From contig JACPDN010000005.1 of assembly GCA_016183985.1 (NCBI GenBank), positions 312,901 through 376,900 on the forward strand: a stretch of 64,000 nucleotides of DNA. Direction: 5' to 3'. Below are positions 1 to 64,000 of this stretch, one piece after another (position 1 is the first letter of the stretch; every line of letters begins with the position of its first letter). Origin of the DNA: Pseudomonadota bacterium (GTDB taxonomy: Bacteria; Pseudomonadota; Alphaproteobacteria; Dongiales; Dongiaceae). The notes below the pieces were generated by a model. The model had not been told where the DNA came from. It did not search any database and saw nothing but the letters and a program-made list of their open reading frames with translations. The translations under genes and the position numbers were made by a program.

Positions 1-262
1 TCAGCCTTGGCCATGGGGCCCTTTAACCTTTCCGGTATCGGATGGGAGAATCAAGATAACTGCATGATATCTTTAACTTTGCTGCACTCGCAATATTAAA
101 TGTTCATTCAGTGAACTTGCCATTTGCTGAATCACATGATAGATTTTTTATACAAACATTCAATGACCGGACGGCGACGAAGTGCTGATTTTGGCACATT
201 CGAGCACCCAACCGGAGCGCGGGGCAACACCCGCATCACTTTGAGAGCACGGAGATTTTCAA

Positions 263-1636
263 ATGACGACGATTAAAACCGAGCGTCGCAAAATGGATAA
301 GAATCGCGCCCACTTCAAAGAGGCGATCAAGCATCTGCCGCTGGGTGTCAGCTCCAACTTCCGCTATTGGGGCGACGACAACACGATCTTCGTGAAGAAG
401 GGCAAGGGCGCCCGCCTCTGGGATTTGGACGGCAACGAATATATCGATTACCGCCTTGGCTACGGCCCGGCCATCCTGGGCCATTGCAACGACATCGTCG
501 ATGCCGCGGCGCGCGATGCGCAGTCGATCGGCACCGTCTATGCGCTGGGCACCGAAAAGGAAGTCACCGTCGCCAAGCTCATCAAGGAGATGATGCCGGC
601 GGCCGAGCTCGTTCGCTTTTCGAACTCCGGCACCGAAGCCGTGATGGCCGCCTTGCGCCTGGCGCGCGGCTATACCGGCAAGGACAATTACGTCACCTTC
701 GAAGGCTCCTATCACGGCCTCTTCGACGCCAGCATGTGGACGGCTGATCCCGAGGACATGAAGGACCAGACCAAGCAACCCAAGGTCATCCCTTATGGCC
801 AGGGCATCCCGCAACTCGTCCGCCAGCTCTTCTGGCAGGTGCCGTATAACGATGCGCAGCGCCTCGAAGACGTGCTGAAGAAGAACCACGACACCATCGC
901 CGCCGTGCTGATCGAGCCGATCCTCGGCAATTGCTGCGGCATTCCCTCGAAGCCGGAATTCATCAAAGCCGTCCGCGAGCTGTGCACCAAATACGGCGTG
1001 CTGATGATCGTTGACGAAGTGAAGACCGGCTTCCGCGTCGCCAAGGGCGGCGCCCAGGAGCTCTATGGCATCGAGGCCGACATCTTCACGGTCGCCAAGG
1101 CGGTCGCCAATGGCTATCCGATCTCGGCAATCGGCGGCAAGGAAGAGATTCTGCGCAAATACGGCAAGGGCGTTGCCCATGGCGGCACCTACACCGCGCA
1201 GGCGATGAGCCTCGCGGCAGCCGAAGCGACGCTGACGATCCTCAAGGATACCGACGCCCTGAAGAACATCGCCGATTACGGTCAGGCGATGCAGGACGGC
1301 ATGCACAAGGTGCTGGCCAAGCGGGGCGTCCCGCACAGCTTCACCGGTCACCAGTCGATGTCCGGCCTCTTCTTCAGCGCTGAAGCACCGACGACCTACC
1401 GCAACTGGAAGCTCTCGGACTACACCTTCTACGACACCATGGCCGGTATCCTCATCGACATGGGCGTGATGTGCGAGCCGGACAGCCGCGAACCCTGGTT
1501 CATCTCCTCGGCGCACGATCAGAAGTGCCTCGAAGAGACGCTGGGCAAGTTCGAGGAAGCTGTCGATCTCACTCTGACCGAGCTCTCCAAGGGCCGTCAG
1601 AACGAGAACAAGCTGATGCCGGGCATCAGCGGCTAA
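263..1636 (+). CDS. Class III PLP aminotransferase, glutamate-1-semialdehyde aminomutase-like
   Basis: LPLGVSSNFR, GARLWDLDGNEYIDY, RFSNSGTEA, FEGSYHG, IVDEVKTGFR, PLP lysine in DIFTVAKAVANGYP; GGAG RBS upstream. Confidence 0.9.
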   Translation: MTTIKTERRKMDKNRAHFKEAIKHLPLGVSSNFRYWGDDNTIFVKKGKGARLWDLDGNEYIDYRLGYGPAILGHCNDIVDAAARDAQSIGTVYALGTEKEVTVAKLIKEMMPAAELVRFSNSGTEAVMAALRLARGYTGKDNYVTFEGSYHGLFDASMWTADPEDMKDQTKQPKVIPYGQGIPQLVRQLFWQVPYNDAQRLEDVLKKNHDTIAAVLIEPILGNCCGIPSKPEFIKAVRELCTKYGVLMIVDEVKTGFRVAKGGAQELYGIEADIFTVAKAVANGYPISAIGGKEEILRKYGKGVAHGGTYTAQAMSLAAAEATLTILKDTDALKNIADYGQAMQDGMHKVLAKRGVPHSFTGHQSMSGLFFSAEAPTTYRNWKLSDYTFYDTMAGILIDMGVMCEPDSREPWFISSAHDQKCLEETLGKFEEAVDLTLTELSKGRQNENKLMPGISG

Positions 1637-1659
1637 AGACCTACCGACCTGAATATGCG

Positions 1660-1690
1660 AACGGCGCCGTGGCAACACGGCGCCGTTTTC
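1660..1690 (+). terminator. Intrinsic terminator after the aminotransferase
   Basis: AACGGCGCCGTG / CACGGCGCCGTT stem followed by a short T run. Confidence 0.7.
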
Positions 1691-1811
1691 ATTAGGACCA
1701 TTTCCTTACGTCGCCGCGACACTGGCCTTTTCCCGCTGATCCGCGCTATGACCATCCTCGGGCCACGGAGACGACGGCCAGGGAGACGATGACCAAGGGA
1801 AGGGGATCATC

Positions 1812-2324
1812 TTGGGCTTCGAGCAATTTGCGGCACGCATCGAATCGCCGGCCTTGTGCGACGTGGCGCAGCATTGGCACCAGGCACGTGGCGCCCGTCG
1901 CATGCCGGGCTGGAGCCAGATCGATCCCACCGAGATTGCCCGGCATCTGCCAATAATCTGGTCGTGGCGATTCGACGTAAGAACTGGCAGCTTCACCGGC
2001 CGCCTCTCGGGCGAAGACATCAACAACGCCTTCGGCAAGTCCGTGCGCGGCGCCCGCATGGAAGAGTTCTTCGCGCCCGATCAATACGACCACATCTATG
2101 CCCGCCACCGCCAAGTCGTGACCGAGCCGTGCTTCGCCCATGGCATCGGCGCGGTCTTCATTCATGCCGACCGCTATGGTGAAGGCGAACGCATCATTTT
2201 GCCGTTGGCGGAAGATGGCTTGATTGGCGATGGCATTATCGGCGCCACCTACTACCGCTTCGTCGACAATCCGCCCGTCGGCAGCCGCATGCTAGAAGAA
2301 ACGGTGAGCTACTTCTCGCTCTGA
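1812..2324 (+). CDS. Stand-alone PAS-domain (PAS_5-like) protein
   Basis: HWHQARGARRMPGWSQIDPTEI, FTGRLSGEDI, GERIILPLAEDG are typical of small alphaproteobacterial PAS proteins; TTG start with AGGGG RBS. Confidence 0.7.
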   Translation: MGFEQFAARIESPALCDVAQHWHQARGARRMPGWSQIDPTEIARHLPIIWSWRFDVRTGSFTGRLSGEDINNAFGKSVRGARMEEFFAPDQYDHIYARHRQVVTEPCFAHGIGAVFIHADRYGEGERIILPLAEDGLIGDGIIGATYYRFVDNPPVGSRMLEETVSYFSL

Positions 2325-3130
2325 TCCAACGTCCCTGGAAACAGCTTCCACGCCCCGACTGCATCGAGATAGGGCAGCGAGGGATAATCCGTGATGGTGA
2401 GCCCGCCATCCACCGTCAGCACGGTGCCGGTAACAAAACTCGCCTCGTCCGACGCCAGGAACAGCACCGCGCGCGCAATCTCGTCCGGTGTACCCATGCG
2501 CTGCAGCAGCGAGGCACTCTTCTCCCAATCCTCCACGGCGCCGCTGCCGCCTGTGGTTTCCGTCTTGATCCAGCCCGGAGATACCGCATTGGCGCGGATG
2601 CCGTGCGGCGCACCTTCAGTCGCCAGAGATCGGGTCAGCGATTCCAGCGCCGCCTTGGCCATGCCATAGGAACCCCAATTGCCGTGCAGCGTCGCGGTCG
2701 AGGAAATATTGACGATGGCGCCCTTACCGGCCGCCTTCAATGCCGGCAGCGCATAGGCGGAGACGAAATAGGCCGAATGGAGATTAGCCGACATGATCTT
2801 GGCCAGCCGCTCGCCCGGCGTATCGTTCTTCTCCACACCCGAACGCCGCGCGCCAGCCCCGGCATTGTTGACGACAACATCCAGTCGCCCGAAATGCGCC
2901 GTGACATCAGCAATCAGCTTCTTGGCATTCTCCTCAACGCCGATATCGGCAGCAAAGGAAGCAACTATTGCACCGTCAGCCCGCAGCTTCTGAGCAGCCA
3001 CTGTGGCCTTTGCCGCATCCCGACCGACAATCGCAACCTGTGCCCCTTCAGCTGCGGCCCGCTTGGCAATGCCATAGCCGATCCCGATCGTACCGCCGGT
3101 CACCAGAACAACCTTCCCCGCAAACCGCAT
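2309..3130 (-). CDS. Short-chain dehydrogenase/reductase (FabG-like)
   Basis: TGGTIGIG, NNAG, YGMAK (YxxxK), NAVSPG; start moved to MRFAGKV (ATG 3130, GGGGAG RBS). Confidence 0.92.
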   Translation of the reverse strand: MRFAGKVVLVTGGTIGIGYGIAKRAAAEGAQVAIVGRDAAKATVAAQKLRADGAIVASFAADIGVEENAKKLIADVTAHFGRLDVVVNNAGAGARRSGVEKNDTPGERLAKIMSANLHSAYFVSAYALPALKAAGKGAIVNISSTATLHGNWGSYGMAKAALESLTRSLATEGAPHGIRANAVSPGWIKTETTGGSGAVEDWEKSASLLQRMGTPDEIARAVLFLASDEASFVTGTVLTVDGGLTITDYPSLPYLDAVGAWKLFPGTLDQSEK

Positions 3131-3153
3131 GCGTCTCTCCCCCATATCTCGGG

Positions 3154-3816
3154 TTAGGAATCGGTCTTTTTCTTCTCTGCCGCTGCCAGCTTTTCGCTTT
3201 GTTCGTAATAGAGGTCGAGCAATTTGACAAAGGCCATGCACGAGCGCACGGCATCTTTCGCCTTGAAAGCCTTCGGATAGAGCAGCGCCTGCAGCCAGAA
3301 ACCGTCGATCATGGCCGAGAGAGCCGCTGCCACGCGCACGGCCACCAGCTTGGCCTGCTTGGCCCCGGACGGACGCGCGATGCAGATGTTGTAGATCTGG
3401 TGTTCCAGCTCCTTCACATATCGGCGCTCGACCGCAGTCGCTGCGTCACGGAACTTGTCGCGCAGCTGCGGGTCCGACCAAAAGGCAAACCAGACGGCGA
3501 GCTTCACGCCCGTGAATACATCGCGGTCGAAATAGGCCTGGACCATTGCCTCAAGCCGAGCCCAAGGCTCGGCAGGCGCCGCATGCACGCGCGTCACCCA
3601 CACTTCCAGATATTCGGCGGCGAGATGCTTGAAGACCTCCTCGAACAGCTTGTCCTTGCTCTCGAAGTGAAAGTTCATCAGGCCGACCGATACATCGGCC
3701 GATTTCGCCACCCGGCTCACGGTCGTGCCGTGATAGCCGACCGCAGCGATCACCTGGATCGTCGCCTCGATGATCTCTTTTTTGCGGTTATTGCGGATGC
3801 CGGGGTTGCGGGCCAT
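3154..3816 (-). CDS. TetR-family regulator with BetI-like C-terminal domain
   Basis: HTH IIEATIQVIAAVGYHGTTVSRVAKSADVSVGLMNFHFESK; C-terminal WFAFW and AMIDGFWLQ as in BetI-type proteins. Confidence 0.88.
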   Translation of the reverse strand: MARNPGIRNNRKKEIIEATIQVIAAVGYHGTTVSRVAKSADVSVGLMNFHFESKDKLFEEVFKHLAAEYLEVWVTRVHAAPAEPWARLEAMVQAYFDRDVFTGVKLAVWFAFWSDPQLRDKFRDAATAVERRYVKELEHQIYNICIARPSGAKQAKLVAVRVAAALSAMIDGFWLQALLYPKAFKAKDAVRSCMAFVKLLDLYYEQSEKLAAAEKKKTDS

Positions 3817-3840
3817 GGCGGTCCTACCGTCCTGCGCCAG

Positions 3841-3912
3841 TGGATTGCCTGGTCAAGTCCGGCAATGACGGCAAAAGTAGAACGTCATGCCCGGGCTTGA
3901 CCCGGGCATCCA
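3841..3912. repeat. Pair of alphaproteobacterial REP-like palindromes (GTCATGCCCGGGCTTGACCCGGGCATCCA type)
   Basis: 3841-3870 reverse-complements to CGTCATTGCCGGACTTGACCAGGCAATCCA; 3883-3912 reads CGTCATGCCCGGGCTTGACCCGGGCATCCA; back-to-back inverted copies. Confidence 0.8.
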
Positions 3913-3936
3913 CTGTCGACAGGTAACACGATTGCC

Positions 3937-5127
3937 TCACACAATCTCCTTCTTGCGCGGTGGATCGAAGAACATGCGGTTCCGCATCCAGCATTTGACC
4001 ATGCTGCGCTCGATCTTCTTTTCTTTGGGATACCATATCTCGATCCACATTTGCGTACCCGGCTTCGTATAGGCTGGCGGAATCTGCGCGAAAGCGATGT
4101 TCTTTTTCAAGAGCGGCGACCACATGGCGGATGTGGTGAGGCCCAGTTCCTTGGTGCCCTTCTCGTCGGCATAGAGGAACGCACCAGGCGCGGGCTTCCG
4201 CCCCTCGATCTCAATGCCGCTGAGAATGAAGCGGGACGACCCGTCCGCCCTCTCCTTCTGCAGCGCCCGCTTGCCGACAAAATAGGCGTCCTTCTTCAGG
4301 GCGACCGCCCAGCCGATCCCAGCCTCCATCGGTGAAACGCGCTGCGTCGGCCGGATGGCATGGTGCGAACCGATGTAATCCACATCAACCAGAATAAAGC
4401 CGGCTTCTATGCGCGTCATTTCCAGGGCATGCCCGCCCATGGGTGCAATCTTCAAGGGGTCGCCGGTCCGGAACAGGCTCTCCCACAGCCACAGCGCATC
4501 CTGCGGCTTCACCCAGATCTCATAGCCAAGATCGCCGGTAAAACCAGCTCGGTCGATGCGCAGCCAATGGCCATCGACGGCAGTTTCCATGATGCCGAAA
4601 TGCGGCAGCTTGCCAATGCCCTGCACGCCGAACGTTTCCAGGATCACCCGCGCATTCGGCCCCTGCAGTGACAGGCCGGCGAGCGTGTCCGAGACCTCCT
4701 CGATCTCGACCGAGAAGCCATAGGCGCTTTCATTGAGCCAATGCAGCTGATGCAAAGCCGCGTTGAGCAGGAACTCGTTCTCGCCCAGACGGAAGATCGT
4801 GCCTTCCTCGATCATGCGGCCGTCATCGTCGCACCAGGCCGTATAGGCGGCGTTCATCGGCTTGATCTTGGTCAGATCGCGCGTCACCAGATAGTTCGCG
4901 AACTTCGCTGCATCTTTGCCCTTGATCGCATATTTGATCAGCGGCGAAACGTCATAGACCGTGGCCCCGTTGCGGCATGCCATGTATTCCGACTGCGTCG
5001 AATCATAGAAGGCCGGCGAGTAAAAGCCCTGCCACCGAATCCAGCCCGCCCCATGCATCATGGCCGACATCGGCTCATGGAACGGCGTCTTCTTGAGGAA
5101 CGGCTTCAGATGCTGAACATGGGTCAT
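3937..5127 (-). CDS. Aminomethyltransferase family (GcvT-like, THF-binding) protein
   Basis: KKTPFH, YDVSPLIK, DDDGRMIEEG, LSLQGPNA, RAGFTGDLGYEIW, MTRIEAGF. Confidence 0.9.
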   Translation of the reverse strand: MTHVQHLKPFLKKTPFHEPMSAMMHGAGWIRWQGFYSPAFYDSTQSEYMACRNGATVYDVSPLIKYAIKGKDAAKFANYLVTRDLTKIKPMNAAYTAWCDDDGRMIEEGTIFRLGENEFLLNAALHQLHWLNESAYGFSVEIEEVSDTLAGLSLQGPNARVILETFGVQGIGKLPHFGIMETAVDGHWLRIDRAGFTGDLGYEIWVKPQDALWLWESLFRTGDPLKIAPMGGHALEMTRIEAGFILVDVDYIGSHHAIRPTQRVSPMEAGIGWAVALKKDAYFVGKRALQKERADGSSRFILSGIEIEGRKPAPGAFLYADEKGTKELGLTTSAMWSPLLKKNIAFAQIPPAYTKPGTQMWIEIWYPKEKKIERSMVKCWMRNRMFFDPPRKKEIV

Positions 5128-5160
5128 GCAATGACTCCGTCATTGATCAGTTGCAAGCAG

Positions 5161-5275
5161 TACCCCCCTCCCCGGCCCTCCCCCTCAAGGGGGGAGGGCG
5201 AAGTGAGGCACTGCCTAACAACGAGTTGGGTGCTGTCCTCTCCTCCCTTGAGGGAGAGAGCTGGAGAGGGGGGTA
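5161..5275. repeat. Inverted pair of CCCCCC-N-CCTCCCCCTCAAGGGGGGAGGG-type palindromic repeats (REP/RPE-like)
   Basis: 5161-5198 TACCCCCCTCCCCGGCCCTCCCCCTCAAGGGGGGAGGG and the inverted copy at 5236-5275; intergenic. Confidence 0.75.
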
Positions 5276-5292
5276 GCAACTGCGCCATCGCA

Positions 5293-6891
5293 TCACGCCA
5301 CATGACCACGCCTCCCCTTCACATCCTTCAAAATCTCGCGTGCCGCATTGGCGCCGGCCGCACCCGAGACGTTGCCGCCCGGATGAGCGCCCGCCCCGCA
5401 CAGCCACAGGCCCGGCAGCGGCATCTTGTATTGCTGGAACGAGGCGGCCGGCCGCAGAAAGAAGACCTGGTCCAGAGTCACTTCACCGTGATGCCATTGC
5501 CCACCCGAAAGGTTGAATTGGCTCTCCATATCCTGCGGTGTCAGCACTTCGGACGCCGTCACTTGGGCTTTCACCCCCGGCGCAATCTGCTCCAGCACGT
5601 TTAGCGTCCGCTCCAGCACCTGCGTCCGCGCTTCATCTGCTGTGGTGGTGCGCAATTTGTAGGGCGCGTATTGGCTCAGGATCGACATGACATGCTTGCC
5701 GCTGGGTGCCAGGCTCGGATCGGTCAGCGTCGGCACCACGATTTCGAGCGCCGGGTTGTCGGCCACGCGACCGTATTTCGCACAATCGAAGGCATGTTCG
5801 ACGTAATTCGTCGACGGCGCGAAGATCATCCGGCCCTGCGCATTGCGGAACACGTCGGGCAGGCCATCCAATGCCAGATGCACCTTCGCCACACAGCCAT
5901 TCATGCGAAGGTGCCGCATGCGTCGCAGGAACTCGGTGTCAAGATTGCCGGGCTCCACAAGATGCAACAATGTCCGCTGCGGATCGGCGCTTGACGCGAT
6001 AATTGGTGCGCGGATTTCCTCCCCACTCGCCAGGACCACACCGACGGCTTGATCCTTTTCAATGAGGATGCGACCGACCGGCGCTTGCGTGCGGATAGCG
6101 ACGCCGGCTGCCTTCGCCGCCTGCGCCAGCGCATCGACAACGGCGCCCATCCCGCCCTGTGGCAGGAAGTGACCGCCCTGCCCGTGCTTCGTGTCCATCG
6201 ACGCCAGGCGGTAAAGCAGGTTGAAGACGGTGTTGGGCGAGCGCGGCCCCAGATAGACGCCGAGCGTCGCCTCGAGGCCCAGCAATCCTTTGAGGATATC
6301 GCTCTCAAAGAAATCGTTAGCGAGGTCCGCCACATTGATGGTGAGGATGCGGGAAAGCTCCAGCATGTCCTTCTTGCCCATCATGCGCAGCTTCAGCGCA
6401 AACATGCCGAGCGCGAGTTTGGTCTGGAAATCGTTCGAACTCGGCGATGGGCTCGGCGGCGTGCGCAACAGGAAGCTACCCAAGGCACCCGCCAGTCGCA
6501 CCAGTCGCTCCATGCGCGGGTGATAGGCCAGCGAATCCGCCTGGCTGAATTTGGCGATGGCCGCCTGCGTCGCCACCTTGTCGGAGGTGATGTCGAGCCG
6601 CGCGCCACCGGGCAGCATGGCCGAGGTGCCGATCGCCTTGTCCGCGATCTTCAGCCCGTGCTGCATCAAATCGAGATCGGCGATGATCTTGGGATGCAAT
6701 GCATGCAACAGATGGGCCACAGCCGAAACTCGGTAGCCTTTGGCGAATTCCCGCGTCCGGGCGGCACCGCCCGGCTGCTCACCCGCTTCCAGCACCAGCA
6801 CTTTCTGCCCGGCTTTCGCCAGATAAGTCGATGTCACAAGGCCGTTATGCCCGGCGCCAATGACGATGACGTCGTAATTGTTGGCGGCCAT
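5293..6891 (-). CDS. Phytoene dehydrogenase-like FAD-dependent oxidoreductase (paralog B)
   Basis: YDVIVIGAGHNGL Rossmann motif, LPQGGMGAV, GGQWHHGE, LWLCGAGAHPGGNVSGAAGANAA; start at ATG 6891, immediately after the upstream stop. Confidence 0.88.
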   Translation of the reverse strand: MAANNYDVIVIGAGHNGLVTSTYLAKAGQKVLVLEAGEQPGGAARTREFAKGYRVSAVAHLLHALHPKIIADLDLMQHGLKIADKAIGTSAMLPGGARLDITSDKVATQAAIAKFSQADSLAYHPRMERLVRLAGALGSFLLRTPPSPSPSSNDFQTKLALGMFALKLRMMGKKDMLELSRILTINVADLANDFFESDILKGLLGLEATLGVYLGPRSPNTVFNLLYRLASMDTKHGQGGHFLPQGGMGAVVDALAQAAKAAGVAIRTQAPVGRILIEKDQAVGVVLASGEEIRAPIIASSADPQRTLLHLVEPGNLDTEFLRRMRHLRMNGCVAKVHLALDGLPDVFRNAQGRMIFAPSTNYVEHAFDCAKYGRVADNPALEIVVPTLTDPSLAPSGKHVMSILSQYAPYKLRTTTADEARTQVLERTLNVLEQIAPGVKAQVTASEVLTPQDMESQFNLSGGQWHHGEVTLDQVFFLRPAASFQQYKMPLPGLWLCGAGAHPGGNVSGAAGANAAREILKDVKGRRGHVA

Positions 6892-6892
6892 G

Positions 6893-8548
6893 TCACACCA
6901 CCCCGTGCTTGAAGTCTCTGAGCATTTCGCGCGCCGCATTGGCGCCGGGCGCACCCATCACGCCGCCGCCCGGATGCGTGCCCGATCCGCACATATAGAA
7001 ATTGTCGAACGGACCGCGATATTGGCCGAGGCCCGGGAACGGCCGGTTGAACAGCATCTGGTCGAGCGTCAACTCACCTTGGAAGATATTGCCTTCGGTG
7101 AGGCCGACTTCATTCTCGATGTCCCAGGGTGTGCGCGTCTGGCAATGCAGGATCAGCTTTTTGAAGCCGGGCGCGTTCATCTCGATCGTATCGAGCACGT
7201 CATTTTCAAACGCCGCTTTCATCTCCGGCGTCCAGGGTTGCTCGCCAAGCTTGTAGGGCACGTATTGCACGAAGACCGACATGAAATGCTTGCCCGGCGG
7301 TGACATGGTGGGATCGACCGTCGTCGGTATGACAATGTCGAGGAACGGCCGCTTCGACCACGAGCCGTATTTGTAATCGTCATAGGCGCGCTCGATGTAA
7401 TCGAAGTCGCCACCGATATCGATCGTACCCCAGGCCGATTCCTTCGGCAGGCCGGCAAATTGCGGCAATCCGTCGAGAGCAATGTTGAGCTTGCCCGAGC
7501 TGCCGCGGATCTTGAAGTTCTTGGCGTAGGTATGGATGTCGGGATCTATTGCATCGAGATCCGATTTCTCAATGAGTTTCAGATAGGTGCGCTTCGGATC
7601 GGCATTGGAGACGACCGTGCGCGCATAGATCTCTTCGCCATTCTTCAACGCAACACCGACCGCCTTGCCATTGCGCACGATGATCTTGTCCACCTCTGCA
7701 TTGGTGCGAATCTCGACGCCGGCCTCAGTCGCAGCCGACGCGATCGCCTTCGAGACCGACCCCATGCCACCGCGCGCAAAGCCCCAGGCGCCGATCTGCC
7801 CATCGACTTCGCCCATATAATGGTGCAGCAGCACATAGGCCGTACCCGGTGAATACGGGCCCAGCGCCGTGCCGATGATCGACGAGGCGGCAGAGAAGCC
7901 TTTCCAGCGTGGCGTCTCGAAATACTCGTCGAGAAAATCGCCGATCGACATGGTCCAGAAGCGGATGATCTCATACATCTGCTTCTCGCCCATGCGCCCG
8001 AACTCGCGCGCGATCTTCAGCAACCCTTCCAGATCGTTGCGCTTGCCCCAGGGGTTGATCTTGTTCTGCGCAAACGGGTTGATTTGTGTGGGGTCGGGCG
8101 GCGTCACCATCAGCAGCGGCTTGATGAAGCGGCACTGCCGGCTGATCTCCGCCGCATAATGATCGTAAGCCTCTGCATCCTTGATCGAATGCCGGCGCAG
8201 CGATTCACGCGTGCGGTCATGATCCGAATAGGTGACGATCCCCTCGCCTTCCGGATTGGGCGACGAGTTGATCTCATAGGGGATGACTTGCAACCCGTGT
8301 CGCGGCAGATCGAGGAAGCGGAATATCTCCGGCCTCAGCAGCGAGCACACATAGGAGCAGGTCGAATAGGTGAAGCCGGGATAGATCTCCTCCGACATCG
8401 CCGCGCCACCCACCTTGTGATAGCGTTCCAGCACCAACACCTTGAGCTTGTTCTTGCCGTCCTTCTCGCCCCCTTTGGCGAGATAGGCTGCCGTCACCAA
8501 CCCGTTATGACCGCCGCCGATCACAATGGCATCGTATTTGGTCGCCAT
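6893..8548 (-). CDS. Phytoene dehydrogenase-like FAD-dependent oxidoreductase (paralog A)
   Basis: YDAIVIGGGHNGL, GGAAMSEEIYPGF, GAWGFARGGMG, GNIFQGELTLDQM, CGSGTHPGGGVMGAPG. Confidence 0.9.
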   Translation of the reverse strand: MATKYDAIVIGGGHNGLVTAAYLAKGGEKDGKNKLKVLVLERYHKVGGAAMSEEIYPGFTYSTCSYVCSLLRPEIFRFLDLPRHGLQVIPYEINSSPNPEGEGIVTYSDHDRTRESLRRHSIKDAEAYDHYAAEISRQCRFIKPLLMVTPPDPTQINPFAQNKINPWGKRNDLEGLLKIAREFGRMGEKQMYEIIRFWTMSIGDFLDEYFETPRWKGFSAASSIIGTALGPYSPGTAYVLLHHYMGEVDGQIGAWGFARGGMGSVSKAIASAATEAGVEIRTNAEVDKIIVRNGKAVGVALKNGEEIYARTVVSNADPKRTYLKLIEKSDLDAIDPDIHTYAKNFKIRGSSGKLNIALDGLPQFAGLPKESAWGTIDIGGDFDYIERAYDDYKYGSWSKRPFLDIVIPTTVDPTMSPPGKHFMSVFVQYVPYKLGEQPWTPEMKAAFENDVLDTIEMNAPGFKKLILHCQTRTPWDIENEVGLTEGNIFQGELTLDQMLFNRPFPGLGQYRGPFDNFYMCGSGTHPGGGVMGAPGANAAREMLRDFKHGVV

Positions 8549-8564
8549 CGCTCCCCCTTGAAGC

Positions 8565-8597
8565 TGAATGCTTATTCAATTCTTGAATGCTTATTCA
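8565..8597. promoter_or_regulatory. Tandem operator, two identical TGAATGCTTATTCA quasi-palindromes
   Basis: Exact 14-mer at 8565-8578 and 8584-8597 (19-bp period), 17 bp upstream of the operon start. Confidence 0.7.
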
Positions 8598-8688
8598 GTT
8601 TCATGGGCCCTGTCCAGACCCCATTGACGCTTGCGCCCCACGCCTTTACCAAGACCCTCAGGGACGCTGAAAAAATCTAGGATTTTCA

Positions 8689-9756
8689 ATGAAGATTAAG
8701 ATCGGCTTGGCCGGCGCCGCCCTGCTCGCCCTCGCCCTCATCGGCCCGGCTGCCGCCAAGACCAAGAATCCGCTGCAGCCCCCGCCACCGGCCGTGCCGG
8801 TCGGTGATGTCGATGCTCAGCCCCTCGAAGCTCTCACGCCGCCGACGCTCGAAGGCACCGGTCAGGCCATTGATGGCGATGAGATCGCGATCGGCGATGT
8901 GATCTTCCAGCTCGATGGCATTGCTGCCCCGCTTATGACTGCGCCGATGGGTCCGGAAGCGCGTGTCGCCTTGCAGGCACTCATCGACGGTCAGCGCCTC
9001 ACTTGCAACGTGCTCGATCGCGGCGAGGATGCGAAGCATCTATCCGGCGTTTGCAAGATCGGCGATGACGATGTCGCCGAAGCCTTGCTGGCCGGTGGCA
9101 TGGCGGCAGTCTATCGGCAGACGACCTCGCCGAATGCCGAAGAGCGCGAGCGCGCGGCGCGTTATGACGCTGCCGAAACCGAGGCCCGCGGCCGCAATCT
9201 GGGTCTTTGGACAAGGCCGGCATCGGAAGAGGCGAAGATCGAGCAGGCCCCGCCTACACAAGAGCCGGCGATGGACCGCGATCTCTTGCGCGGCTGGCTT
9301 ATTCAGATTCCGATCGTTGCCTTCCTCGCCCTTGCGGGGCTTGTTGCGCTTGTCGTGAACAGCTATCGGAACCGAGCGGAGGACAAGGCGGTCGAAGCGG
9401 AAAGCCAGGCACTTCTTGCCATCCTGCTGGGCGAAGTGCTGGCCGTGCGCGCGGCGGCACAGGCGGCGGTCGACGGCACCGCCAACCTCATCCAGGATTT
9501 ACCGATTCCAACAGCACAACTGGCGAGCCTCGCCTTGCCACCAATGACAGTGTTCGAGGCCAATGCCGACAAGCTTGCCTCGCTGCCGCGCGAGGTGTCG
9601 GTGGATATGGTGCAGTTCCATGCCCGACACAAGATCGTCGCCAAAGTTCTGTCGCAGGCGTCGACCTTGCGCTGCGAGCAGCTGCGGGCGGCCTTCGAGG
9701 CCCTGGTCCAGGCCGCGGACGAACCGATGCAACGGGCGGAAAAGCTGCTTGGCTAG
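8689..9756 (+). CDS. Secreted/membrane thermonuclease (SNase-like) domain protein with TM helix and helical C-terminal domain
   Basis: Signal peptide; AIDGDEI, LDGIAAP, ALLAGGMA, AETEARGRNLGLW match the SNase fold; TM WLIQIPIVAFLALAGLVALVV. Confidence 0.75.
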   Translation: MKIKIGLAGAALLALALIGPAAAKTKNPLQPPPPAVPVGDVDAQPLEALTPPTLEGTGQAIDGDEIAIGDVIFQLDGIAAPLMTAPMGPEARVALQALIDGQRLTCNVLDRGEDAKHLSGVCKIGDDDVAEALLAGGMAAVYRQTTSPNAEERERAARYDAAETEARGRNLGLWTRPASEEAKIEQAPPTQEPAMDRDLLRGWLIQIPIVAFLALAGLVALVVNSYRNRAEDKAVEAESQALLAILLGEVLAVRAAAQAAVDGTANLIQDLPIPTAQLASLALPPMTVFEANADKLASLPREVSVDMVQFHARHKIVAKVLSQASTLRCEQLRAAFEALVQAADEPMQRAEKLLG

Positions 9757-10637
9757 GTGTGCTGCGGATAGCGGCGCTCGAGGTAACGCGCGAGCGCCGT
9801 GAGCAGGATCAGGATCGCCATGTATTCGAGCGCCAGGAAGGTATAGATCTCCATCGGATGGAGAATTTGGGTCTGGGATAGCATCGCCCGCCGCGTGATC
9901 TCCATGACGCCGATGGCACCTCCGAGTGACGAATCCTTGACGACCGAGATGAACTGGCTGGTCATCGGCGGCAGCATGCGCCGGACGGCCTGGGGCAGGA
10001 TGATCCGGCGCATCAGCAGCGGCCGCGACATGCCGAAAGCAAAGCCCGCGTCGATCTGTTGCTTCGAGACGCTTTCAATGCCAGCGCGGAAAATCTCGAC
10101 CAGAAAGGCGCCGGCGTTGAGCGAGAGGCCAATGCAGGCCGCCGTGAAAGGCGTCATCTGGCTGAGCATGTCGAGTCCCGGCAGGGAACGCAGATTGTCC
10201 GGCAGTTCACTGATCGCGATCGGCAGCGCGTAATACATCCAGAGCAGCAGGACAAAGAGCGGCACCATGCGGAAGCCTTCCACATAGAGCCAGACCGCGC
10301 GCTGCACCGAACGGTGCCTGCTGCGCGAGAGGATTGCCCCCAGCAGTCCGATGACCGAGCCGCAGGCGATCGCATAAAGCGAGAGCAGCAAGGTGAACTG
10401 AAAACCCGCCGTCAGGAACCAGAAATACTTGTCGCCGGTCGGAGTGCCTGGCGTAAGCGGCGTCCAGTCGCCGCAGCCGGTCAGCAGGAGCGCCAAGAGC
10501 GTTGCGGCAGCGGGACTTGCCGCACGGCGTACGGCCGCAGAGGACCGGCCCGGCCCCAACTGGCCAAGATGCGTCGACGATAAGCCCAAGGAATGGTTCC
10601 CGCAAAGAAGGCGCCCAATGGCGCATCGTGGTGTCAT
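9753..10637 (-). CDS. Polar amino acid ABC transporter permease
   Basis: YVEGFRMVPLFV, GLSLNAGAFLVEIFRAGIESV (EAA-like loop), RRIILPQAVRR, SVVKDSSL; start uncertain. Confidence 0.88.
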   Translation of the reverse strand: MTPRCAIGRLLCGNHSLGLSSTHLGQLGPGRSSAAVRRAASPAAATLLALLLTGCGDWTPLTPGTPTGDKYFWFLTAGFQFTLLLSLYAIACGSVIGLLGAILSRSRHRSVQRAVWLYVEGFRMVPLFVLLLWMYYALPIAISELPDNLRSLPGLDMLSQMTPFTAACIGLSLNAGAFLVEIFRAGIESVSKQQIDAGFAFGMSRPLLMRRIILPQAVRRMLPPMTSQFISVVKDSSLGGAIGVMEITRRAMLSQTQILHPMEIYTFLALEYMAILILLTALARYLERRYPQHT

Positions 10638-10793
10638 AGCAGTACACGCCGGGAATTCAACCTACCTATACGTGCGTATTGTTAACACTTTCCCGTTTTG
10701 AGATTGTCACTTTTACTTGTACACTCCGAGTATTCTCTACCTTCCATAACATATCGATCTGCGCGAACGCAGACTCATGACGGGGAGGATCGC

Positions 10794-12605
10794 ATGGCAT
10801 CACAGCCAGAATTGCGTCGCACTTGGCGTTTGCTCATTTGCACCACAGCTTTGATCAGCTTGTACGGCTGCGGCTTGCCGCTCTATCTCCACAAGGATTC
10901 ATACGAGAAAGAAACGGCGGAAGTGAAGAAGACCGTCGACGATCTCGAAGTCGAGGCCGGCTACAAAAACCTGATCGCCGACGCGAAGGAAATTGCGGGG
11001 CTGGAGGACAGCGCCGTCACCGATGCCACGATCGCAAGACGCAATGCCGAGTTGGTCAGGTTGATCGAGCCCTTTCCAGGCGACGCAGGCGCGGCTTCGC
11101 AAAAAAATGGGGCCGCCACCTTATTCTACTCAGCACTTGAAGCCGATATTGCGACCCTTGTCAGCGGCAAGACAACGCTCGTCGACGAAGATACCGACAA
11201 AATCAGCGCGGCCCAGTTGGAGCGGGTTTTTGCCAGCGCGAACGATCGGGAAGCCGACGTCGCCCAATTCATTCAAGGATTGCGTTCGATCTATGCGATC
11301 AAGACCGCCCACCAGGGCGAGATCGAGGTTCCGGCTTGGACCTGTGAAAGTCCGGAGATCGCAAAGGCCGATCCGGCATCGATACAGCCACCGCTGAACC
11401 CCGTCCCTCCCGAGGCGGCTGCCGACCGCGACACCGAGACCGTAGAGATGTTTCAGGCCCGCCTCGCGCGAAACAAGGCCGGTCTCAATCTGAGGTGTCA
11501 GAACCGGAGCGATGCTTGGAACGCCCGGGCCACCTTCCTTAAGATGCTTGGAGCGGAAGACAAGTTGCCTGAGACGGTGGGCAATGTCCCCAAAACAGCC
11601 GCAGATCTTTATGCAAAACTAGCGCAGCGGCAGTGGTTCATCCGAGATGCCGAGAAGTTGCGCGCCGATCTCGAAAAACTGCTGGGGAAAGTGTTCAAGA
11701 AGGACGACAAATCCGCCATTCTGTCCGCCATCGAGAACGTGAAGAAGATTCTGCCGGAGGCGAACGCCTTGGCGCAGGCCGCTGGCTGGAAAACGTTACT
11801 GACCTATACGCAATGCGGCCTGGCTGCCGAATTGCTCGCGCTCAGTGCGAGCGACGAAACGGGCAGCGATGCGGCAGGCGACAGCAAAGCGCGCGAAAGT
11901 GTCGCGAATTCCATCGCAGGCACGGAGAAATCCGTCGATGGCGCAGACAAGAGCAAGGAGACGACCATTGCTTGCGAAGCGGGAAAGTCGGGCATCCAGG
12001 TCGGCAAGGATGGCGAAGCCAATCCGTTGATCCTGGATGTCGCACATGTAATTCTCGGTGTCGAGCATGACACCAAGACGCTCAAGATGCTGGAGCGCCT
12101 GAACGCCGAAATCATGGCGATTGCAGAACTGCGCCAGCAAGCCGAGGTTGCTGACGCTCAGGCTCGCTTCGGCGGCGTCAATATCCAATTGCAGAAGGCA
12201 CGACTCCACGCATTGTTGGAGCAACTACGCCTGGTCAAGGCGTCGAGGACGGCATTGAAGGCACTTACGTCCGTCCAGAAGCCTGGATCGCAAACAGATA
12301 AGGCATCGCTGACGGATTTCAAGGCGAATGCCCAAGACTACTATCATGTCGCTGCCGCGCTCACTGACTATGCTCAGTCTTGGGACAGCGGCCGCATTCC
12401 GGTTGCGTTGCTGAACTATCGTGTGCTTCAAGCCAGGCGCAATCATGACATCGAACTCGCCACCATTACGGCGAAAAACTACAAGGAACTGCTAAAGCCA
12501 ATCGTCGATGCCTTGGCCGCCTATGGTGCCGGGGGAATTCCGGCCGAGTTGCTGGGCCAGCTCCTGGGCAACGCAGCAATCATTGCAGGTATTGGTACGC
12601 TTTGA
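10794..12605 (+). CDS. Hypothetical alpha-helical lipoprotein (~600 aa)
   Basis: GGGGAGG RBS before ATG 10794; lipobox LYGC; Ala/Leu-rich helical pattern; hydrophobic Gly-rich C-terminus; no family recognised. Confidence 0.7.
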   Translation: MASQPELRRTWRLLICTTALISLYGCGLPLYLHKDSYEKETAEVKKTVDDLEVEAGYKNLIADAKEIAGLEDSAVTDATIARRNAELVRLIEPFPGDAGAASQKNGAATLFYSALEADIATLVSGKTTLVDEDTDKISAAQLERVFASANDREADVAQFIQGLRSIYAIKTAHQGEIEVPAWTCESPEIAKADPASIQPPLNPVPPEAAADRDTETVEMFQARLARNKAGLNLRCQNRSDAWNARATFLKMLGAEDKLPETVGNVPKTAADLYAKLAQRQWFIRDAEKLRADLEKLLGKVFKKDDKSAILSAIENVKKILPEANALAQAAGWKTLLTYTQCGLAAELLALSASDETGSDAAGDSKARESVANSIAGTEKSVDGADKSKETTIACEAGKSGIQVGKDGEANPLILDVAHVILGVEHDTKTLKMLERLNAEIMAIAELRQQAEVADAQARFGGVNIQLQKARLHALLEQLRLVKASRTALKALTSVQKPGSQTDKASLTDFKANAQDYYHVAAALTDYAQSWDSGRIPVALLNYRVLQARRNHDIELATITAKNYKELLKPIVDALAAYGAGGIPAELLGQLLGNAAIIAGIGTL

Positions 12606-12617
12606 CAGGAGACCGCT

Positions 12618-13484
12618 ATGACCAAGACGACATTGTATTCCCCTGCCTTGCTGTTGGCCGTCATGCTGTATGGTTGCGCCGGCGAGGACGATGCCCAACG
12701 CTTGGCTGCGAAGGCCTCGACGAGCGTCACTGATCTGAAGCTCCATGTCGACCGAACGATGGGCGACTATCAATTTGCGCGGACCGAAGATTATGATCGG
12801 TTGTCGGCCCTCAAAGCCTTGGCCGTTGATACCGACAGTCAGACTAATGCTAGAGCGACGACCTGGGATGTCGTCGGCGACAAGGTAAAATCGGACCTGC
12901 TCAAGACCTATAAGACAATGACGCCCAAATCCGCACTAAGCGCGTCGGCAGCGTCCATCTTGATTGAACCGGTTCCACCTTTCAAACCGACGTCGCTGGA
13001 CGAGAAGGCCATGAATAGCTTGGTTGCCAAGCTTGGCAGTCTGGCAAAGGATCCTACGCTCGTAAGCCGTCTGGTCGGCGCGACCGATTACTTCCTGAAG
13101 GTTCAGGCGGCATACAATAAGACGGTGGAAAATTCTCAAAATAAGCCCGCCGGATCGACAAAGATCGGCAGCACCAAATCCGGCGCAGGTAATGCACTTG
13201 CCGTCACGATGGCCGAGGCGACACCGGACAAGGGCGCGGATAGCGCTGACCTGACAAGCTATCTGGAGGCCTCTTCGGTCGAAGAAGCAACCTTCCGGAC
13301 AATGGCAGACAAAGCAGCGGCAACCAAAGAGTCGAAGCCGATCGATCCGACACAATTATCCTTCATGGCCGCAGCACCCAAGCCACCCGCCAAACCGGCC
13401 GCACCACCATTGGACTTGTCGGGCGAGCGCAGCAGTGCATCGGTGACCGACCAGTTGATTCAAGACCTCTTTCCGGCACCATGA
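12618..13484 (+). CDS. Hypothetical lipoprotein (288 aa)
   Basis: CAGGAG RBS; lipobox MLYGC; Pro/Ala-rich C-terminus; stop overlaps the next start (ATGA). Confidence 0.7.
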   Translation: MTKTTLYSPALLLAVMLYGCAGEDDAQRLAAKASTSVTDLKLHVDRTMGDYQFARTEDYDRLSALKALAVDTDSQTNARATTWDVVGDKVKSDLLKTYKTMTPKSALSASAASILIEPVPPFKPTSLDEKAMNSLVAKLGSLAKDPTLVSRLVGATDYFLKVQAAYNKTVENSQNKPAGSTKIGSTKSGAGNALAVTMAEATPDKGADSADLTSYLEASSVEEATFRTMADKAAATKESKPIDPTQLSFMAAAPKPPAKPAAPPLDLSGERSSASVTDQLIQDLFPAP

Positions 13485-15160
13485 CGGTCCGCTGCGCGGC
13501 CATGCCAAACCGGCGACGCTTTTTGAGCGGCGGCGCTTCGTTGCTGGCGACATCCTATGCGGGAGCGTGCCAGCTCCGACTGCCACAGGTGCCGCCAGAA
13601 TTGGCTGAGATGATCGATGTCCATGCGCATATGTTCAATGCCAGCGACTTGCCGGTAGAGAGATTCATCCGCCTGGTCTTTCTGAAGCTGGATTTGCCGT
13701 CCGATGGCAATGACGCAAAGAAGCTGCGCAACGAGGACTATGTCGATGCGCTCATCCGGTTACTGATCAAGTTGCTTGGCGCCGAGCGGGCGCCGACCGC
13801 CGTTGCGGAAATTCGCGTGTTGGAGGGCCTCGCGAAGCCAGCGACCGAAAGCAGCGAAAACGAGATTGAGAGGACATTTGTTCGGAGGCTGGCGACTTAT
13901 CTGGAGGACAACGCCGCCATCCAAGACATGGAGAGTCCGGCCGGTAATGGCGACAAGGCAGTGCGGGACGATCTCATGGAAGCCGGAGGAACATCGCCGG
14001 CGACCGATGAGGCGGCCAGTACAATGCGGTTGGGCGGGTTTCGCGCCATCGCCGCAAATGCATTCCTGTCCAACACCTTCGTCGGGCGTGCACTACGCTG
14101 GTTCGCCCTCTTCAAGATGTATCGGCATGCCTTGGTCGATCGCTGGATCCGGGACCAACGCGCATTAGGCGCCAAGCCGCTGCTGGTGGCGCCCGCCACC
14201 ATCGACTTTTCCTGCTGGCTGCAGCAGAAGGTCGATTCCAAGCTTTCCGATCAGGCACGGGTCATGGGCCTGATCGCCGCCCAACGCAAGGACGTTGCCG
14301 TCCACGGCTACATCGCTTTCGACCCGTTGCGCGCCGCCTATTTCAGGCACAACCTGCCCGAAGCTGAGTTCGATCCGCTCTCTGTCGTGCGCGAATCGCT
14401 GACTCATCATGGCTTTCTGGGTGTAAAGCTCTATCCGCCGATGGGGTTCAAACCGTGGAACAACAGCAGCAGCGGGCAGGCAGATTTCCCACCCCATGTT
14501 CGCCAACGGCTCAGCAATATCGGCGCCGAGCTCGACCAGTCGTTGCAGGCTCTCTACGAATTGTGCGAGGAGCTGGACGCTCCAATTCTGGCACATGCGA
14601 CAGACTCGAACAGTTCGCATGAAGGCTATGAGATGCGGGCCGATCCATATTATTGGCGATCGGTCTTCGACAATTGCCAGCGCTTACGCGTGTGTCTCGG
14701 ACATTTCGGCCGCTTCAGGGCGAAGTCTGCCGGGTCAAATGTGACGACGATGCCCGCGGCAAGCTGGGAGTGGAATCTGGGGGCATATCTCCTGGAACAT
14801 GGCGAGGCGCCGATCTATGCCGATCTCAGCTTCTGGTCGGAGGCACTAGCAGAAAACGGCACTGCCCGGCGCGAACTCGCCAAGAATCTGACGGATTTCA
14901 TTCATGCCTTCGACCCGGACTTGCGCCACCTGATGTTTGGGACGGACTGGATCATGGTCGGCATCATCAAGGACTACCAGGCCTATGCGCAGTCGATCAT
15001 TCGCTTCCTGCGAGAAGATTGCGCGCTTGGCGACGCTGAGGTGTACGCGATCATGGTCGGCAATGCACGGCGTTTCCTGGGGTTGAGTGAAGGCAGCGGC
15101 GCCTATCGCCGCCTGCAGGCCTTCCATGCCATCAACGGCCGCGACATGCCGTCTCTATAA
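13481..15160 (+). CDS. Amidohydrolase_2-family metallohydrolase with Tat signal and lipobox
   Basis: NRRRFL Tat motif then YAGAC lipobox; IDVHAH, GFLGVKLYPPMGF, PILAHA, CLGHFG, MFGTDW metal-centre motifs. Confidence 0.82.
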   Translation: MTVRCAAMPNRRRFLSGGASLLATSYAGACQLRLPQVPPELAEMIDVHAHMFNASDLPVERFIRLVFLKLDLPSDGNDAKKLRNEDYVDALIRLLIKLLGAERAPTAVAEIRVLEGLAKPATESSENEIERTFVRRLATYLEDNAAIQDMESPAGNGDKAVRDDLMEAGGTSPATDEAASTMRLGGFRAIAANAFLSNTFVGRALRWFALFKMYRHALVDRWIRDQRALGAKPLLVAPATIDFSCWLQQKVDSKLSDQARVMGLIAAQRKDVAVHGYIAFDPLRAAYFRHNLPEAEFDPLSVVRESLTHHGFLGVKLYPPMGFKPWNNSSSGQADFPPHVRQRLSNIGAELDQSLQALYELCEELDAPILAHATDSNSSHEGYEMRADPYYWRSVFDNCQRLRVCLGHFGRFRAKSAGSNVTTMPAASWEWNLGAYLLEHGEAPIYADLSFWSEALAENGTARRELAKNLTDFIHAFDPDLRHLMFGTDWIMVGIIKDYQAYAQSIIRFLREDCALGDAEVYAIMVGNARRFLGLSEGSGAYRRLQAFHAINGRDMPSL

Positions 15161-15165
15161 AACAA

Positions 15166-15195
15166 ACCGGCCCAGTTCATGCGAGCTGGGCCGGT
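15166..15195. terminator. Stem-loop between convergent genes (T-tract on the minus strand)
   Basis: ACCGGCCCAG / CTGGGCCGGT; the minus strand continues TTGTTTT. Confidence 0.7.
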
Positions 15196-15221
15196 CTTGC
15201 TACGCCGCAAATGGTAAACGC

Positions 15222-16022
15222 TCAGCTGCCCGCGATCCATTTGGCAAAGAGGGCATCGAAGAACCCAGACTGAACCTTCATGGTGACCCAGGTGTCGAGC
15301 CAGTTGCGCCAGATGTAGTCGCCACGGACCGTCATCATCGCATTGGGCTGGCCTTCGATGGCGTGGGTCGGATCGACCGCGACGAGCTTATCGGAATACT
15401 GCGCCAGCGCCTTCTTGATGAAGACGGTGTCGGTGATGGCGGCATCGACCTTGCCGGCGAGCAGTTCCTGATAGTCGAGGGCCGGCGCCACGATCGGCAC
15501 GATCTCGGCTTTGGTGAAGTTCTTCTTGGCCGATTCCTCGGCCGACGTGCCGGACTGGACTGCGATGCGGATGCCTTCCTTGTCGAGGTCGCGCCAGGCC
15601 GCGTATTTCGCGCCGTCCTTGGTCTGAACCAGCGGCACCAGCGGTGAATCGAGATATGGTGCCGAGAAGCCGATGCTCTTCAGGCGGTCCAGGGTCAGCG
15701 TGATGCCGGACGCAGCCACGTCATACTTCCCAGCCTGGATGCCGGCGGCCAGTGTTTCCCAGGTAGTCGGAACGAATTCGACCTTCACACCGAGATCGGC
15801 CGCGAGCTGGGTAACGACGTCGATCTCGTAGCCCTTATAGGCGTTGCTGCTGGTGTCGAGTTCGGAATACGGCGGGTAGTCTCCCGTGGTGCCGACCCGC
15901 AGCGTGCCACGCTCGAGAATCTGGTCCAAAAGGGACTTCGCTTCGTCAGCCTTGGCCTGGATCGGCAGGGCCACGGCAATCGCCATGAGCCCGGCGGCCA
16001 AGCCGCTCAGAAATTTCCACAT
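15222..16022 (-). CDS. Amino acid ABC substrate-binding protein (SBP family 3, PheC/cyclohexadienyl dehydratase-like clade)
   Basis: Signal peptide; LDQILERGTLRVGTTGDYPPYS, VEFVPTTW, KYDVAASGITLTLDR. Confidence 0.85.
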   Translation of the reverse strand: MWKFLSGLAAGLMAIAVALPIQAKADEAKSLLDQILERGTLRVGTTGDYPPYSELDTSSNAYKGYEIDVVTQLAADLGVKVEFVPTTWETLAAGIQAGKYDVAASGITLTLDRLKSIGFSAPYLDSPLVPLVQTKDGAKYAAWRDLDKEGIRIAVQSGTSAEESAKKNFTKAEIVPIVAPALDYQELLAGKVDAAITDTVFIKKALAQYSDKLVAVDPTHAIEGQPNAMMTVRGDYIWRNWLDTWVTMKVQSGFFDALFAKWIAGS

Positions 16023-16267
16023 TTATGTCTCCCTGGAGAATGGTTTCGTCCATGGATAGCGCGACAGAGGCCGCGTGCCAAGGAAAAGACCTACAGAAAT
16101 TCTCGTCTTTTCCGCGAATCTGAGACTATATTCTTACAAAAAAACCACACCCTTTGCGGTCGGGTTTCACAGCTTGTTAACGGCAAGACCCCGAGTATTG
16201 CGGCGAGCAAGCTAGCTAATACGTCCAACTTTATAATCTAGTCCGTGAGACAATCAGGATTGGGACC

Positions 16268-17989
16268 ATGGCCGTTCCTTTGACCGAACGATTGCGCGAG
16301 GAACGAGACCGCTTTGTCGGCTTCGCCTTTTCCAATGCCGATGTGCTGGTGGAAATGGACGAAACCAGCAAGATCCTATGGGCCGGCGGCGCCATTAAAT
16401 CGATCTTGGGGATCGAGACCGCCGACATTACGGGCAAACCGCTTTCCGACCTTCTGGCAACGCCGGATGCCATCCTGCTCAAAAGCGCTTTGCGCAACCT
16501 GATGCCAGGACAGCGCCGCCGCGACCTCAATCTGGTACTGGCCGATGCCGCTCATCCCCCATGCGGCGGCGACGATGGCGAGAAGCGCCTGACGATCTCG
16601 ACCTGCATCAACCGATCGCTGAAGAAGGACCAGCCTCATTATTTCCTGAGTATCAGCAACGCGGCGCTGAACGCGCTGCCTCATAGCGGCGCGCGCCGCC
16701 GGGACCGTGTCACGGGCCTCACCGAAGCCGTCGAGTTTACCTATGCCGCCTCGCGTGCTGTGCAGGAGGCCCGTAAATCGGGCAAGTCCGCCTGCCTGAC
16801 GCTGCTTGAAATCTGCGAGATCGACGCGTTGAACAAGGTCATGGGGCCGCAACGCGCGGAATCTCTCATGGCCGAGATTGGCGCGCAGTTGAAGCTGCAC
16901 GCATTGGACCCGAATTCCGCCACCAAACTTGGTGATGGCAAATTCGGCGTGACCCATCTGGAAAGTACCGACCCGAACCTCATCGTCGCTGCCATCAACC
17001 GCGTGGGCGATGCCTACGATCTGGCCCCCGAGACGATGCATGCCGCGGGGAAGACCATTTCATTCCAGGGCAGTTCGCTGGCAGAAGACGACGTCGAAAG
17101 CATCCTCTCCTACGTCGTCGGAAAGTTCTCCAGCGAAGGCATCAACAATTTCGATGCCAGCGCGGCAGATCAATACTTCAAACGCATGACGGCGGAGGTG
17201 CTGAGCCGCGTCGTCGCCATGCGCGACCTTATCCACCAGCACCGCATCAACCTGCATTTCCAGCCCATCGTCCGTTTGCAGGATCGCACGCCCCATCATT
17301 ATGAAGTCCTGTTGCGCTTCGAGGACGGCAGGTCACCCTTTGCCGACGTCATGTTCGCGGAAGAGATCAACATTGTTCACGAGCTGGATCTGGCGGTCGC
17401 CTATGGTGCGATCAACCGCATCTCCCAATCCGCCGCCAAGGATGTGGATTTGCGCCTGGCCGTCAACATGTCGGCGCGGTCGCTGCTCAACGACAACTTC
17501 CTCAGCATGTTCGATGAATTGGCCGGGAAACTGGGGCAGCAACGTAGCAACCTCATCGTCGAGGTAACGGAATCAGCAAAGCTCGACGATCTGCCGAAAG
17601 CCGCCATTGCCGTCAACCGCCTGCGCGACGCAGGGCATTTGGTATGTCTCGACGATTTCGGTGCGGGTGCATCGTCCCTGCCCTATCTGCAGCAATTGCA
17701 GGTGGATTTCGTCAAGATCGACGGTGCCTATATCAAAAGCATTACGGAATCGCTGCGTGAGCGGGCCATCGTGCAAGGCGTGCTGACCACCTGCCGCTGC
17801 CTCAACATCAAGACCGTAGCCGAAATGATCGAGAATGAAGATCAACACAAATGCCTGCTGGATCTCGGCACCGATCTGGGCCAGGGCTGGCTGTACGGCC
17901 GACCATCTCCGGACATTCCTGTGCCGGATGCGAGTGGTGGTGCAGCACGTCTTGGCAAACGCCGCGGCGCCAAGGATCAGTGGGGCTAG
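16268..17989 (+). CDS. PAS-like + degenerate GGDEF + EAL domain protein (probable c-di-GMP phosphodiesterase)
   Basis: HFQPIV, YEVLLR, LAVNMS, EVTES, LDDFGAG, KIDG, VAEMIE, GQGWLYGRP; GGDEF replaced by LGDGKF. Confidence 0.88.
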   Translation: MAVPLTERLREERDRFVGFAFSNADVLVEMDETSKILWAGGAIKSILGIETADITGKPLSDLLATPDAILLKSALRNLMPGQRRRDLNLVLADAAHPPCGGDDGEKRLTISTCINRSLKKDQPHYFLSISNAALNALPHSGARRRDRVTGLTEAVEFTYAASRAVQEARKSGKSACLTLLEICEIDALNKVMGPQRAESLMAEIGAQLKLHALDPNSATKLGDGKFGVTHLESTDPNLIVAAINRVGDAYDLAPETMHAAGKTISFQGSSLAEDDVESILSYVVGKFSSEGINNFDASAADQYFKRMTAEVLSRVVAMRDLIHQHRINLHFQPIVRLQDRTPHHYEVLLRFEDGRSPFADVMFAEEINIVHELDLAVAYGAINRISQSAAKDVDLRLAVNMSARSLLNDNFLSMFDELAGKLGQQRSNLIVEVTESAKLDDLPKAAIAVNRLRDAGHLVCLDDFGAGASSLPYLQQLQVDFVKIDGAYIKSITESLRERAIVQGVLTTCRCLNIKTVAEMIENEDQHKCLLDLGTDLGQGWLYGRPSPDIPVPDASGGAARLGKRRGAKDQWG

Positions 17990-17999
17990 GCGAGAGCCT

Positions 18000-18962
18000 T
18001 TAGCGCACCCCTGGCGCCAGCAATTGCAATGCAGCCGCGTCGGCTTTTTCAACGAAGCTCGGCCCCGTCGCAAAGAGCCCATCCGTCACGACCGGGCGCA
18101 GCTTGTATCGCTTCAGCAGATCGAACATCGCTACCGGCACATAGCCCATCAGATAAGGTTGTGCGTCGATGGTCCACAGCATGCGGCCATCGGCAACCGC
18201 CGCCAGCACTTTTGACGAAATGTCGAAGGCGGCAATCTTGGGTCGCCGATCGCTCGGCATCTTGCCGACCACATCGATAGCGGCCTCGGCGGCCACCGTG
18301 CCTAAGCTCAAGATGAAGTCCGTATCGGGATGGGCTGCGAGATAGGCATCCAGGTCGCGCTCGACCGCGCCCGGCTGCAATGTCGTCCGCATGACCGGCA
18401 CATTGCTGCCAAGGCCACTGCTGAAGCCATGACAGCGGGCCTCGAGACTGACATTGCCGACCTCATGATCGACACAGACCGCGTGCTGGACATTGAGTTC
18501 GCGCGCCCGATGTCCGGCCTCAATGCCGGCACCGAACTCGGACTGGCCCATGAAGAAAAGCGCGCCGAGTTTCTTGGCAAGCGACGGGCTGCCTGAATCG
18601 ATGATGATGACCGGCATCTTGGCGGCGGCTGCCTTGATCGATAATCCCAGCGCTTTCTCGTCCGGCACGGAGACAACCAGACCATCGGGATGCGACGCCG
18701 CGGCCTCGTCGATGAGCTTCTTCATTTCCGCGAGATCGAAGCTTGCCGGCGCACGATATTCGACCGAGATGCCGAGCTTCGCCGCCGCGTCGTTCATGCC
18801 GTTCTTGATGATCGTCCAATAGGGGTCGGCCGGCTGGCCATGGGTCACGAAGACCACGCGTATGCCGGGGCCGGCCTGCGCTGCGGTGACCAACGGGAAC
18901 AACAGCGACAATGAAACGAGAAGCTTGATCAACCAACGGCGACACATCAGTCGCAACCCCAT
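18000..18962 (-). CDS. Sugar ABC transporter periplasmic binding protein (orphan)
   Basis: VVFVTHGQPADPYWTIIKNG, HPDGLVVSVPD, PVIIIDSG, AAFDIS, DAQPYLMGY. Confidence 0.85.
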   Translation of the reverse strand: MGLRLMCRRWLIKLLVSLSLLFPLVTAAQAGPGIRVVFVTHGQPADPYWTIIKNGMNDAAAKLGISVEYRAPASFDLAEMKKLIDEAAASHPDGLVVSVPDEKALGLSIKAAAAKMPVIIIDSGSPSLAKKLGALFFMGQSEFGAGIEAGHRARELNVQHAVCVDHEVGNVSLEARCHGFSSGLGSNVPVMRTTLQPGAVERDLDAYLAAHPDTDFILSLGTVAAEAAIDVVGKMPSDRRPKIAAFDISSKVLAAVADGRMLWTIDAQPYLMGYVPVAMFDLLKRYKLRPVVTDGLFATGPSFVEKADAAALQLLAPGVR

Positions 18963-19179
18963 ATGCCAATATCACCCCGCCAAATTATATCGGCGGCTTT
19001 GTTAACAACATGTGGGCACATTAAGGCGATTCGGATGTGAATCTCCGGTATCGGCGACCTATTTCGGCGTCATCCATCGCCGGAAGAGGACAATGATCCT
19101 TTCGTTGGTCAGCTGCGCCCGCGGAAGTCGTCAATCCCAGTTCTGTTCGCAACCCGCTGCGGCGAAGTGGAAACGTCGA

Positions 19180-19557
19180 TCAGGCGAGGCTTGAACGCAT
19201 GATGGCAAGGCCCAGAAAGACAGCGCCGATCGAGAGCAGGACGGAAGCCAGTACATAAAAGGCAACGGGGCCGACGGCGCCGCGCTCATAAAGCATCGCC
19301 GTGTCGAGCGAGAAGGCCGAGAAGGTCGTGAAGCCGCCGAGAATGCCGGTGGTGAGAAAAAGCCGCCATGACTGGCTCGCCTCCCCCTTAAAGGCGAAGT
19401 ATCCGGCGACAAGGCCCATCGTCAGTGATCCCAGCACATTGATGACCAACGTCCACCAAGGAAAATCGGGACCGAGGACACGCAACGTGGCCGAGTTGAC
19501 GCCATGGCGGATGGCGCCGCCAATGCCCGCCCCGATAAAGACGATGAGATAGTTCAT
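19180..19557 (-). CDS. crcB: Fluoride efflux channel CrcB/FluC
   Basis: GAGIGGAIRH, WTLVINVLGS, TTGILGGFTTFSAFS; start at MNYLIVF with GAGGGGG RBS. Confidence 0.95.
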   Translation of the reverse strand: MNYLIVFIGAGIGGAIRHGVNSATLRVLGPDFPWWTLVINVLGSLTMGLVAGYFAFKGEASQSWRLFLTTGILGGFTTFSAFSLDTAMLYERGAVGPVAFYVLASVLLSIGAVFLGLAIMRSSLA

Positions 19558-19709
19558 GATCGATAGCCCCCTCTTCGTGCCGGCAGAATAGTGATCGACG
19601 ACACGACCGCGGCGCAAGTGGCCACACATCCTGCCTACATGCAGCCGATATGGAAGGCAATGCGGCGGGTGCAAAGCTAATTGCGTTGACGGTAAGGCGC
19701 GACCGGGCC

Positions 19710-20111
19710 CTACACCGCCGATTCAGCACCCCGACCGCGTTGGCGTTGGGCGAGGTATTTGGTGTTGGTGATACGCAGTTCGGTCGCCGTCGTTTCGACC
19801 AGATGATCGATGAGGCGCGTTTCCTCCGGCTTGCCTGCCGCGAACTTTCTCGCGCGGATATCGGCGGCAAGCTGGCGGCGCAGGGCGGCAAGATCGTCGC
19901 CGACATCGCGGCCGTAAAGACGCGCAAAGCTCTGCAACTCGCTGCGGCGCGATTCAGCGGCGCCTTCGAGATCCTGCTTGGCCACCGAAATGGCGCGCGC
20001 AATCATCGCGGCCTGGAATTTCTGGCGGCCGTTCAAGGTCGGCAGCAGATCTTCCTGCAATGTCGTCAGAGCCGCCTCGAGTAGCGCATCGGCGCCCGGT
20101 CGCTGCTTCAT
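19710..20111 (-). CDS. DUF6285/LvaB-like small protein
   Basis: RPGADALLEAALTTLQEDLLP, KFQAAMIARA, ELRITNTKY; overlaps the stop of the APH kinase gene. Confidence 0.65.
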   Translation of the reverse strand: MKQRPGADALLEAALTTLQEDLLPTLNGRQKFQAAMIARAISVAKQDLEGAAESRRSELQSFARLYGRDVGDDLAALRRQLAADIRARKFAAGKPEETRLIDHLVETTATELRITNTKYLAQRQRGRGAESAV

Positions 20112-21187
20112 GCGGCATCTCCTTCTTCATTGCGCTTCTTCGGCACAGGCTTGAAGCCCGGCAGGCGCAGATCGATCAGCAGGTCGTATTCCATTTCCAG
20201 CGAGACCAAGCCAGTCAGCGCCAGCTCCATCGATCGTTCGCGCCCCGAGAGATGCCGCTCTGCCTGCTCCAGCGACATGATGGCCCAGCGCAGCGCAGCC
20301 ATCTGTTCCCAGAAGCGCACCTTGCCATCGTCGACCGGTGCACCACCAGCCGCTTCGTAGCCGGCATAGAAGGCGTCGCGCCGGCCGATGCCGCCGGCCT
20401 CGGCGCTATACATGCCGAAGCGCCAGCAACGGGCGCAGAACCAGCCGAGATCCTCGTAAGGGTCCGACCAGCCGGCGAATTCGAAATCCAGCACGCCGGT
20501 AAGGCCGGCATTCTCGACGAGGTAATTGCCGGTGCGGAAATCGCGGTGACAGAACCGGATGACATCACCGCCGCGTGCATAAGCAGGTGCCTCGTCTTCC
20601 AGGCGGTTGACCGCCCATTCCAGCACCGGCTGCGCTTCAGGCAATGCGTCGAGGCGGCGGCGAAATTCGGCAAGCCGCGCTGCCACCAGATCGGCGGCCG
20701 GTGCCGGCAGGAAGGCGAGATCCGCCTGTGCCGCAGCCGGTGCAATGCGATGAAGCTTGGCAAGTTCGGCGCCAAGCTCTTGTGCCAGGGCATCGCCCTC
20801 CTCTTCCTCCAGCGCCCGCACAAGCTTCCTGGGATCGGCGGAACCGGAAAGGCGCTGCGTCAGGTGAAAGGGCTGGCCGATGACGGATCCTGTTTCCTCC
20901 AGCCACAGAGGCTGCGGCGCCTTGACCCCAGCGGCATGCACCACTTTGAGCAGGGCGAACTCCTGCGCCTTGCCCCAGCTTTCGTCGATACCGGATGGGG
21001 CGTCGGCGCGCAGGATCGCGGCAATGGTCTTGCCATCGATCGCGAGATCGACCGCCCAGTTCTCCTGAATGGCGCCGCCGCCCAGGCGACCGACGAGTTT
21101 GACGGCGACCTCCTTGGCGCCGGTCGCGCGGCGCAGGAATGCCTCGATGGCAGCGATATTATTGGCGAGCATGACGCTCAACCCCAT
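20108..21187 (-). CDS. APH/choline kinase-family phosphotransferase (LvaA-like)
   Basis: GGGAIQENW, AQEFALLK, FCHRDFRTGNY, GVLDFEFAGWSDPYEDLGW; start may be at 21172. Confidence 0.88.
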   Translation of the reverse strand: MGLSVMLANNIAAIEAFLRRATGAKEVAVKLVGRLGGGAIQENWAVDLAIDGKTIAAILRADAPSGIDESWGKAQEFALLKVVHAAGVKAPQPLWLEETGSVIGQPFHLTQRLSGSADPRKLVRALEEEEGDALAQELGAELAKLHRIAPAAAQADLAFLPAPAADLVAARLAEFRRRLDALPEAQPVLEWAVNRLEDEAPAYARGGDVIRFCHRDFRTGNYLVENAGLTGVLDFEFAGWSDPYEDLGWFCARCWRFGMYSAEAGGIGRRDAFYAGYEAAGGAPVDDGKVRFWEQMAALRWAIMSLEQAERHLSGRERSMELALTGLVSLEMEYDLLIDLRLPGFKPVPKKRNEEGDAA

Positions 21188-22377
21188 TTCCAGAAATCGG
21201 CGCCTTCAGCAGCCAAATGCTGCGCCAGGACCATCTTATGCACTTCCGACGCGCCATCGACGAGGCGCGCTTGCCTTGCATAGCGATAAATCCATTCAAG
21301 AATCGTGTCCTTGGAATAGCCCTTGGCACCCAAAAGCTGGATGGCGGTGTCCACGGCCTTGTGCAGGCAGTCAGCCACGGCGACCTTGGCCATCGACACT
21401 TCTTTGCGCGCGCGATGACCGAGATCGAGCTGATAGGCGGCATTGAAGGTGAGCAGCCGGCCCATCTGCACCTGCATCGCGGCTTCGCCCAGCATCCATT
21501 GCACGCCTTCATGTTCCATCAGCTTGGTGCCAAAGGCTTCGCGCGCGCCGACATGCTGGACGGCAATGTCGAGGCAGCGCTTGGAAAGGCCCAGCCAGCG
21601 CATGCAATGCGTCAGCCGTGCAATGCCGAGGCGGATCTGCACAGCCTTCAACCCCTCGCCCACACCCATCAGGCGGTCGGCATCGTCTATCTCGAGCCCG
21701 TCGAATATGAGCTCGCAATGGCCGCCATGCTCTTCCGGCCCCATGATCGGGATGCGGCGTTCGATACGCCAGCCGGGCTGACTGCGGTCGAACAGAAAGG
21801 CCGTGAGGCCGCGGCGTGGATCGTCGGCGGTGCGCGCCAGCAGGATGAAATGCTCGGCCGCTTCACCGCCGGTGATGAACCATTTGTGGCCGCGGATGAT
21901 CCATTTGTTGCCGCGCTTCTCGGCAGTCGTCTTCATCATGCCAGCGGGGTCGGAGCCAGAGCCGGGTGCCGGTTCCGTCATGACGATGGCAGAGCGCACC
22001 TCGCCATGGACGATCGGCATCAACCAGCGCTGCTGCTGCTCGGGAGTTGCCACGCGCGCGAGTAGATGGATGTTGCCGTCATCGGGTGCGGCGATGTTGA
22101 AACAGACGGGACCGAAGATGGAGCGGCCGGCAGCCTCGTAGATCGGGACCAGCTCGGTGAATTTGAGGCCCTTGCCGCCGAGATGTTCGGGCAGCTGGAA
22201 GTTCCACAAGCCGGCCGCCAGCGCCTTGGCGTGAAGCTGCTGCAGCAGTTCCTCACGGATATTCTCGCCGGCGTCGAAACTGGCGCGCTCACGCTCCAGC
22301 GGGATGACGTGTTCGTCGAGGAAGGAATCGATGCGGCGGACGTAGTCGGCAGCGCGCGGGCTGATCGAGAAATCCAT
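21178..22377 (-). CDS. Acyl-CoA dehydrogenase (LvaC-like)
   Basis: FNIAAPDDGN, SAIVMTEP, RGHKWFITG, QIRLGIARLTHCMR, ARLVDGASEVH. Confidence 0.93.
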   Translation of the reverse strand: MDFSISPRAADYVRRIDSFLDEHVIPLERERASFDAGENIREELLQQLHAKALAAGLWNFQLPEHLGGKGLKFTELVPIYEAAGRSIFGPVCFNIAAPDDGNIHLLARVATPEQQQRWLMPIVHGEVRSAIVMTEPAPGSGSDPAGMMKTTAEKRGNKWIIRGHKWFITGGEAAEHFILLARTADDPRRGLTAFLFDRSQPGWRIERRIPIMGPEEHGGHCELIFDGLEIDDADRLMGVGEGLKAVQIRLGIARLTHCMRWLGLSKRCLDIAVQHVGAREAFGTKLMEHEGVQWMLGEAAMQVQMGRLLTFNAAYQLDLGHRARKEVSMAKVAVADCLHKAVDTAIQLLGAKGYSKDTILEWIYRYARQARLVDGASEVHKMVLAQHLAAEGADFWKWG

Positions 22378-22389
22378 GGGTAGGGCTTT

Positions 22390-23154
22390 CTAAAGGCTGG
22401 AATTGAGGTGGCCGCCGTCGACGGTGAGCACGGCGCCGGTCATGTAGCGCGAGGCATCGCCGGCCAAAAGCAGCAGCGGGCCGTCGAGATCCTGCGGGTT
22501 GCCCAAACGCCGTTGCGGGATGCGTTTGACGAGCGCGGCGCCGGCTTCGGTATTGAAGAATGCGTCGTTGAGAGCGGTCCGGATATAGCCCGGGGCCAGC
22601 GCATTGACGCGAATATTGTGTCGCGCCCATTCCAGGGACAGGGCCTTGGTCATCTGGATCATCCCGGCCTTGGAGACGGCATAGGGCAGCGTTTGGGCGG
22701 CGACGCGCTGGCCGAGGATCGAGGCGATATTGATGATGTTGCCCGGGCGCTTTGCCGCCACCCAGCGGCGGGCCGCTTCCTGAGCCGCCAGCCACGCGCC
22801 TTTGAGATTGGTGTCGATGACCTGATCCCAATCGCTGTCGGGGAGTTCCAACGACGGCGTGGTAAGCGAGACTCCGGCATTGTTGATGAGGAGTGAGATC
22901 GGCCCCAGCTCGTTCTCGGCGGCGGCAAAAGCGGCGTTAAGCCCCTTGGCCAGCGTGATGTCGCCAGTGACGGACACAGCCTTCAATCCCCGCGCGCGGA
23001 GCTTCTCAGCCTCGGCAGCGACGACGTCGCCGCGTCGGGCCATCAGGGCCACCGCCGCGCCGGCTTCCGCGAGGACGGATGCGAAATGCCGCCCCAGATC
23101 GCCGGATGCACCGGTCACCAGGGCTACCTGCCCGGAAAGATCGAACGCCGCCAT
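22390..23154 (-). CDS. SDR oxidoreductase (LvaD/FabG-like)
   Basis: TGASGDLG, NNAG, YAVSK, RVNALAPG; start moved to MAAFDLSG. Confidence 0.92.
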   Translation of the reverse strand: MAAFDLSGQVALVTGASGDLGRHFASVLAEAGAAVALMARRGDVVAAEAEKLRARGLKAVSVTGDITLAKGLNAAFAAAENELGPISLLINNAGVSLTTPSLELPDSDWDQVIDTNLKGAWLAAQEAARRWVAAKRPGNIINIASILGQRVAAQTLPYAVSKAGMIQMTKALSLEWARHNIRVNALAPGYIRTALNDAFFNTEAGAALVKRIPQRRLGNPQDLDGPLLLLAGDASRYMTGAVLTVDGGHLNSSL

Positions 23155-23233
23155 CCTCGCCCCTGATCTTCTTATCTTCACGCCGGATGGCACTATGCCC
23201 GGGGGCGACGATGAAGGGAAAGGCTTCGACGTC

Positions 23234-23273
23234 AAAAAATGAAACCCGCCGCGGCCTCGGCCCGGCGGGTTTC
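23234..23273 (-). terminator. Intrinsic terminator closing the intergenic transcript
   Basis: Minus strand GAAACCCGCCG-loop-CGGCGGGTTTC then ATTTTTT. Confidence 0.85.
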
Positions 23274-23592
23274 GCTTTGTCTTTATGTCGCAGGGATCTA
23301 ACTGGGCGGATCGGGATTGAGGAGAACCCACGTTTCACCGCCGCCCTTAGGCCCATGACTGCTGCCCAGAACAGGCAGCATGAGAAAGGCCCCTCGGTAT
23401 CCCTGGTTCTCACATCAGAGATTTCAATCTGCTGTGGTAGCCAGATTGTGGTGTCTTATCGCCGGTGGAGTCATGTTTCTTAGGCACCCTCCTTGGCTTG
23501 GTTGCGGGAAGCACTTCCGCAAAGCCAGCTTGGACCCCCGTCTCCTGGAAGGGGGAAGCGGCGCTGGAAGATCCAGAAATCGCGCGCTTCCC
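23234..23592 (-). ncRNA. Candidate ~350-nt structured non-coding RNA, family not recognised
   Basis: Between a sigma70-like promoter and an intrinsic terminator; no credible ORF; at least 7 local stems and 2 long-range pairings (see findings). Confidence 0.5.
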
Positions 23593-23620
23593 ATCTTGCA
23601 CAGGGGCGCCTAGAAGTCAA
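23593..23620 (-). promoter_or_regulatory. Sigma70-like promoter TTGACT-N16-CAAGAT
   Basis: -35 TTGACT at 23620-23615, -10 CAAGAT at 23598-23593, AT-rich upstream tract. Confidence 0.55.
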
Positions 23621-23672
23621 GAATTACGCAATAAATATGCGCGTATTGCGCAGCATTTATTCCGAATATTAC

Positions 23673-24200
23673 TTACTTCTTGCCGGCCTCGATCGACTTG
23701 CGGATGAGATCAACCGCCTCTTCCGGCTCGGCCCAACGCGAGAACTTCACCCACTTCCCCTTCTCCAGATCCTTGTAATGGCTGAAGAAATGGCGGACCT
23801 GCTCGCGCAGGACTTCCGGCAGGTCGCGATACGAGCTGACGTTCGAATAGAAGGGATGCAGCTTGTCGACCGGCACCGCGATAATCTTTTCATCGCCGCC
23901 GGCCTCGTCTTCCATCATCAGGCAACCGACAGGGCGCGAACGCACGACGGCGCCGGGAACGACGGGGGTGGGCCCCAGGACGATGATGTCCAAGGGATCG
24001 CCGTCGCCACCCAGGGTATGCGGGATGAAGCCATAATTGCCGGGGTAGAACATTGCCGTGTAGAGGAAGCGGTCGACGAACATCGCGCCCGAATCCTTGT
24101 CGAGCTCGTATTTCACCGGCGTGCCGCCGAGCGGAATCTCGATGATCGCGTTGAGGTCGTAAGGCGGGTTCTCGCCGATCTTGATCTTGCTGATATCCAT
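23673..24200 (-). CDS. ppa: Inorganic pyrophosphatase (family I)
   Basis: IIEIP, KYELDK, VDRFLYTAMFYPGNYGFIPHTLGGDGDPLD, DEAGGDEK, HYKDLEKGKW; start at MDISKIK. Confidence 0.97.
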   Translation of the reverse strand: MDISKIKIGENPPYDLNAIIEIPLGGTPVKYELDKDSGAMFVDRFLYTAMFYPGNYGFIPHTLGGDGDPLDIIVLGPTPVVPGAVVRSRPVGCLMMEDEAGGDEKIIAVPVDKLHPFYSNVSSYRDLPEVLREQVRHFFSHYKDLEKGKWVKFSRWAEPEEAVDLIRKSIEAGKK

Positions 24201-24315
24201 GATGGTCTCTTTTTCGGGGCTGCGGCCTGCCAGGCGGCGGGCCTTTGCTGCACTGCAAATAAAGACCAATCCCCCGCCTCTGCAAGAAAAAAGCACGGGG
24301 AAACCGGATGGTCAC

Positions 24316-24356
24316 AAAAAAACCCCGCCGCGGCCAAGACCGCGACGGGGTTTTCT
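24316..24356 (-). terminator. Intrinsic terminator after the glycine-zipper genes
   Basis: AAAACCCCGTCGCGG / CCGCGGCGGGGTTTTTTT on the minus strand. Confidence 0.8.
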
Positions 24357-24371
24357 TGAAAAATCTGGGGC

Positions 24372-24752
24372 TTAGTTCAGGACGTTATAGCCGCGGCCCG
24401 CCATGCAGCGACGATAAACGTCGCGCTGATTCTGGACACCGGTGACCGCGCCACCGCCAAGGCCCAGGGCACCGCCCGAGGCTGCACCGAAGGCAGCGCC
24501 TTCGCCAGCACTGACACCGCCTACGAGGGCACCCGTGATGGCACCGAGGGCAGCACCGGCCGCGGCGCCACCAACGGCGCCCACAGCCGCATCGCCGACC
24601 GGGCTGACCTGGTTGGCGTACTGCTCGCACTCATAATTGTCCTGGGAGTAGCGCGATTGATCGACCCCCTTGGTGTCGACCATCGGCTGGCTGTAGCTGG
24701 AACAAGCCCCCAGCATCGATGCCGTCATCACGGCCGCCACAATACGCTTCAT
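24372..24752 (-). CDS. Glycine-zipper lipoprotein
   Basis: Lipobox LGAC; GAVGGAAAGAALGAITG zipper; C-terminal CMAGRGY. Confidence 0.8.
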   Translation of the reverse strand: MKRIVAAVMTASMLGACSSYSQPMVDTKGVDQSRYSQDNYECEQYANQVSPVGDAAVGAVGGAAAGAALGAITGALVGGVSAGEGAAFGAASGGALGLGGGAVTGVQNQRDVYRRCMAGRGYNVLN

Positions 24753-24923
24753 CTTAGGTGTCCTTTCTTGCTTCTCGTCCCGACGCCGGCCCCCTAGGGT
24801 CCGAAACGCCAGATAGCGCTAAATCACACGCATTATAAAGCGGTTCCCTGCCACCCCGCACACTCAAATTTTAGTGAGCGGGGCACCGCCAAATGCCCCG
24901 AGAGGGGCGGGATTCCAACGATT

Positions 24924-25301
24924 TCAGTAATAGGTGCTGTAGCCGCGGCCGCGCATGCAGTTGTTCAGCACCTGCTTCTGGTTCTGGGTGCCGGTATAAG
25001 CACCGCCAGCCAGCCCCAGGATGCCGCCGGCAGCAGCACCCACCGCGGCACCCTCGCCGACCGAAACGCCCTTGAAGAGCGCGCCGGAGATGGCGCCCAA
25101 GGCGGCACCACCGGCAGCGCCACCCACGGCACCGACCGCGGCATCCTGCACCGGGCTCACTTGGTTGGCATAAGCCTGGCACTCGGCCAGATCCTGATTG
25201 TAGGTATTGGCACCCGCCTGCTGGTAGTAAGGCTGATAGGTCTGCGCGAAAGCGGCCTGGCTTACCAATGAGAAGGCGGCAATAAGAAAAATGTGTTTCA
25301 T
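24924..25301 (-). CDS. Glycine-zipper secreted protein, paralog of the 24372 gene
   Basis: Signal peptide MKHIFLIAAF; shares CxxYANQVSPVxDAAVGAVGGAAxGAALGA and CMxGRGY. Confidence 0.8.
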   Translation of the reverse strand: MKHIFLIAAFSLVSQAAFAQTYQPYYQQAGANTYNQDLAECQAYANQVSPVQDAAVGAVGGAAGGAALGAISGALFKGVSVGEGAAVGAAAGGILGLAGGAYTGTQNQKQVLNNCMRGRGYSTYY

Positions 25302-25461
25302 GGTCTGATCCCTTTCCCAACCGAGTGGAGCCTCGTTGCCCCGTTGCCTTGATAAGTAGCGGGATCGTGGGATTCCGGCAGTGACCGGGAGCACAGGTTC
25401 GGCGTGATACCGCGCACAGATTCAGGGCAAAACGGGCTTTTGCGACCCTAAAGGGGCTGTT

Positions 25462-25926
25462 TCAGTCCCAATGCGGGGTCAGGACGACCATGAGCTGGTC
25501 TACTTCGGCGCCGCTTGAGGATTGCGGCAGCACCACGAATTCGTAGCGGATGATGCGACCGGCATAAGGCACGTTGCGCTGGAAGTATTGCGGCCGCCCT
25601 TCTTCGACGGTGCGACCATAGCTCTCGGCCACCAGGGCATAATAGTCCGGTGGGAAACACTCATCGAGATAACGCTGGGAACAATCGACGCCGAAAAGCT
25701 CGACCTGCCTTGTGCCGTCGAGCCGACACCAGTACCGGCGCGGGCTATCCTCGACATCGTAAAGGCTGATGTCGCCCAGCGCGTATTTCATCTCTATAGG
25801 ATCGAAATCCGAGCGGCGCGGCCAGTTGCGCCCGGCGCGCTTCTCATCCCACAACGCGATGACGCGCTTGAGCACAGGGTGTTCGGCTGCGGCAAGAATG
25901 CCGGCAACGTGCTGGTCCATGTCCAA
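25462..25926 (-). CDS. Stand-alone PAS-domain (PAS_5-like) protein
   Basis: ALWDEKRAGRNWPRRSDFDPIE, RYWCRLDGT, YEFVVLPQSSSG. Confidence 0.75.
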   Translation of the reverse strand: MDMDQHVAGILAAAEHPVLKRVIALWDEKRAGRNWPRRSDFDPIEMKYALGDISLYDVEDSPRRYWCRLDGTRQVELFGVDCSQRYLDECFPPDYYALVAESYGRTVEEGRPQYFQRNVPYAGRIIRYEFVVLPQSSSGAEVDQLMVVLTPHWD

Positions 25927-26052
25927 GCTATCCGCCCCAAGAGTTGGCCAAGTATGGCCAGCTTTTTCCCGGAATCCAGTACCGAAAAGAGCGCAAGCGG
26001 CGCAAAGCTATATACAGCTCTATTGACAGGCCCACCCGGCACGATAGAGAGG

Positions 26053-26823
26053 ATGGAACACAGATTGCGAGGTCCGAACTCCATCATGCGCAAGAGCGGC
26101 AGCACCAAGAAGGCGGTTACACGGGCCAGGAAGACCGCCCCGACAGCGACCGGCGGACGCAACGGGGTTTCCCCCGCACAGATCTACGAGCAATTGCGGC
26201 AGCGGATCGCCACCCGTCTCTACCCGCCGGGAATGCGCCTCAGCGAATCAGAGCTCGCTACCGAATTCGGCCTGAGCCGGACGCCCGTGCGCCAAGCCCT
26301 GCAGCGCCTGTCCACCGATGGCCTTGTCAGCATCAAGAACGGTGTCGGCGTCACCGTGACGGATCTCGACCGCATCGAGATCGACCAGGCCTATTACCTG
26401 CGCTGCCAACTGGCGGCGATGATCGGGCATACCAACCCGCGCCCACTCTCCAGTACCGATATGGCAGCGTTGCAGGACATCGTGGTGCGCGTCAAGGCGA
26501 TGCTGGCCAAGCGCGGAGCAATACCGCTCGGTGACTTTTCCGAGTTGTGCGAGCGCTTCCACAACGTCGTCAACAATGCGATCGGTTCGCGCATGCTGCG
26601 CGACTTCATCGAGATCCTCTATCACCAGACCGATCGTTTCTGGTTCGGCTGGATGAGTGAAGCCGACATGCGCAACGAAGTAACGCAGTTTCTGCATGAG
26701 GTGGAAGAGACGCAGCGCGCCCTGGGGATCAATGATTTCGAGGCTGTCGGCTATATCCGTCGCAACCATATCACCATGATGCTGGCGCGCATGGCGGCCT
26801 TCCGCGATTCCGTGAAGGCCTAA
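26053..26823 (+). CDS. GntR-family (FCD) transcriptional regulator
   Basis: IYEQLRQRIATRLYPPGMRLSESELATEFGLSRTPVRQALQRL; FHNVV in the FCD domain; start at 26053 or 26086. Confidence 0.9.
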   Translation: MEHRLRGPNSIMRKSGSTKKAVTRARKTAPTATGGRNGVSPAQIYEQLRQRIATRLYPPGMRLSESELATEFGLSRTPVRQALQRLSTDGLVSIKNGVGVTVTDLDRIEIDQAYYLRCQLAAMIGHTNPRPLSSTDMAALQDIVVRVKAMLAKRGAIPLGDFSELCERFHNVVNNAIGSRMLRDFIEILYHQTDRFWFGWMSEADMRNEVTQFLHEVEETQRALGINDFEAVGYIRRNHITMMLARMAAFRDSVKA

Positions 26824-27329
26824 GCTTCGATCGCATAGAGGCCGCATTCCTCGCCGGGGAGATTGAGTTTGCGCTCGAAGCGCAAGCCGGCGGCTTGCGC
26901 CGTACGGATCGATGCTTCATTCGCCGGATGAATGAGTGCGATGAGGCGCTGAAGACCCAGCACCTCAAACCCGTGGCGCACCAGGCCGCGCGCGATCTCA
27001 GCCCCAAGCCCCCTGCCCCAACGCGATTTGGCGAGAAGATAAGCGATCTCGATTTCGTTCGCCCCGTCGATCGCCCAGGGGATAAGGCCGCTGCGGCCGA
27101 CGAAGTCGCCGCTTTCTCTCTCAATCGTCGCCCATAGGCCGAGATGCGGATGCGCGGGATCACCGCCATTCACGAACCAATCAAGCTCGGCCTGCGTTTC
27201 GTCACGCGTCAATGTGCCTTCGGGGAAGTAGCGGCGGATTTCCGGATCGCGATAGAGTGCAAAGAGCGGCTCGAGATCGCCCGGCCGCAGGCGGCGCAGG
27301 ATGACTCGTTCTGTTTCCAGCACGGGCAT
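26820..27329 (-). CDS. RimJ/RimL-type GNAT N-acetyltransferase
   Basis: LETERVILRRL, EIEIAYLL, WGRGLGAE, HPANEASIR. Confidence 0.88.
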   Translation of the reverse strand: MPVLETERVILRRLRPGDLEPLFALYRDPEIRRYFPEGTLTRDETQAELDWFVNGGDPAHPHLGLWATIERESGDFVGRSGLIPWAIDGANEIEIAYLLAKSRWGRGLGAEIARGLVRHGFEVLGLQRLIALIHPANEASIRTAQAAGLRFERKLNLPGEECGLYAIEA

Positions 27330-27336
27330 GGCGGCC

Positions 27337-28413
27337 TCAGCCACGCACCAGCGACAGGTGGTTGTCCCACTGCAAGGGATCGAGGCGCAGGGCCTCCGGC
27401 CTGGCCACGATGCCTTCCACGCTGTCGACATGGATGGGCAAGCGCGCCCCATGGCCGGAACTCAGCAGGAAACCATATGGCTCCGGCCCACCGGCAACAC
27501 CACAGGTATCCGGCAGATCAATCGCGTCCACATACTCGCCCTCGGCAGTCCAGACGACAGCGAGGCCACCGCGCGGCGAGGTCGCGCAGATATAGGAGCC
27601 GCTGGGATCGGCAGCAATACTGCCGACATATCCCATCATGCGGCGATGAATATCTTGGGGCAGGTCGAGGAACGCAACCGAGCCTGACATATCGGCGATG
27701 AGCGCCAGAGGGCGCAGATCGGTTGCAAAATCCTGGTCCTGTACCCCACAGACGATGCGGCCGTCGGTGAGGCGCACTAAGTGACGCAGGGAGAGTGTTT
27801 CGTTGTCTTCGTCGAGCGCAACCTTGCCCTTCAGGGTACCGGTCGCGGCGTCAAGCCAGACGAGGCTGGATTCAATCGGGTCCGTGGCGTTGCGGTCGAG
27901 GATGCCGCCATTGCCGACGACCAGCGTCGCGGCGTCAGCCCAGAGCAATTCATGGGGTTCGATGCCTTGGCTCGTCCAGGTGGCGCTGACAGCGCCTGTC
28001 ATCACGTCATAGACGGCGACATGGCCGATCTGCGCCTTGCCCTCGCTTTGCGTGGTGTAGAGCCGCGCGCCGTCGCTTGAAAAAACGGCGTGGCCGTCAA
28101 AAGTACAGTTCGGTAATGGCGCCAAGCTCTGCCGCTGTGCGCCGGTTTCGAGATCGCAGATCAACGCGGCCGGCCCCGGCTTGCGACCGATAATGGCGCT
28201 GGCGTTGCGCGCCGCATCGGCAATCACATCATGCGCGCGCCAGTCGAGATCGCGGCGCCACAACTGCCGGCCGCTGTCACTGACCGCCATGGCGGCAAAC
28301 GCAACCTTGCCGCCCGCATTGTCGCCACAAGCAAGGAGATGCGCTGGGGTGACGCCTGGAAGATCCAACGCTCGCGCTCGGCGATTCAGGAAACGATCAA
28401 GAGCCATCGCCAT
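27337..28413 (-). CDS. DUF1513 domain beta-propeller protein
   Basis: FDGHAVFSSDGARLYTT, GIEPHELL, SLRHL, YVGSIAAD, ATSPRGG, WDNHL; start at 28413 or 28407. Confidence 0.82.
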   Translation of the reverse strand: MAMALDRFLNRRARALDLPGVTPAHLLACGDNAGGKVAFAAMAVSDSGRQLWRRDLDWRAHDVIADAARNASAIIGRKPGPAALICDLETGAQRQSLAPLPNCTFDGHAVFSSDGARLYTTQSEGKAQIGHVAVYDVMTGAVSATWTSQGIEPHELLWADAATLVVGNGGILDRNATDPIESSLVWLDAATGTLKGKVALDEDNETLSLRHLVRLTDGRIVCGVQDQDFATDLRPLALIADMSGSVAFLDLPQDIHRRMMGYVGSIAADPSGSYICATSPRGGLAVVWTAEGEYVDAIDLPDTCGVAGGPEPYGFLLSSGHGARLPIHVDSVEGIVARPEALRLDPLQWDNHLSLVRG

Positions 28414-29512
28414 CGAGCTCGTTGAAGCCGAGGGTGATGCCAACGGCCGGCGGTACCTGCTGGCGCAGGAGGTCGCGCAGCTGATTGACCTTTACGAGGA
28501 GACCGGTCACGGCCTTGCGCTTATCCTGATGGGTGATGTCGTCAGCGAAGTTGTCGCCCACGGCCTTTGCTGCCGCAATCGGCTCATCGAAAGCCTTCTC
28601 AAGATCGCCGCGGAGGCCGGCATGATCGGCCGGCAGTAGATCTGCATAGCCCCCGGATGCCAGCACGGAGCCCTTCGCTGTTTCAAGGTTGAGGGTGATA
28701 TTGCGGACCGAGCGACCGGAGCGCCATTGCTCGGCGGCCTTGGGCTTGGCGTTGGCGGCGTCGGCGCCACCCAGCGGCACGCCGAGCTTTTGCTCGGCCA
28801 CGATCTGGGTGATGGTCAGGAGATTGGTGTAGGACTGGGCCGTGCCTTCGGCCGGGCTAGCGGCGAAGGAATTGGCGGCCTTCGTGGGATCCTTGAGATT
28901 ATCGGCCCAGGTCGCCTGAGCTTCGACAGCGATCGTATGCAAATTCGCCGCAAGGGCGGAAACAATGGCGCGGCGGCGCTCCGCGCTGTCACCTTGCAAC
29001 AGCTCGGCGCCCTTATCCTCGCCATACAGGATGCGCTCCAGCGCCGGCAGCCCTTGCACGGCGACGCTGGCATGAGCGATCTGATCGAGCGCGAGCCCTT
29101 CCTTGCTTTTGCCGGCGAGCAATGCGCGGTACTGCTTGTCGACGACGTTGCGTCGCTCCGGCCAATAGGCGAAGCGTTCGGAACGCTGGCCTTGCGCCAG
29201 CGCGCCGATGCGGAATTGCTGGGCAGAGGCCCAGGCATCGGCGACGCCATGGAAGCCCTGCTTGACCGCATCGAGGCCGGCGGCGTCAGGCCGCGTCGCA
29301 AAGGCATCCGCCGTCTTGGCGAACGCATCCGTCACGGTGACGAGCTTATCGAAAGCGGGCAACACGATCTTGGCGCCGAAAGCGGCATTGAAGGCGCCGA
29401 AATCTGGGCCGGCGGCGCTCGCCGGACGCGCTGCCGCCGATACCATGCTGGCCGCGATCAAAGCGGCCAAGGTCTGTCGGCGGGAGATTTTGTCGTTGGG
29501 CTGGTCTGTCAT
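28397..29512 (-). CDS. Imelysin-like protein with Tat signal
   Basis: SRRQTL Tat motif; ERFAYWPERRN, VAVQGLPALERILY, AEQWRSGRS, LGFNELDGD. Confidence 0.85.
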   Translation of the reverse strand: MTDQPNDKISRRQTLAALIAASMVSAAARPASAAGPDFGAFNAAFGAKIVLPAFDKLVTVTDAFAKTADAFATRPDAAGLDAVKQGFHGVADAWASAQQFRIGALAQGQRSERFAYWPERRNVVDKQYRALLAGKSKEGLALDQIAHASVAVQGLPALERILYGEDKGAELLQGDSAERRRAIVSALAANLHTIAVEAQATWADNLKDPTKAANSFAASPAEGTAQSYTNLLTITQIVAEQKLGVPLGGADAANAKPKAAEQWRSGRSVRNITLNLETAKGSVLASGGYADLLPADHAGLRGDLEKAFDEPIAAAKAVGDNFADDITHQDKRKAVTGLLVKVNQLRDLLRQQVPPAVGITLGFNELDGDGS

Positions 29513-29523
29513 GGAACGCACTT

Positions 29524-31026
29524 TCACAGACTGGAGAGAAATGAAATCAGCGCCTGCCGGTCGTTCGCCGACAGATTGGCAACATGATCGCGCGCCGGCA
29601 AGGCTTCACCACCATGCCACAGGATAGCTTCAAGGATATTGCGCGCACGGCCATCATGCAGCAGGGCGCCCTGGCCTTGATGATCGACAGCCCAACGCAA
29701 GCCCCAGAGCGGTGCCGTGCGCCATTCACGACCCTCTGCCTGATCTTCAATGAGGTCTTCGGCAAGACCATCGCCCATGTCATGAAGCAGCAGGTCCGTA
29801 TAGGGTGAAATATGCCGTTTCATTGCAGCGCCCTTCGGCCATTCGATGTCATAGCCGGGGTGGTGGCAGGCCTGGCATCCCGCAGCGGCAAAGACGGCGC
29901 GGCCTTTTTCGAGTGTCGCGGCATCCGCCAGCGGCTTGGGGCCGGCCGGCAAAACAGCCTCTGCCACGAAACGGTCGAGAACCTTGACCAGAGTGCTGGT
30001 CACTTCCAGATCCTCGAATTGCGGCGAGGCACCGCTGGGCGCTGCGCGGCAGGCAGTCTGGCGCGCCGTGCATTCGCCATAGGCATCCGGGAAAAGTGGT
30101 GTGGAGAGTCCCATGTCGGCAAAGAAGGCGTGCGAATTCTGCGCCTCGAGGCTCGGCATGATGGCCTTCCAGCCAAAGCGGCCGAAGGTTTTTTGCTCGG
30201 CATCCAGCCAATGGACGCGGCCGGAAACACCATCACCATCCTTGTCGTCCGGATCGGCCAGGGCCATGATCGCCTTTGCCGGAATACTGTCGAGCGGTCC
30301 CATGCCATGGATCGCGGGCGCAAGCCTAAGCCCCGTGACAGTATCGGGTGCCAAGGGGCCAGCAGCCATATCGTGGAGCGTCACCGTCGGCCGACGCAGC
30401 GTGACGATGGTGCCGTCAGCGAGCTTGGTTTGGGAGAGCGCATCGTCGAGCGTAAACCCGCCTTCACGCGGAACACCGCGCGCGGCTTCAGTCTGCAACT
30501 GTCGGCCATAGACAGGATCTGCAGCGCCGTCTTTTCGAGCGCCCAGGCGCACAAGCAGCGAAGGGCTGAGCGAGCCATCCTTATTGACCAGCGTGCCATG
30601 TGCGCCGCCGGGGTGACAGGCAGCACAAGAGCGTGCATTGAACATCGGCCCCAGACCATCGGCCGCCTCGGTCGAAGACGGTGCCGACACCCAGATGCGC
30701 TCGAAGATCGACTGGCCGATGACATTCTCCATCCGTGCTACGGCGTCGTCGCCGAGCGCCGGATCGCGGAGGACTTTCACGACGCGGCGCGGCTTGGTTG
30801 CCTCGTCGGCGGGTGCCAGAAGCGCTCCGGCAGTAAGGACAGTGAAAAAGATGGCAGAGCCGAGGATGACAGCCCCCCACCCCGAAGGCGAACGCCGATC
30901 TTCGTTGGCGGGCCTCCCCCTGAAGAGAGAGGGTTTAGGACGAGATGGACGGTGCATGAAAACCCCTCGCCCTTCAGGGGGAGGAGTTGTGGTGGGGGGT
31001 GGTGCCGTATCAGGGTTAGGCGACAC
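29524..31026 (-). CDS. Di-haem oxidoreductase (DHOR-family) c-type cytochrome
   Basis: DGLGPMFNARSCAACH, DPDDKDGDGVSGR, GRFGWKA, GCQACH, YTDLLLHDMG, WRTAPLWG, LLHDGRAR; start GTG 31026 or ATG 30957. Confidence 0.9.
   Translation of the reverse strand: MSPNPDTAPPPTTTPPPEGRGVFMHRPSRPKPSLFRGRPANEDRRSPSGWGAVILGSAIFFTVLTAGALLAPADEATKPRRVVKVLRDPALGDDAVARMENVIGQSIFERIWVSAPSSTEAADGLGPMFNARSCAACHPGGAHGTLVNKDGSLSPSLLVRLGARKDGAADPVYGRQLQTEAARGVPREGGFTLDDALSQTKLADGTIVTLRRPTVTLHDMAAGPLAPDTVTGLRLAPAIHGMGPLDSIPAKAIMALADPDDKDGDGVSGRVHWLDAEQKTFGRFGWKAIMPSLEAQNSHAFFADMGLSTPLFPDAYGECTARQTACRAAPSGASPQFEDLEVTSTLVKVLDRFVAEAVLPAGPKPLADAATLEKGRAVFAAAGCQACHHPGYDIEWPKGAAMKRHISPYTDLLLHDMGDGLAEDLIEDQAEGREWRTAPLWGLRWAVDHQGQGALLHDGRARNILEAILWHGGEALPARDHVANLSANDRQALISFLSSL
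30912..31005. repeat. Inverted pair of CCTCCCCCTGAAG-type palindromic repeats inside the 5' end of the DHOR ORF
   Basis: Minus CCCCCCACCACAACTCCTCCCCCTGAAGGGCGAGGGG (~31000-30964) and plus CCTCCCCCTGAAGAGAGAGGG (30913-30933); same family as 5161-5275. Confidence 0.65.
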
Positions 31027-32515
31027 GATAGATTCCCATCATGCCGGTTTCCTGGTGTTCGATGATATGGCAGTGGATCATCCAGTCGCCGGGATTGTCC
31101 GCCACAAAGGCCACCTTCACGCGCTCCTTCGGGGCGACAATCGTCGTATCGGCCCAATGCGGCACGACATCGCCCTTGCTGGAGCCGATCACCTTGAATG
31201 TATGGCCGTGAAGATGCATCGGGTGGATGTGCGGTGTTTGGTTGATGATCTCGACGATATAGGTCTTGCCCCGCTGAAACGTGACGAGCGGTGGCGGCAG
31301 CACTTCATGAGACGCGCTCGGCCAGGGCTGGCCGTTGAGGGCCCAGAACGTTTTCGGCGTCAGGCACAAGGCATCGGCATAGCGCAAGGTCGAGCCATCC
31401 GGCAGGACAAGATCGGGTGGCAGATCGGCCGGTACTGAGCTTGCACTGAGACGCAACTGAAATGTCTCGGCATTTTCGATCTGCGGTTCGGGAATGCGCG
31501 CCGGCTTCAATGCTGCCGGAACGAAATCCGGTCTATCGAGTGCAGCGCCGTCGGCCTCCAGTTCCGCCATGACGATCGGTTGTGCGGAATAGTAATTGAC
31601 GAGCTGGACGCGGGTGCCCGCCATCTTCGGCATGCGCAATGTGAGGTCAGCGCGCATAGCCGGGCCGAGGCGCCATGATTTCAGTTTTTGCGGCGGCAAT
31701 GGATTGCCGTCTGTGGCGATCACCCAGGCGTCGGCACCGGTGACACCGAGATCGACCACCCGCGACATGTCGACATTCAGGAAGCGCACGCGGATATCGC
31801 CACCTGCTGGTACTTTGAAGACCGGCTGCACTTCATCGTTGATGGTACGATGATCGCCGAATGTCCCGGCCTTGCTGGCACCGGCATCGGTCGTCAATAG
31901 CTGATATTTGCCCGCGACGTCGATGCGCCAGTCGCGATAGACGCAGACAAGATCATGATCATGCGGCCGCACTTCATCGCCCTCGACAATGAGAATGCCG
32001 GCAAGACCGTGACCCAGCTGTTCGACCGTGTTGCAATGGGGATGAAAGAAGAACGTGCCGGTGTCGGGTGGCTGAAGGCGATAGGTGAAGCTTTCCCCCG
32101 GCATCACCGGCGGTTGGGTCAGATATGGAACACCATCCATCGCATTGGGCACGCGGATGCCATGCCAGTGAATCGTCGTGTGCTCCTGAAGGCGATTGGC
32201 AAGTGTCGCCTCCAGCCATTCGCCTTGCTGAAGGCGAATGATGGCCGGTCCCTCGGTATAGCCGAGCGTATCGGTCGGCGGTGCCGGCGGTGCCGCGAGT
32301 TGCCGCGATTGCCGGATGGCCGTCAAATTCGCCTTGTGCACTTTTGCATCCGAAGGTATGGCCGGCGCCGGCGGATAGCTTTGGCCAGCACCCTTTCCCG
32401 CCTGCGCAAACGCATTGCCGCCAGCATAGCCAAAGCCGGCGCTCAGAACGACGCCGCCGAGCGAGAGGATCACTCGGCGGCGGTTGATTGGGCCTTGGCC
32501 CGGAAATCCTGACAT
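31016..32515 (-). CDS. Multicopper oxidase with Tat signal
   Basis: NRRRVIL; HWHG, FFHPH, HPMHLHGH, WMIHCHIIEHQETGMM copper motifs all intact. Confidence 0.93.
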   Translation of the reverse strand: MSGFPGQGPINRRRVILSLGGVVLSAGFGYAGGNAFAQAGKGAGQSYPPAPAIPSDAKVHKANLTAIRQSRQLAAPPAPPTDTLGYTEGPAIIRLQQGEWLEATLANRLQEHTTIHWHGIRVPNAMDGVPYLTQPPVMPGESFTYRLQPPDTGTFFFHPHCNTVEQLGHGLAGILIVEGDEVRPHDHDLVCVYRDWRIDVAGKYQLLTTDAGASKAGTFGDHRTINDEVQPVFKVPAGGDIRVRFLNVDMSRVVDLGVTGADAWVIATDGNPLPPQKLKSWRLGPAMRADLTLRMPKMAGTRVQLVNYYSAQPIVMAELEADGAALDRPDFVPAALKPARIPEPQIENAETFQLRLSASSVPADLPPDLVLPDGSTLRYADALCLTPKTFWALNGQPWPSASHEVLPPPLVTFQRGKTYIVEIINQTPHIHPMHLHGHTFKVIGSSKGDVVPHWADTTIVAPKERVKVAFVADNPGDWMIHCHIIEHQETGMMGIYRVA

Positions 32516-32594
32516 CAGTCGCAAGATCCCATCCTGCGATCGTCCTCGGGCGTTATGCTCAGTTGGGCACCCAGATGGGCGATCTATCGCCTTA

Positions 32595-33878
32595 TTACTG
32601 GCCCACGGCCGAAGGATTGTCGAGGCTGTCCGAACCCTCGACGGTGATCTTGAGACCAAGTGCCGTAACGGCGGCCTCGACCGCATGGGCCTGTGCCACG
32701 AGCGTCGTCACCACGTTGTCGACAATTTTGTTTCCCTCCGGATTGTCCGCGCCGATCATCTGATCATAAGATTCCTTGCCGCTGTCGGCACGCTTCTTCA
32801 TGGCGGTCATGGCGACGCTGGTGTCTTTCAGCGCGCCTTCGACGCGCTTGCTGACCTTCTTGTCCTTCGCAGCGACCAGATCCTTCACGCTGGCACCCTT
32901 CACGACCGTGCCATCGAGGCGCTTATAGGTACCGTGATAGATATCGACCATGCCTTCCTGGTCGTAGTAGTGCGAGTTGTGCGTGTTGTCGCTGAAGCAA
33001 TCATGTTCCTCTTCCGGATCATGGAGCATGAGGCCGAGCTTGGTGCGCTCGCCGGCAAGCTCACCATAGGACAGGCTGCCAAGGCCGGTGAGGATACCGG
33101 TGATACCTTCATTGGCATCACCTTTCAGCAGGCGCTGACGTGCGGCGCCGTCCTGGGTCCAGATGGCATGCATCTGGCCGAGGTCTTCGATGAGGAGATC
33201 GGTCGCGGCCTTCAGATAAGCGGCGCGGCGATCGCAATTGCCGTTGCTGCAGTTCTTGGTGTCGTAATCGGTCGCCGGACGGTTGCCAGCGCCCGGACCC
33301 GTCCCGTTGAGATCCTGGCCCCAGAGCAGGAACTCGATGGCGTGATAGCCGATCGCGACATTGGCTTCGTTCTCGCCCACTTCCTGCAGAGATTGCAGCA
33401 GCTTCTTGTCGATGACGGAGGCGTCGACCTTATCGGCACCGATCTGGATCTCTTTATTCGCGATCACGTTCAGCGCGTAGAACGGGTTGCTGTCGGAGGT
33501 CTCGCCATAGGACGACTTGTCGACGTAATCGATGAGGCCTTCGTCGAGCGGCCAGGCGTTGACGAGACCTTCAAGGTCGTCGACTTCAGGATTGCCAAAG
33601 CGGAAGCCTTCGGTGCGCATATAGGCTGGGCGGGAGTCAATCCAGGCCTTGCGCGCCGCCTTGAGGTTCGCATCGGTCGGTTCGGCAATCAGCTTGTCGA
33701 CGGCCTTCTGCAAGTCACCCGCGGAGGCGATCGCATCCCCATACATCGCTTCGGCAATATCGGCGTAGTTGGTGAGCACGGCCTTGGCGTCCGGCGCCTT
33801 GGCGTCAGCCATACCCGCGAATGCGCTGAGCCCCATGATCACGGCGGAGCCCGCCAGAATTTTGCGACCTTTGGTCAT
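32595..33878 (-). CDS. Imelysin-family iron-regulated protein (IrpA-like)
   Basis: Signal peptide; NAWPLDEGLIDYV, GYHAIEFLLWGQDL, GELAGER, EEHDCFSDNTH. Confidence 0.9.
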   Translation of the reverse strand: MTKGRKILAGSAVIMGLSAFAGMADAKAPDAKAVLTNYADIAEAMYGDAIASAGDLQKAVDKLIAEPTDANLKAARKAWIDSRPAYMRTEGFRFGNPEVDDLEGLVNAWPLDEGLIDYVDKSSYGETSDSNPFYALNVIANKEIQIGADKVDASVIDKKLLQSLQEVGENEANVAIGYHAIEFLLWGQDLNGTGPGAGNRPATDYDTKNCSNGNCDRRAAYLKAATDLLIEDLGQMHAIWTQDGAARQRLLKGDANEGITGILTGLGSLSYGELAGERTKLGLMLHDPEEEHDCFSDNTHNSHYYDQEGMVDIYHGTYKRLDGTVVKGASVKDLVAAKDKKVSKRVEGALKDTSVAMTAMKKRADSGKESYDQMIGADNPEGNKIVDNVVTTLVAQAHAVEAAVTALGLKITVEGSDSLDNPSAVGQ

Positions 33879-33946
33879 TTGCCCCTCTTTAGAATGCGAA
33901 TGGAAATGCGAAGCATGTGCAGCTTCTAGCCCATGCCGTCGCACTT

Positions 33947-33961
33947 TGCAACTAATTCGCA
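33947..33961. promoter_or_regulatory. Fur-like 7-1-7 palindrome upstream of the imelysin operon
   Basis: TGCAACTAATTCGCA; further ATGCGAA repeats at ~33894-33912. Confidence 0.5.
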
Positions 33962-33999
33962 TTTACATAAGATTGGGTTTCCTGAGGCCGGTAGAACCC

Positions 34000-34560
34000 T
34001 TAAGCGGCCTTGGCTTCCTTGGCCTGGAGGCTGGTCATGCGCTCGATCTCCGACCAGGACGCACGAACGGCCTGATCCGCCTCCGGGCTGCTCTCTTTGC
34101 GCATGTATTCTCGCAAGCCCCGGTGGAAACTGCGGATGTGCTTGTCGACCTCGAGCTTGTGGCGGCGCAGGAAGTCACGACGGAACAGGATGCGCTTGAT
34201 GAGATCGAGGGACATATCCTCGTCCTGCACGGAACTGACAATCGCAAACGCCGCGCTCACCAGCGCAAAACGTTGTGCGGCCTCGTTCTGCATCTCGTAG
34301 AGCGCATCGAGGTTGTGGGCCTCCTGCTTGCCCTCCTTCTCGGCGATCAGCTCGGCCATCATGTGAGCTGAGGTCTGGTGCATGCGCTCGTTGTATTCGA
34401 ACTCCAGGGCCATCACGGCCTGCTCGGCGCGCTTCACTTCCTCATAGGCGAGATCGAGCTCGACCTTTGCTTCCTCGATGAGATGATGCCGCCTGATCGC
34501 CAACCGGAACTGCTCCTCGCTCGGGACGGCCGTATCTGGGGCCGAAGCCAGGAGCAGCAT
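34000..34560 (-). CDS. Hypothetical coiled-coil protein (186 aa)
   Basis: Glu/Arg/Ala-rich helical protein with genome-typical codons; no family recognised. Confidence 0.7.
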   Translation of the reverse strand: MLLLASAPDTAVPSEEQFRLAIRRHHLIEEAKVELDLAYEEVKRAEQAVMALEFEYNERMHQTSAHMMAELIAEKEGKQEAHNLDALYEMQNEAAQRFALVSAAFAIVSSVQDEDMSLDLIKRILFRRDFLRRHKLEVDKHIRSFHRGLREYMRKESSPEADQAVRASWSEIERMTSLQAKEAKAA

Positions 34561-34572
34561 GCCAGCAGGCTG

Positions 34573-34587
34573 TTAAAGCGAAGTTAA
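34573..34587. promoter_or_regulatory. CtrA-type box TTAA-N7-TTAA
   Basis: TTAA AGCGAAG TTAA, 13 bp upstream of the 34560 start. Confidence 0.6.
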
Positions 34588-34615
34588 GTACCGCCTGCTA
34601 AGCCCCTGAGCAGGA

Positions 34616-35548
34616 TCAATATCCTTTTCGGACATCCACTTGGTTGACGAGCGGCCTGCCGGCCATGGCGCGGCGGTAATTTTCCAGAATGTCATCGGCA
34701 CCCGTGCCGGCCCGTGTGATCGCAGCAACATGCGGTGTGAGCGTGATCTGTGGGTGGCGCCAGAAAGGATGCGGTTCCGGCAGGGGCTCCTCCCGAAAAA
34801 CATCAAGAATTGCGCGGCGAATGCGCCCACTGGCCAGCGCCGCCAGCAAATCCCCCTCATTGAGCTGAGCACCACGGCCGACATTGATCAGGACAGCACC
34901 ATCCGGCAGATGCCCGAAGAGCTTGGCATCGAGAATATTCTCCGTCTCGGCGGTGAGCGGCAGTAGGCAGATCAGAATATCGAGGTCGCCGAGAAAGGCC
35001 GGCAAGTTCTCCGCACCGCCAAAGCTCCGGATCCCCCCGCCGGCCTCTTTCATCGACCGGCTCCATCCACGGACGGAAAAGTCGAGACCATCGAGCTTAC
35101 GCGCGATATCGGTGCCAAGCGTCCCCAGGCCTAAAATACCAACACGGCAATCCTTGGCGAGGCGCGGCATTGTCTCGAGCCAGCAGGCGTCACGTTGGGC
35201 TTTGCGCAGTTCCGCTCCGCGCCGCCATTCATCGAGCACCTGGTAGACGACGAACTCCGTCATGCTGCCGGTGAGCCCCCGATCGACCATGCGTGCGATC
35301 GGCACACCCTGCGGCAGCCCCTGCGAGCGGAGCAAGTGATTGACCCCCGCCCAGGTGGACTGGATCGCCTTAAGTTTGGGAAAAACCGATAAGTCTCCCG
35401 GCGAACGGCCGCCGACGATGACGAAATCGACCGTCGCCGGGTCGCCCCAATCCGGCCAGAAGCGAATATCGAGCGACGGGTCGAGCACACGCAGAGAATC
35501 CGTCCATTGCGCCGCTTCGTCGGCCTCCGCCGCATAGAGAATAGTCAT
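34616..35548 (-). CDS. ghrA: Glyoxylate/hydroxypyruvate reductase A-like 2-hydroxyacid dehydrogenase
   Basis: WAGVNHL, GILGLGTLG, VRGWSRS, LLPLTAET, INVGRG, LDVFREEPL, TPHVAA; start at MTILY. Confidence 0.88.
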   Translation of the reverse strand: MTILYAAEADEAAQWTDSLRVLDPSLDIRFWPDWGDPATVDFVIVGGRSPGDLSVFPKLKAIQSTWAGVNHLLRSQGLPQGVPIARMVDRGLTGSMTEFVVYQVLDEWRRGAELRKAQRDACWLETMPRLAKDCRVGILGLGTLGTDIARKLDGLDFSVRGWSRSMKEAGGGIRSFGGAENLPAFLGDLDILICLLPLTAETENILDAKLFGHLPDGAVLINVGRGAQLNEGDLLAALASGRIRRAILDVFREEPLPEPHPFWRHPQITLTPHVAAITRAGTGADDILENYRRAMAGRPLVNQVDVRKGY

Positions 35549-35628
35549 CTTATTTCCCGCCCGCCCCTTGACTCGCAGTCTGCCCGCTTGGCATGACCGG
35601 ATGGCATAGCAGCCAAAGGGAGCAGTGA

Positions 35629-36996
35629 ATGTCAACCGCGGCAAAGCGCGACAAGGTAATGGACTGGGAACCGGGCAAGCTGCCCAAGGTCGATTACGGC
35701 CAAGGCTGCTATATCATCGACACCGATGGCCGCCGCTATCTGGATGGTTCGGCTGGTCCGGCCGTCTATGCCCTGGGCCACGCGCATCCGGAGGTCAATG
35801 AGGCGATCAAGAAGCAGCTCGACCGCATCGCCCATGGCTATCGCTATACCTTCACCAGTGACTCGCTGGAGGAACTGACGGCCATCGTCGCCGAACGTTG
35901 CGGCGGCGGCCTCAAGAACATGACCTTCAACAGCAGCGGCTCCGAGGCCATCGAATCCGCAATCAAGATCGCGCTGCAATACCAGACGGCAATCGGGCAA
36001 AAGAGCCGGCGCCTGTTCATCAGCCGTGAGCGTTCGTGGCATGGCAATACCATGGGTGCCACGTCGATCTCAGGCTTTGCCGCCCGGCGCGCAGCTTTTG
36101 AAGGCGCGCTGATGCCCTCCAATCTCCTTTCCCCTGCCAATACCTATCGCCCGCCCTCTGGCTATCTCGCCAAAAACGCCGGGAAGATCGACCCGATCGA
36201 GGTTGGCCGCTATTGCGCCCAGGAATTGGAAGACAAGATCCTGGAGCTGGGTGCCGACCGCGTCGCCGCCTTCGTTTTCGAGCCGGTCGTCGGCGCTGCA
36301 GGTGGATGCGTCCCGGCCCCGCCGGGCTATGCCAAGCTGGTGCGCGATATCTGCGACAAATACGGCGTGCTGCTGATCGCCGACGAAGTGATGTGCGGGT
36401 CCGGCCGGACCGGCACCTGGCGTGCCCTCGCCCATGACGGTGTCGAGCCCGACATCATGACAGTCGCCAAAGGCCTCGGCGCCGGCTATGTGCCGCTGGG
36501 CGGTACGATTTATCACGACCGCCTCAAGAAGCCGATGTTCGCCAAGGATGGCGGGCTGTTAACCGGCCATACCTTTACGGGCCATACGCTGGCCTGCGCC
36601 GCAGCCGTCGCAGTACAGAAAGTTATCAGCCGCGACAGGTTGGTCGAAAAGGTGCATGACGACGGGATCCATTTCGAGCAGTTGTTGCGCAATGCCTTCG
36701 ACAAAAATGACAATGTCGGCGACGTGCGCGGTCGCGGCTTCTTCTGGGCGATCGAGATCGTGAAGGATCGCGGCAGCAAGATGCCGTTCGACCCTGCCCT
36801 TGCGGTCTATCAGCGTTTTCGTGACCGGTGCTTTGGCAATGGCCTCATCTGCTACCCTGTCGGCGGTAATGTAGACGGCAAAGCAGGAGACATTGCGATC
36901 TTCTCTCCGCCTTATATTGCGACGCGGGATGAACTCGCCACGATCGTCGATATCGCCAAGGCGAGCCTTGACCAAGTTCTGGCCGATATCGCGTGA
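35629..36996 (+). CDS. Class III aminotransferase (omega-amino acid/BioA-like family)
   Basis: RYLDGSAG, SSGSEAIE, SWHGNT, FEPVVGAAGG, IADEVMCGSGRTG, MTVAKGLGAGY, HTFTGH. Confidence 0.9.
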   Translation: MSTAAKRDKVMDWEPGKLPKVDYGQGCYIIDTDGRRYLDGSAGPAVYALGHAHPEVNEAIKKQLDRIAHGYRYTFTSDSLEELTAIVAERCGGGLKNMTFNSSGSEAIESAIKIALQYQTAIGQKSRRLFISRERSWHGNTMGATSISGFAARRAAFEGALMPSNLLSPANTYRPPSGYLAKNAGKIDPIEVGRYCAQELEDKILELGADRVAAFVFEPVVGAAGGCVPAPPGYAKLVRDICDKYGVLLIADEVMCGSGRTGTWRALAHDGVEPDIMTVAKGLGAGYVPLGGTIYHDRLKKPMFAKDGGLLTGHTFTGHTLACAAAVAVQKVISRDRLVEKVHDDGIHFEQLLRNAFDKNDNVGDVRGRGFFWAIEIVKDRGSKMPFDPALAVYQRFRDRCFGNGLICYPVGGNVDGKAGDIAIFSPPYIATRDELATIVDIAKASLDQVLADIA

Positions 36997-37089
36997 GAAA
37001 GTGGGCAGACAAACCGTTTCCGCGCATTTGTACACACGATGATGGAATGGCGGTCATCCTTTTTCAAGAAATCGCCTGTTATAGTAGTG

Positions 37090-37195
37090 GCGTGGCGGTT
37101 CTGGATATCCTTCCTGCAACCACCAGATGATTCCACGGACCATCTCGACCCCCTAGAGCAACTCGCCGGCATCCCCCGATGCCGGCGTTTCCTTT
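37090..37195 (+). ncRNA. Candidate ~100-nt small RNA or attenuator leader
   Basis: TATAGT -10 at 37080-37085; hairpin GGCGGTT/AACCACC with a TCCTTCC loop; terminator CGCCGGCATC/GATGCCGGCG + TTTCCTTTT. Confidence 0.35.
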
Positions 37196-37222
37196 TGCTG
37201 AGGGAAGGGTCATGATGACTGC

Positions 37223-37765
37223 ATGCAAGCCGACCAGGACAGGCCTATAGCCAGCATACGCCTCGCCCATGCCGAGGACGCGGCAGGCATCGCCGATATC
37301 CATGTCGAAAGCTGGCGTGACGCCTATGCAGGCCTACTCCCCGACAGCTATCTCGCCCATCTCGACCACCAGCGCCACACCATTGCCTGGACGCGCTCGC
37401 TGGCCGGCCCTGAAGAAAGGCGGCACACGCTGGTCGCGGTGATCGATGACGAAGTCGTCGGTTTTGCCACGTTCGGCCCGAGCCGCGACGGGTCGCCGGC
37501 CAGCGAGGGCGAGATCTATATGCTCTATGTCGCCACCGATTGGCGCGAGATGGGAATCGGCCGCCAGTTGGTCCAGGCCGCCTTCGTGGCACTGTGGGAA
37601 TATGATAAGCGGACCGCGAGCATCTGGTGCCTGGCCGAGAATGCCGCTGCCGTCGGCTTCTACGAGCGCATGGGCGGCAAGCGCATCGCCGCACCGCGCG
37701 AGGAACGCGTCGGGGGCGCATGTTTCGAGGTACTCGGCTTCAGATGGACAATCGGCCGGTCCTAG
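37223..37765 (+). CDS. GNAT N-acetyltransferase
   Basis: IHVESWRDAYAGLLP, GEIYMLYV, MGIGRQL, ENAAAVGFYERMGG. Confidence 0.88.
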   Translation: MQADQDRPIASIRLAHAEDAAGIADIHVESWRDAYAGLLPDSYLAHLDHQRHTIAWTRSLAGPEERRHTLVAVIDDEVVGFATFGPSRDGSPASEGEIYMLYVATDWREMGIGRQLVQAAFVALWEYDKRTASIWCLAENAAAVGFYERMGGKRIAAPREERVGGACFEVLGFRWTIGRS

Positions 37766-37784
37766 GCCAACTGACCGCAACAGG

Positions 37785-38114
37785 TCACTCGGATATTTCG
37801 AGCTGCAAATTCATGCCCGGATGAAAGCGGCAATAGACGGCGACCATACCTGCATGCGCGAGAACGACGCTGGCCTCTGCATTGGGCGGTAGATCGACAT
37901 CAAAGGAGAAATCGCGCGCGGTCGCCGTATGGCGAAAGAGATCGCGATTGATCCAGACGATTGTGTCGCCGACCTGCAGGCCCTTCGGTGCAGGGCCAAA
38001 CGTCATTCTGGCCAGGATGATTTCCTGCCGACGACCGGCAGCCCATGCGAGCGGCGGCGGCAGGATCGCCACCGCCGCCCCAGCCAATATGTCGCGCCGG
38101 GAGAAAGGCTGCAT
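37785..38114 (-). CDS. Cupredoxin (amicyanin/plastocyanin-like) with Tat-like signal
   Basis: SRRDIL; GDTIVWIN, HTATA and YCRFHPGM type-1 copper ligands. Confidence 0.88.
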   Translation of the reverse strand: MQPFSRRDILAGAAVAILPPPLAWAAGRRQEIILARMTFGPAPKGLQVGDTIVWINRDLFRHTATARDFSFDVDLPPNAEASVVLAHAGMVAVYCRFHPGMNLQLEISE

Positions 38115-38116
38115 GG

Positions 38117-38650
38117 TTACTTCACCATATCGGCCAGATGCTCCGCATGGGCTTGATGCTCCTGGAACAAGGTCAGACCGGTCTCCAGCAGCGCCTTGAG
38201 CTCGGCATTATGCGCGCCGGGGATCAGCGCATTCCGCAAGGCATCGTTGACGCTGCGATGATAGCCGACTTCGTTCTCGACATAGGCATGGTCGAATTCA
38301 GCACCGGACAACGCTTCAAGCCGTGCCGTGGTTTCTGTGGCCTGCTTGGCCAGTGCCGCGCTGGTGTCATTCTCCTCCGGCGTGACATTGAGACGTTTGA
38401 CCAAAGCGAGCGCCTGATCGTTCACCGCGGCGTGATCGCGTGCCATCAATTCGGCGAATGCGCGCACATCGGCATTCCCGGTTTTCTTTAGCGCCAATTG
38501 TGCCGCCTCAATGTCGATTTGCCCCGCCGTGTAAGCGATATGAGCAATCTGCGGGTCGGTAAGCGCGGCATCCTGGGCCAACGCCGGACATGCCGCAACT
38601 GCGGACGCCATGGCAGCGACGATGCCGACAATGAGTGTATTTCTAAGCAT
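38117..38650 (-). CDS. DUF4142 (ferritin-like fold) secreted protein
   Basis: LTDPQIAHIAYTAGQIDIEAA, FAELMARDH, FDHAYVENEVGYH; start at MLRNT with GAGGAG RBS. Confidence 0.85.
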   Translation of the reverse strand: MLRNTLIVGIVAAMASAVAACPALAQDAALTDPQIAHIAYTAGQIDIEAAQLALKKTGNADVRAFAELMARDHAAVNDQALALVKRLNVTPEENDTSAALAKQATETTARLEALSGAEFDHAYVENEVGYHRSVNDALRNALIPGAHNAELKALLETGLTLFQEHQAHAEHLADMVK

Positions 38651-38698
38651 GATGCTCCTCCACATGAAGGGGGCCGTTTGCGGCCCCGTGACATGGGA

Positions 38699-38727
38699 TT
38701 GGATGGTATCGGCCCACAAAAGGTTCC
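38699..38727 (-). promoter_or_regulatory. ECF promoter GGAACC-N16-CATCCAA driving DUF4142-cupredoxin
   Basis: Minus strand GGAACC TTTTGTGGGCCGATAC CATCCAA. Confidence 0.7.
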
Positions 38728-38753
38728 CGGCCGATATAGCGATAAAATCGTCC

Positions 38754-38781
38754 GGAACCTTTTGCCGGCCCTGGCATCCAA
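38754..38781 (+). promoter_or_regulatory. ECF promoter GGAACC-N15-CATCCAA driving the sigma gene
   Basis: GGAACC TTTTGCCGGCCCTGG CATCCAA; twin of the divergent copy. Confidence 0.7.
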
Positions 38782-38805
38782 TGTTCGTTTGCAGGAGAAT
38801 GCGCC

Positions 38806-39507
38806 ATGGCGGAAATGGACAGCAGGCAGGCGAACGATTTCGCGGCGATGACTGAGGCAGAGCTGGTTACCCAGGCGCGACAAGGCCGGCGTGAGGCCTT
38901 TCGCGCCATCATGCAGGGAAATAATCAGCGCCTGTTCCGCGTCGCACGAGGGATCGTTACAGACGACAGCGAGGCTGAGGACGTCGTGCAGGAATCCTAT
39001 CTGCGGGCCTTTGCCGCCCTGGAATCATTCCGCGGCGAATCCAGCCTGCTGACCTGGCTGACGCGGATCACCATCAACGAAGCGCGGGGGCGTCTCAGGC
39101 GCCGTCGACCAATGGTCGACCTCGACGCCATAGAAGCCGCGCAGTCGGCGGAAGGATTGGTGGTCGCCTTTCCGAACGGGCAACCGATGGAAAACCCTGA
39201 GGCCGCGTTGGCGCGCGTTCAGATTCGCCTGCTTATTGAGCAAGCTATCGATACTTTGCCCGAAGCCTTTCGCTTGGTTTTCATTCTGCGCGAAGTGCAG
39301 GATTGTTCGGTTCAAGAAACGGCCGAGTTGTTGGGTATCAAGGAAGAGACCGTCAAGACGCGGCACCATCGCGCCCGCAGGCAACTACGCGCGGCACTGG
39401 ACGAAAGTCTTGCCAACGCAATGCAAGGCACTTTCCCGTTTCTTGGCAGCCGCTGCGAGCGCATCACCGCAACGGTTCTCGACCGGCTGTATCCCTACGC
39501 CGGCTAA
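38806..39507 (+). CDS. ECF sigma factor with C-terminal FPFxGxRCE extension
   Basis: AEDVVQESYLRAF, TWLTRITINEA, region 4 LPEAFRLVFILRE...TVKTRHHRARRQL; FPFLGSRCERIT. Confidence 0.92.
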   Translation: MAEMDSRQANDFAAMTEAELVTQARQGRREAFRAIMQGNNQRLFRVARGIVTDDSEAEDVVQESYLRAFAALESFRGESSLLTWLTRITINEARGRLRRRRPMVDLDAIEAAQSAEGLVVAFPNGQPMENPEAALARVQIRLLIEQAIDTLPEAFRLVFILREVQDCSVQETAELLGIKEETVKTRHHRARRQLRAALDESLANAMQGTFPFLGSRCERITATVLDRLYPYAG

Positions 39508-39532
39508 ATCTGCATGCAAGGTAGATAGGAAA

Positions 39533-39608
39533 TGGTGGGCGATGACGGACTCGAACCGCCGACATTCTCGGTGTAAACGAGACGCTCTACCAACTGAGCT
39601 AATCGCCC
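39533..39608 (-). tRNA. tRNA-Val(TAC)
   Basis: GGGCGATTAGCTCAGTTGGTAGAGCGTCTCGTTTACACCGAGAATGTCGGCGGTTCGAGTCCGTCATCGCCCACCA; 76 nt with encoded CCA. Confidence 0.97.
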
Positions 39609-39655
39609 CCAGGCCGCAGACTCTTCTGAAGAGTCTGCTCCGGTAGGTCTGGAAC

Positions 39656-39928
39656 TTAATTAATAGCGTCTTTGAGACCTTTGCCAGCCTTAAACTTCGG
39701 CTGCTTGGACGCAGGGATCTGAATCTCTTCGCCCGTGCGCGGGTTGCGGCCGACACTGGCCTCGCGCTTGGCGACATGGAAGTTGCCGAAGCCAACCAAA
39801 CGCACTTCCTGTTCGGCCTTCAGCGAGCGCGTAATAGCGTCGAACACAGAATCGACGGCCTTGGCGGCATCAGCCTTGGAGAGGCCGGTCTCCTGCGAGA
39901 CTTCGGCGATGAGATCATTCTTATTCAC
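39656..39928 (-). CDS. hupB: HU DNA-binding protein
   Basis: MNKNDLI, VRLVGFGNF, GRNPRTGEEIQIPA. Confidence 0.97.
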   Translation of the reverse strand: MNKNDLIAEVSQETGLSKADAAKAVDSVFDAITRSLKAEQEVRLVGFGNFHVAKREASVGRNPRTGEEIQIPASKQPKFKAGKGLKDAIN

Positions 39929-40021
39929 GGGAAACCCCTTTTCTTACTGGATCGGTCAAACCTGCTCGCCCATCCCCGCAAGAAGGCGCGCGGATATTAG
40001 AACCGGGTCGATCCAAAAATC

Positions 40022-40061
40022 AATCGCGGCGCCAGGAGTTTTTCATCCCGGCGCCGCGATT
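40022..40061 (-). terminator. Stem-loop terminator after lon
   Basis: AATCGCGGCGCC / GGCGCCGCGATT followed by GATTTTT on the minus strand. Confidence 0.7.
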
Positions 40062-40085
40062 TAATTGAGATAAATCAGCGTTGGA

Positions 40086-42497
40086 TCAATGGGTCACTAT
40101 GCCGCCGACCTCATCCTCCCCGTCCTTTTTGACGGTGTGGTCGACTTCGGGCGGCTCAACCCACTCGATCGGCGTCAAGGGATTGACGAGGGCGTTCTTC
40201 AGCACTTCGTCCACCGCCTGTACCGGAATGATTTTGAGGCCCTTCTTTACATTCTCCGGAATGTCGGCCAGATCCTTTTCATTCTCGTTCGGGATCAGCA
40301 CCGTCTTGATTCCGGCGCGAAGCGCCGCCAGCAGCTTTTCCTTCAAGCCGCCGATCGGCAGTACACGGCCGCGCAAAGTAACCTCGCCCGTCATCGCCAC
40401 ATCGCGGCGCACCGGATTGCCGGTCAGCACCGAGACGATCGTGGTGACCATGGCGATGCCGGCTGACGGACCGTCCTTGGGCGTCGCGCCTTCCGGCACG
40501 TGCACATGGATGTCCTTACGGTTGAAGAGCGTCGGCTTGATGCCGAATTCAACCGCACGGGACTTCACGAAAGATTCCGCGGCCTGCACCGATTCCTTCA
40601 TCACGTCGCCGAGCTTACCGGTCGCGATCACACGACCCTTGCCGGGCACAGTCACAGCCTCGATGGTGAGAATCTCACCGCCGACTTCGGTCCAGGCGAG
40701 ACCGGTCGTGACGCCAACCATATCGGTTGTTTCCGCTTCACCGTAGCGGAACTTGCGCACGCCAGCATACTTACCGAGGTTGCGACGGCTGATCGACACT
40801 TTTTTGAGATCCTTCATCAAGATCTCTTTGATCGACTTGCGTGCCAGATTGGCAATCTCGCGCTCAAGGTTGCGCACACCGGCTTCGCGCGTGTAGTAGC
40901 GCACGAGGTCGCGAATGGCGTCTTCCGAAAGGAGCCACTCGCCTTTCTTCAGACCATGGTCCTTGACCTGCTTGGGCACCAGATGGCGCATCGCGATCTC
41001 GACCTTTTCATCCTCGGTGTAGCCGGGGATGCGGATGATCTCCATGCGGTCCAGAAGCGGCTGCGCCATGCGCAGGCTGTTGGCCGTGGTAATGAACATG
41101 ACATCCGACAGGTCGTAATCAACTTCGAGGTAGTGATCGTTGAAGTTGACGTTCTGCTCGGGGTCCAGAACCTCAAGCAGCGCCGCCGACGGATCGCCAC
41201 GATAATCCGAGCCCATCTTGTCGATTTCGTCCAAGAGGAACAGCGGGTTCGATGACTTCGCCTTCTTCATCGCCTGAACGATCTTGCCCGGCATGGAGCC
41301 GATATAGGTCCGGCGGTGACCGCGGATTTCGGCTTCGTCGCGCACGCCGCCAAGGCTGATACGCGAGAAGGTACGACCCGTCGCACGCGCAATCGATTTG
41401 CCAAGCGAGGTCTTGCCGACACCCGGAGGGCCGACCAAGCACAGGATCGGGCCCTTGATCTTCTTCTGGCGCTGCTGCACGGCCAAGTATTCAAGGATGC
41501 GTTCCTTGACCTTCTCAAGACCGTAATGGTCTTCGTTCAGCACCTTCTCGGCGAGCTTGATGTCGCGCTTGATCTTGGTCGGCTTGTTCCATGGAATGGA
41601 AAGCAGCCAGTCGAGATAATTGCGCACGACCGTTGCTTCAGCCGACATGGGGCTCATGGTGCGAAGCTTCTTCACCTCGGCCATCGCCTTTTCAGCGGCT
41701 TCCTTGGAGAACTTGGTCTTCTTGATCTTGTCTTCGATTTCGGCCACTTCGTCGCGGCCTTCCTCGCCCTCGCCGAGTTCCTTCTGAATGGCCTTCATCT
41801 GCTCATTCAAATAGTACTCGCGCTGGGTCTTCTCCATCTGACGCTTGACGCGGCTGCGGATGCGCTTTTCGACTTGGAGCACGCCGATCTCGCCTTCCAT
41901 GAAGGCATAGACCTTTTCCAGGCGCTCAGCGACTGTCGCGCATTCCAGGATTTCCTGCTTCTCTGGAATCTTGAGGGCGAGATGCGATGCCACCGTATCG
42001 GCAAGCTTCGCCGCGTCTTCGATCTGGTTGATCGAGACCAAGACCTCCGGCGGAATCTTCTTGTTGAGTTTGATGTATTGCTCGAATTGGGAAACGACCG
42101 AACGCGCGAGCGCCTCAATCTCCTTCCCTTCGGCCTGGGCGTCGACGACGAGCGCCGCTTCCGCAATGAAGAAGGTTTCGTTATCGACAAACTTCGTGAT
42201 ACGGGCGCGCTGGCCACCTTCGACCAGCACCTTCACCGTGCCGTCGGGGAGCTTCAGGAGCTGTAGAACGGTACCGACGGTGCCGACCTCGTAGATGTCG
42301 CCGGCGCCAGGGTCATCCTGCGCGGCGTTCTTCTGGGTGGCCAAGAGGATCTGCTTGTCCTCCTTCATCACGTCTTCGAGGGCGCGGACAGATTTCTCGC
42401 GGCCAACGAAGAGCGGCACGATCATGTGTGGGAACACGACGATGTCGCGCAAGGGGAGGACTGGGTAGTTCTGGGTCTTCGGCGTTGTGTCAGACAT
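40086..42497 (-). CDS. lon: ATP-dependent protease La
   Basis: PVLPLRDIVVFP, GPPGVGKTS, LLDEIDK, PKDGPSAG, IGGLKEKLLAA. Confidence 0.98.
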   Translation of the reverse strand: MSDTTPKTQNYPVLPLRDIVVFPHMIVPLFVGREKSVRALEDVMKEDKQILLATQKNAAQDDPGAGDIYEVGTVGTVLQLLKLPDGTVKVLVEGGQRARITKFVDNETFFIAEAALVVDAQAEGKEIEALARSVVSQFEQYIKLNKKIPPEVLVSINQIEDAAKLADTVASHLALKIPEKQEILECATVAERLEKVYAFMEGEIGVLQVEKRIRSRVKRQMEKTQREYYLNEQMKAIQKELGEGEEGRDEVAEIEDKIKKTKFSKEAAEKAMAEVKKLRTMSPMSAEATVVRNYLDWLLSIPWNKPTKIKRDIKLAEKVLNEDHYGLEKVKERILEYLAVQQRQKKIKGPILCLVGPPGVGKTSLGKSIARATGRTFSRISLGGVRDEAEIRGHRRTYIGSMPGKIVQAMKKAKSSNPLFLLDEIDKMGSDYRGDPSAALLEVLDPEQNVNFNDHYLEVDYDLSDVMFITTANSLRMAQPLLDRMEIIRIPGYTEDEKVEIAMRHLVPKQVKDHGLKKGEWLLSEDAIRDLVRYYTREAGVRNLEREIANLARKSIKEILMKDLKKVSISRRNLGKYAGVRKFRYGEAETTDMVGVTTGLAWTEVGGEILTIEAVTVPGKGRVIATGKLGDVMKESVQAAESFVKSRAVEFGIKPTLFNRKDIHVHVPEGATPKDGPSAGIAMVTTIVSVLTGNPVRRDVAMTGEVTLRGRVLPIGGLKEKLLAALRAGIKTVLIPNENEKDLADIPENVKKGLKIIPVQAVDEVLKNALVNPLTPIEWVEPPEVDHTVKKDGEDEVGGIVTH

Positions 42498-42655
42498 GAT
42501 AGGTTTTTGCGCCTTTCTCGATAAGCAGCAGACTAGCCCCTGGGACCTGCGACCCGCAACCGCGCAACCGCTAGCCTCACTCGTTCAAGCACGGAACAAT
42601 CAGGCGCACCGTGACCTCGAACTCTCGGGAAGAAAGTACCGCCCTTCCGTTAACA

Positions 42656-42684
42656 ATCTGGTCAATCCTTAACGTGCATTCAAG
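42656..42684 (-). promoter_or_regulatory. Candidate RpoH promoter for lon, CTTGAA-N17-CCAGAT
   Basis: Resembles the alphaproteobacterial sigma32 consensus; ~160 bp upstream of lon. Confidence 0.4.
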
Positions 42685-42859
42685 GGGCACGCTGTCGATA
42701 GCCCAGTGCATTGGAATCACGGTCTATTTTGCCAAGCAATTTGCGGGCCGCGGAGATCAAACCCGACGACTCCGATGGCAAAGCGCGCAGTACTATCCTT
42801 CAAACAGAAGGCGTAAGCGGGAGCTATTTCACTGTAACGCGCAGTTAATTCGGGGGATT

Positions 42860-43312
42860 TTACCGAACACTCGGCCCATAGAGCTGCCGCGCACGACTCT
42901 CGAATGCCGCCACCATGCGCTTCACCGCTTCATGAAACAGCACGCCGATCAGCTTTTGCAGCATGGCGGATTTGAATTCGAACTCGAGATAAAAGCCGAC
43001 CCGGCACTGGCCGTTCCCGATATCGACGAAGGTCCAGTGATTCTTCAGATAGCGAAATGGCCCATCGACGAACTCCACATCGATCCGCTTTTCCTGTCGG
43101 TTGAGCCAGACCTTGCTGGTGAACTTCTCGCGCACCATTTTGAAGCCGATCATCAGATCGGCCAGCACCATATCGGGGCGCTGCTCGCGAATACGGGCGC
43201 CCGTGCACCAGGGCAGAAACTCGGGGTACTTCCCGACATCCGCGACCAGATCGAAAATCTGGTCGGCGCTATAAGGAAAAAGCCGATCTTCGGTATGGAT
43301 ACGCGCGGTCAT
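42860..43312 (-). CDS. ratA: RatA/Coq10 START-domain (polyketide cyclase-like) protein
   Basis: YSADQIFDLVADVGKYPEFLPWC, GPFRYLKNHW, LEFEFKS; follows lipA as usual in Alphaproteobacteria. Confidence 0.9.
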   Translation of the reverse strand: MTARIHTEDRLFPYSADQIFDLVADVGKYPEFLPWCTGARIREQRPDMVLADLMIGFKMVREKFTSKVWLNRQEKRIDVEFVDGPFRYLKNHWTFVDIGNGQCRVGFYLEFEFKSAMLQKLIGVLFHEAVKRMVAAFESRARQLYGPSVR

Positions 43313-43325
43313 GCCAAAAGCGATA

Positions 43326-44270
43326 TCAGCTTGCCGCCGCCAATTGTGCTTCACGCGCGGCACGCAAGCGCTCGAAATCCTCGCCGGCATGATGCGACGA
43401 CCGCGTCAGCGGCGACGACGCCACGAGCAGGAAGCCCTTGCCCTGCCCCATCCGCTTCATCTGGCCGAACTCGGCGGGGGTGACAAACCGATCGACATGG
43501 TGATGCTTGCGGGTCGGCTGCAGATATTGGCCGATGGTCATGAAATCGACCTCGGCCGCACGCAGGTCGTCCATTACCTGTCCCACTTCCTCCAGTGTCT
43601 CGCCCAGTCCCACCATGATGCCGGACTTGGTGAAGAGCGACGGATTGATCTCCTTGGCACGGTTCAAGAGGCGCAGCGAATTGTAGTAGCGCGCACCCGG
43701 TCGCACATTGCGATAGAGCCGCGGAACGGTTTCGAGATTGTGATTGAAGACGTCGGGTGCGGCGTTAGCAACGATCTCGATCGAGCCTGGCTTACGCAAA
43801 AAGTCCGGCGTCAGTACCTCGATCGTGGTCGAGGGCGTCAACGCACGGATGCGCTTGATGGTCTCGGCGAAATGGGCAGCGCCGCCGTCCTCAAGGTCGT
43901 CACGATCGACCGAGGTGATGACGATGTGCTTGAGCCCCATTCCCGCACAGGCCTCGGCAACATGAGCCGGCTCATGGGGATCGAGCTTGTCTGGCCGGCC
44001 CGTTGCGACATTGCAGAAAGCGCAGGCCCGCGTGCAGACCGACCCCAGAATCATCACGGTCGCATGTTTCTGCGACCAGCATTCGCCAATGTTCGGACAT
44101 GCGGCCTCCTCGCACACGGTGTTGAGGCCGAGCTTACGCATCAAGTTGCGGGTGTTGTTGTATTCCTCGCCGCCCGGTGCCTTGACGCGGATCCAATCCG
44201 GCTTGCGCAGGACAGGCGTATCCGGCCGTTTGGCCTTTTCGGGATGGCGGAGTTCCGGTGTCGCCGTCAC
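43326..44270 (-). CDS. lipA: Lipoyl synthase
   Basis: [40 protein letters not shown]; GTG start with AAGGAAG RBS. Confidence 0.97.
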
Positions 44271-44289
44271 GGTGCTTCTTCCTTTGCCG

Positions 44290-45690
44290 CTAGATATGGA
44301 TCGCCCGGCCATAGGCCGCAAGGACGCTCTCATGCATCATCTCAGAGAGGGTCGGATGCGGGAAGACCGTGTGCATGAGTTCGGCCTCGGTCGTCTCAAG
44401 GGTCCGGGCGACCGTGTAGCCCTGGATGAGCTCGGTCACTTCGGCGCCGATCATATGGGCGCCGAGGAGTTCGCCGGTCTTGGCATCGAAGACCGTCTTA
44501 ACCAGACCTTCAGGTTCGCCCAGGGCAATGGCCTTGCCGTTACCGATGAAGGGGAATCGGCCGACCTTGACCTCGTAGCCCTTATCCTTGGCGGCCTGCT
44601 CGGTGAGGCCCACCGAGGCCACCTGTGGCATGCAATAGGTGCAGCCGGGGATGTTCCGGGTGTCGAGCGGGTGCACGTCTTTGACGCCGGCGATTTTCTC
44701 GACGCAGATGACGCCTTCATGGCTGGCCTTATGCGCCAGCCACGGCGCACCGGTGAGATCGCCGATCGCATAGACGCCCGGCTCGCCGGTGGCGCCGTAG
44801 CCGTCGGTAACGATGTGGGTCTTTTCGACCTTCACCTTGGTCCCTTCGAGGCCCAGATTCTCGACATTGCCGACGATGCCGACCGCGAGGATGACGCGAT
44901 CGAAGGTCTGGTCCTCAGCCTTGCCGCCAACCTCGATCGTCGCGGTCACATTGTCGGCGCCCTTCTTGAAGGCCTTCACATTGGCGCCGGTCATGATCTT
45001 CATGCCCTGCTTCTCGAAGGACTTCTGGGCGAAGGCCGAAATTTCGGAATCCTCAACGGGCAAGATGCGCGGCATCACCTCGACCACCGTCACCTTGGCG
45101 CCCAGATTGTGATAGAAGCTCGCAAACTCGATGCCAATGGCGCCGGAACCGACCACCAGCAGCGATTTCGGCATGACGGTCGGCACCATCGCTTCCTTAT
45201 AGGTCCAGATGAGCTTGCCGTCGGGCTCAAGCCCGGGGAAGACGCGCGCTCGCGCGCCAGTCGCGAGAATGATGTTCTTGGCCGCGAGATCTGCAACCGC
45301 CTTGCCATCCTTCTCGACCTTCACTTTGCCGGTGCCAGCAAGCTTGCCCTGGCCATCGAAAACCGTGACCTTGTTCTTCTTCAGCAGGTGCTTGACGCCG
45401 TTCGACAGCTGGCTTGCTACCTTGCGTGAGCGGTCGACGATCTTGGCAAGATCGAAGGTCACATTGCTCGCCGAGAAACCATAGGCGTCGGCGTGTTTAA
45501 GGAGATGACCGACCTCGGCCGAGCGCAGCAATGCCTTGGTCGGAATGCAGCCCCAATTAAGACAGATGCCGCCCAGATGTTCGCGCTCAACGACCGCGGT
45601 CTTCAACCCCAGCTGTGCCGCGCGAATGGCGGCCACATAACCACCCGGGCCACCACCGATTACGACGACATCGAAAGACGTATCCGACAT
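44290..45690 (-). CDS. lpdA: Dihydrolipoyl dehydrogenase (E3)
   Basis: [26 protein letters not shown]. Confidence 0.97.
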
Positions 45691-45703
45691 TGCGAGCTTC
45701 CCT

Positions 45704-46057
45704 CTATTGGGCCGTCAATTCCTTGATGCAGGCGAGTTCCGCCGCATCGCTCTGTTCTTCACTCACGTCGCTCGGCTTCAGCTTGCCGTCGACGGAATAG
45801 GTATCGATCACGCGGTTTACGGCGCAGGTACAGGCCTGATCCATCTGTGCCGGCTGCAAGGCGGTTGTGGTTTGCGCCTTCTTCAGCACCTCCGGCATGC
45901 GCACCTTGCAACCGAGGACCATTGCTTCCATCTGCTGCGCCCGCGCCTCGGGCGTCGATACGTCGATAGTGCGCTGCATGCCCCAGACGAAAACCAACGC
46001 CGCCAGCACGATCACAGCGACCACCGCAATCAGCACGATTCGAGCAAAGATCTTCAT
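45704..46057 (-). CDS. Hypothetical membrane-anchored protein with C..CxC..C pattern
   Basis: N-terminal TM helix; LGCKV, ACTCAVNRV, ELACIKE. Confidence 0.65.
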   Translation of the reverse strand: MKIFARIVLIAVVAVIVLAALVFVWGMQRTIDVSTPEARAQQMEAMVLGCKVRMPEVLKKAQTTTALQPAQMDQACTCAVNRVIDTYSVDGKLKPSDVSEEQSDAAELACIKELTAQ

Positions 46058-46071
46058 CGCCTAACCGGCCC

Positions 46072-46410
46072 CTATTTGCCCTGACACTGAGCGAAATAGG
46101 GCTTCATCTTCGACGCCCCCGGCTCACTTTCCGGGTTATTCGCAAAGGCGATGATCTCGCCCGCACTCAGGTGACTGACCACCGCCTGCGACGTGCATGC
46201 ACAGTATTTCTCGATGCTTTCGCCGAGACCGCCTTGGTCCAGCTTCTTGCCGCGAGACTGAGCCTGGGTTTCGAGGGCACTTTCGCATTGGCCGGCAAAA
46301 TACTCGAAAAACTGCTTCTCGAGCGGCGGCCGCAACTCGTCGGCTCGCGCTGGCAGAATGGCCGCCGCCAAGACGGCAACACTCACTATCAAACCAATAC
46401 GCATCGTCAC
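46072..46410 (-). CDS. Hypothetical secreted protein with C..CxC..C pattern
   Basis: Signal peptide; GQCES, YCACTSQAV, AQCQGK; GTGA overlap with the pdhC stop. Confidence 0.65.
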   Translation of the reverse strand: MTMRIGLIVSVAVLAAAILPARADELRPPLEKQFFEYFAGQCESALETQAQSRGKKLDQGGLGESIEKYCACTSQAVVSHLSAGEIIAFANNPESEPGASKMKPYFAQCQGK

Positions 46411-47699
46411 ACCAGCATCGCCAGCGGCTGTTCAATGAGGCGCTTGAACGCCGCCAGGAATTCGGCACCGATGGCGCCATCAACCGCACGGTGATCGACC
46501 GAGAGTGTGCAACTCATGACATTGGCAACCGTGAGCTGACCGTTCTTCACCACCGCACGCTCTTCGCCGGCACCGACAGCCAGGATGCAGGCCTGCGGCG
46601 GGTTGATCACGGCGCTGAACGACTTGATGCCGAACATGCCGAGATTTGAAACCGAGAAACTGCCGCCTGTGTAATCCTCCGGCTTCAATTTGCCCTGCTT
46701 GGCACGGCCGGCGAGATCCTTCATCTCGACCGAGAGCTCGGTGATGCGCTTCCTATCGGCATGGCGCAAGATCGGCGTAATGAGACCGCCTGGAATGGCG
46801 ACCGCCACAGAGATGTCCGCCGATTTGTACATCTTCACGCCGTCATCCGACCACGAGGCATTGGCAGCCGGCACCTGTTTGAGGGCAACCGCGGAAGCCT
46901 TCACGACGAAATCGTTGACCGAGACCTTGTAGGCACCGGGGCCATCCTTCGGCGAAGCGGCGTTCACTTCTTCACGCAGCTTGAGCAATTTGTCGATCTC
47001 GCAATCTACCGTGAGATAGAAATGCGGCACGAACTGCTTCGATTCCTGCAGGCGGCGCGCGATGGTCTTGCGCATCGAGGTGTGCGGGATGAGTTCGAAT
47101 TCCGGCTCGCCGAACTGGGCAGCACCAGGGATTGCCGGTGCGGCACTCGGTGCCTTCGCAGCGGCAGCAGCCGGCGCGGGCTTCGCGCCACCCTTCGGTG
47201 CCCCTTCAAGATCGGCTTTCACGATACGGCCGTTGGGACCGCTCCCTTTGATCGACGAAAGATCGATGCTCTGCTGTTCGGCGATGCGCTTGGCGAGCGG
47301 GCTCGCAATGACGCGGCCACCGGCGGCAGCCGGCGTCGCGGCAGGCTTGGCTGCCGGAGCGGCTTCGGCCTTCGCTGGAGGAGCGGCAGGTGCCGCGGTG
47401 GGTGCAGGTGCAGTCTTGGTCGTGGGCGCAGCACTGATCGCGCTGGCGTCCTCACCCTCTTCGATCAGCACGGCGATGACGTCGTTGACCTTCACGCCCT
47501 GAGCGCCGCCGGGAACCAGGATCTTGGCCAGCGTGCCTTCATCGACGGCTTCGACTTCCATCGTCGCCTTGTCGGTTTCGATCTCCGCCAGCACGTCGCC
47601 AGCCTTGACCGCATCGCCTTCTTTCTTCAACCACTTCGCCAGATTGCCTTCCGTCATGGTCGGCGACAGGGCGGGCATCAGGATATTGATCGGCATCAA
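46407..47699 (-). CDS. pdhC: Pyruvate dehydrogenase E2, dihydrolipoamide acetyltransferase
   Basis: Lipoyl domain EIETDKA, ASPLAKRIA, SNLGMFG, DHRAVDG. Confidence 0.97.
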   Translation of the reverse strand: MMPINILMPALSPTMTEGNLAKWLKKEGDAVKAGDVLAEIETDKATMEVEAVDEGTLAKILVPGGAQGVKVNDVIAVLIEEGEDASAISAAPTTKTAPAPTAAPAAPPAKAEAAPAAKPAATPAAAGGRVIASPLAKRIAEQQSIDLSSIKGSGPNGRIVKADLEGAPKGGAKPAPAAAAAKAPSAAPAIPGAAQFGEPEFELIPHTSMRKTIARRLQESKQFVPHFYLTVDCEIDKLLKLREEVNAASPKDGPGAYKVSVNDFVVKASAVALKQVPAANASWSDDGVKMYKSADISVAVAIPGGLITPILRHADRKRITELSVEMKDLAGRAKQGKLKPEDYTGGSFSVSNLGMFGIKSFSAVINPPQACILAVGAGEERAVVKNGQLTVANVMSCTLSVDHRAVDGAIGAEFLAAFKRLIEQPLAMLV

Positions 47700-47711
47700 G
47701 CCCTCCCTGGA

Positions 47712-49073
47712 TTAGCGATAGCAGACGCGCTTGGCAGCATCGACAACCCATTCGGGTTGCGGCAGCGCCAGCTTCTCAAGATTGGCGGCATAGGGCAGCG
47801 GCACATCTGCGCCGCTGACACGCAGCACGGGAGCGTCGAGGTCGTCGAACGCCTGCTCCATCATCACCGAGGCGATTTCCGAACCGATGCCGGAGAATGC
47901 CCAGCCCTCTTCCACTGTGACCAAGCGGTTGGTCTTTTTGACCGAACCAATGATGGTCGCCGTATCGAGCGGCCGAATTGTACGCAGATCGATGACTTCG
48001 GCCTCAATACCGTCTTTGGCGAGAATGTCGGCCGCCGCCAGCGCCACGGCGACCATCTTGGAGAAAGCAGTGATAGTAACGTGCTTGCCGGGGCGCACGA
48101 CGCGCGCCTTGCCGATCGGGACGATGAATTCGGGATCGGTCGGAACCTCGAACGACTGGCCATAGAGGATTTCGTTCTCGAGGAAGATGACTGGGTTGGG
48201 ATCGCGAATGGCCGATTTCATCAGGCCCTTCGCATCGGCCGCCGAATAGGGCGAGACGACTTTGAGGCCCGGTACATGGGCGTACCAGCTGGCATAACAT
48301 TGCGAATGCTGTGCGGCGACACGCGACGCGGCACCATTGGGGCCGCGGAAGACGATCGGGCAGCCCATCTGACCACCGGACATGTAGAGCGTCTTAGCCG
48401 CCGAGTTGATGATATGATCGATCGCCTGCATGGCGAAGTTGAAGGTCATGAACTCGACGATCGGACGCAGGCCGCCGAAAGCCGCACCGACGGCAAGGCC
48501 GGCAAAGCCATGCTCGGTGATCGGCGTATCGATGACGCGCTTGGGGCCGAATTCTTCCAGCAGACCCTGGCTCACCTTATAGGCGCCCTGATACTCGGCG
48601 ACTTCCTCTCCCATCAGGAAGACCTTCGGGTCGCGGCGCATTTCCTCGGCCATCGCATCACGCAAGGCTTCGCGGACCGTATGCGTCGCGGTGGGGCCGG
48701 TATATTCCGGTTCGGCTGCGAGCTGTTGTTGCACGATCGTGGGCGCCTGCGGCACTGCGGCAGGCGTGTCCGCCTTGGGCGCTTCAGCTTTCGGCGCGGC
48801 GCTCTTGGCAGGTGCGGCGCCGGCGGCTTCATCCTCGCCGCGCAGGATCGCGATCGGCGCATTCACCGCGACATTCTCAGTACCTGCCTCGACCAGGATC
48901 TTATCGAGGATGCCTTCGTCGACGGCCTCGACTTCCATCGTCGCCTTGTCGGTTTCAATCTCGGCCAGAATATCGCCGGCTTTTACTGCGTCACCGGCAT
49001 TCTTCAGCCATTTTGCCAGCTTGCCTTCGGTCATCGTCGGCGACAGAGCGGGCATCAAAATTTCGGTCGGCAT
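47712..49073 (-). CDS. pdhB: Pyruvate dehydrogenase E1 beta with N-terminal lipoyl domain
   Basis: EIETDKA; [25 protein letters not shown]. Confidence 0.97.
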
Positions 49074-49088
49074 GTCTGCTCCCTCCCC

Positions 49089-50096
49089 TTACGCGTCTAC
49101 CAGAACATCGGTCCACAGTTCCGACGGATCCGGTTCGGGTGAGGATTGAGCAAATTCGGTGGCCATTGAGACAATATCCTTGATCTCGCGGTCAAGGTTC
49201 TTGAGGCCCGCTTCATCGATCACCTTCTCGGCCAGCAGGCGCTCGCGCAGACGGTCGATCGGGTCGTGTTCCTGGCGCATCTTGGCCACTTCTTCCTTGG
49301 TCCGGTATTTTGCGGGGTCGGACATCGAATGGCCGCGATAGCGATAGGTGTTCATCTCGAGAATGAAGGGGCCCTCACCGGAGCGGGCATGCGCCAGCGC
49401 CAGCGCCGCCGCTTCCTTCACCTTCACCACGTCCATGCCGTCGACCTGTTGGCCGGGGATGCCGTAGGCGGCACCGCGGTCGCAGAGTTTCAGGCCGGCA
49501 GCCGAGCGTGCAACGGAGGTACCCATGGCATATTGGTTGTTTTCAATCACATAGACCACCGGCAGCTTCCAAAGCGCTGCCATGTTGAAGCTTTCGTAGA
49601 CTTGGCCCTGGTTCAGCGCGCCATCGCCGAAATAGGCCATGTTGACGCCGTTATCCTCACTGTATTTGTGCGCGAAGCCGAGACCAGTGCCGATCGGCAC
49701 CTGGGCTGCGACGATACCGTGACCGCCGTAGAATTTCTTCTCGCGGCTGAACATATGCATCGAGCCGCCCTTGCCCTTGGAATAGCCGCCACGGCGTCCG
49801 GTGAGCTCGGCCATGACGCCCTTGGGGTCCATGCCGCAAGCCAGCATATGGCCGTGATCGCGATAAGAGGTGATGACGCTGTCCTGCACTTCCGCCGCGG
49901 CCTGCATGCCCACCACCACAGCCTCCTGGCCGATGTAGAGGTGGCAGAAGCCGCCGATGAGACCCATGCCATAAAGCTGACCGGCCTTCTCTTCGAAGCG
50001 CCTGATCAGCAACATGTCGCGATAGTATTGGATGAGCTCTTGCGGAGTAACTTGCGCGCCGGCTTTGGATGCCGTGCGGGACGCTGACTTGGCCAT
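49089..50096 (-). CDS. pdhA: Pyruvate dehydrogenase E1 alpha
   Basis: GFCHLYIGQE, KGKGGSMH, FGDGALNQG, YRGHSMSDP. Confidence 0.97.
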   Translation of the reverse strand: MAKSASRTASKAGAQVTPQELIQYYRDMLLIRRFEEKAGQLYGMGLIGGFCHLYIGQEAVVVGMQAAAEVQDSVITSYRDHGHMLACGMDPKGVMAELTGRRGGYSKGKGGSMHMFSREKKFYGGHGIVAAQVPIGTGLGFAHKYSEDNGVNMAYFGDGALNQGQVYESFNMAALWKLPVVYVIENNQYAMGTSVARSAAGLKLCDRGAAYGIPGQQVDGMDVVKVKEAAALALAHARSGEGPFILEMNTYRYRGHSMSDPAKYRTKEEVAKMRQEHDPIDRLRERLLAEKVIDEAGLKNLDREIKDIVSMATEFAQSSPEPDPSELWTDVLVDA

Positions 50097-50365
50097 TAGA
50101 CCCCCCTGACTGGGTTTTGGCGTTTACTATAGGCCGCTTAGACGGACTGTCGACCGCCGGTACGGGCTGCGATTAATAAGCGGATTATCGTGGTTAAGAT
50201 TGCGCAAATCAACCATGACTAATATATTGATATAACTATGTAAATTTATAATTAACCGAAGATAAGTTAATTTCCTACTTAGGGCGCTCGGCAAGGGTGC
50301 GCCGCAGCATAGGAAAACGCGCCGAAAGTCAGCGTCGAGATGGGTTCAAAAGCGGGCTTTTTGAA

Positions 50366-50722
50366 TTAGTTGACGGTGGAAATGCCGGTCGCCGGAGAAG
50401 CGTCGGTTTGCCCGTTCAAGAAGATGACCAGATCGTCAGGATGAGCATAATTCAGCATCACCCGGGCCCTCTCCTCAAGCATGTCGAGATCGAGGGAGTT
50501 ATTGGAGAGCAACGTTACCCGCCGCTCCATAGCAGCTCGCTCATCAGCAGCCTGCACGGCTTCGGCGGTCGCGGCCTTTAGCTCTTGATTAAGGCGCAGC
50601 CAAGCCAGGATGCCACGATCACCGTGGATCGCATGGAAGACGAAATAGGCAGAGAGGCACGCCCCCAAGAGAGGTAGTGCAACCTGGCGCAGACGGCGCC
50701 TTATTTCGCGGCCAATTTCCAT
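50366..50722 (-). CDS. ftsB: Septum formation initiator FtsB/DivIC
   Basis: YFVFHAIHGDRGILAW, LDLDMLEERAR; adjacent to eno. Confidence 0.9.
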   Translation of the reverse strand: MEIGREIRRRLRQVALPLLGACLSAYFVFHAIHGDRGILAWLRLNQELKAATAEAVQAADERAAMERRVTLLSNNSLDLDMLEERARVMLNYAHPDDLVIFLNGQTDASPATGISTVN

Positions 50723-50831
50723 GTGCCTAGCGAATCACACTCCGATTCCCACCGTCAATAGAAAATCGATTCAAGACGTTAGAAACGGTGGTTTGAGTCG
50801 AAAATGAGAGTCGCGCGGGTATATGCAGGCC

Positions 50832-52148
<1,317 letters not shown>

Positions 52149-52207
52149 TTATCTGCCGAGTTATAGGGGGCCGGAACGTCGCTATAAAGGGAAAATACCG
52201 TGGCGTT

Positions 52208-53494
52208 TCAAATTGCGTCGATGCTCTTGAGCGCCGATGCCACAGTCTCATTGAGCGCCGCCTTCTCCGTCTCGGCGATACGCTGCATGAGCGGGTCGAT
52301 CAAGGGGACCACCTCCTCCACCGCCTCGCCCAAGGCAATGCCCAGATGATGGCAAACGTCATGAATCGTAAAGGTGTTGAGATCGCGGGCGAGCATCCAG
52401 CGACCATTGTCAGCCTTGGCGATGAGTCGATGCGATTTTAACGCCTCCAGCAGCCAGACCAGTCGTCCGGGATCGGCCGCCAGGCTGTGCACCAGCTGTT
52501 CGGTCCGGATGCCGGCGCCATGGGCCTGGGCCTTGGCGAGCTCAGCAAATGTCCCAAGCGACAGGCTGAGTAGATCACCACGCCGCAAGGTCTCACCCAC
52601 TTGGCGACGGCCCGAACGCCATTCGGGCAAAGCAGCCGCAATCTCCGCGCCGATCAGCACCGTGACCCAGACGAGATACATCCAGATCAGAAAGATCGGC
52701 ACTGTGGCCAAGGCGCCGTAAACCACCTGATAGGATCCGAAGAATTGCAGGTAAAGGCCGAAGCCACGCTTCAAAACCTCGAACAGCACTGCAGCGGAAA
52801 TCGCGCCGATGCCGGCATCCATGAGCCGCACCGGCCGGGTTGGAATCAGGCGATAGAACAAAGTGAAGCCCGCCGTTTCGAGGAGAAACGGCAGGATCGC
52901 TGTGAGAATCTTCAGGCCAGCCGAAAGTCCGTAGAACTCGCCGCTGTTGGCGAGCGAGAAGACATAGGTCGAGATGGAGAGCGAAGCACCGAAGAGCAGC
53001 GGCCCCAGGGTAATGATCGCCCAATAGACCGGGAAGCGGTGCAGCTTGTTTCGCGCGTTTGTGACGCCCCAGATCTTGTCGAATGCCGTCTGAATGGTGT
53101 TGATCAGCAGAATCGCCGTTAGCCCGATACCGATGACGCCGGCCACCGACGTACCACCGGCATTGCTGATGAAGGTCCCGAGATAGTCCCTGACCACATT
53201 GGCAAGGTCGGGTGCCAAATTCTGCGCCAGGATGATGATGAAATCGTCGCGTAGATCGGAGAGCGGTGGAAAGGCCGCAAACATCGCCAGGCCGATTGCG
53301 AGTGTTGGCACAATCGCCAGGAGCGACGTGTAGCTGAGGCCGGCAGCGACCCCGGTGCAGCCATCTGCCTGAAAGCGCCGCCAGACATAGGGAAGGAAGC
53401 TCATCGTGGCGCCCTTCGCCCGTGCGGCCATTGCCTTGGCGCGTTCGCTCGCTGGCGGCGCATCACCCTGCAATTGCTCCGACGATCCTTCCAT
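52208..53494 (-). CDS. YihY/BrkB-family inner membrane protein with C-terminal HTH-like extension
   Basis: AAGLSYTSLLAIVP, FDKIWGV, YQVVYGALATVPIFLIWMYLVW, LIGAEI. Confidence 0.88.
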   Translation of the reverse strand: MEGSSEQLQGDAPPASERAKAMAARAKGATMSFLPYVWRRFQADGCTGVAAGLSYTSLLAIVPTLAIGLAMFAAFPPLSDLRDDFIIILAQNLAPDLANVVRDYLGTFISNAGGTSVAGVIGIGLTAILLINTIQTAFDKIWGVTNARNKLHRFPVYWAIITLGPLLFGASLSISTYVFSLANSGEFYGLSAGLKILTAILPFLLETAGFTLFYRLIPTRPVRLMDAGIGAISAAVLFEVLKRGFGLYLQFFGSYQVVYGALATVPIFLIWMYLVWVTVLIGAEIAAALPEWRSGRRQVGETLRRGDLLSLSLGTFAELAKAQAHGAGIRTEQLVHSLAADPGRLVWLLEALKSHRLIAKADNGRWMLARDLNTFTIHDVCHHLGIALGEAVEEVVPLIDPLMQRIAETEKAALNETVASALKSIDAI

Positions 53495-53698
53495 GGCGCG
53501 CCTTTCGGGGTGAATCATTCCTAACAACTTATAGCATGCAATCCGCCCTTACCGCGAATGTACGGAATTCGACTTTTTCGGGGGATGGAGTCCGGGCAAC
53601 AAAAGATGAGGAATATCAACCTGCTTCCAAGCATAGCAATCATTTCTTTACTAGTTACGCTCAGTGTAAAGGCGGTCCCAATTGATTTGAGAGCCGCC

Positions 53699-54493
53699 AT
53701 GTTTCAACCGCTTCGTTTCGGCGCTGTCGCCATCGCGGCATCTGTGCTGACAGTCTCCGGGTTGCCTGGTTCTTTCGCGCAAGATACGACCACGACGACG
53801 ACCACTGCACCTGCGGCCGTGGAACCTGCCGCGCCGGCAGCTCCGCCACCTGCCGCGACGGCGGCTCCGGCACCTGCCGCGACGGCGGCTCCGGCACCTG
53901 CCGCGCCAGCAGCTGCGGCACCTGCCGCGCCAGCAGCGGTAGAGCAGGCTGCCTCAGCGGCCACGCCAATTCCTGCGAGCATCATTACGCCGGACATCAT
54001 CAAGGATATGCGCGAGCGCATCCTGCAGCCGGTCGCCATCATGTCGATCCTGGCTGCCAGCAAGAAGCATGAGGGCGTCGACCAGGCCGCCATCGACAAG
54101 ATGGATGAGGCCTGGAAGACGGAAGCCAAATCCGACGATCAGCCGTTCATCGCCGAAATCCTCAGCAGCCCGCTGTCTAATTACCTTCTCTATATCCAGG
54201 CGAGCTCGGCCGGGCTTTTCACCGAGATATTCGTGATGGACAAGTTCGGTCTCAATGTGGGGCAAAGTTCAGTCACCTCCGACTATTGGCAAGGTGATGA
54301 GGACAAGTACAAAAAGACTTTCGCCGTCGGCCCCGATGCGGTGTTCGTCGATGAACCGGAGTTCGATGACAAGACGAAGACCTGGCGTACGCAGGTGAAC
54401 TTCACAGCTGTCGATCCGGCAACCAAGGCAGCGATCGGCGCCGTGACGGTCGAATTCAATCTTACCGAATTGCAGCGCCGGCTACAGAGCTGA
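53699..54493 (+). CDS. Secreted stand-alone Cache/PDC-like sensor protein with Pro/Ala linker
   Basis: Signal peptide, AAPAP linker, [41 protein letters not shown]. Confidence 0.65.
53805..53940 (+). repeat. In-frame 24-bp-period GCACCTGCCGCG tandem repeat encoding the Pro/Ala linker
   Basis: GCACCTGCCGCGACGGCGGCTCCG and variants repeated. Confidence 0.8.
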
Positions 54494-54510
54494 CAGGGAC
54501 GGAGATAAAA

Positions 54511-56193
54511 ATGAACTTCGCCAACCTTTCCGTTGCCAAGAAACTCATCATCGCCTTTTCGCTGCTCGGCCTGGTCATCATCATTTCTGGCGCCATTTCG
54601 ATCATGCTGACGGCCCGCATTAGTGAGGCGAACTCTGTCAACGATGCCGCCGAGCGCCAGGCCAGCTCGATCAATGCGACATTGGCTGAAGCCTCCAAGA
54701 TGCAAACAGCTATCCGCGGCCTTCTCGTCACGGGCAGCTCCGATTACACCAAGAGCTATCAGGCCTTCAGTGCCAATTTCGATCAGTTGCTGCAAGAGGC
54801 GGTCGCCAATGCGGCGGGTGATCAAAATCTGCTGACCCCGCTCGATAAAATCAGCGCTGCCGTCAAGGATTGGCGGGACGGCCCGGTTACAAAGCAGTTG
54901 AAGCTGATGCGGCACCCTTCGACCGTCAACGAAGCGCGCGCAATCGAAGTGACCGGCGCTGGTGAGGAACTGACTGAAAAGCTTGAGGCTGCCGGCAAGG
55001 AAGTGGCTGAAGCTATCAAGGCGAACTCGGCAGAGGCCAATGCGCAAATCTCCTCGGCTCTTGCCTGGACGCTGCGCACGGTCATCACCAGCGCCATTGT
55101 GATGCTGGTTGCCGCCGTGCTGTTCTTCTTCGTCCTTTCACGCCAGATCGGTGCACCGATCCGCATGATCACCGGTACGATGAAGGAATTGGCGGCAGGA
55201 AACACGGCGGTGAATATTCCCTATGCGGAGCGCGCCGACGAGGTTGGCAACATGGCGGGTGCCGTTGCGGTTTTTGCCGACAACATGCGCAAGAACGAGG
55301 TTCTGCAAGCGGAAGCCGCCCAGCAGCAGCAGGCGCGCGAGAAGCGGGCGGCACAGATGACGGATCTTGCCCGTGGCTTCGACCAAGAAGTCGAGGCAAT
55401 CCTGCAGGCGCTCGTCAAGTCAGCTGATGAACTGGATCAGACCGCGGAATCGCTTAACAAGCTCTCAAGTGAATCGCTCGAACAGGTGCAGAAGGTGGCC
55501 GCAGCCGCCACCGAGGCGAGTGCCAATGTACAAACCGTTGCCGCCGCCACGGAAGAGCTCTCCAGCTCGATCATGGAAATCAGCCGGCAGGTAGCCAGCC
55601 AGGCGGAAATCGCGGCAACGTCAACCCATTCAATCGAAGACACGACGGAACGCGTGACGCTCCTCACCGCCGCGTCGACCAAGATCGGCGACGTCGTCCG
55701 GCTGATCACGGAGATCTCGAATCAGACCAACCTGCTTGCCCTTAACGCCACCATCGAAGCGGCGCGTGCGGGCGAAGCTGGCAAGGGCTTTGCGGTTGTC
55801 GCCAATGAGGTGAAGAGTCTTGCCAACCAAACGGCACGAGCCACGGAGGACATTGCCGTGCAGGTGCAATCGATCCAGACGTCGACCCAATCGACGGCGG
55901 ATTCGATCCGGTCGGTTGGCGATCAGATTCGCCAAATGAAAGATATCTCCAGCGGTGTCGCGGCGGCGGTCGAAGAGCAGAACGCGGCGACGAAGGAAAT
56001 CGCGCGCAATATTCAGGAAGCCTCGGCCGGCAACCAGGAAGTATCCGAGAAAGTCGTTTTCGTGGCGCAAGCCGCCGGCCAAACGCAGAATGCTACCGCG
56101 ACGGTGCTGTCGGCGGCACGGCTATTGGGCCAGAATACGGCCCATATCCGCAGCACCATCGAACGGTTCATCCACGACGTGCGCGCACTCTGA
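54511..56193 (+). CDS. Methyl-accepting chemotaxis protein (CHASE3-like sensor, HAMP)
   Basis: Two TM helices, [49 protein letters not shown]. Confidence 0.95.
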
Positions 56194-56210
56194 TACCTGC
56201 CATCAAAGAG

Positions 56211-56250
56211 AAGGCCGGGCGATCCTGCTCAATCGCCCGGCCTTTTTCTT
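56211..56250. terminator. Bidirectional intrinsic terminator
   Basis: AAGGCCGGGCGAT / ATCGCCCGGCCTTTTTCTT. Confidence 0.8.
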
Positions 56251-56272
56251 TTGGCATATCCGGATGCAGCTT

Positions 56273-57010
56273 TTAGGCCGCGGCATCCTTCAGGAACCGA
56301 CGGTAAAAGTATCCCGTCGACGCCCCCAACGCGGCCCAGAACAGTAGGCCGGTGATGGTCGCCGCCACGATGAAGCGATGCTCCAGCGCCTCGGGTGCGA
56401 CACTCGCGTATTCCGCTGGCTGTGGTGCCCCGTAGGCATGCGGCAAGATGATGAGAACGAGGCCCAGAACGGCTAGCAACGATCGCTTGCCAAAGAAGAT
56501 GAGCGCCAGGCCACCGGCGGTAAGGATTGCTGTTGCCGCCCACCAGACCTGCCGATCGAGAAGCGGCGCCGCTTCTGTTCCCGGCACTTCCGGCGGCAGC
56601 CCCAGATTGGGCGACAGTACAATCGCCACAAAGCCGGCAAAACCCCAGTAAAGGCCGCTGCGCCAGTTCATCTGGCCACCCCAGATGCGGTAGGCCGCTA
56701 CCAACAGCAACGCATAAGCGATGCCGATGAGGACGTCAGCCATGGCGGTGTAGAGAATGCGCTCTGCACCATCTTCCGGCGCCCAGGCCGCCGCTCCATG
56801 GTCATGTGCCGAATGGTCATGACCTTCGGTGGCCTCCGAAACGGCCGCCCCAGCGGTAGCCGATTCAGCAGCAGGCTCAGCTGCATTCTCGAACACCTCC
56901 GCCGCAAGGATAATCCGCGACGTGCTCACTTGATGGACAACGGTGATGAAACCGCCGCTGATCAGTCCAGCCAACGCCGCGACGATGAACAATCGCCGAA
57001 ACGTATCCAT
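56273..57010 (-). CDS. cbtA: Cobalt transporter subunit CbtA
   Basis: AEVFE, His-rich loop HDHSAHDH, WAPEDGAER, PNLGLPPEVPG, RQVWW, PHAYGAP. Confidence 0.9.
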   Translation of the reverse strand: MDTFRRLFIVAALAGLISGGFITVVHQVSTSRIILAAEVFENAAEPAAESATAGAAVSEATEGHDHSAHDHGAAAWAPEDGAERILYTAMADVLIGIAYALLLVAAYRIWGGQMNWRSGLYWGFAGFVAIVLSPNLGLPPEVPGTEAAPLLDRQVWWAATAILTAGGLALIFFGKRSLLAVLGLVLIILPHAYGAPQPAEYASVAPEALEHRFIVAATITGLLFWAALGASTGYFYRRFLKDAAA

Positions 57011-57020
57011 GTGGGAGACC

Positions 57021-57215
57021 TTAGTGGCAGGGGAATGCGTTGGCGTGACGCGTATCGTGGGCGGCGTTGTGAACGGCTTCGATATGCGAGAAGCCAACGC
57101 CCCAAACCATGACGAGGCCAAGGAACGCGGCCATGACGGCGCCGGTCAGCGCTTCGGCGCGCTTGCTGGTCTTGGTGGAAAGGGCGGTCGACGAAAGCTG
57201 ATTAATGGTCTGCAT
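57021..57215 (-). CDS. cbtB: Cobalt transporter subunit CbtB
   Basis: C-terminal HNAAHDTRHANAFPCH signature. Confidence 0.93.
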   Translation of the reverse strand: MQTINQLSSTALSTKTSKRAEALTGAVMAAFLGLVMVWGVGFSHIEAVHNAAHDTRHANAFPCH

Positions 57216-57337
57216 AATAAATCCCCTTACTGTCATTCACGCCGGATGGGGATATCGCATCTTGATCGGCCGGCATCTTTCGACGTCACCTCGATCACAC
57301 CGCGCGGACACCCCGTCCGGAATACGGATTCGCTTCG

Positions 57338-57555
57338 CCGCTGGCAGGTCTCCTGGCTCACGAGTGACTGGCGGCGCCACCTTCCCAACCGATCTCGGCA
57401 CTTTTGCGTACCGTTTCTCGGCCAGTGGTTACTTCGGCGTCCGCCCCTCGCTTACAGTTGCGGGGGCAGTCACGGCTTTGGCCCCTATTTGGGTCGTCCG
57501 CACCGTGTTCCCTATTAATCCCCTGGAATCTATCCATTGGGGAACCATCGACATC
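57338..57555 (-). ncRNA. Cobalamin (AdoCbl) riboswitch
   Basis: GGTTC, AATAGGGAACACGGTG, GACTGCCCCCGCAACTGTAA, CCACTG, TGGGAAGG, GAGCCAGGAGACCTGCC; upstream of cbtB. Confidence 0.95.
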
Positions 57556-57629
57556 CGATCATTCGCCGAGCCGTCACGCGGCGTCAAGGAATTTGTCCAA
57601 TCCCCGACGGCCAGACATCTGCTTTTCTC

Positions 57630-58673
57630 TCAAAGCGACACCTGTTGCAGGGCAAGCGACGGCCGGGAGCCCCAGGCCCGAGCGCGCGATAGGCAGGCGC
57701 GGTAGTCTTCAACCGCCGAGCAGGTCGAAAGGCCGCGCAAAGACACGGCAGCCGTGGCATGGGCCATTTCCAAGGCAGCGGAGACCGGCCATCCCTCATG
57801 AAGGCCGTAAAGCAATCCCGAGGCAAAGGCGTCGCCGGCGCCATTGGCACTGACGATCTCACTTTGCGGGATATTGAACGAAGGAGCCGAAACCACCTCC
57901 CCGTCCCTGGCCAGCGCAATGGCCCCGGCCGGAAAGTGCACCACAACCAGGCGCATGGCTCCCTGCTCCATGACGACCTTGGCGGCGCGGATGCAGGCAC
58001 CGATCTCAGTTAGGCCGTCCGATGAGGTCTGCAGGTTGGCGAGAGCCCCGATCTCGAAGTCGTTCACGACCAGATAATCGAGATGCGGCAGGCAGGGCGA
58101 GACCAAGGCTCTGATGCGTTCCGGCGCGATGCTGAAAAGCTCGAGATTGGTCAGAAGCCCCTCGGCCCGCGCAGCGCGCAACACTGTAACCCAGCCGTTG
58201 GGATCGTTACCCCATTTCTGATCCATGAGCTTATGAGCGCCAGGAAGCCCCAGGTGCAAAATACGGGCATCAATGCCTCTGAAGCTGAAATGGTCGGGCG
58301 TTAGCAGGGCGCCGGTGCCCTGGAAGAAGATATGCGTACGGCGTCCGCTGCGCTGCGAAACATAAGCATCCGTGAATTGCGTCGCCGCAGCGCTAGTCAA
58401 CGCCATGCGGATCCGATCGATGCCATGTGCATCCGCTTGGCCAAGCAGGAAACGACCATCAGCGTCATCGCCAATCAGGCCGATCGTTGTGACAGGAAAG
58501 GCCGGATCGAGCTTTTTGATATCAATGGCGAGATTGCAGCCTGACCCGCCGCCATAAAGTTCCGTCGCCAGAATCTCGGCGACACCGTCTTCATGCGGCC
58601 ACGCGTCGATCGCGCGATTGCGATCAACGCACCAAGTACCCCCCGTCACGATGCCGCGGCAAGACGTCGTCAT
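57630..58673 (-). CDS. PfkB-family carbohydrate kinase
   Basis: GGSGCNLA, IGLIGDDADG, VNDFE, SANGAGDAFASG. Confidence 0.9.
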   Translation of the reverse strand: MTTSCRGIVTGGTWCVDRNRAIDAWPHEDGVAEILATELYGGGSGCNLAIDIKKLDPAFPVTTIGLIGDDADGRFLLGQADAHGIDRIRMALTSAAATQFTDAYVSQRSGRRTHIFFQGTGALLTPDHFSFRGIDARILHLGLPGAHKLMDQKWGNDPNGWVTVLRAARAEGLLTNLELFSIAPERIRALVSPCLPHLDYLVVNDFEIGALANLQTSSDGLTEIGACIRAAKVVMEQGAMRLVVVHFPAGAIALARDGEVVSAPSFNIPQSEIVSANGAGDAFASGLLYGLHEGWPVSAALEMAHATAAVSLRGLSTCSAVEDYRACLSRARAWGSRPSLALQQVSL

Positions 58674-58730
58674 GCCCTCATCTCTACAATCGGTCGGGAC
58701 GGGAATCCAGTGGCTTGGTGCTCTGCTGCC

Positions 58731-59759
58731 TCAGGCCGCCTGCTTCAATACCGTCTCGGAAATGGCCGCGTCATCATCGGCAGCCCTAGCAGGGGCAATG
58801 CCTTTCTTTGCCAGAATGCCATGATAGGCACGGACAGCCTCCAGCGGCTTTACCGATCCGTCCGCAACATTGCGCATCATTTCGATCATGGCGAGCGGGT
58901 CTTCGGCCAAATTGATCTTGCGCCCGAAAAGGGCGACCCTGGCGCCATATCGTTCGGCCTGGGCCAACAATTCAAAGCAGTCGCGTGTCGTCCCTGCTCC
59001 ACCACCCAGAACACCCACAATCATACCCGCGTCATAACTGGCCAATTCTTCCAGTGCCTTCGGCCCGTTATAAGCAATTTTCAGGAATTGTGGTCGGTCT
59101 GCCTTGCTGACTCCAGCCAGGCAGCGAACGATCGAGTCATTGACGAAATGCGGGATGATGTCCGGCGCCAAATCGCGGCCTGCATTCGGGTTGAAGACTT
59201 CGAGAAAGTATTTGAAGCCATGCTGAGCCGCCTCGGCGCGGAAAGCTGAGAACGCCTCGAGAGAGCGGTGATCCGCATCGAGGTCGTTATTGAATGTGAT
59301 TGAGTAAAGGCCGAGGTCGGTGCCGATGATGCCTGCCCCTTCGCGCAAGCCCGCACCGCCGTGCAGCACACGCGACAGAGATGCCGAGCGGAACGGAAGT
59401 GACGGATATTTGTTGTATGTGCCGCCACGGACGATCCAGATATCGCTGGTATCGTTGGCGCGAATTGCCGGCTTCACCGGGCTATCGCGGAACAATCCTT
59501 CGCTCGCCAGCAGTTCCAGGTTGGATGCCGACATCAGCATGATGTCGACGATATCCTGAGCGACGATGGCGCGGATCTGATCCAGGAATTCGGCGCGCGT
59601 GCGGTAGCGCGACCAGCTGCCGTCCGGTTGACGATGCGGGCCCATTGCCGGAATGCTCGGTCCCATATCCGCATCCTTCGCGTCGGCGATAATGAAATCG
59701 CTGCGCTTGTACTGACCGGCGCGGATACGAATGAGTTTCTGCTCAAGACGCGTCGACAT
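58731..59759 (-). CDS. Hypothetical TIM-barrel, class I aldolase-like protein
   Basis: IADAKDADMG, YFLEVFNP, QFLKIAY (candidate Schiff-base Lys), VLGGG, ALFGRK; ATG overlaps the araB stop. Confidence 0.55.
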   Translation of the reverse strand: MSTRLEQKLIRIRAGQYKRSDFIIADAKDADMGPSIPAMGPHRQPDGSWSRYRTRAEFLDQIRAIVAQDIVDIMLMSASNLELLASEGLFRDSPVKPAIRANDTSDIWIVRGGTYNKYPSLPFRSASLSRVLHGGAGLREGAGIIGTDLGLYSITFNNDLDADHRSLEAFSAFRAEAAQHGFKYFLEVFNPNAGRDLAPDIIPHFVNDSIVRCLAGVSKADRPQFLKIAYNGPKALEELASYDAGMIVGVLGGGAGTTRDCFELLAQAERYGARVALFGRKINLAEDPLAMIEMMRNVADGSVKPLEAVRAYHGILAKKGIAPARAADDDAAISETVLKQAA

Positions 59760-61342
59760 CAGTGGGAACCTCCCTGGGCGATCTTCCGGAGTTCGGGCAG
59801 AGCGATACCGAGATTGGGCGCCGCCGCAACGCCGCCAAAACCAAGATAGAGCTCGCGGAACAACGGATAGAGGCGCTGATAAATGGCGTGAGCCACCGGG
59901 TCCGGCATGAAGGTGCGGAACGGCAGGCACATCGTTGCTTGGGCTGCCGCGACATCGGCGTGAATGCCGGCAGCCATGCTAGCGAAGATGCCGGCGCCAA
60001 AGCCGGTGGGGACACCGTCCGGAACGAGGACCGGCTTGCCCAGCACATTTGCATAAACTTGGTTGAGGACCGGGTTGTGCTGGGGAATTCCGCCGCCATT
60101 GATGATCCGTTCGATTGGCACGCCGCCTTCAGCCATGCGCTCCAGGATCAACCGGGTGTGGAAGGCCGTACCTTCGATGGCGGCAAAGAGCTCGTCCTGC
60201 GCCGTATGCAGGAGATTCCAGCCGAGCGTAATGCCGCCGAGATCCGGTCGCACCAACACGGTGCGGTCGCCGTTATCCCAGGTGAGACGCAGCAAGCCAG
60301 TCTGTCCGGCGCGATAATTTTCAAGGCCACGCGATAACTCGGCAATCCTGGTGTTGGCGCGCCTTGCAATGGCGTCAAAAATATCGCCGGTAGCAGAAAG
60401 ACCCGCCTCGATTCCCATCAAATGCGGAACGACACTGCCAGGCACGATGCCGCACAGGCCGGGAATAAGGCCCACATTTTCAGCGGTAGCGATGATGCAG
60501 GTCGAGGTACCGACGACATTGACAACGTCGCCGATCTTGCAGCCCGCGCCCAGCGCATCCCAATGCGCGTCGAAAGCACCGACCGGAATCGGAATGCCAG
60601 GTTTCAGCCCAAGCTTTTCAGCCCAGACGTCCGAAAGCCTGCCCGCAATCTTGTCGGACGTGCAAAAGGCACCGCCGATCTTGCCCCGAATGCCGTCAAG
60701 CAGTGGATCGACGCGTGAGAGAAAATCCTGCGCCGGCAAGCCACCCCAGCGCGGGTTCCACATCCATTTGTGACCCATCGCGCAAACGCTGCGTTTCACC
60801 ATTTTGGGGTCAGAGACACCTGTCAGCGTCGCCGCCACCATGTCGCAATGCTCGAGCGCGGTGACAAACTGTCCGCGCTTCTCAGGGTTATGCCGCAGCC
60901 AATGCAGGACTTTGGCAAAACCCCACTCGTGTGAATAGACACCGCCGCACCAGTCGATCGCCTCGATCCCGTCCCGATGCGCGATGGCAGTTATCTCTTG
61001 AGCTTCGGATTTTGCGCGGTGATCGCACCATAAGTAATAGTCCCCAAGTGGCTTCAGCCCTTCACCCACCATGATCACGCTGGAGCCAGTTGTATCGATG
61101 GCGAGCGCAACGACGTCTTCACTCTTGACGCCACTGCCTCCGAGCACCTTCTTGAACGCACTTGCCAGGGCCGACATCTGATCATCATGGGATTGCGTGG
61201 CGTAATCCGGATCTTCGCGCCGACGATGCAGCGGATATTCCGCACTGGCATGGCCAAGCGCCCTGCCCTCGCCGGAGAATAGCGTCACACGAACGCTGAG
61301 TGTTCCAAAGTCGACGCCGGCGACGACCGATGCCATGCTCAC
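59759..61342 (-). CDS. araB: Ribulokinase (FGGY family)
   Basis: GVDFGTLSVR, IDTTGSS, LWCDHRA, GHKWMW, FDAHWDALG, VGTSTC, WDNGDRT, GGIPQHNP. Confidence 0.88.
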   Translation of the reverse strand: MSMASVVAGVDFGTLSVRVTLFSGEGRALGHASAEYPLHRRREDPDYATQSHDDQMSALASAFKKVLGGSGVKSEDVVALAIDTTGSSVIMVGEGLKPLGDYYLWCDHRAKSEAQEITAIAHRDGIEAIDWCGGVYSHEWGFAKVLHWLRHNPEKRGQFVTALEHCDMVAATLTGVSDPKMVKRSVCAMGHKWMWNPRWGGLPAQDFLSRVDPLLDGIRGKIGGAFCTSDKIAGRLSDVWAEKLGLKPGIPIPVGAFDAHWDALGAGCKIGDVVNVVGTSTCIIATAENVGLIPGLCGIVPGSVVPHLMGIEAGLSATGDIFDAIARRANTRIAELSRGLENYRAGQTGLLRLTWDNGDRTVLVRPDLGGITLGWNLLHTAQDELFAAIEGTAFHTRLILERMAEGGVPIERIINGGGIPQHNPVLNQVYANVLGKPVLVPDGVPTGFGAGIFASMAAGIHADVAAAQATMCLPFRTFMPDPVAHAIYQRLYPLFRELYLGFGGVAAAPNLGIALPELRKIAQGGSH

Positions 61343-62046
61343 TGCGCCTTGCCTGATTGTGCCTGACCATATGTGGCTTTGGCGCCATGCTTACGGAAAT
61401 AGTGTCGGTCCAGCAAGGCCTGGGAAATACCGGCACCGTCCGGCCGCAGCGCCATAGTATGCACGGCCATGCGCGCTACGAATTCCAGCACGACCGCATT
61501 GTGCACGGCATCGCCGGCATCGCGCCCCCAACAGAACGGGCCGTGCCCGGCAACAAGGGTAGCCGGCATGGCCATCGGATCCTTGCTGCCGATCGCCTCG
61601 ACAATGATTGCTCCTGTATTGAGCACGTAATCGCCATGGATCTCAGCATCTGTGAGGGCGCGCGTTACCGGCACGGGGCCATGAAAATAGTCGGCATGGG
61701 TGGTACCGAGGGCCGGAATCGCACGAGCCGCCTGTGCCCATATGGTCGCATATTCCGAATGGGAATGAACGACACCGCCAATGTTCAAAAATGACTTGTA
61801 GAGCACAAGATGCGTGGCCAAATCCGAAGACGGCTGCAGATCGCCGAAGACCTTCTTGCCCTCGAGATCGGTGACGACAATGTCGGCAACCTTCATCTTA
61901 TCGTAGGGAACGCCGCTCGGCTTAATCGCGACCAGACCTTGAGAACGCTCGATCCCACTGACATTACCGAAGGTGTAGAGGACCAGGCCGCCTTTGGCCA
62001 AATCGAGGTTGGCCTCCAGCACTTGCTCGCGCAACAGCTTCAACAT
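61339..62046 (-). CDS. araD: L-ribulose-5-phosphate 4-epimerase
   Basis: TFGNVSG, IKPSGVPY, PSSDLATH, HSHS, GTTHADYFHG, HGPFCWG, RKHGAKATYGQ. Confidence 0.95.
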   Translation of the reverse strand: MLKLLREQVLEANLDLAKGGLVLYTFGNVSGIERSQGLVAIKPSGVPYDKMKVADIVVTDLEGKKVFGDLQPSSDLATHLVLYKSFLNIGGVVHSHSEYATIWAQAARAIPALGTTHADYFHGPVPVTRALTDAEIHGDYVLNTGAIIVEAIGSKDPMAMPATLVAGHGPFCWGRDAGDAVHNAVVLEFVARMAVHTMALRPDGAGISQALLDRHYFRKHGAKATYGQAQSGKAQ

Positions 62047-62068
62047 CGTCAGTCCTTGGAAAAAGAAA

Positions 62069-62101
62069 GGCCGACCGCGAGCCCATAGGTCGCGGTCGGC
62101 C
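62069..62101 (-). terminator. Stem-loop after the SBP gene (terminator or mRNA stabiliser)
   Basis: GGCCGACCGCGA / TCGCGGTCGGCC followed by TTTCTTTTT on the minus strand. Confidence 0.7.
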
Positions 62102-62110
62102 GGGCAACAA

Positions 62111-63043
62111 TTAGTGCGAGGTCCAGCCCTTGTAGGAGTCGAGGTTCTCGTTGGTGATCAGGACCGGATCCAACAGGATAACCTTCGGATCCGGCTTCTT
62201 GCCCTGCAGGATGCCGGCGGCGAGTTCAAGTGACTGGCCCGCCATGGTGTAGGGATCCTGCGACGATGACGCTTTGATCAGCGACGTACCGGTCTTGAGT
62301 TCTGCCTCGATATCCGGCGCACCGTCGACAGCGGTAATGATGAACTCATTCCGGCCGAGTTGCTTGGCAGCGAGGCTCGCCCCGATGCCAGTCGGATCGT
62401 TGATGGCGAAGATGCCGTCAACCTTCGGGAAGCGCGTGAGCAAGCTCTGCGTCACGGCAAAACCGCCATCGCGCGAACCCTTGGCATCCTGATCGTCGGA
62501 GAGGATCTTGATATCGGGATTCTTGGCGAAGACTTCCTTGCAGCCTTTGACGCGATCGGTCACCGACGTCACCTGCGGACCATTAACGATGAGCACGTCG
62601 CCTTTGCCTTTCAGATGATCGACAATGTACTGGCAGGCAAGCGCACCGGCCTTCACGTTGTCGGTCATGACCGTAACGTCCGCACCGTTGGCACCCACAT
62701 CGAACGCGGCCACGACAATACCAGCCGCCTGAGCCTTCTTGATGGCCGGTTCGATCGCGATCGGGTCAACGGCATTTAACATGATCACGTTGACGCCGGC
62801 GGCGATGAAATTATCGATCTGGGTAAATTGCTTGTTAAGGTCGTAATCGGATGAGACCGATGTCACTTCGACATTCGGATTGATCGCCTTGGCCTTATCT
62901 TCGATGCCCTTGATGGTGGCGACGAAGAACGGATTGCCGAGTGAACCGACTGAAATGCCCACTTTCTTCAGTTCCTGGGCGGCCGCGGGGGCCGCAAGGC
63001 CGACCGCAACCGCCAGCCCGAGGGCGAGACGCGAGAGCTTCAT
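62111..63043 (-). CDS. Sugar/polyol ABC substrate-binding protein (RbsB-like)
   Basis: Signal peptide MKLSRLA; LGNPFF, QIDNFI, AFDVG, TDNVKAG, FAINDP, VDGAP. Confidence 0.9.
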   Translation of the reverse strand: MKLSRLALGLAVAVGLAAPAAAQELKKVGISVGSLGNPFFVATIKGIEDKAKAINPNVEVTSVSSDYDLNKQFTQIDNFIAAGVNVIMLNAVDPIAIEPAIKKAQAAGIVVAAFDVGANGADVTVMTDNVKAGALACQYIVDHLKGKGDVLIVNGPQVTSVTDRVKGCKEVFAKNPDIKILSDDQDAKGSRDGGFAVTQSLLTRFPKVDGIFAINDPTGIGASLAAKQLGRNEFIITAVDGAPDIEAELKTGTSLIKASSSQDPYTMAGQSLELAAGILQGKKPDPKVILLDPVLITNENLDSYKGWTSH

Positions 63044-63140
63044 GTTTCCTCCTGTTGCATTTTCCGGACCCGGTTGGACCTCCACCCGGGCACGACTTTC
63101 TATCCAGCGACTTCTATGAGTGCCGGCCACCTTGGCCCCG

Positions 63141-64000
63141 TCATGTCCGCCCACCTCCCCGCAAGCGATAGCGGTCGAGTGCGACAGCACCGATGATGAC
63201 CAATCCTTTGATGATGTATTGCCAAATGTCCGAGATACCGAGCAAGATCAGGCCGTTCGACAACACAGCGATGATAAGCGCGCCAATCAGCGTGCCCCAG
63301 ATCGAGCCGATGCCGCCCGTGAAGCTGGTGCCTCCAAGAATGACCGCAGCGATAGCATCGAGCTCATAGCTCTGGCCGAGCTGCAAGCCATTGGCCGCAA
63401 AGAGGCGCGCTGCGGACATGGCGCCGCCGAGCCCTGATAACAGCCCAGCCATCGAATAGACAAAGAGCAGAATCTGCCAGACCTTGATGCCGGCAAGACG
63501 CGCTGCATCCGGGTTTCCACCCACGGCATAGATGCGATTGCCGAGCACCGTGCGTCGCAGGATCACCCAGGAGATGATGACAACGGCAAAGGCGATAACG
63601 ACCAACCAAGGAACCCCAAACAGCGTTCCATTGCCGATGAAGGCAAAGGGCAGTTCCGGATTGAAGACGGTCGTATCCTCACCAAGAAGGCGGGCGACGC
63701 CGCGTACGGCAGTCAGCGAGCCGAGCGTCACGATAAACGGCGGCAATCGCATCGCTGAAATGAGGATCCCGTTCAGCAGCCCAAAGATGAGACCGACCAG
63801 AAGTGCTGCCGGCACGCCAAGCAGCCCGTAATCGGGTATTTTCGAGCAGATGATCGCGATCATCGCGGACGCAGCGAGGATCGAACCCACCGAAAGATCG
63901 ATACCACCGGTCAGAATGACGAAGGTCATGCCAGCCGCCAGCACGATGTTAATTGCCGCCTGCTGCGCGACGATCGAAAGGTTCATCCAACTCATAAAGC
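63141..64000 (-). CDS. Sugar ABC permease (RbsC-like), 5' end beyond the window
   Basis: GMTFVILTGGIDLSVG, LPPFIVTLG, IYAVGGNPDAARLAGI, YELDAIAAVILGGTS. Confidence 0.93.
   Translation of the reverse strand, partial: FMSWMNLSIVAQQAAINIVLAAGMTFVILTGGIDLSVGSILAASAMIAIICSKIPDYGLLGVPAALLVGLIFGLLNGILISAMRLPPFIVTLGSLTAVRGVARLLGEDTTVFNPELPFAFIGNGTLFGVPWLVVIAFAVVIISWVILRRTVLGNRIYAVGGNPDAARLAGIKVWQILLFVYSMAGLLSGLGGAMSAARLFAANGLQLGQSYELDAIAAVILGGTSFTGGIGSIWGTLIGALIIAVLSNGLILLGISDIWQYIIKGLVIIGAVALDRYRLRGGGRT

Follow-up and report, generated by a model that had tools for sequence, protein, structure and literature searches.

Gene content and layout of the locus

The operon lies at the end of the window (the whole stretch of 64,000 nucleotides analysed here) from a Dongia-type soil alphaproteobacterium, where six genes, all on the minus strand, encode the sugar-binding protein (SBP) and permease of a CUT2 ABC importer, AraD, AraB, an aldolase-like protein (termed ALD) and a PfkB kinase (Table 1). 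An earlier note on this DNA had named the same six genes and had described overlapping stops and starts for araD, araB and the TIM-barrel gene, and both observations were borne out: araD and araB overlap by 4 bases (61339-61342), as do araB and ALD. The ALD start was corrected to the ATG at 59759, where an ATGA overlaps the araB stop and GGGAGG lies 8 bases upstream, so that the protein comprises 342 residues and not the 399 of the open reading frame. The SBP start was corrected from its homologues and translation to the ATG at 63046, giving a protein with a signal peptide. As had been anticipated, the operon runs past the window: the permease gene extends to 64148, and the ABC ATPase gene lies upstream of it. 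The contig ends 4.6 kb beyond the window, and apart from the ATPase this segment holds only a divergent DeoR regulator, an MDR dehydrogenase of the Zn-dependent type, a gene for a PAS protein and, bordering an rRNA operon, a tRNA.

Table 1. Coordinates of the operon genes and of the neighbouring genes past the window.
Feature	Position	Strand	Length and basis
PfkB-family (ribokinase superfamily) sugar kinase	57630..58673	-	347 aa, last operon gene; PF00294
ALD, class I (Schiff-base) aldolase-like TIM barrel, unnamed family	58731..59759	-	342 aa; predicted from fold and LsrF profile match
AraB-type L-ribulokinase (FGGY family)	59759..61342	-	527 aa; NF003154
AraD, L-ribulose-5-phosphate 4-epimerase	61339..62046	-	235 aa; NF006047
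Periplasmic sugar-binding protein (CUT2/RbsB type)	62111..63046	-	311 aa with signal peptide; PF13407
ABC permease (RbsC type)	63141..64000 in window, running on to 64148 (whole gene L006:7042-8049)	-	PF02653
Two-domain ABC ATPase, upstream past window	L006:8074-9708		
DeoR regulator, past window	L006:9822-10685	divergent	
Zn-dependent MDR dehydrogenase, past window, adjoins DeoR	L006:10742-11818		

AraB and AraD are orthodox members of their families. AraB passes the ribulokinase model NF003154 (516 bits; cut-off 428), scores 328 bits with TIGR01234, below its cut-off of 583, and is 32% identical over its full length to E. coli AraB and 71-74% identical to AraB of Microvirga-type and Dongiaceae operons. 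AraD, which is 56% identical to the E. coli enzyme, passes NF006047 (337 bits; cut-off 257) and scores 327 bits with TIGR00760, below its 389. The E. coli AraD residues N28, K42, S44, G45, S74, S75, D76, H95, H97, D120, H171 and Y229 are all conserved, among them the metal ligands (D76, H95, H97, H171) and the acid/base residues (D120, Y229). AraD is rare in the class, occurring in 4 of 401 sampled genomes. While these two enzymes match those of araBAD, the Dongia operon differs in the absence of AraA, in an importer that is not AraFGH and in the two extra enzymes that follow araB.

The profile PF02610 (AraA_N) had no match anywhere in the genome, which is 100% complete, whereas it matched 5 of the control genomes, E. 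coli and B. subtilis included. The earlier note had set the locus apart from classical L-arabinose use unless araA lay just upstream; araA was found neither in the locus nor in the genome, and the locus is therefore not a classical araBAD operon. Nor is any isomerase encoded in the locus or between the window and the contig end, in agreement with the note's view of the window, and the upstream genes it had suggested inspecting include the Zn MDR dehydrogenase but no isomerase. No cupin lyxose isomerase was found in the genome. The sole isomerase candidate found there is an AGE-family protein on contig 10, the orthologue of which is absent from the genome of G013, a genus-mate carrying a minimal form of the operon.

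The closest solved relative of the SBP is a Yersinia pestis sugar-binding protein (4RWE, E 2e-94), with weak matches to 4RS3 and 4RSM, M. smegmatis CUT2 binding proteins for polyols. The SBP and permease are 56% and 59% identical to ECs_5071 and ECs_5072 of an E. coli O157:H7 gene cluster, respectively. In Pseudoxanthobacter-type loci the orthologous SBPs occur together with an FGGY kinase, which scores 151 bits with the AI-2 kinase model, and with a DhnA protein resembling LsrF and ADH synthase. At the Dongia locus the Lsr (AI-2) equivalogs were not reached (LsrB 40 bits against 384, LsrK 46 against 528), and no LsrG-like gene is present.

Fold and family of ALD and its kinase partner

ALD gave no match in Pfam (E up to 10), NCBIfam or PDB sequences, and none of the 120 ALD homologues listed carries a precomputed Pfam domain; PF01791 (DeoC/LacD), PF22649 (Cgl0159) and PF09863 (DUF2090) appear solely as language-model neighbours (score 0.79-0.80). 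A profile of the ALD family matches LsrF and MJ0400 at E 6e-6. The AF2 model (pLDDT 91.6) superimposes on ADH synthase with a VIA Z of 24.2 (rmsd 2.8, 256 aligned), on LsrF (23.3) and the T. tenax archaeal FBP aldolase (23.1), at about 21 on Cgl0159 (21.1), YihT (20.7-20.9) and sulfohexulose-1-P aldolase, and at 20 on LacD; Foldseek gives E 3.5e-10. By its modelled fold, which matches DHAP-forming enzymes at Z 20-24, ALD is thus placed in the class I (Schiff-base) aldolase superfamily, in the DhnA/FbaB/LsrF/LacD branch, in keeping with the earlier description of an aldolase-like TIM barrel. The candidate Schiff-base lysine noted earlier is Lys227 (FLKIAYNG), which at least 90% of a diverse set of 24 family members share and which hhalign places on LsrF Lys203, the catalytic lysine of that enzyme, at the expected position on strand β6. 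We propose Lys227 as the catalytic lysine of ALD. The glycine loop GVLGGGAGT (β7, phosphate-binding) and the G-R motif ALFGRKI (β8) are also conserved and align with the C-terminal segment of LsrF. The closest structural relatives include non-aldolases with the same lysine (LsrF thiolase and ADH synthase), and aldolase activity, with release of DHAP and an aldehyde from a ketose phosphate, is predicted from the fold, the partner genes and the layout of the O157:H7 cluster.

The family comprises ~8,000 clusters at 90% identity, with thousands of members all named 'hypothetical'. Among representatives at 50% identity, close to a thousand match ALD at E <= 0.001, and 190 at E <= 1e-30. The family ranges over Alphaproteobacteria, Verrucomicrobia and other phyla, occurs on rhizobial and Agrobacterium plasmids as well, and throughout has the gene context expected of a catabolic aldolase. 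A literature search found no paper on it. A ribokinase-superfamily kinase is present in 63 of 81 ALD loci (PfkB in 48, ADP-PFK-like in 9, Khk in 6), ALD-PfkB fusion proteins exist, and many loci consist of a transporter, ALD and PfkB only, from which a single phosphorylation seems to be enough for the ALD-PfkB route. FGGY kinases occur in 13 of the 81, most loci having one kinase only; an FGGY kinase, ALD and a second kinase are found together in Agrobacterium, Pleomorphomonas and other loci. Some ALD operons also hold an aldehyde dehydrogenase or lyxose/mannose-type isomerases.

The Dongia PfkB scores 104 bits with PF00294 (cut-off 25.8) and reaches no NCBIfam equivalog, the best score being 77 bits for IolC_N, where the cut-off is 300. 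It is 40-62% identical to PfkB genes directly downstream of ALD in ~50 other genomes, and shares 33% identity with its counterpart in the O157:H7 lyxose-isomerase cluster.

Two separable modules and related systems

The operon is a mosaic of two separable modules, importer-AraD-AraB and aldolase-PfkB. In G013 and on one Dongiaceae contig, importer-AraD-AraB stands by itself with DeoR, and in four genus-mates ALD and PfkB form an isolated pair of genes that has neither a transporter nor a regulator. The fused operon occurs in seven genomes of the genus (the host and six genus-mates), all in one subclade, the only one in which the two modules are joined, and its layout is kept in the six other species at 69-89% identity. 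The earlier note had treated the genes as one linear pathway, a treatment that these comparative data do not favour. The Zn MDR dehydrogenase beside DeoR accompanies six of the seven fused operons and neither of the two minimal importer-AraD-AraB operons, so that it could be linked to the aldolase, a link resting on a handful of related genomes. Its nearest solved relatives are the plain alcohol dehydrogenases 1RJW and 1LLU (E 1e-45 to 1e-54), ahead of threonine/polyol-type MDRs, and it reaches no NCBIfam cut-off.

The O157:H7 cluster (ECs_5067-5073; ATPase-permease-SBP-isomerase-class II aldolase-PfkB) shares with the Dongia operon the order ATPase, permease, SBP and then catabolic genes ending in an aldolase and PfkB. 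Identity to the Dongia importer is 56-59%, and the PfkB of the cluster shares 41-43% identity with other ALD-partner PfkBs. However, an isomerase stands in place of AraD-AraB, the regulator is not DeoR, and the aldolase is annotated as class II (metal-dependent) whereas ALD is predicted to be class I. With a related importer and PfkB accompanying a class II aldolase there, ALD occupies the slot of a known aldolase type. The isomerase ECs_5070, 47% identical to a Lyx_isomer protein, is presumably Z5688 (EcSI), which van Staalduinen and colleagues are said to have described in J Mol Biol in 2010 as a cupin D-lyxose/D-mannose isomerase, reportedly the one characterised member of the cluster.

The E. 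coli sulfo-EMP pathway (YihS AGE isomerase, YihV PfkB kinase, YihT class I aldolase, YihU aldehyde reductase, CsqR DeoR regulator) shares its logic and the superfamilies of kinase, aldolase, regulator and aldehyde-reducing step with the Dongia operon. By sequence, however, ALD is not a YihT/LacD (PF01791) member, the Dongia locus has neither isomerase nor sulfoquinovosidase, and AraB and AraD have no counterpart in sulfo-EMP. In myo-inositol catabolism (IolC/DUF2090, Cgl0158/Cgl0159-type) a PfkB phosphorylates the carbon beside a keto group and a class I aldolase then releases DHAP, as is proposed for the Dongia pair; IolC_N is the top NCBIfam match of the Dongia PfkB and Cgl0159 is among the structural matches of ALD, but the Dongia proteins score far under the family cut-offs, and the host has a separate, complete IolC-aldolase fusion with IolB on contig 14. 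The Microvirga-type operon, itself uncharacterised, comprises XylB, divided from importer-AraD-AraB(-fructokinase)-AGE isomerase. Its SBP, AraD and AraB are in the same order and 81%, 70% and 71% identical to those of Dongia, while it ends in a mannose/lyxose-type AGE isomerase instead of ALD-PfkB; the extra fructokinase-type PfkB, seen on one contig, is unrelated to the Dongia PfkB.

Candidate routes and substrates

Our best reading, held tentatively and at slightly less than even odds, is that DeoR controls a catabolic operon serving a rare pentose or pentulose, with two exits provided by the two modules. The CUT2 importer, AraB (5-kinase) and AraD (4-epimerase) would take L-ribulose to D-xylulose-5-phosphate and would therefore feed the pentose-phosphate pathway. 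PfkB would phosphorylate C1 of the ketose, the hydroxymethyl beside the keto group, and ALD, through a Schiff base at Lys227, would cleave C3-C4 to give DHAP and a small aldehyde carrying no phosphate. From a pentulose this aldehyde would be glycolaldehyde, and the adjacent Zn alcohol dehydrogenase could reduce the aldehyde. The ketose may enter the cell directly through the importer, or an isomerase from another part of the genome, for which the AGE-family protein is the only candidate found, may supply it, with no involvement of AraA. That one operon should give the same ketose two exits nevertheless looks redundant.

In a rival reading, ALD-PfkB would be a functionally unrelated passenger, a stand-alone housekeeping or salvage pair that by chance came to lie 3' of importer-AraD-AraB in a single Dongia subclade. 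The isolated pairs of the four genus-mates, the lack of AraD from all 80 other ALD loci, and other alphaproteobacteria in which the pair lies beside histidine phosphatase and PAP2 genes and not sugar genes are consistent with such an event; we consider it unlikely given the ATGA overlap with araB, the conservation of the layout in six other species, and the O157:H7 cluster, where the orthologous importer is likewise combined with an aldolase and with a PfkB from the same subfamily. A single linear route through all four enzymes, in which AraB phosphorylates C5, PfkB then C1 and ALD cleaves a ketose-1,5(6)-bisphosphate, is very unlikely. LacC and LacD act in this way on tagatose-6-P, a second phosphorylation preceding cleavage, ALD resembles LacD and FBP aldolases, and the two kinases and aldolase are translationally coupled in one operon; the FGGY kinases in other ALD loci, in some cases alongside a second kinase, keep a bisphosphate substrate in play. 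However, cleavage of a pentulose-1,5-bisphosphate would yield glycolaldehyde phosphate, which has no known fate, AraD and AraB have the look of conventional L-ribulose enzymes, and the single kinase of most ALD loci and the occurrence of each module alone in genus-mates also argue against it.

Import of a pentitol (ribitol or L-arabitol), oxidised by the MDR dehydrogenase to L-ribulose and perhaps a second ketose for consumption by AraB/AraD and PfkB/ALD, would account for the missing isomerase, and the weak SBP matches to 4RS3 and 4RSM and the dehydrogenase beside DeoR in most fused operons fit this scheme. It is nonetheless improbable, since the dehydrogenase resembles plain Zn alcohol dehydrogenases, not polyol dehydrogenases, and is missing from the minimal operons, while orthologous importers elsewhere occur with aldose isomerases. 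Least probable of all is an LsrF-like acyl- or ketol-transferase acting on a phosphorylated diketone or ketose from the kinase, such as an AI-2-like pentanedione. LsrF is the top sequence-profile match and tied-best fold match of ALD, and the Pseudoxanthobacter-type SBP orthologues have AI-2-like neighbours, but an LsrG-like isomerase is absent, the kinase partners of ALD are of PfkB, Khk and ADP-PFK types and not LsrK, ALD replaces the class II FBP/tagatose-type aldolase of the O157-type layout, and the presence of aldehyde dehydrogenases next to ALD implies that an aldehyde is formed.

The earlier note had suggested an uncharacterised route for a pentitol, rare ketose or branched sugar. The route as a whole is indeed undescribed in the papers searched, and the three substrates fare differently: a rare ketose fits best, the importer occurring elsewhere with D-lyxose/D-mannose-type isomerases and in a genus-mate with AraD-AraB alone, the pentitol is weakened as set out above, and a branched sugar finds no support. 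The operon suggests that a rare five-carbon sugar is used by a route not yet described, as a variant of known logic, and its pairing of ALD-PfkB with orthodox AraB and AraD would narrow the sugar to the L-ribulose/D-xylulose stereo-family.

Within the two-exit reading, it is possible, if doubtful, that PfkB-ALD forms a natural ketopentose-1-phosphate pathway in which the kinase phosphorylates C1 of L-ribulose or D-xylulose and the aldolase splits the product to DHAP and glycolaldehyde. Synthetic xylulose-1-P and ribulose-1-P pathways serve metabolic engineering; if this proposal is true, PfkB-ALD would be their natural counterpart, operating through a previously unrecognised class I aldolase family, and Dongia would wire it parallel to AraB/AraD, directing one rare pentose to both the pentose-phosphate pathway and lower glycolysis. 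Knowing what ALD acts on would allow thousands of 'hypothetical' genes to be annotated and would probably reveal a new sugar route. It may also explain the lyxose-isomerase clusters of E. coli O157:H7 and Yersinia, which have long lacked an assignment and are served by the same importer.

Gene order, borders and the AraB-AraD arm

The window corresponds to C11:312901-376900 in a genome of 4.65 Mb with a completeness rating of 100%, which the names of its homologues assign to the Dongia-type Alphaproteobacteria. The operon described in an earlier note, in which araD and araB are joined by an unknown TIM-barrel protein (ALD) and a PfkB kinase, is confirmed, with all genes located on the minus strand. 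The length of ALD follows from an ATG that overlaps the araB stop (ATGA) and is preceded by a GGGAGG site. The 500 bp gap between PfkB and cbtA holds a cobalamin riboswitch (RF00174, 107 bits), and since this element heads the next unit, PfkB is the last gene of the operon. Upstream, the remainder of the contig (L006) contains only a two-domain ABC ATPase, a divergent DeoR regulator, a Zn-dependent MDR dehydrogenase, a PAS protein and a tRNA at the contig end, about 4.5 kb past the window; inspected to that end for dehydrogenase and isomerase genes, it yields the MDR dehydrogenase and no isomerase. The contig break is explained by an adjoining rRNA operon, as a genus-mate (G016) carries 23S-5S-tRNA at the corresponding side. 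Of the seven assemblies with this operon, five place it at a contig end or close to one.

Coordinates of the operon, its borders and related loci (unprefixed positions refer to the window; G000 is its own genome, and L-numbers are fetched loci)
Feature	Position	Strand	Remark
RbsC-type permease	63141 to window end	minus	
RbsB-type sugar-binding protein (SBP)	62111-63046	minus	start 63046, signal peptide present
AraD	61339-62046	minus	
AraB	59759-61342	minus	
ALD	start ATG 59759	minus	342 residues, without family match
PfkB kinase	57630-58673	minus	
Cobalamin riboswitch	57326-57564	minus	3' of PfkB
cbtA (CbtA cobalt transporter)	56273-57121		next unit, headed by the riboswitch
tRNA at contig end	L006:12394-12467		
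23S-5S-tRNA, genus-mate G016	L144:1-982		
Frc-type ABC/LacI/AGE isomerase cluster, contig 10	G000:C10:125378-131557 (L130:8376-14557)		holds the sole AGE-family gene of the genome
myo-Inositol cluster, contig 14	G000:C14:7877-13388 (L131, L132)		
Operon copy, genus-mate G010	G010:C1:727500-747400 (L113)		
BrnT/BrnA pair, metagenomic contig	L007:9243-9777		

Judged by sequence, AraB and AraD are conventional members of their families. The ribulokinase equivalog NF003154 gives AraB 516 bits (cut-off 428). AraD reaches 337 bits on NF006047 (cut-off 257), shares 56% identity with the E. coli enzyme and keeps N28, K42, S44, G45, S74, S75, D76, H95, H97, D120, H171 and Y229 of that enzyme, which serve there in phosphate binding, zinc binding and acid/base catalysis. 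AraD is scarce in the class, with a match at E 1e-40 in 4 of 401 sampled genomes. The AraA family (PF02610) has no match in the whole genome and was matched in five of the control genomes, E. coli and B. subtilis included, so that no araA lies just upstream and its proposed absence is borne out. The cupin D-lyxose isomerase family also has no member in the genome.

ALD as an unnamed aldolase-type family and its kinase partners

On its own the ALD sequence had no match in Pfam, NCBIfam or PDB sequences, and a full-text literature search returned nothing on this aldolase family. A single-sequence search recovered some 8,000 90%-identity clusters, every one annotated as hypothetical and none with a Pfam domain; exhaustive HMMER searching among 50%-identity representatives gave 986, of which 190 lie below E 1e-30. 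With a profile of 24 diverse members, LsrF and M. jannaschii ADH synthase are recovered at E values of 6e-6 to 1e-3, the matched region being the C-terminal strands that bind phosphate. The AlphaFold model (pLDDT 91.6, pTM 0.90) was compared with solved structures by Foldseek and VIA-align, and its VIA Z is highest with ADH synthase (24.2), LsrF (23.3) and archaeal class I FBP aldolase (23.1), followed by Cgl0159 (21.1), sulfohexulose-1-phosphate aldolase (21.0), YihT (20.9) and LacD (about 20). By hhalign the nearly invariant Lys227 (FLKIAYNG), the proposed catalytic lysine, aligns to LsrF Lys203; comparison with E. coli YihT by the same method was not significant (probability 0.2). Further conserved positions are D26, K28 and D29 on strand 1, R100 and N102, E187 (FLEVFNPN), the glycine loop GVLGGGAGT and FGR280. 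As modelled, ALD has the barrel of a class I aldolase-type enzyme, and its family is unnamed. The odd ALD-domain fusions of the P0132, P0197 and P0183 set (GAF-ALD of 449 aa, DUF1349-ALD of 476 aa and a 781-aa protein without a Pfam domain) may represent regulated forms or errors of assembly.

The surroundings of ALD were surveyed in 81 loci (80 from named genomes and that of the window), with genes taken from a conservation-ranked caller whose singletons, being unreliable, were left out. A kinase of some kind is found in 68 of these loci and a ribokinase-superfamily kinase in 63: PfkB, nearly always directly 3' of ALD, in 48, ADP-PFK/GK-family kinases in 9 and the 'prokaryotic ketohexokinase' (PF25270) in 6; FGGY kinases occur in 13. 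ALD and PfkB also occur fused, in proteins of 674 and 727 residues. Many loci consist of a transporter, ALD and PfkB and nothing more; some add a cupin- or AGE-type D-lyxose/D-mannose isomerase or an aldehyde dehydrogenase, and on Agrobacterium plasmids ALD is found with an ADP-dependent-type kinase, SDR dehydrogenases, an FGGY kinase and a CUT1 transporter. ALD identity is nearly constant across partners (59-65% with ADP-PFK, 60-72% with PfkB), a sequence pattern that suggests a single reaction for which the kinases are interchangeable. Between the ABC ATPase and ALD of one metagenomic operon with PfkB (L007) lies a BrnT/BrnA toxin-antitoxin pair; in this operon, and on one more contig, PfkB is followed by a PLP-dependent aldolase (Beta_elim_lyase family).

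An IolC/IolJ reading, drawn from the best match of PfkB and from Cgl0159, was rejected, the genome having a separate, full-scoring IolC (403 bits) as well as IolB. These belong to a canonical myo-inositol cluster in which IolC lies within a 674-aa open frame, probably the bifunctional kinase-aldolase (DUF2090) form and thus a fused analogue of the PfkB-ALD pair.

A mosaic operon and its nearest known systems

The fused layout, ATPase-permease-SBP-AraD-AraB-ALD-PfkB with divergent DeoR, recurs in six other genomes of the genus with proteins 69-98% identical. Five of these genomes also carry the MDR dehydrogenase; in the sixth (G022) the dehydrogenase is absent within the stretch fetched. DeoR with importer-AraD-AraB alone, a minimal operon, occurs in genus-mate G013 and on one Dongiaceae metagenome contig. 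The copy in G010 looks decayed, with an in-frame TGA in ALD and partial AraB and SBP matches, and a second, more distant ALD (51% identical to that of the window) lies on another contig of this genome.

Outside the genus, SBPs about 80% identical to that of the window occur in two further layouts. The Microvirga type combines XylB with importer-AraD-AraB (AraD and AraB 70-73% identical to ours), an optional fructokinase-type PfkB and an AGE-family mannose-isomerase-like gene, whereas the Pseudoxanthobacter type has a cupin lyxose/mannose isomerase, DeoR, a DhnA-type class I aldolase, an FGGY kinase and the importer. A DERA reading of the 258-aa PF01791 protein beside orthologous SBPs was discarded, as the protein is DhnA/ADH-synthase-like and not DeoC. 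In Labrys neptuniae an SBP 80% identical to that of the window adjoins an amino-acid-type ABC system and an asparaginase, and has no permease, ATPase or sugar enzymes of its own.

The best solved relative of the SBP is the Yersinia pestis protein 4RWE (E 2e-94), on which the full-text search found no paper. Among partly studied systems the nearest is the E. coli O157:H7 Sakai cluster ECs_5073-5067, which encodes ATPase, permease and SBP, followed by a 'hypothetical' protein of 227 aa, a class II FBP-type aldolase, PfkB and a regulator. The importers of this cluster and of the window share 56-59% identity, and the PfkB of the cluster is 33% identical to ours and 41-43% to the PfkBs partnering ALD in Verrucomicrobia; by this order and identity of importer and PfkB, the window repeats the O157:H7 layout, except that class I ALD replaces the class II aldolase and AraD-AraB stand where the isomerase would be. 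The 227-aa protein, presumably EcSI/Z5688, is 47% identical to a Lyx_isomer protein. Among characterised pathways, sulfo-EMP has the same logic and protein superfamilies in YihS (AGE isomerase), YihV (PfkB), YihT (class I aldolase), YihU (reductase) and CsqR (DeoR family).

Proposed route and alternatives

The importer family would serve sugars from which isomerases of the lyxose/mannose type make D-xylulose, L-ribulose or D-fructose, and lineages attach differing exits to it: XylB, fructokinase, AraB with AraD, or kinase with aldolase. Dongia combines two of these, AraB/AraD leading to xylulose-5-phosphate, while PfkB and ALD most likely proceed via a ketose-1-phosphate to DHAP and an unphosphorylated aldehyde. 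As a stereochemical argument of our own, L-ribulose-1-phosphate is (3S,4S) like the tagatose phosphates, and ALD is like LacD in having Glu on strand 5 and Lys on strand 6. The MDR dehydrogenase accompanies six of seven fused operons and neither of the two minimal ones, and, being alcohol dehydrogenase-like, may handle the aldehyde product, the genomes concerned being few and all kin.

A bisphosphate route, in which AraB, PfkB and ALD would act in one line, is unlikely: single phosphorylation is favoured by the one-kinase transporter loci, by the ALD-PfkB fusions and by the aldehyde dehydrogenases encoded next to ALD. LsrF-type chemistry for ALD, whose profile and model both find LsrF among their relatives, is a very unlikely reading. 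ALD-PfkB also stands as an isolated pair in four other genus-mates, G013 among them; that it is simply a passenger in the operon appears unlikely. The pentitol route raised earlier would call for a polyol dehydrogenase, and the MDR gene is closer to ordinary Zn alcohol dehydrogenases (1RJW, E 1e-53), which weakens that part of the earlier interpretation and makes this route quite improbable; the interpretation as a whole is partly supported.

For the entry step of the fused operon, the contig-10 AGE gene is a lead only. Its cluster has an Frc-type SBP-permease-ATPase and a LacI regulator, lacks a kinase of its own and is similar to an operon from another alphaproteobacterium that does include ALD (L088: ALD-FGGY-SBP-permease-ATPase-AGE); the gene itself shares no more than 35-39% identity with isomerases from related operons. 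An orthologue is present in 7/7 fused-operon genomes versus 1/17 others of the genus, but the seven are close kin and G013 has a minimal operon and no AGE orthologue, so that the co-occurrence is not a finding. Minimal operons lacking an isomerase suggest that a ketopentose is used directly or that the isomerase is encoded elsewhere.

The full-text search returned no natural ketopentose-1-phosphate route and no description of this locus. Its isomerase/kinase/aldolase logic is already known; what is new is the unnamed aldolase family, uniquely combined here with AraB and AraD.
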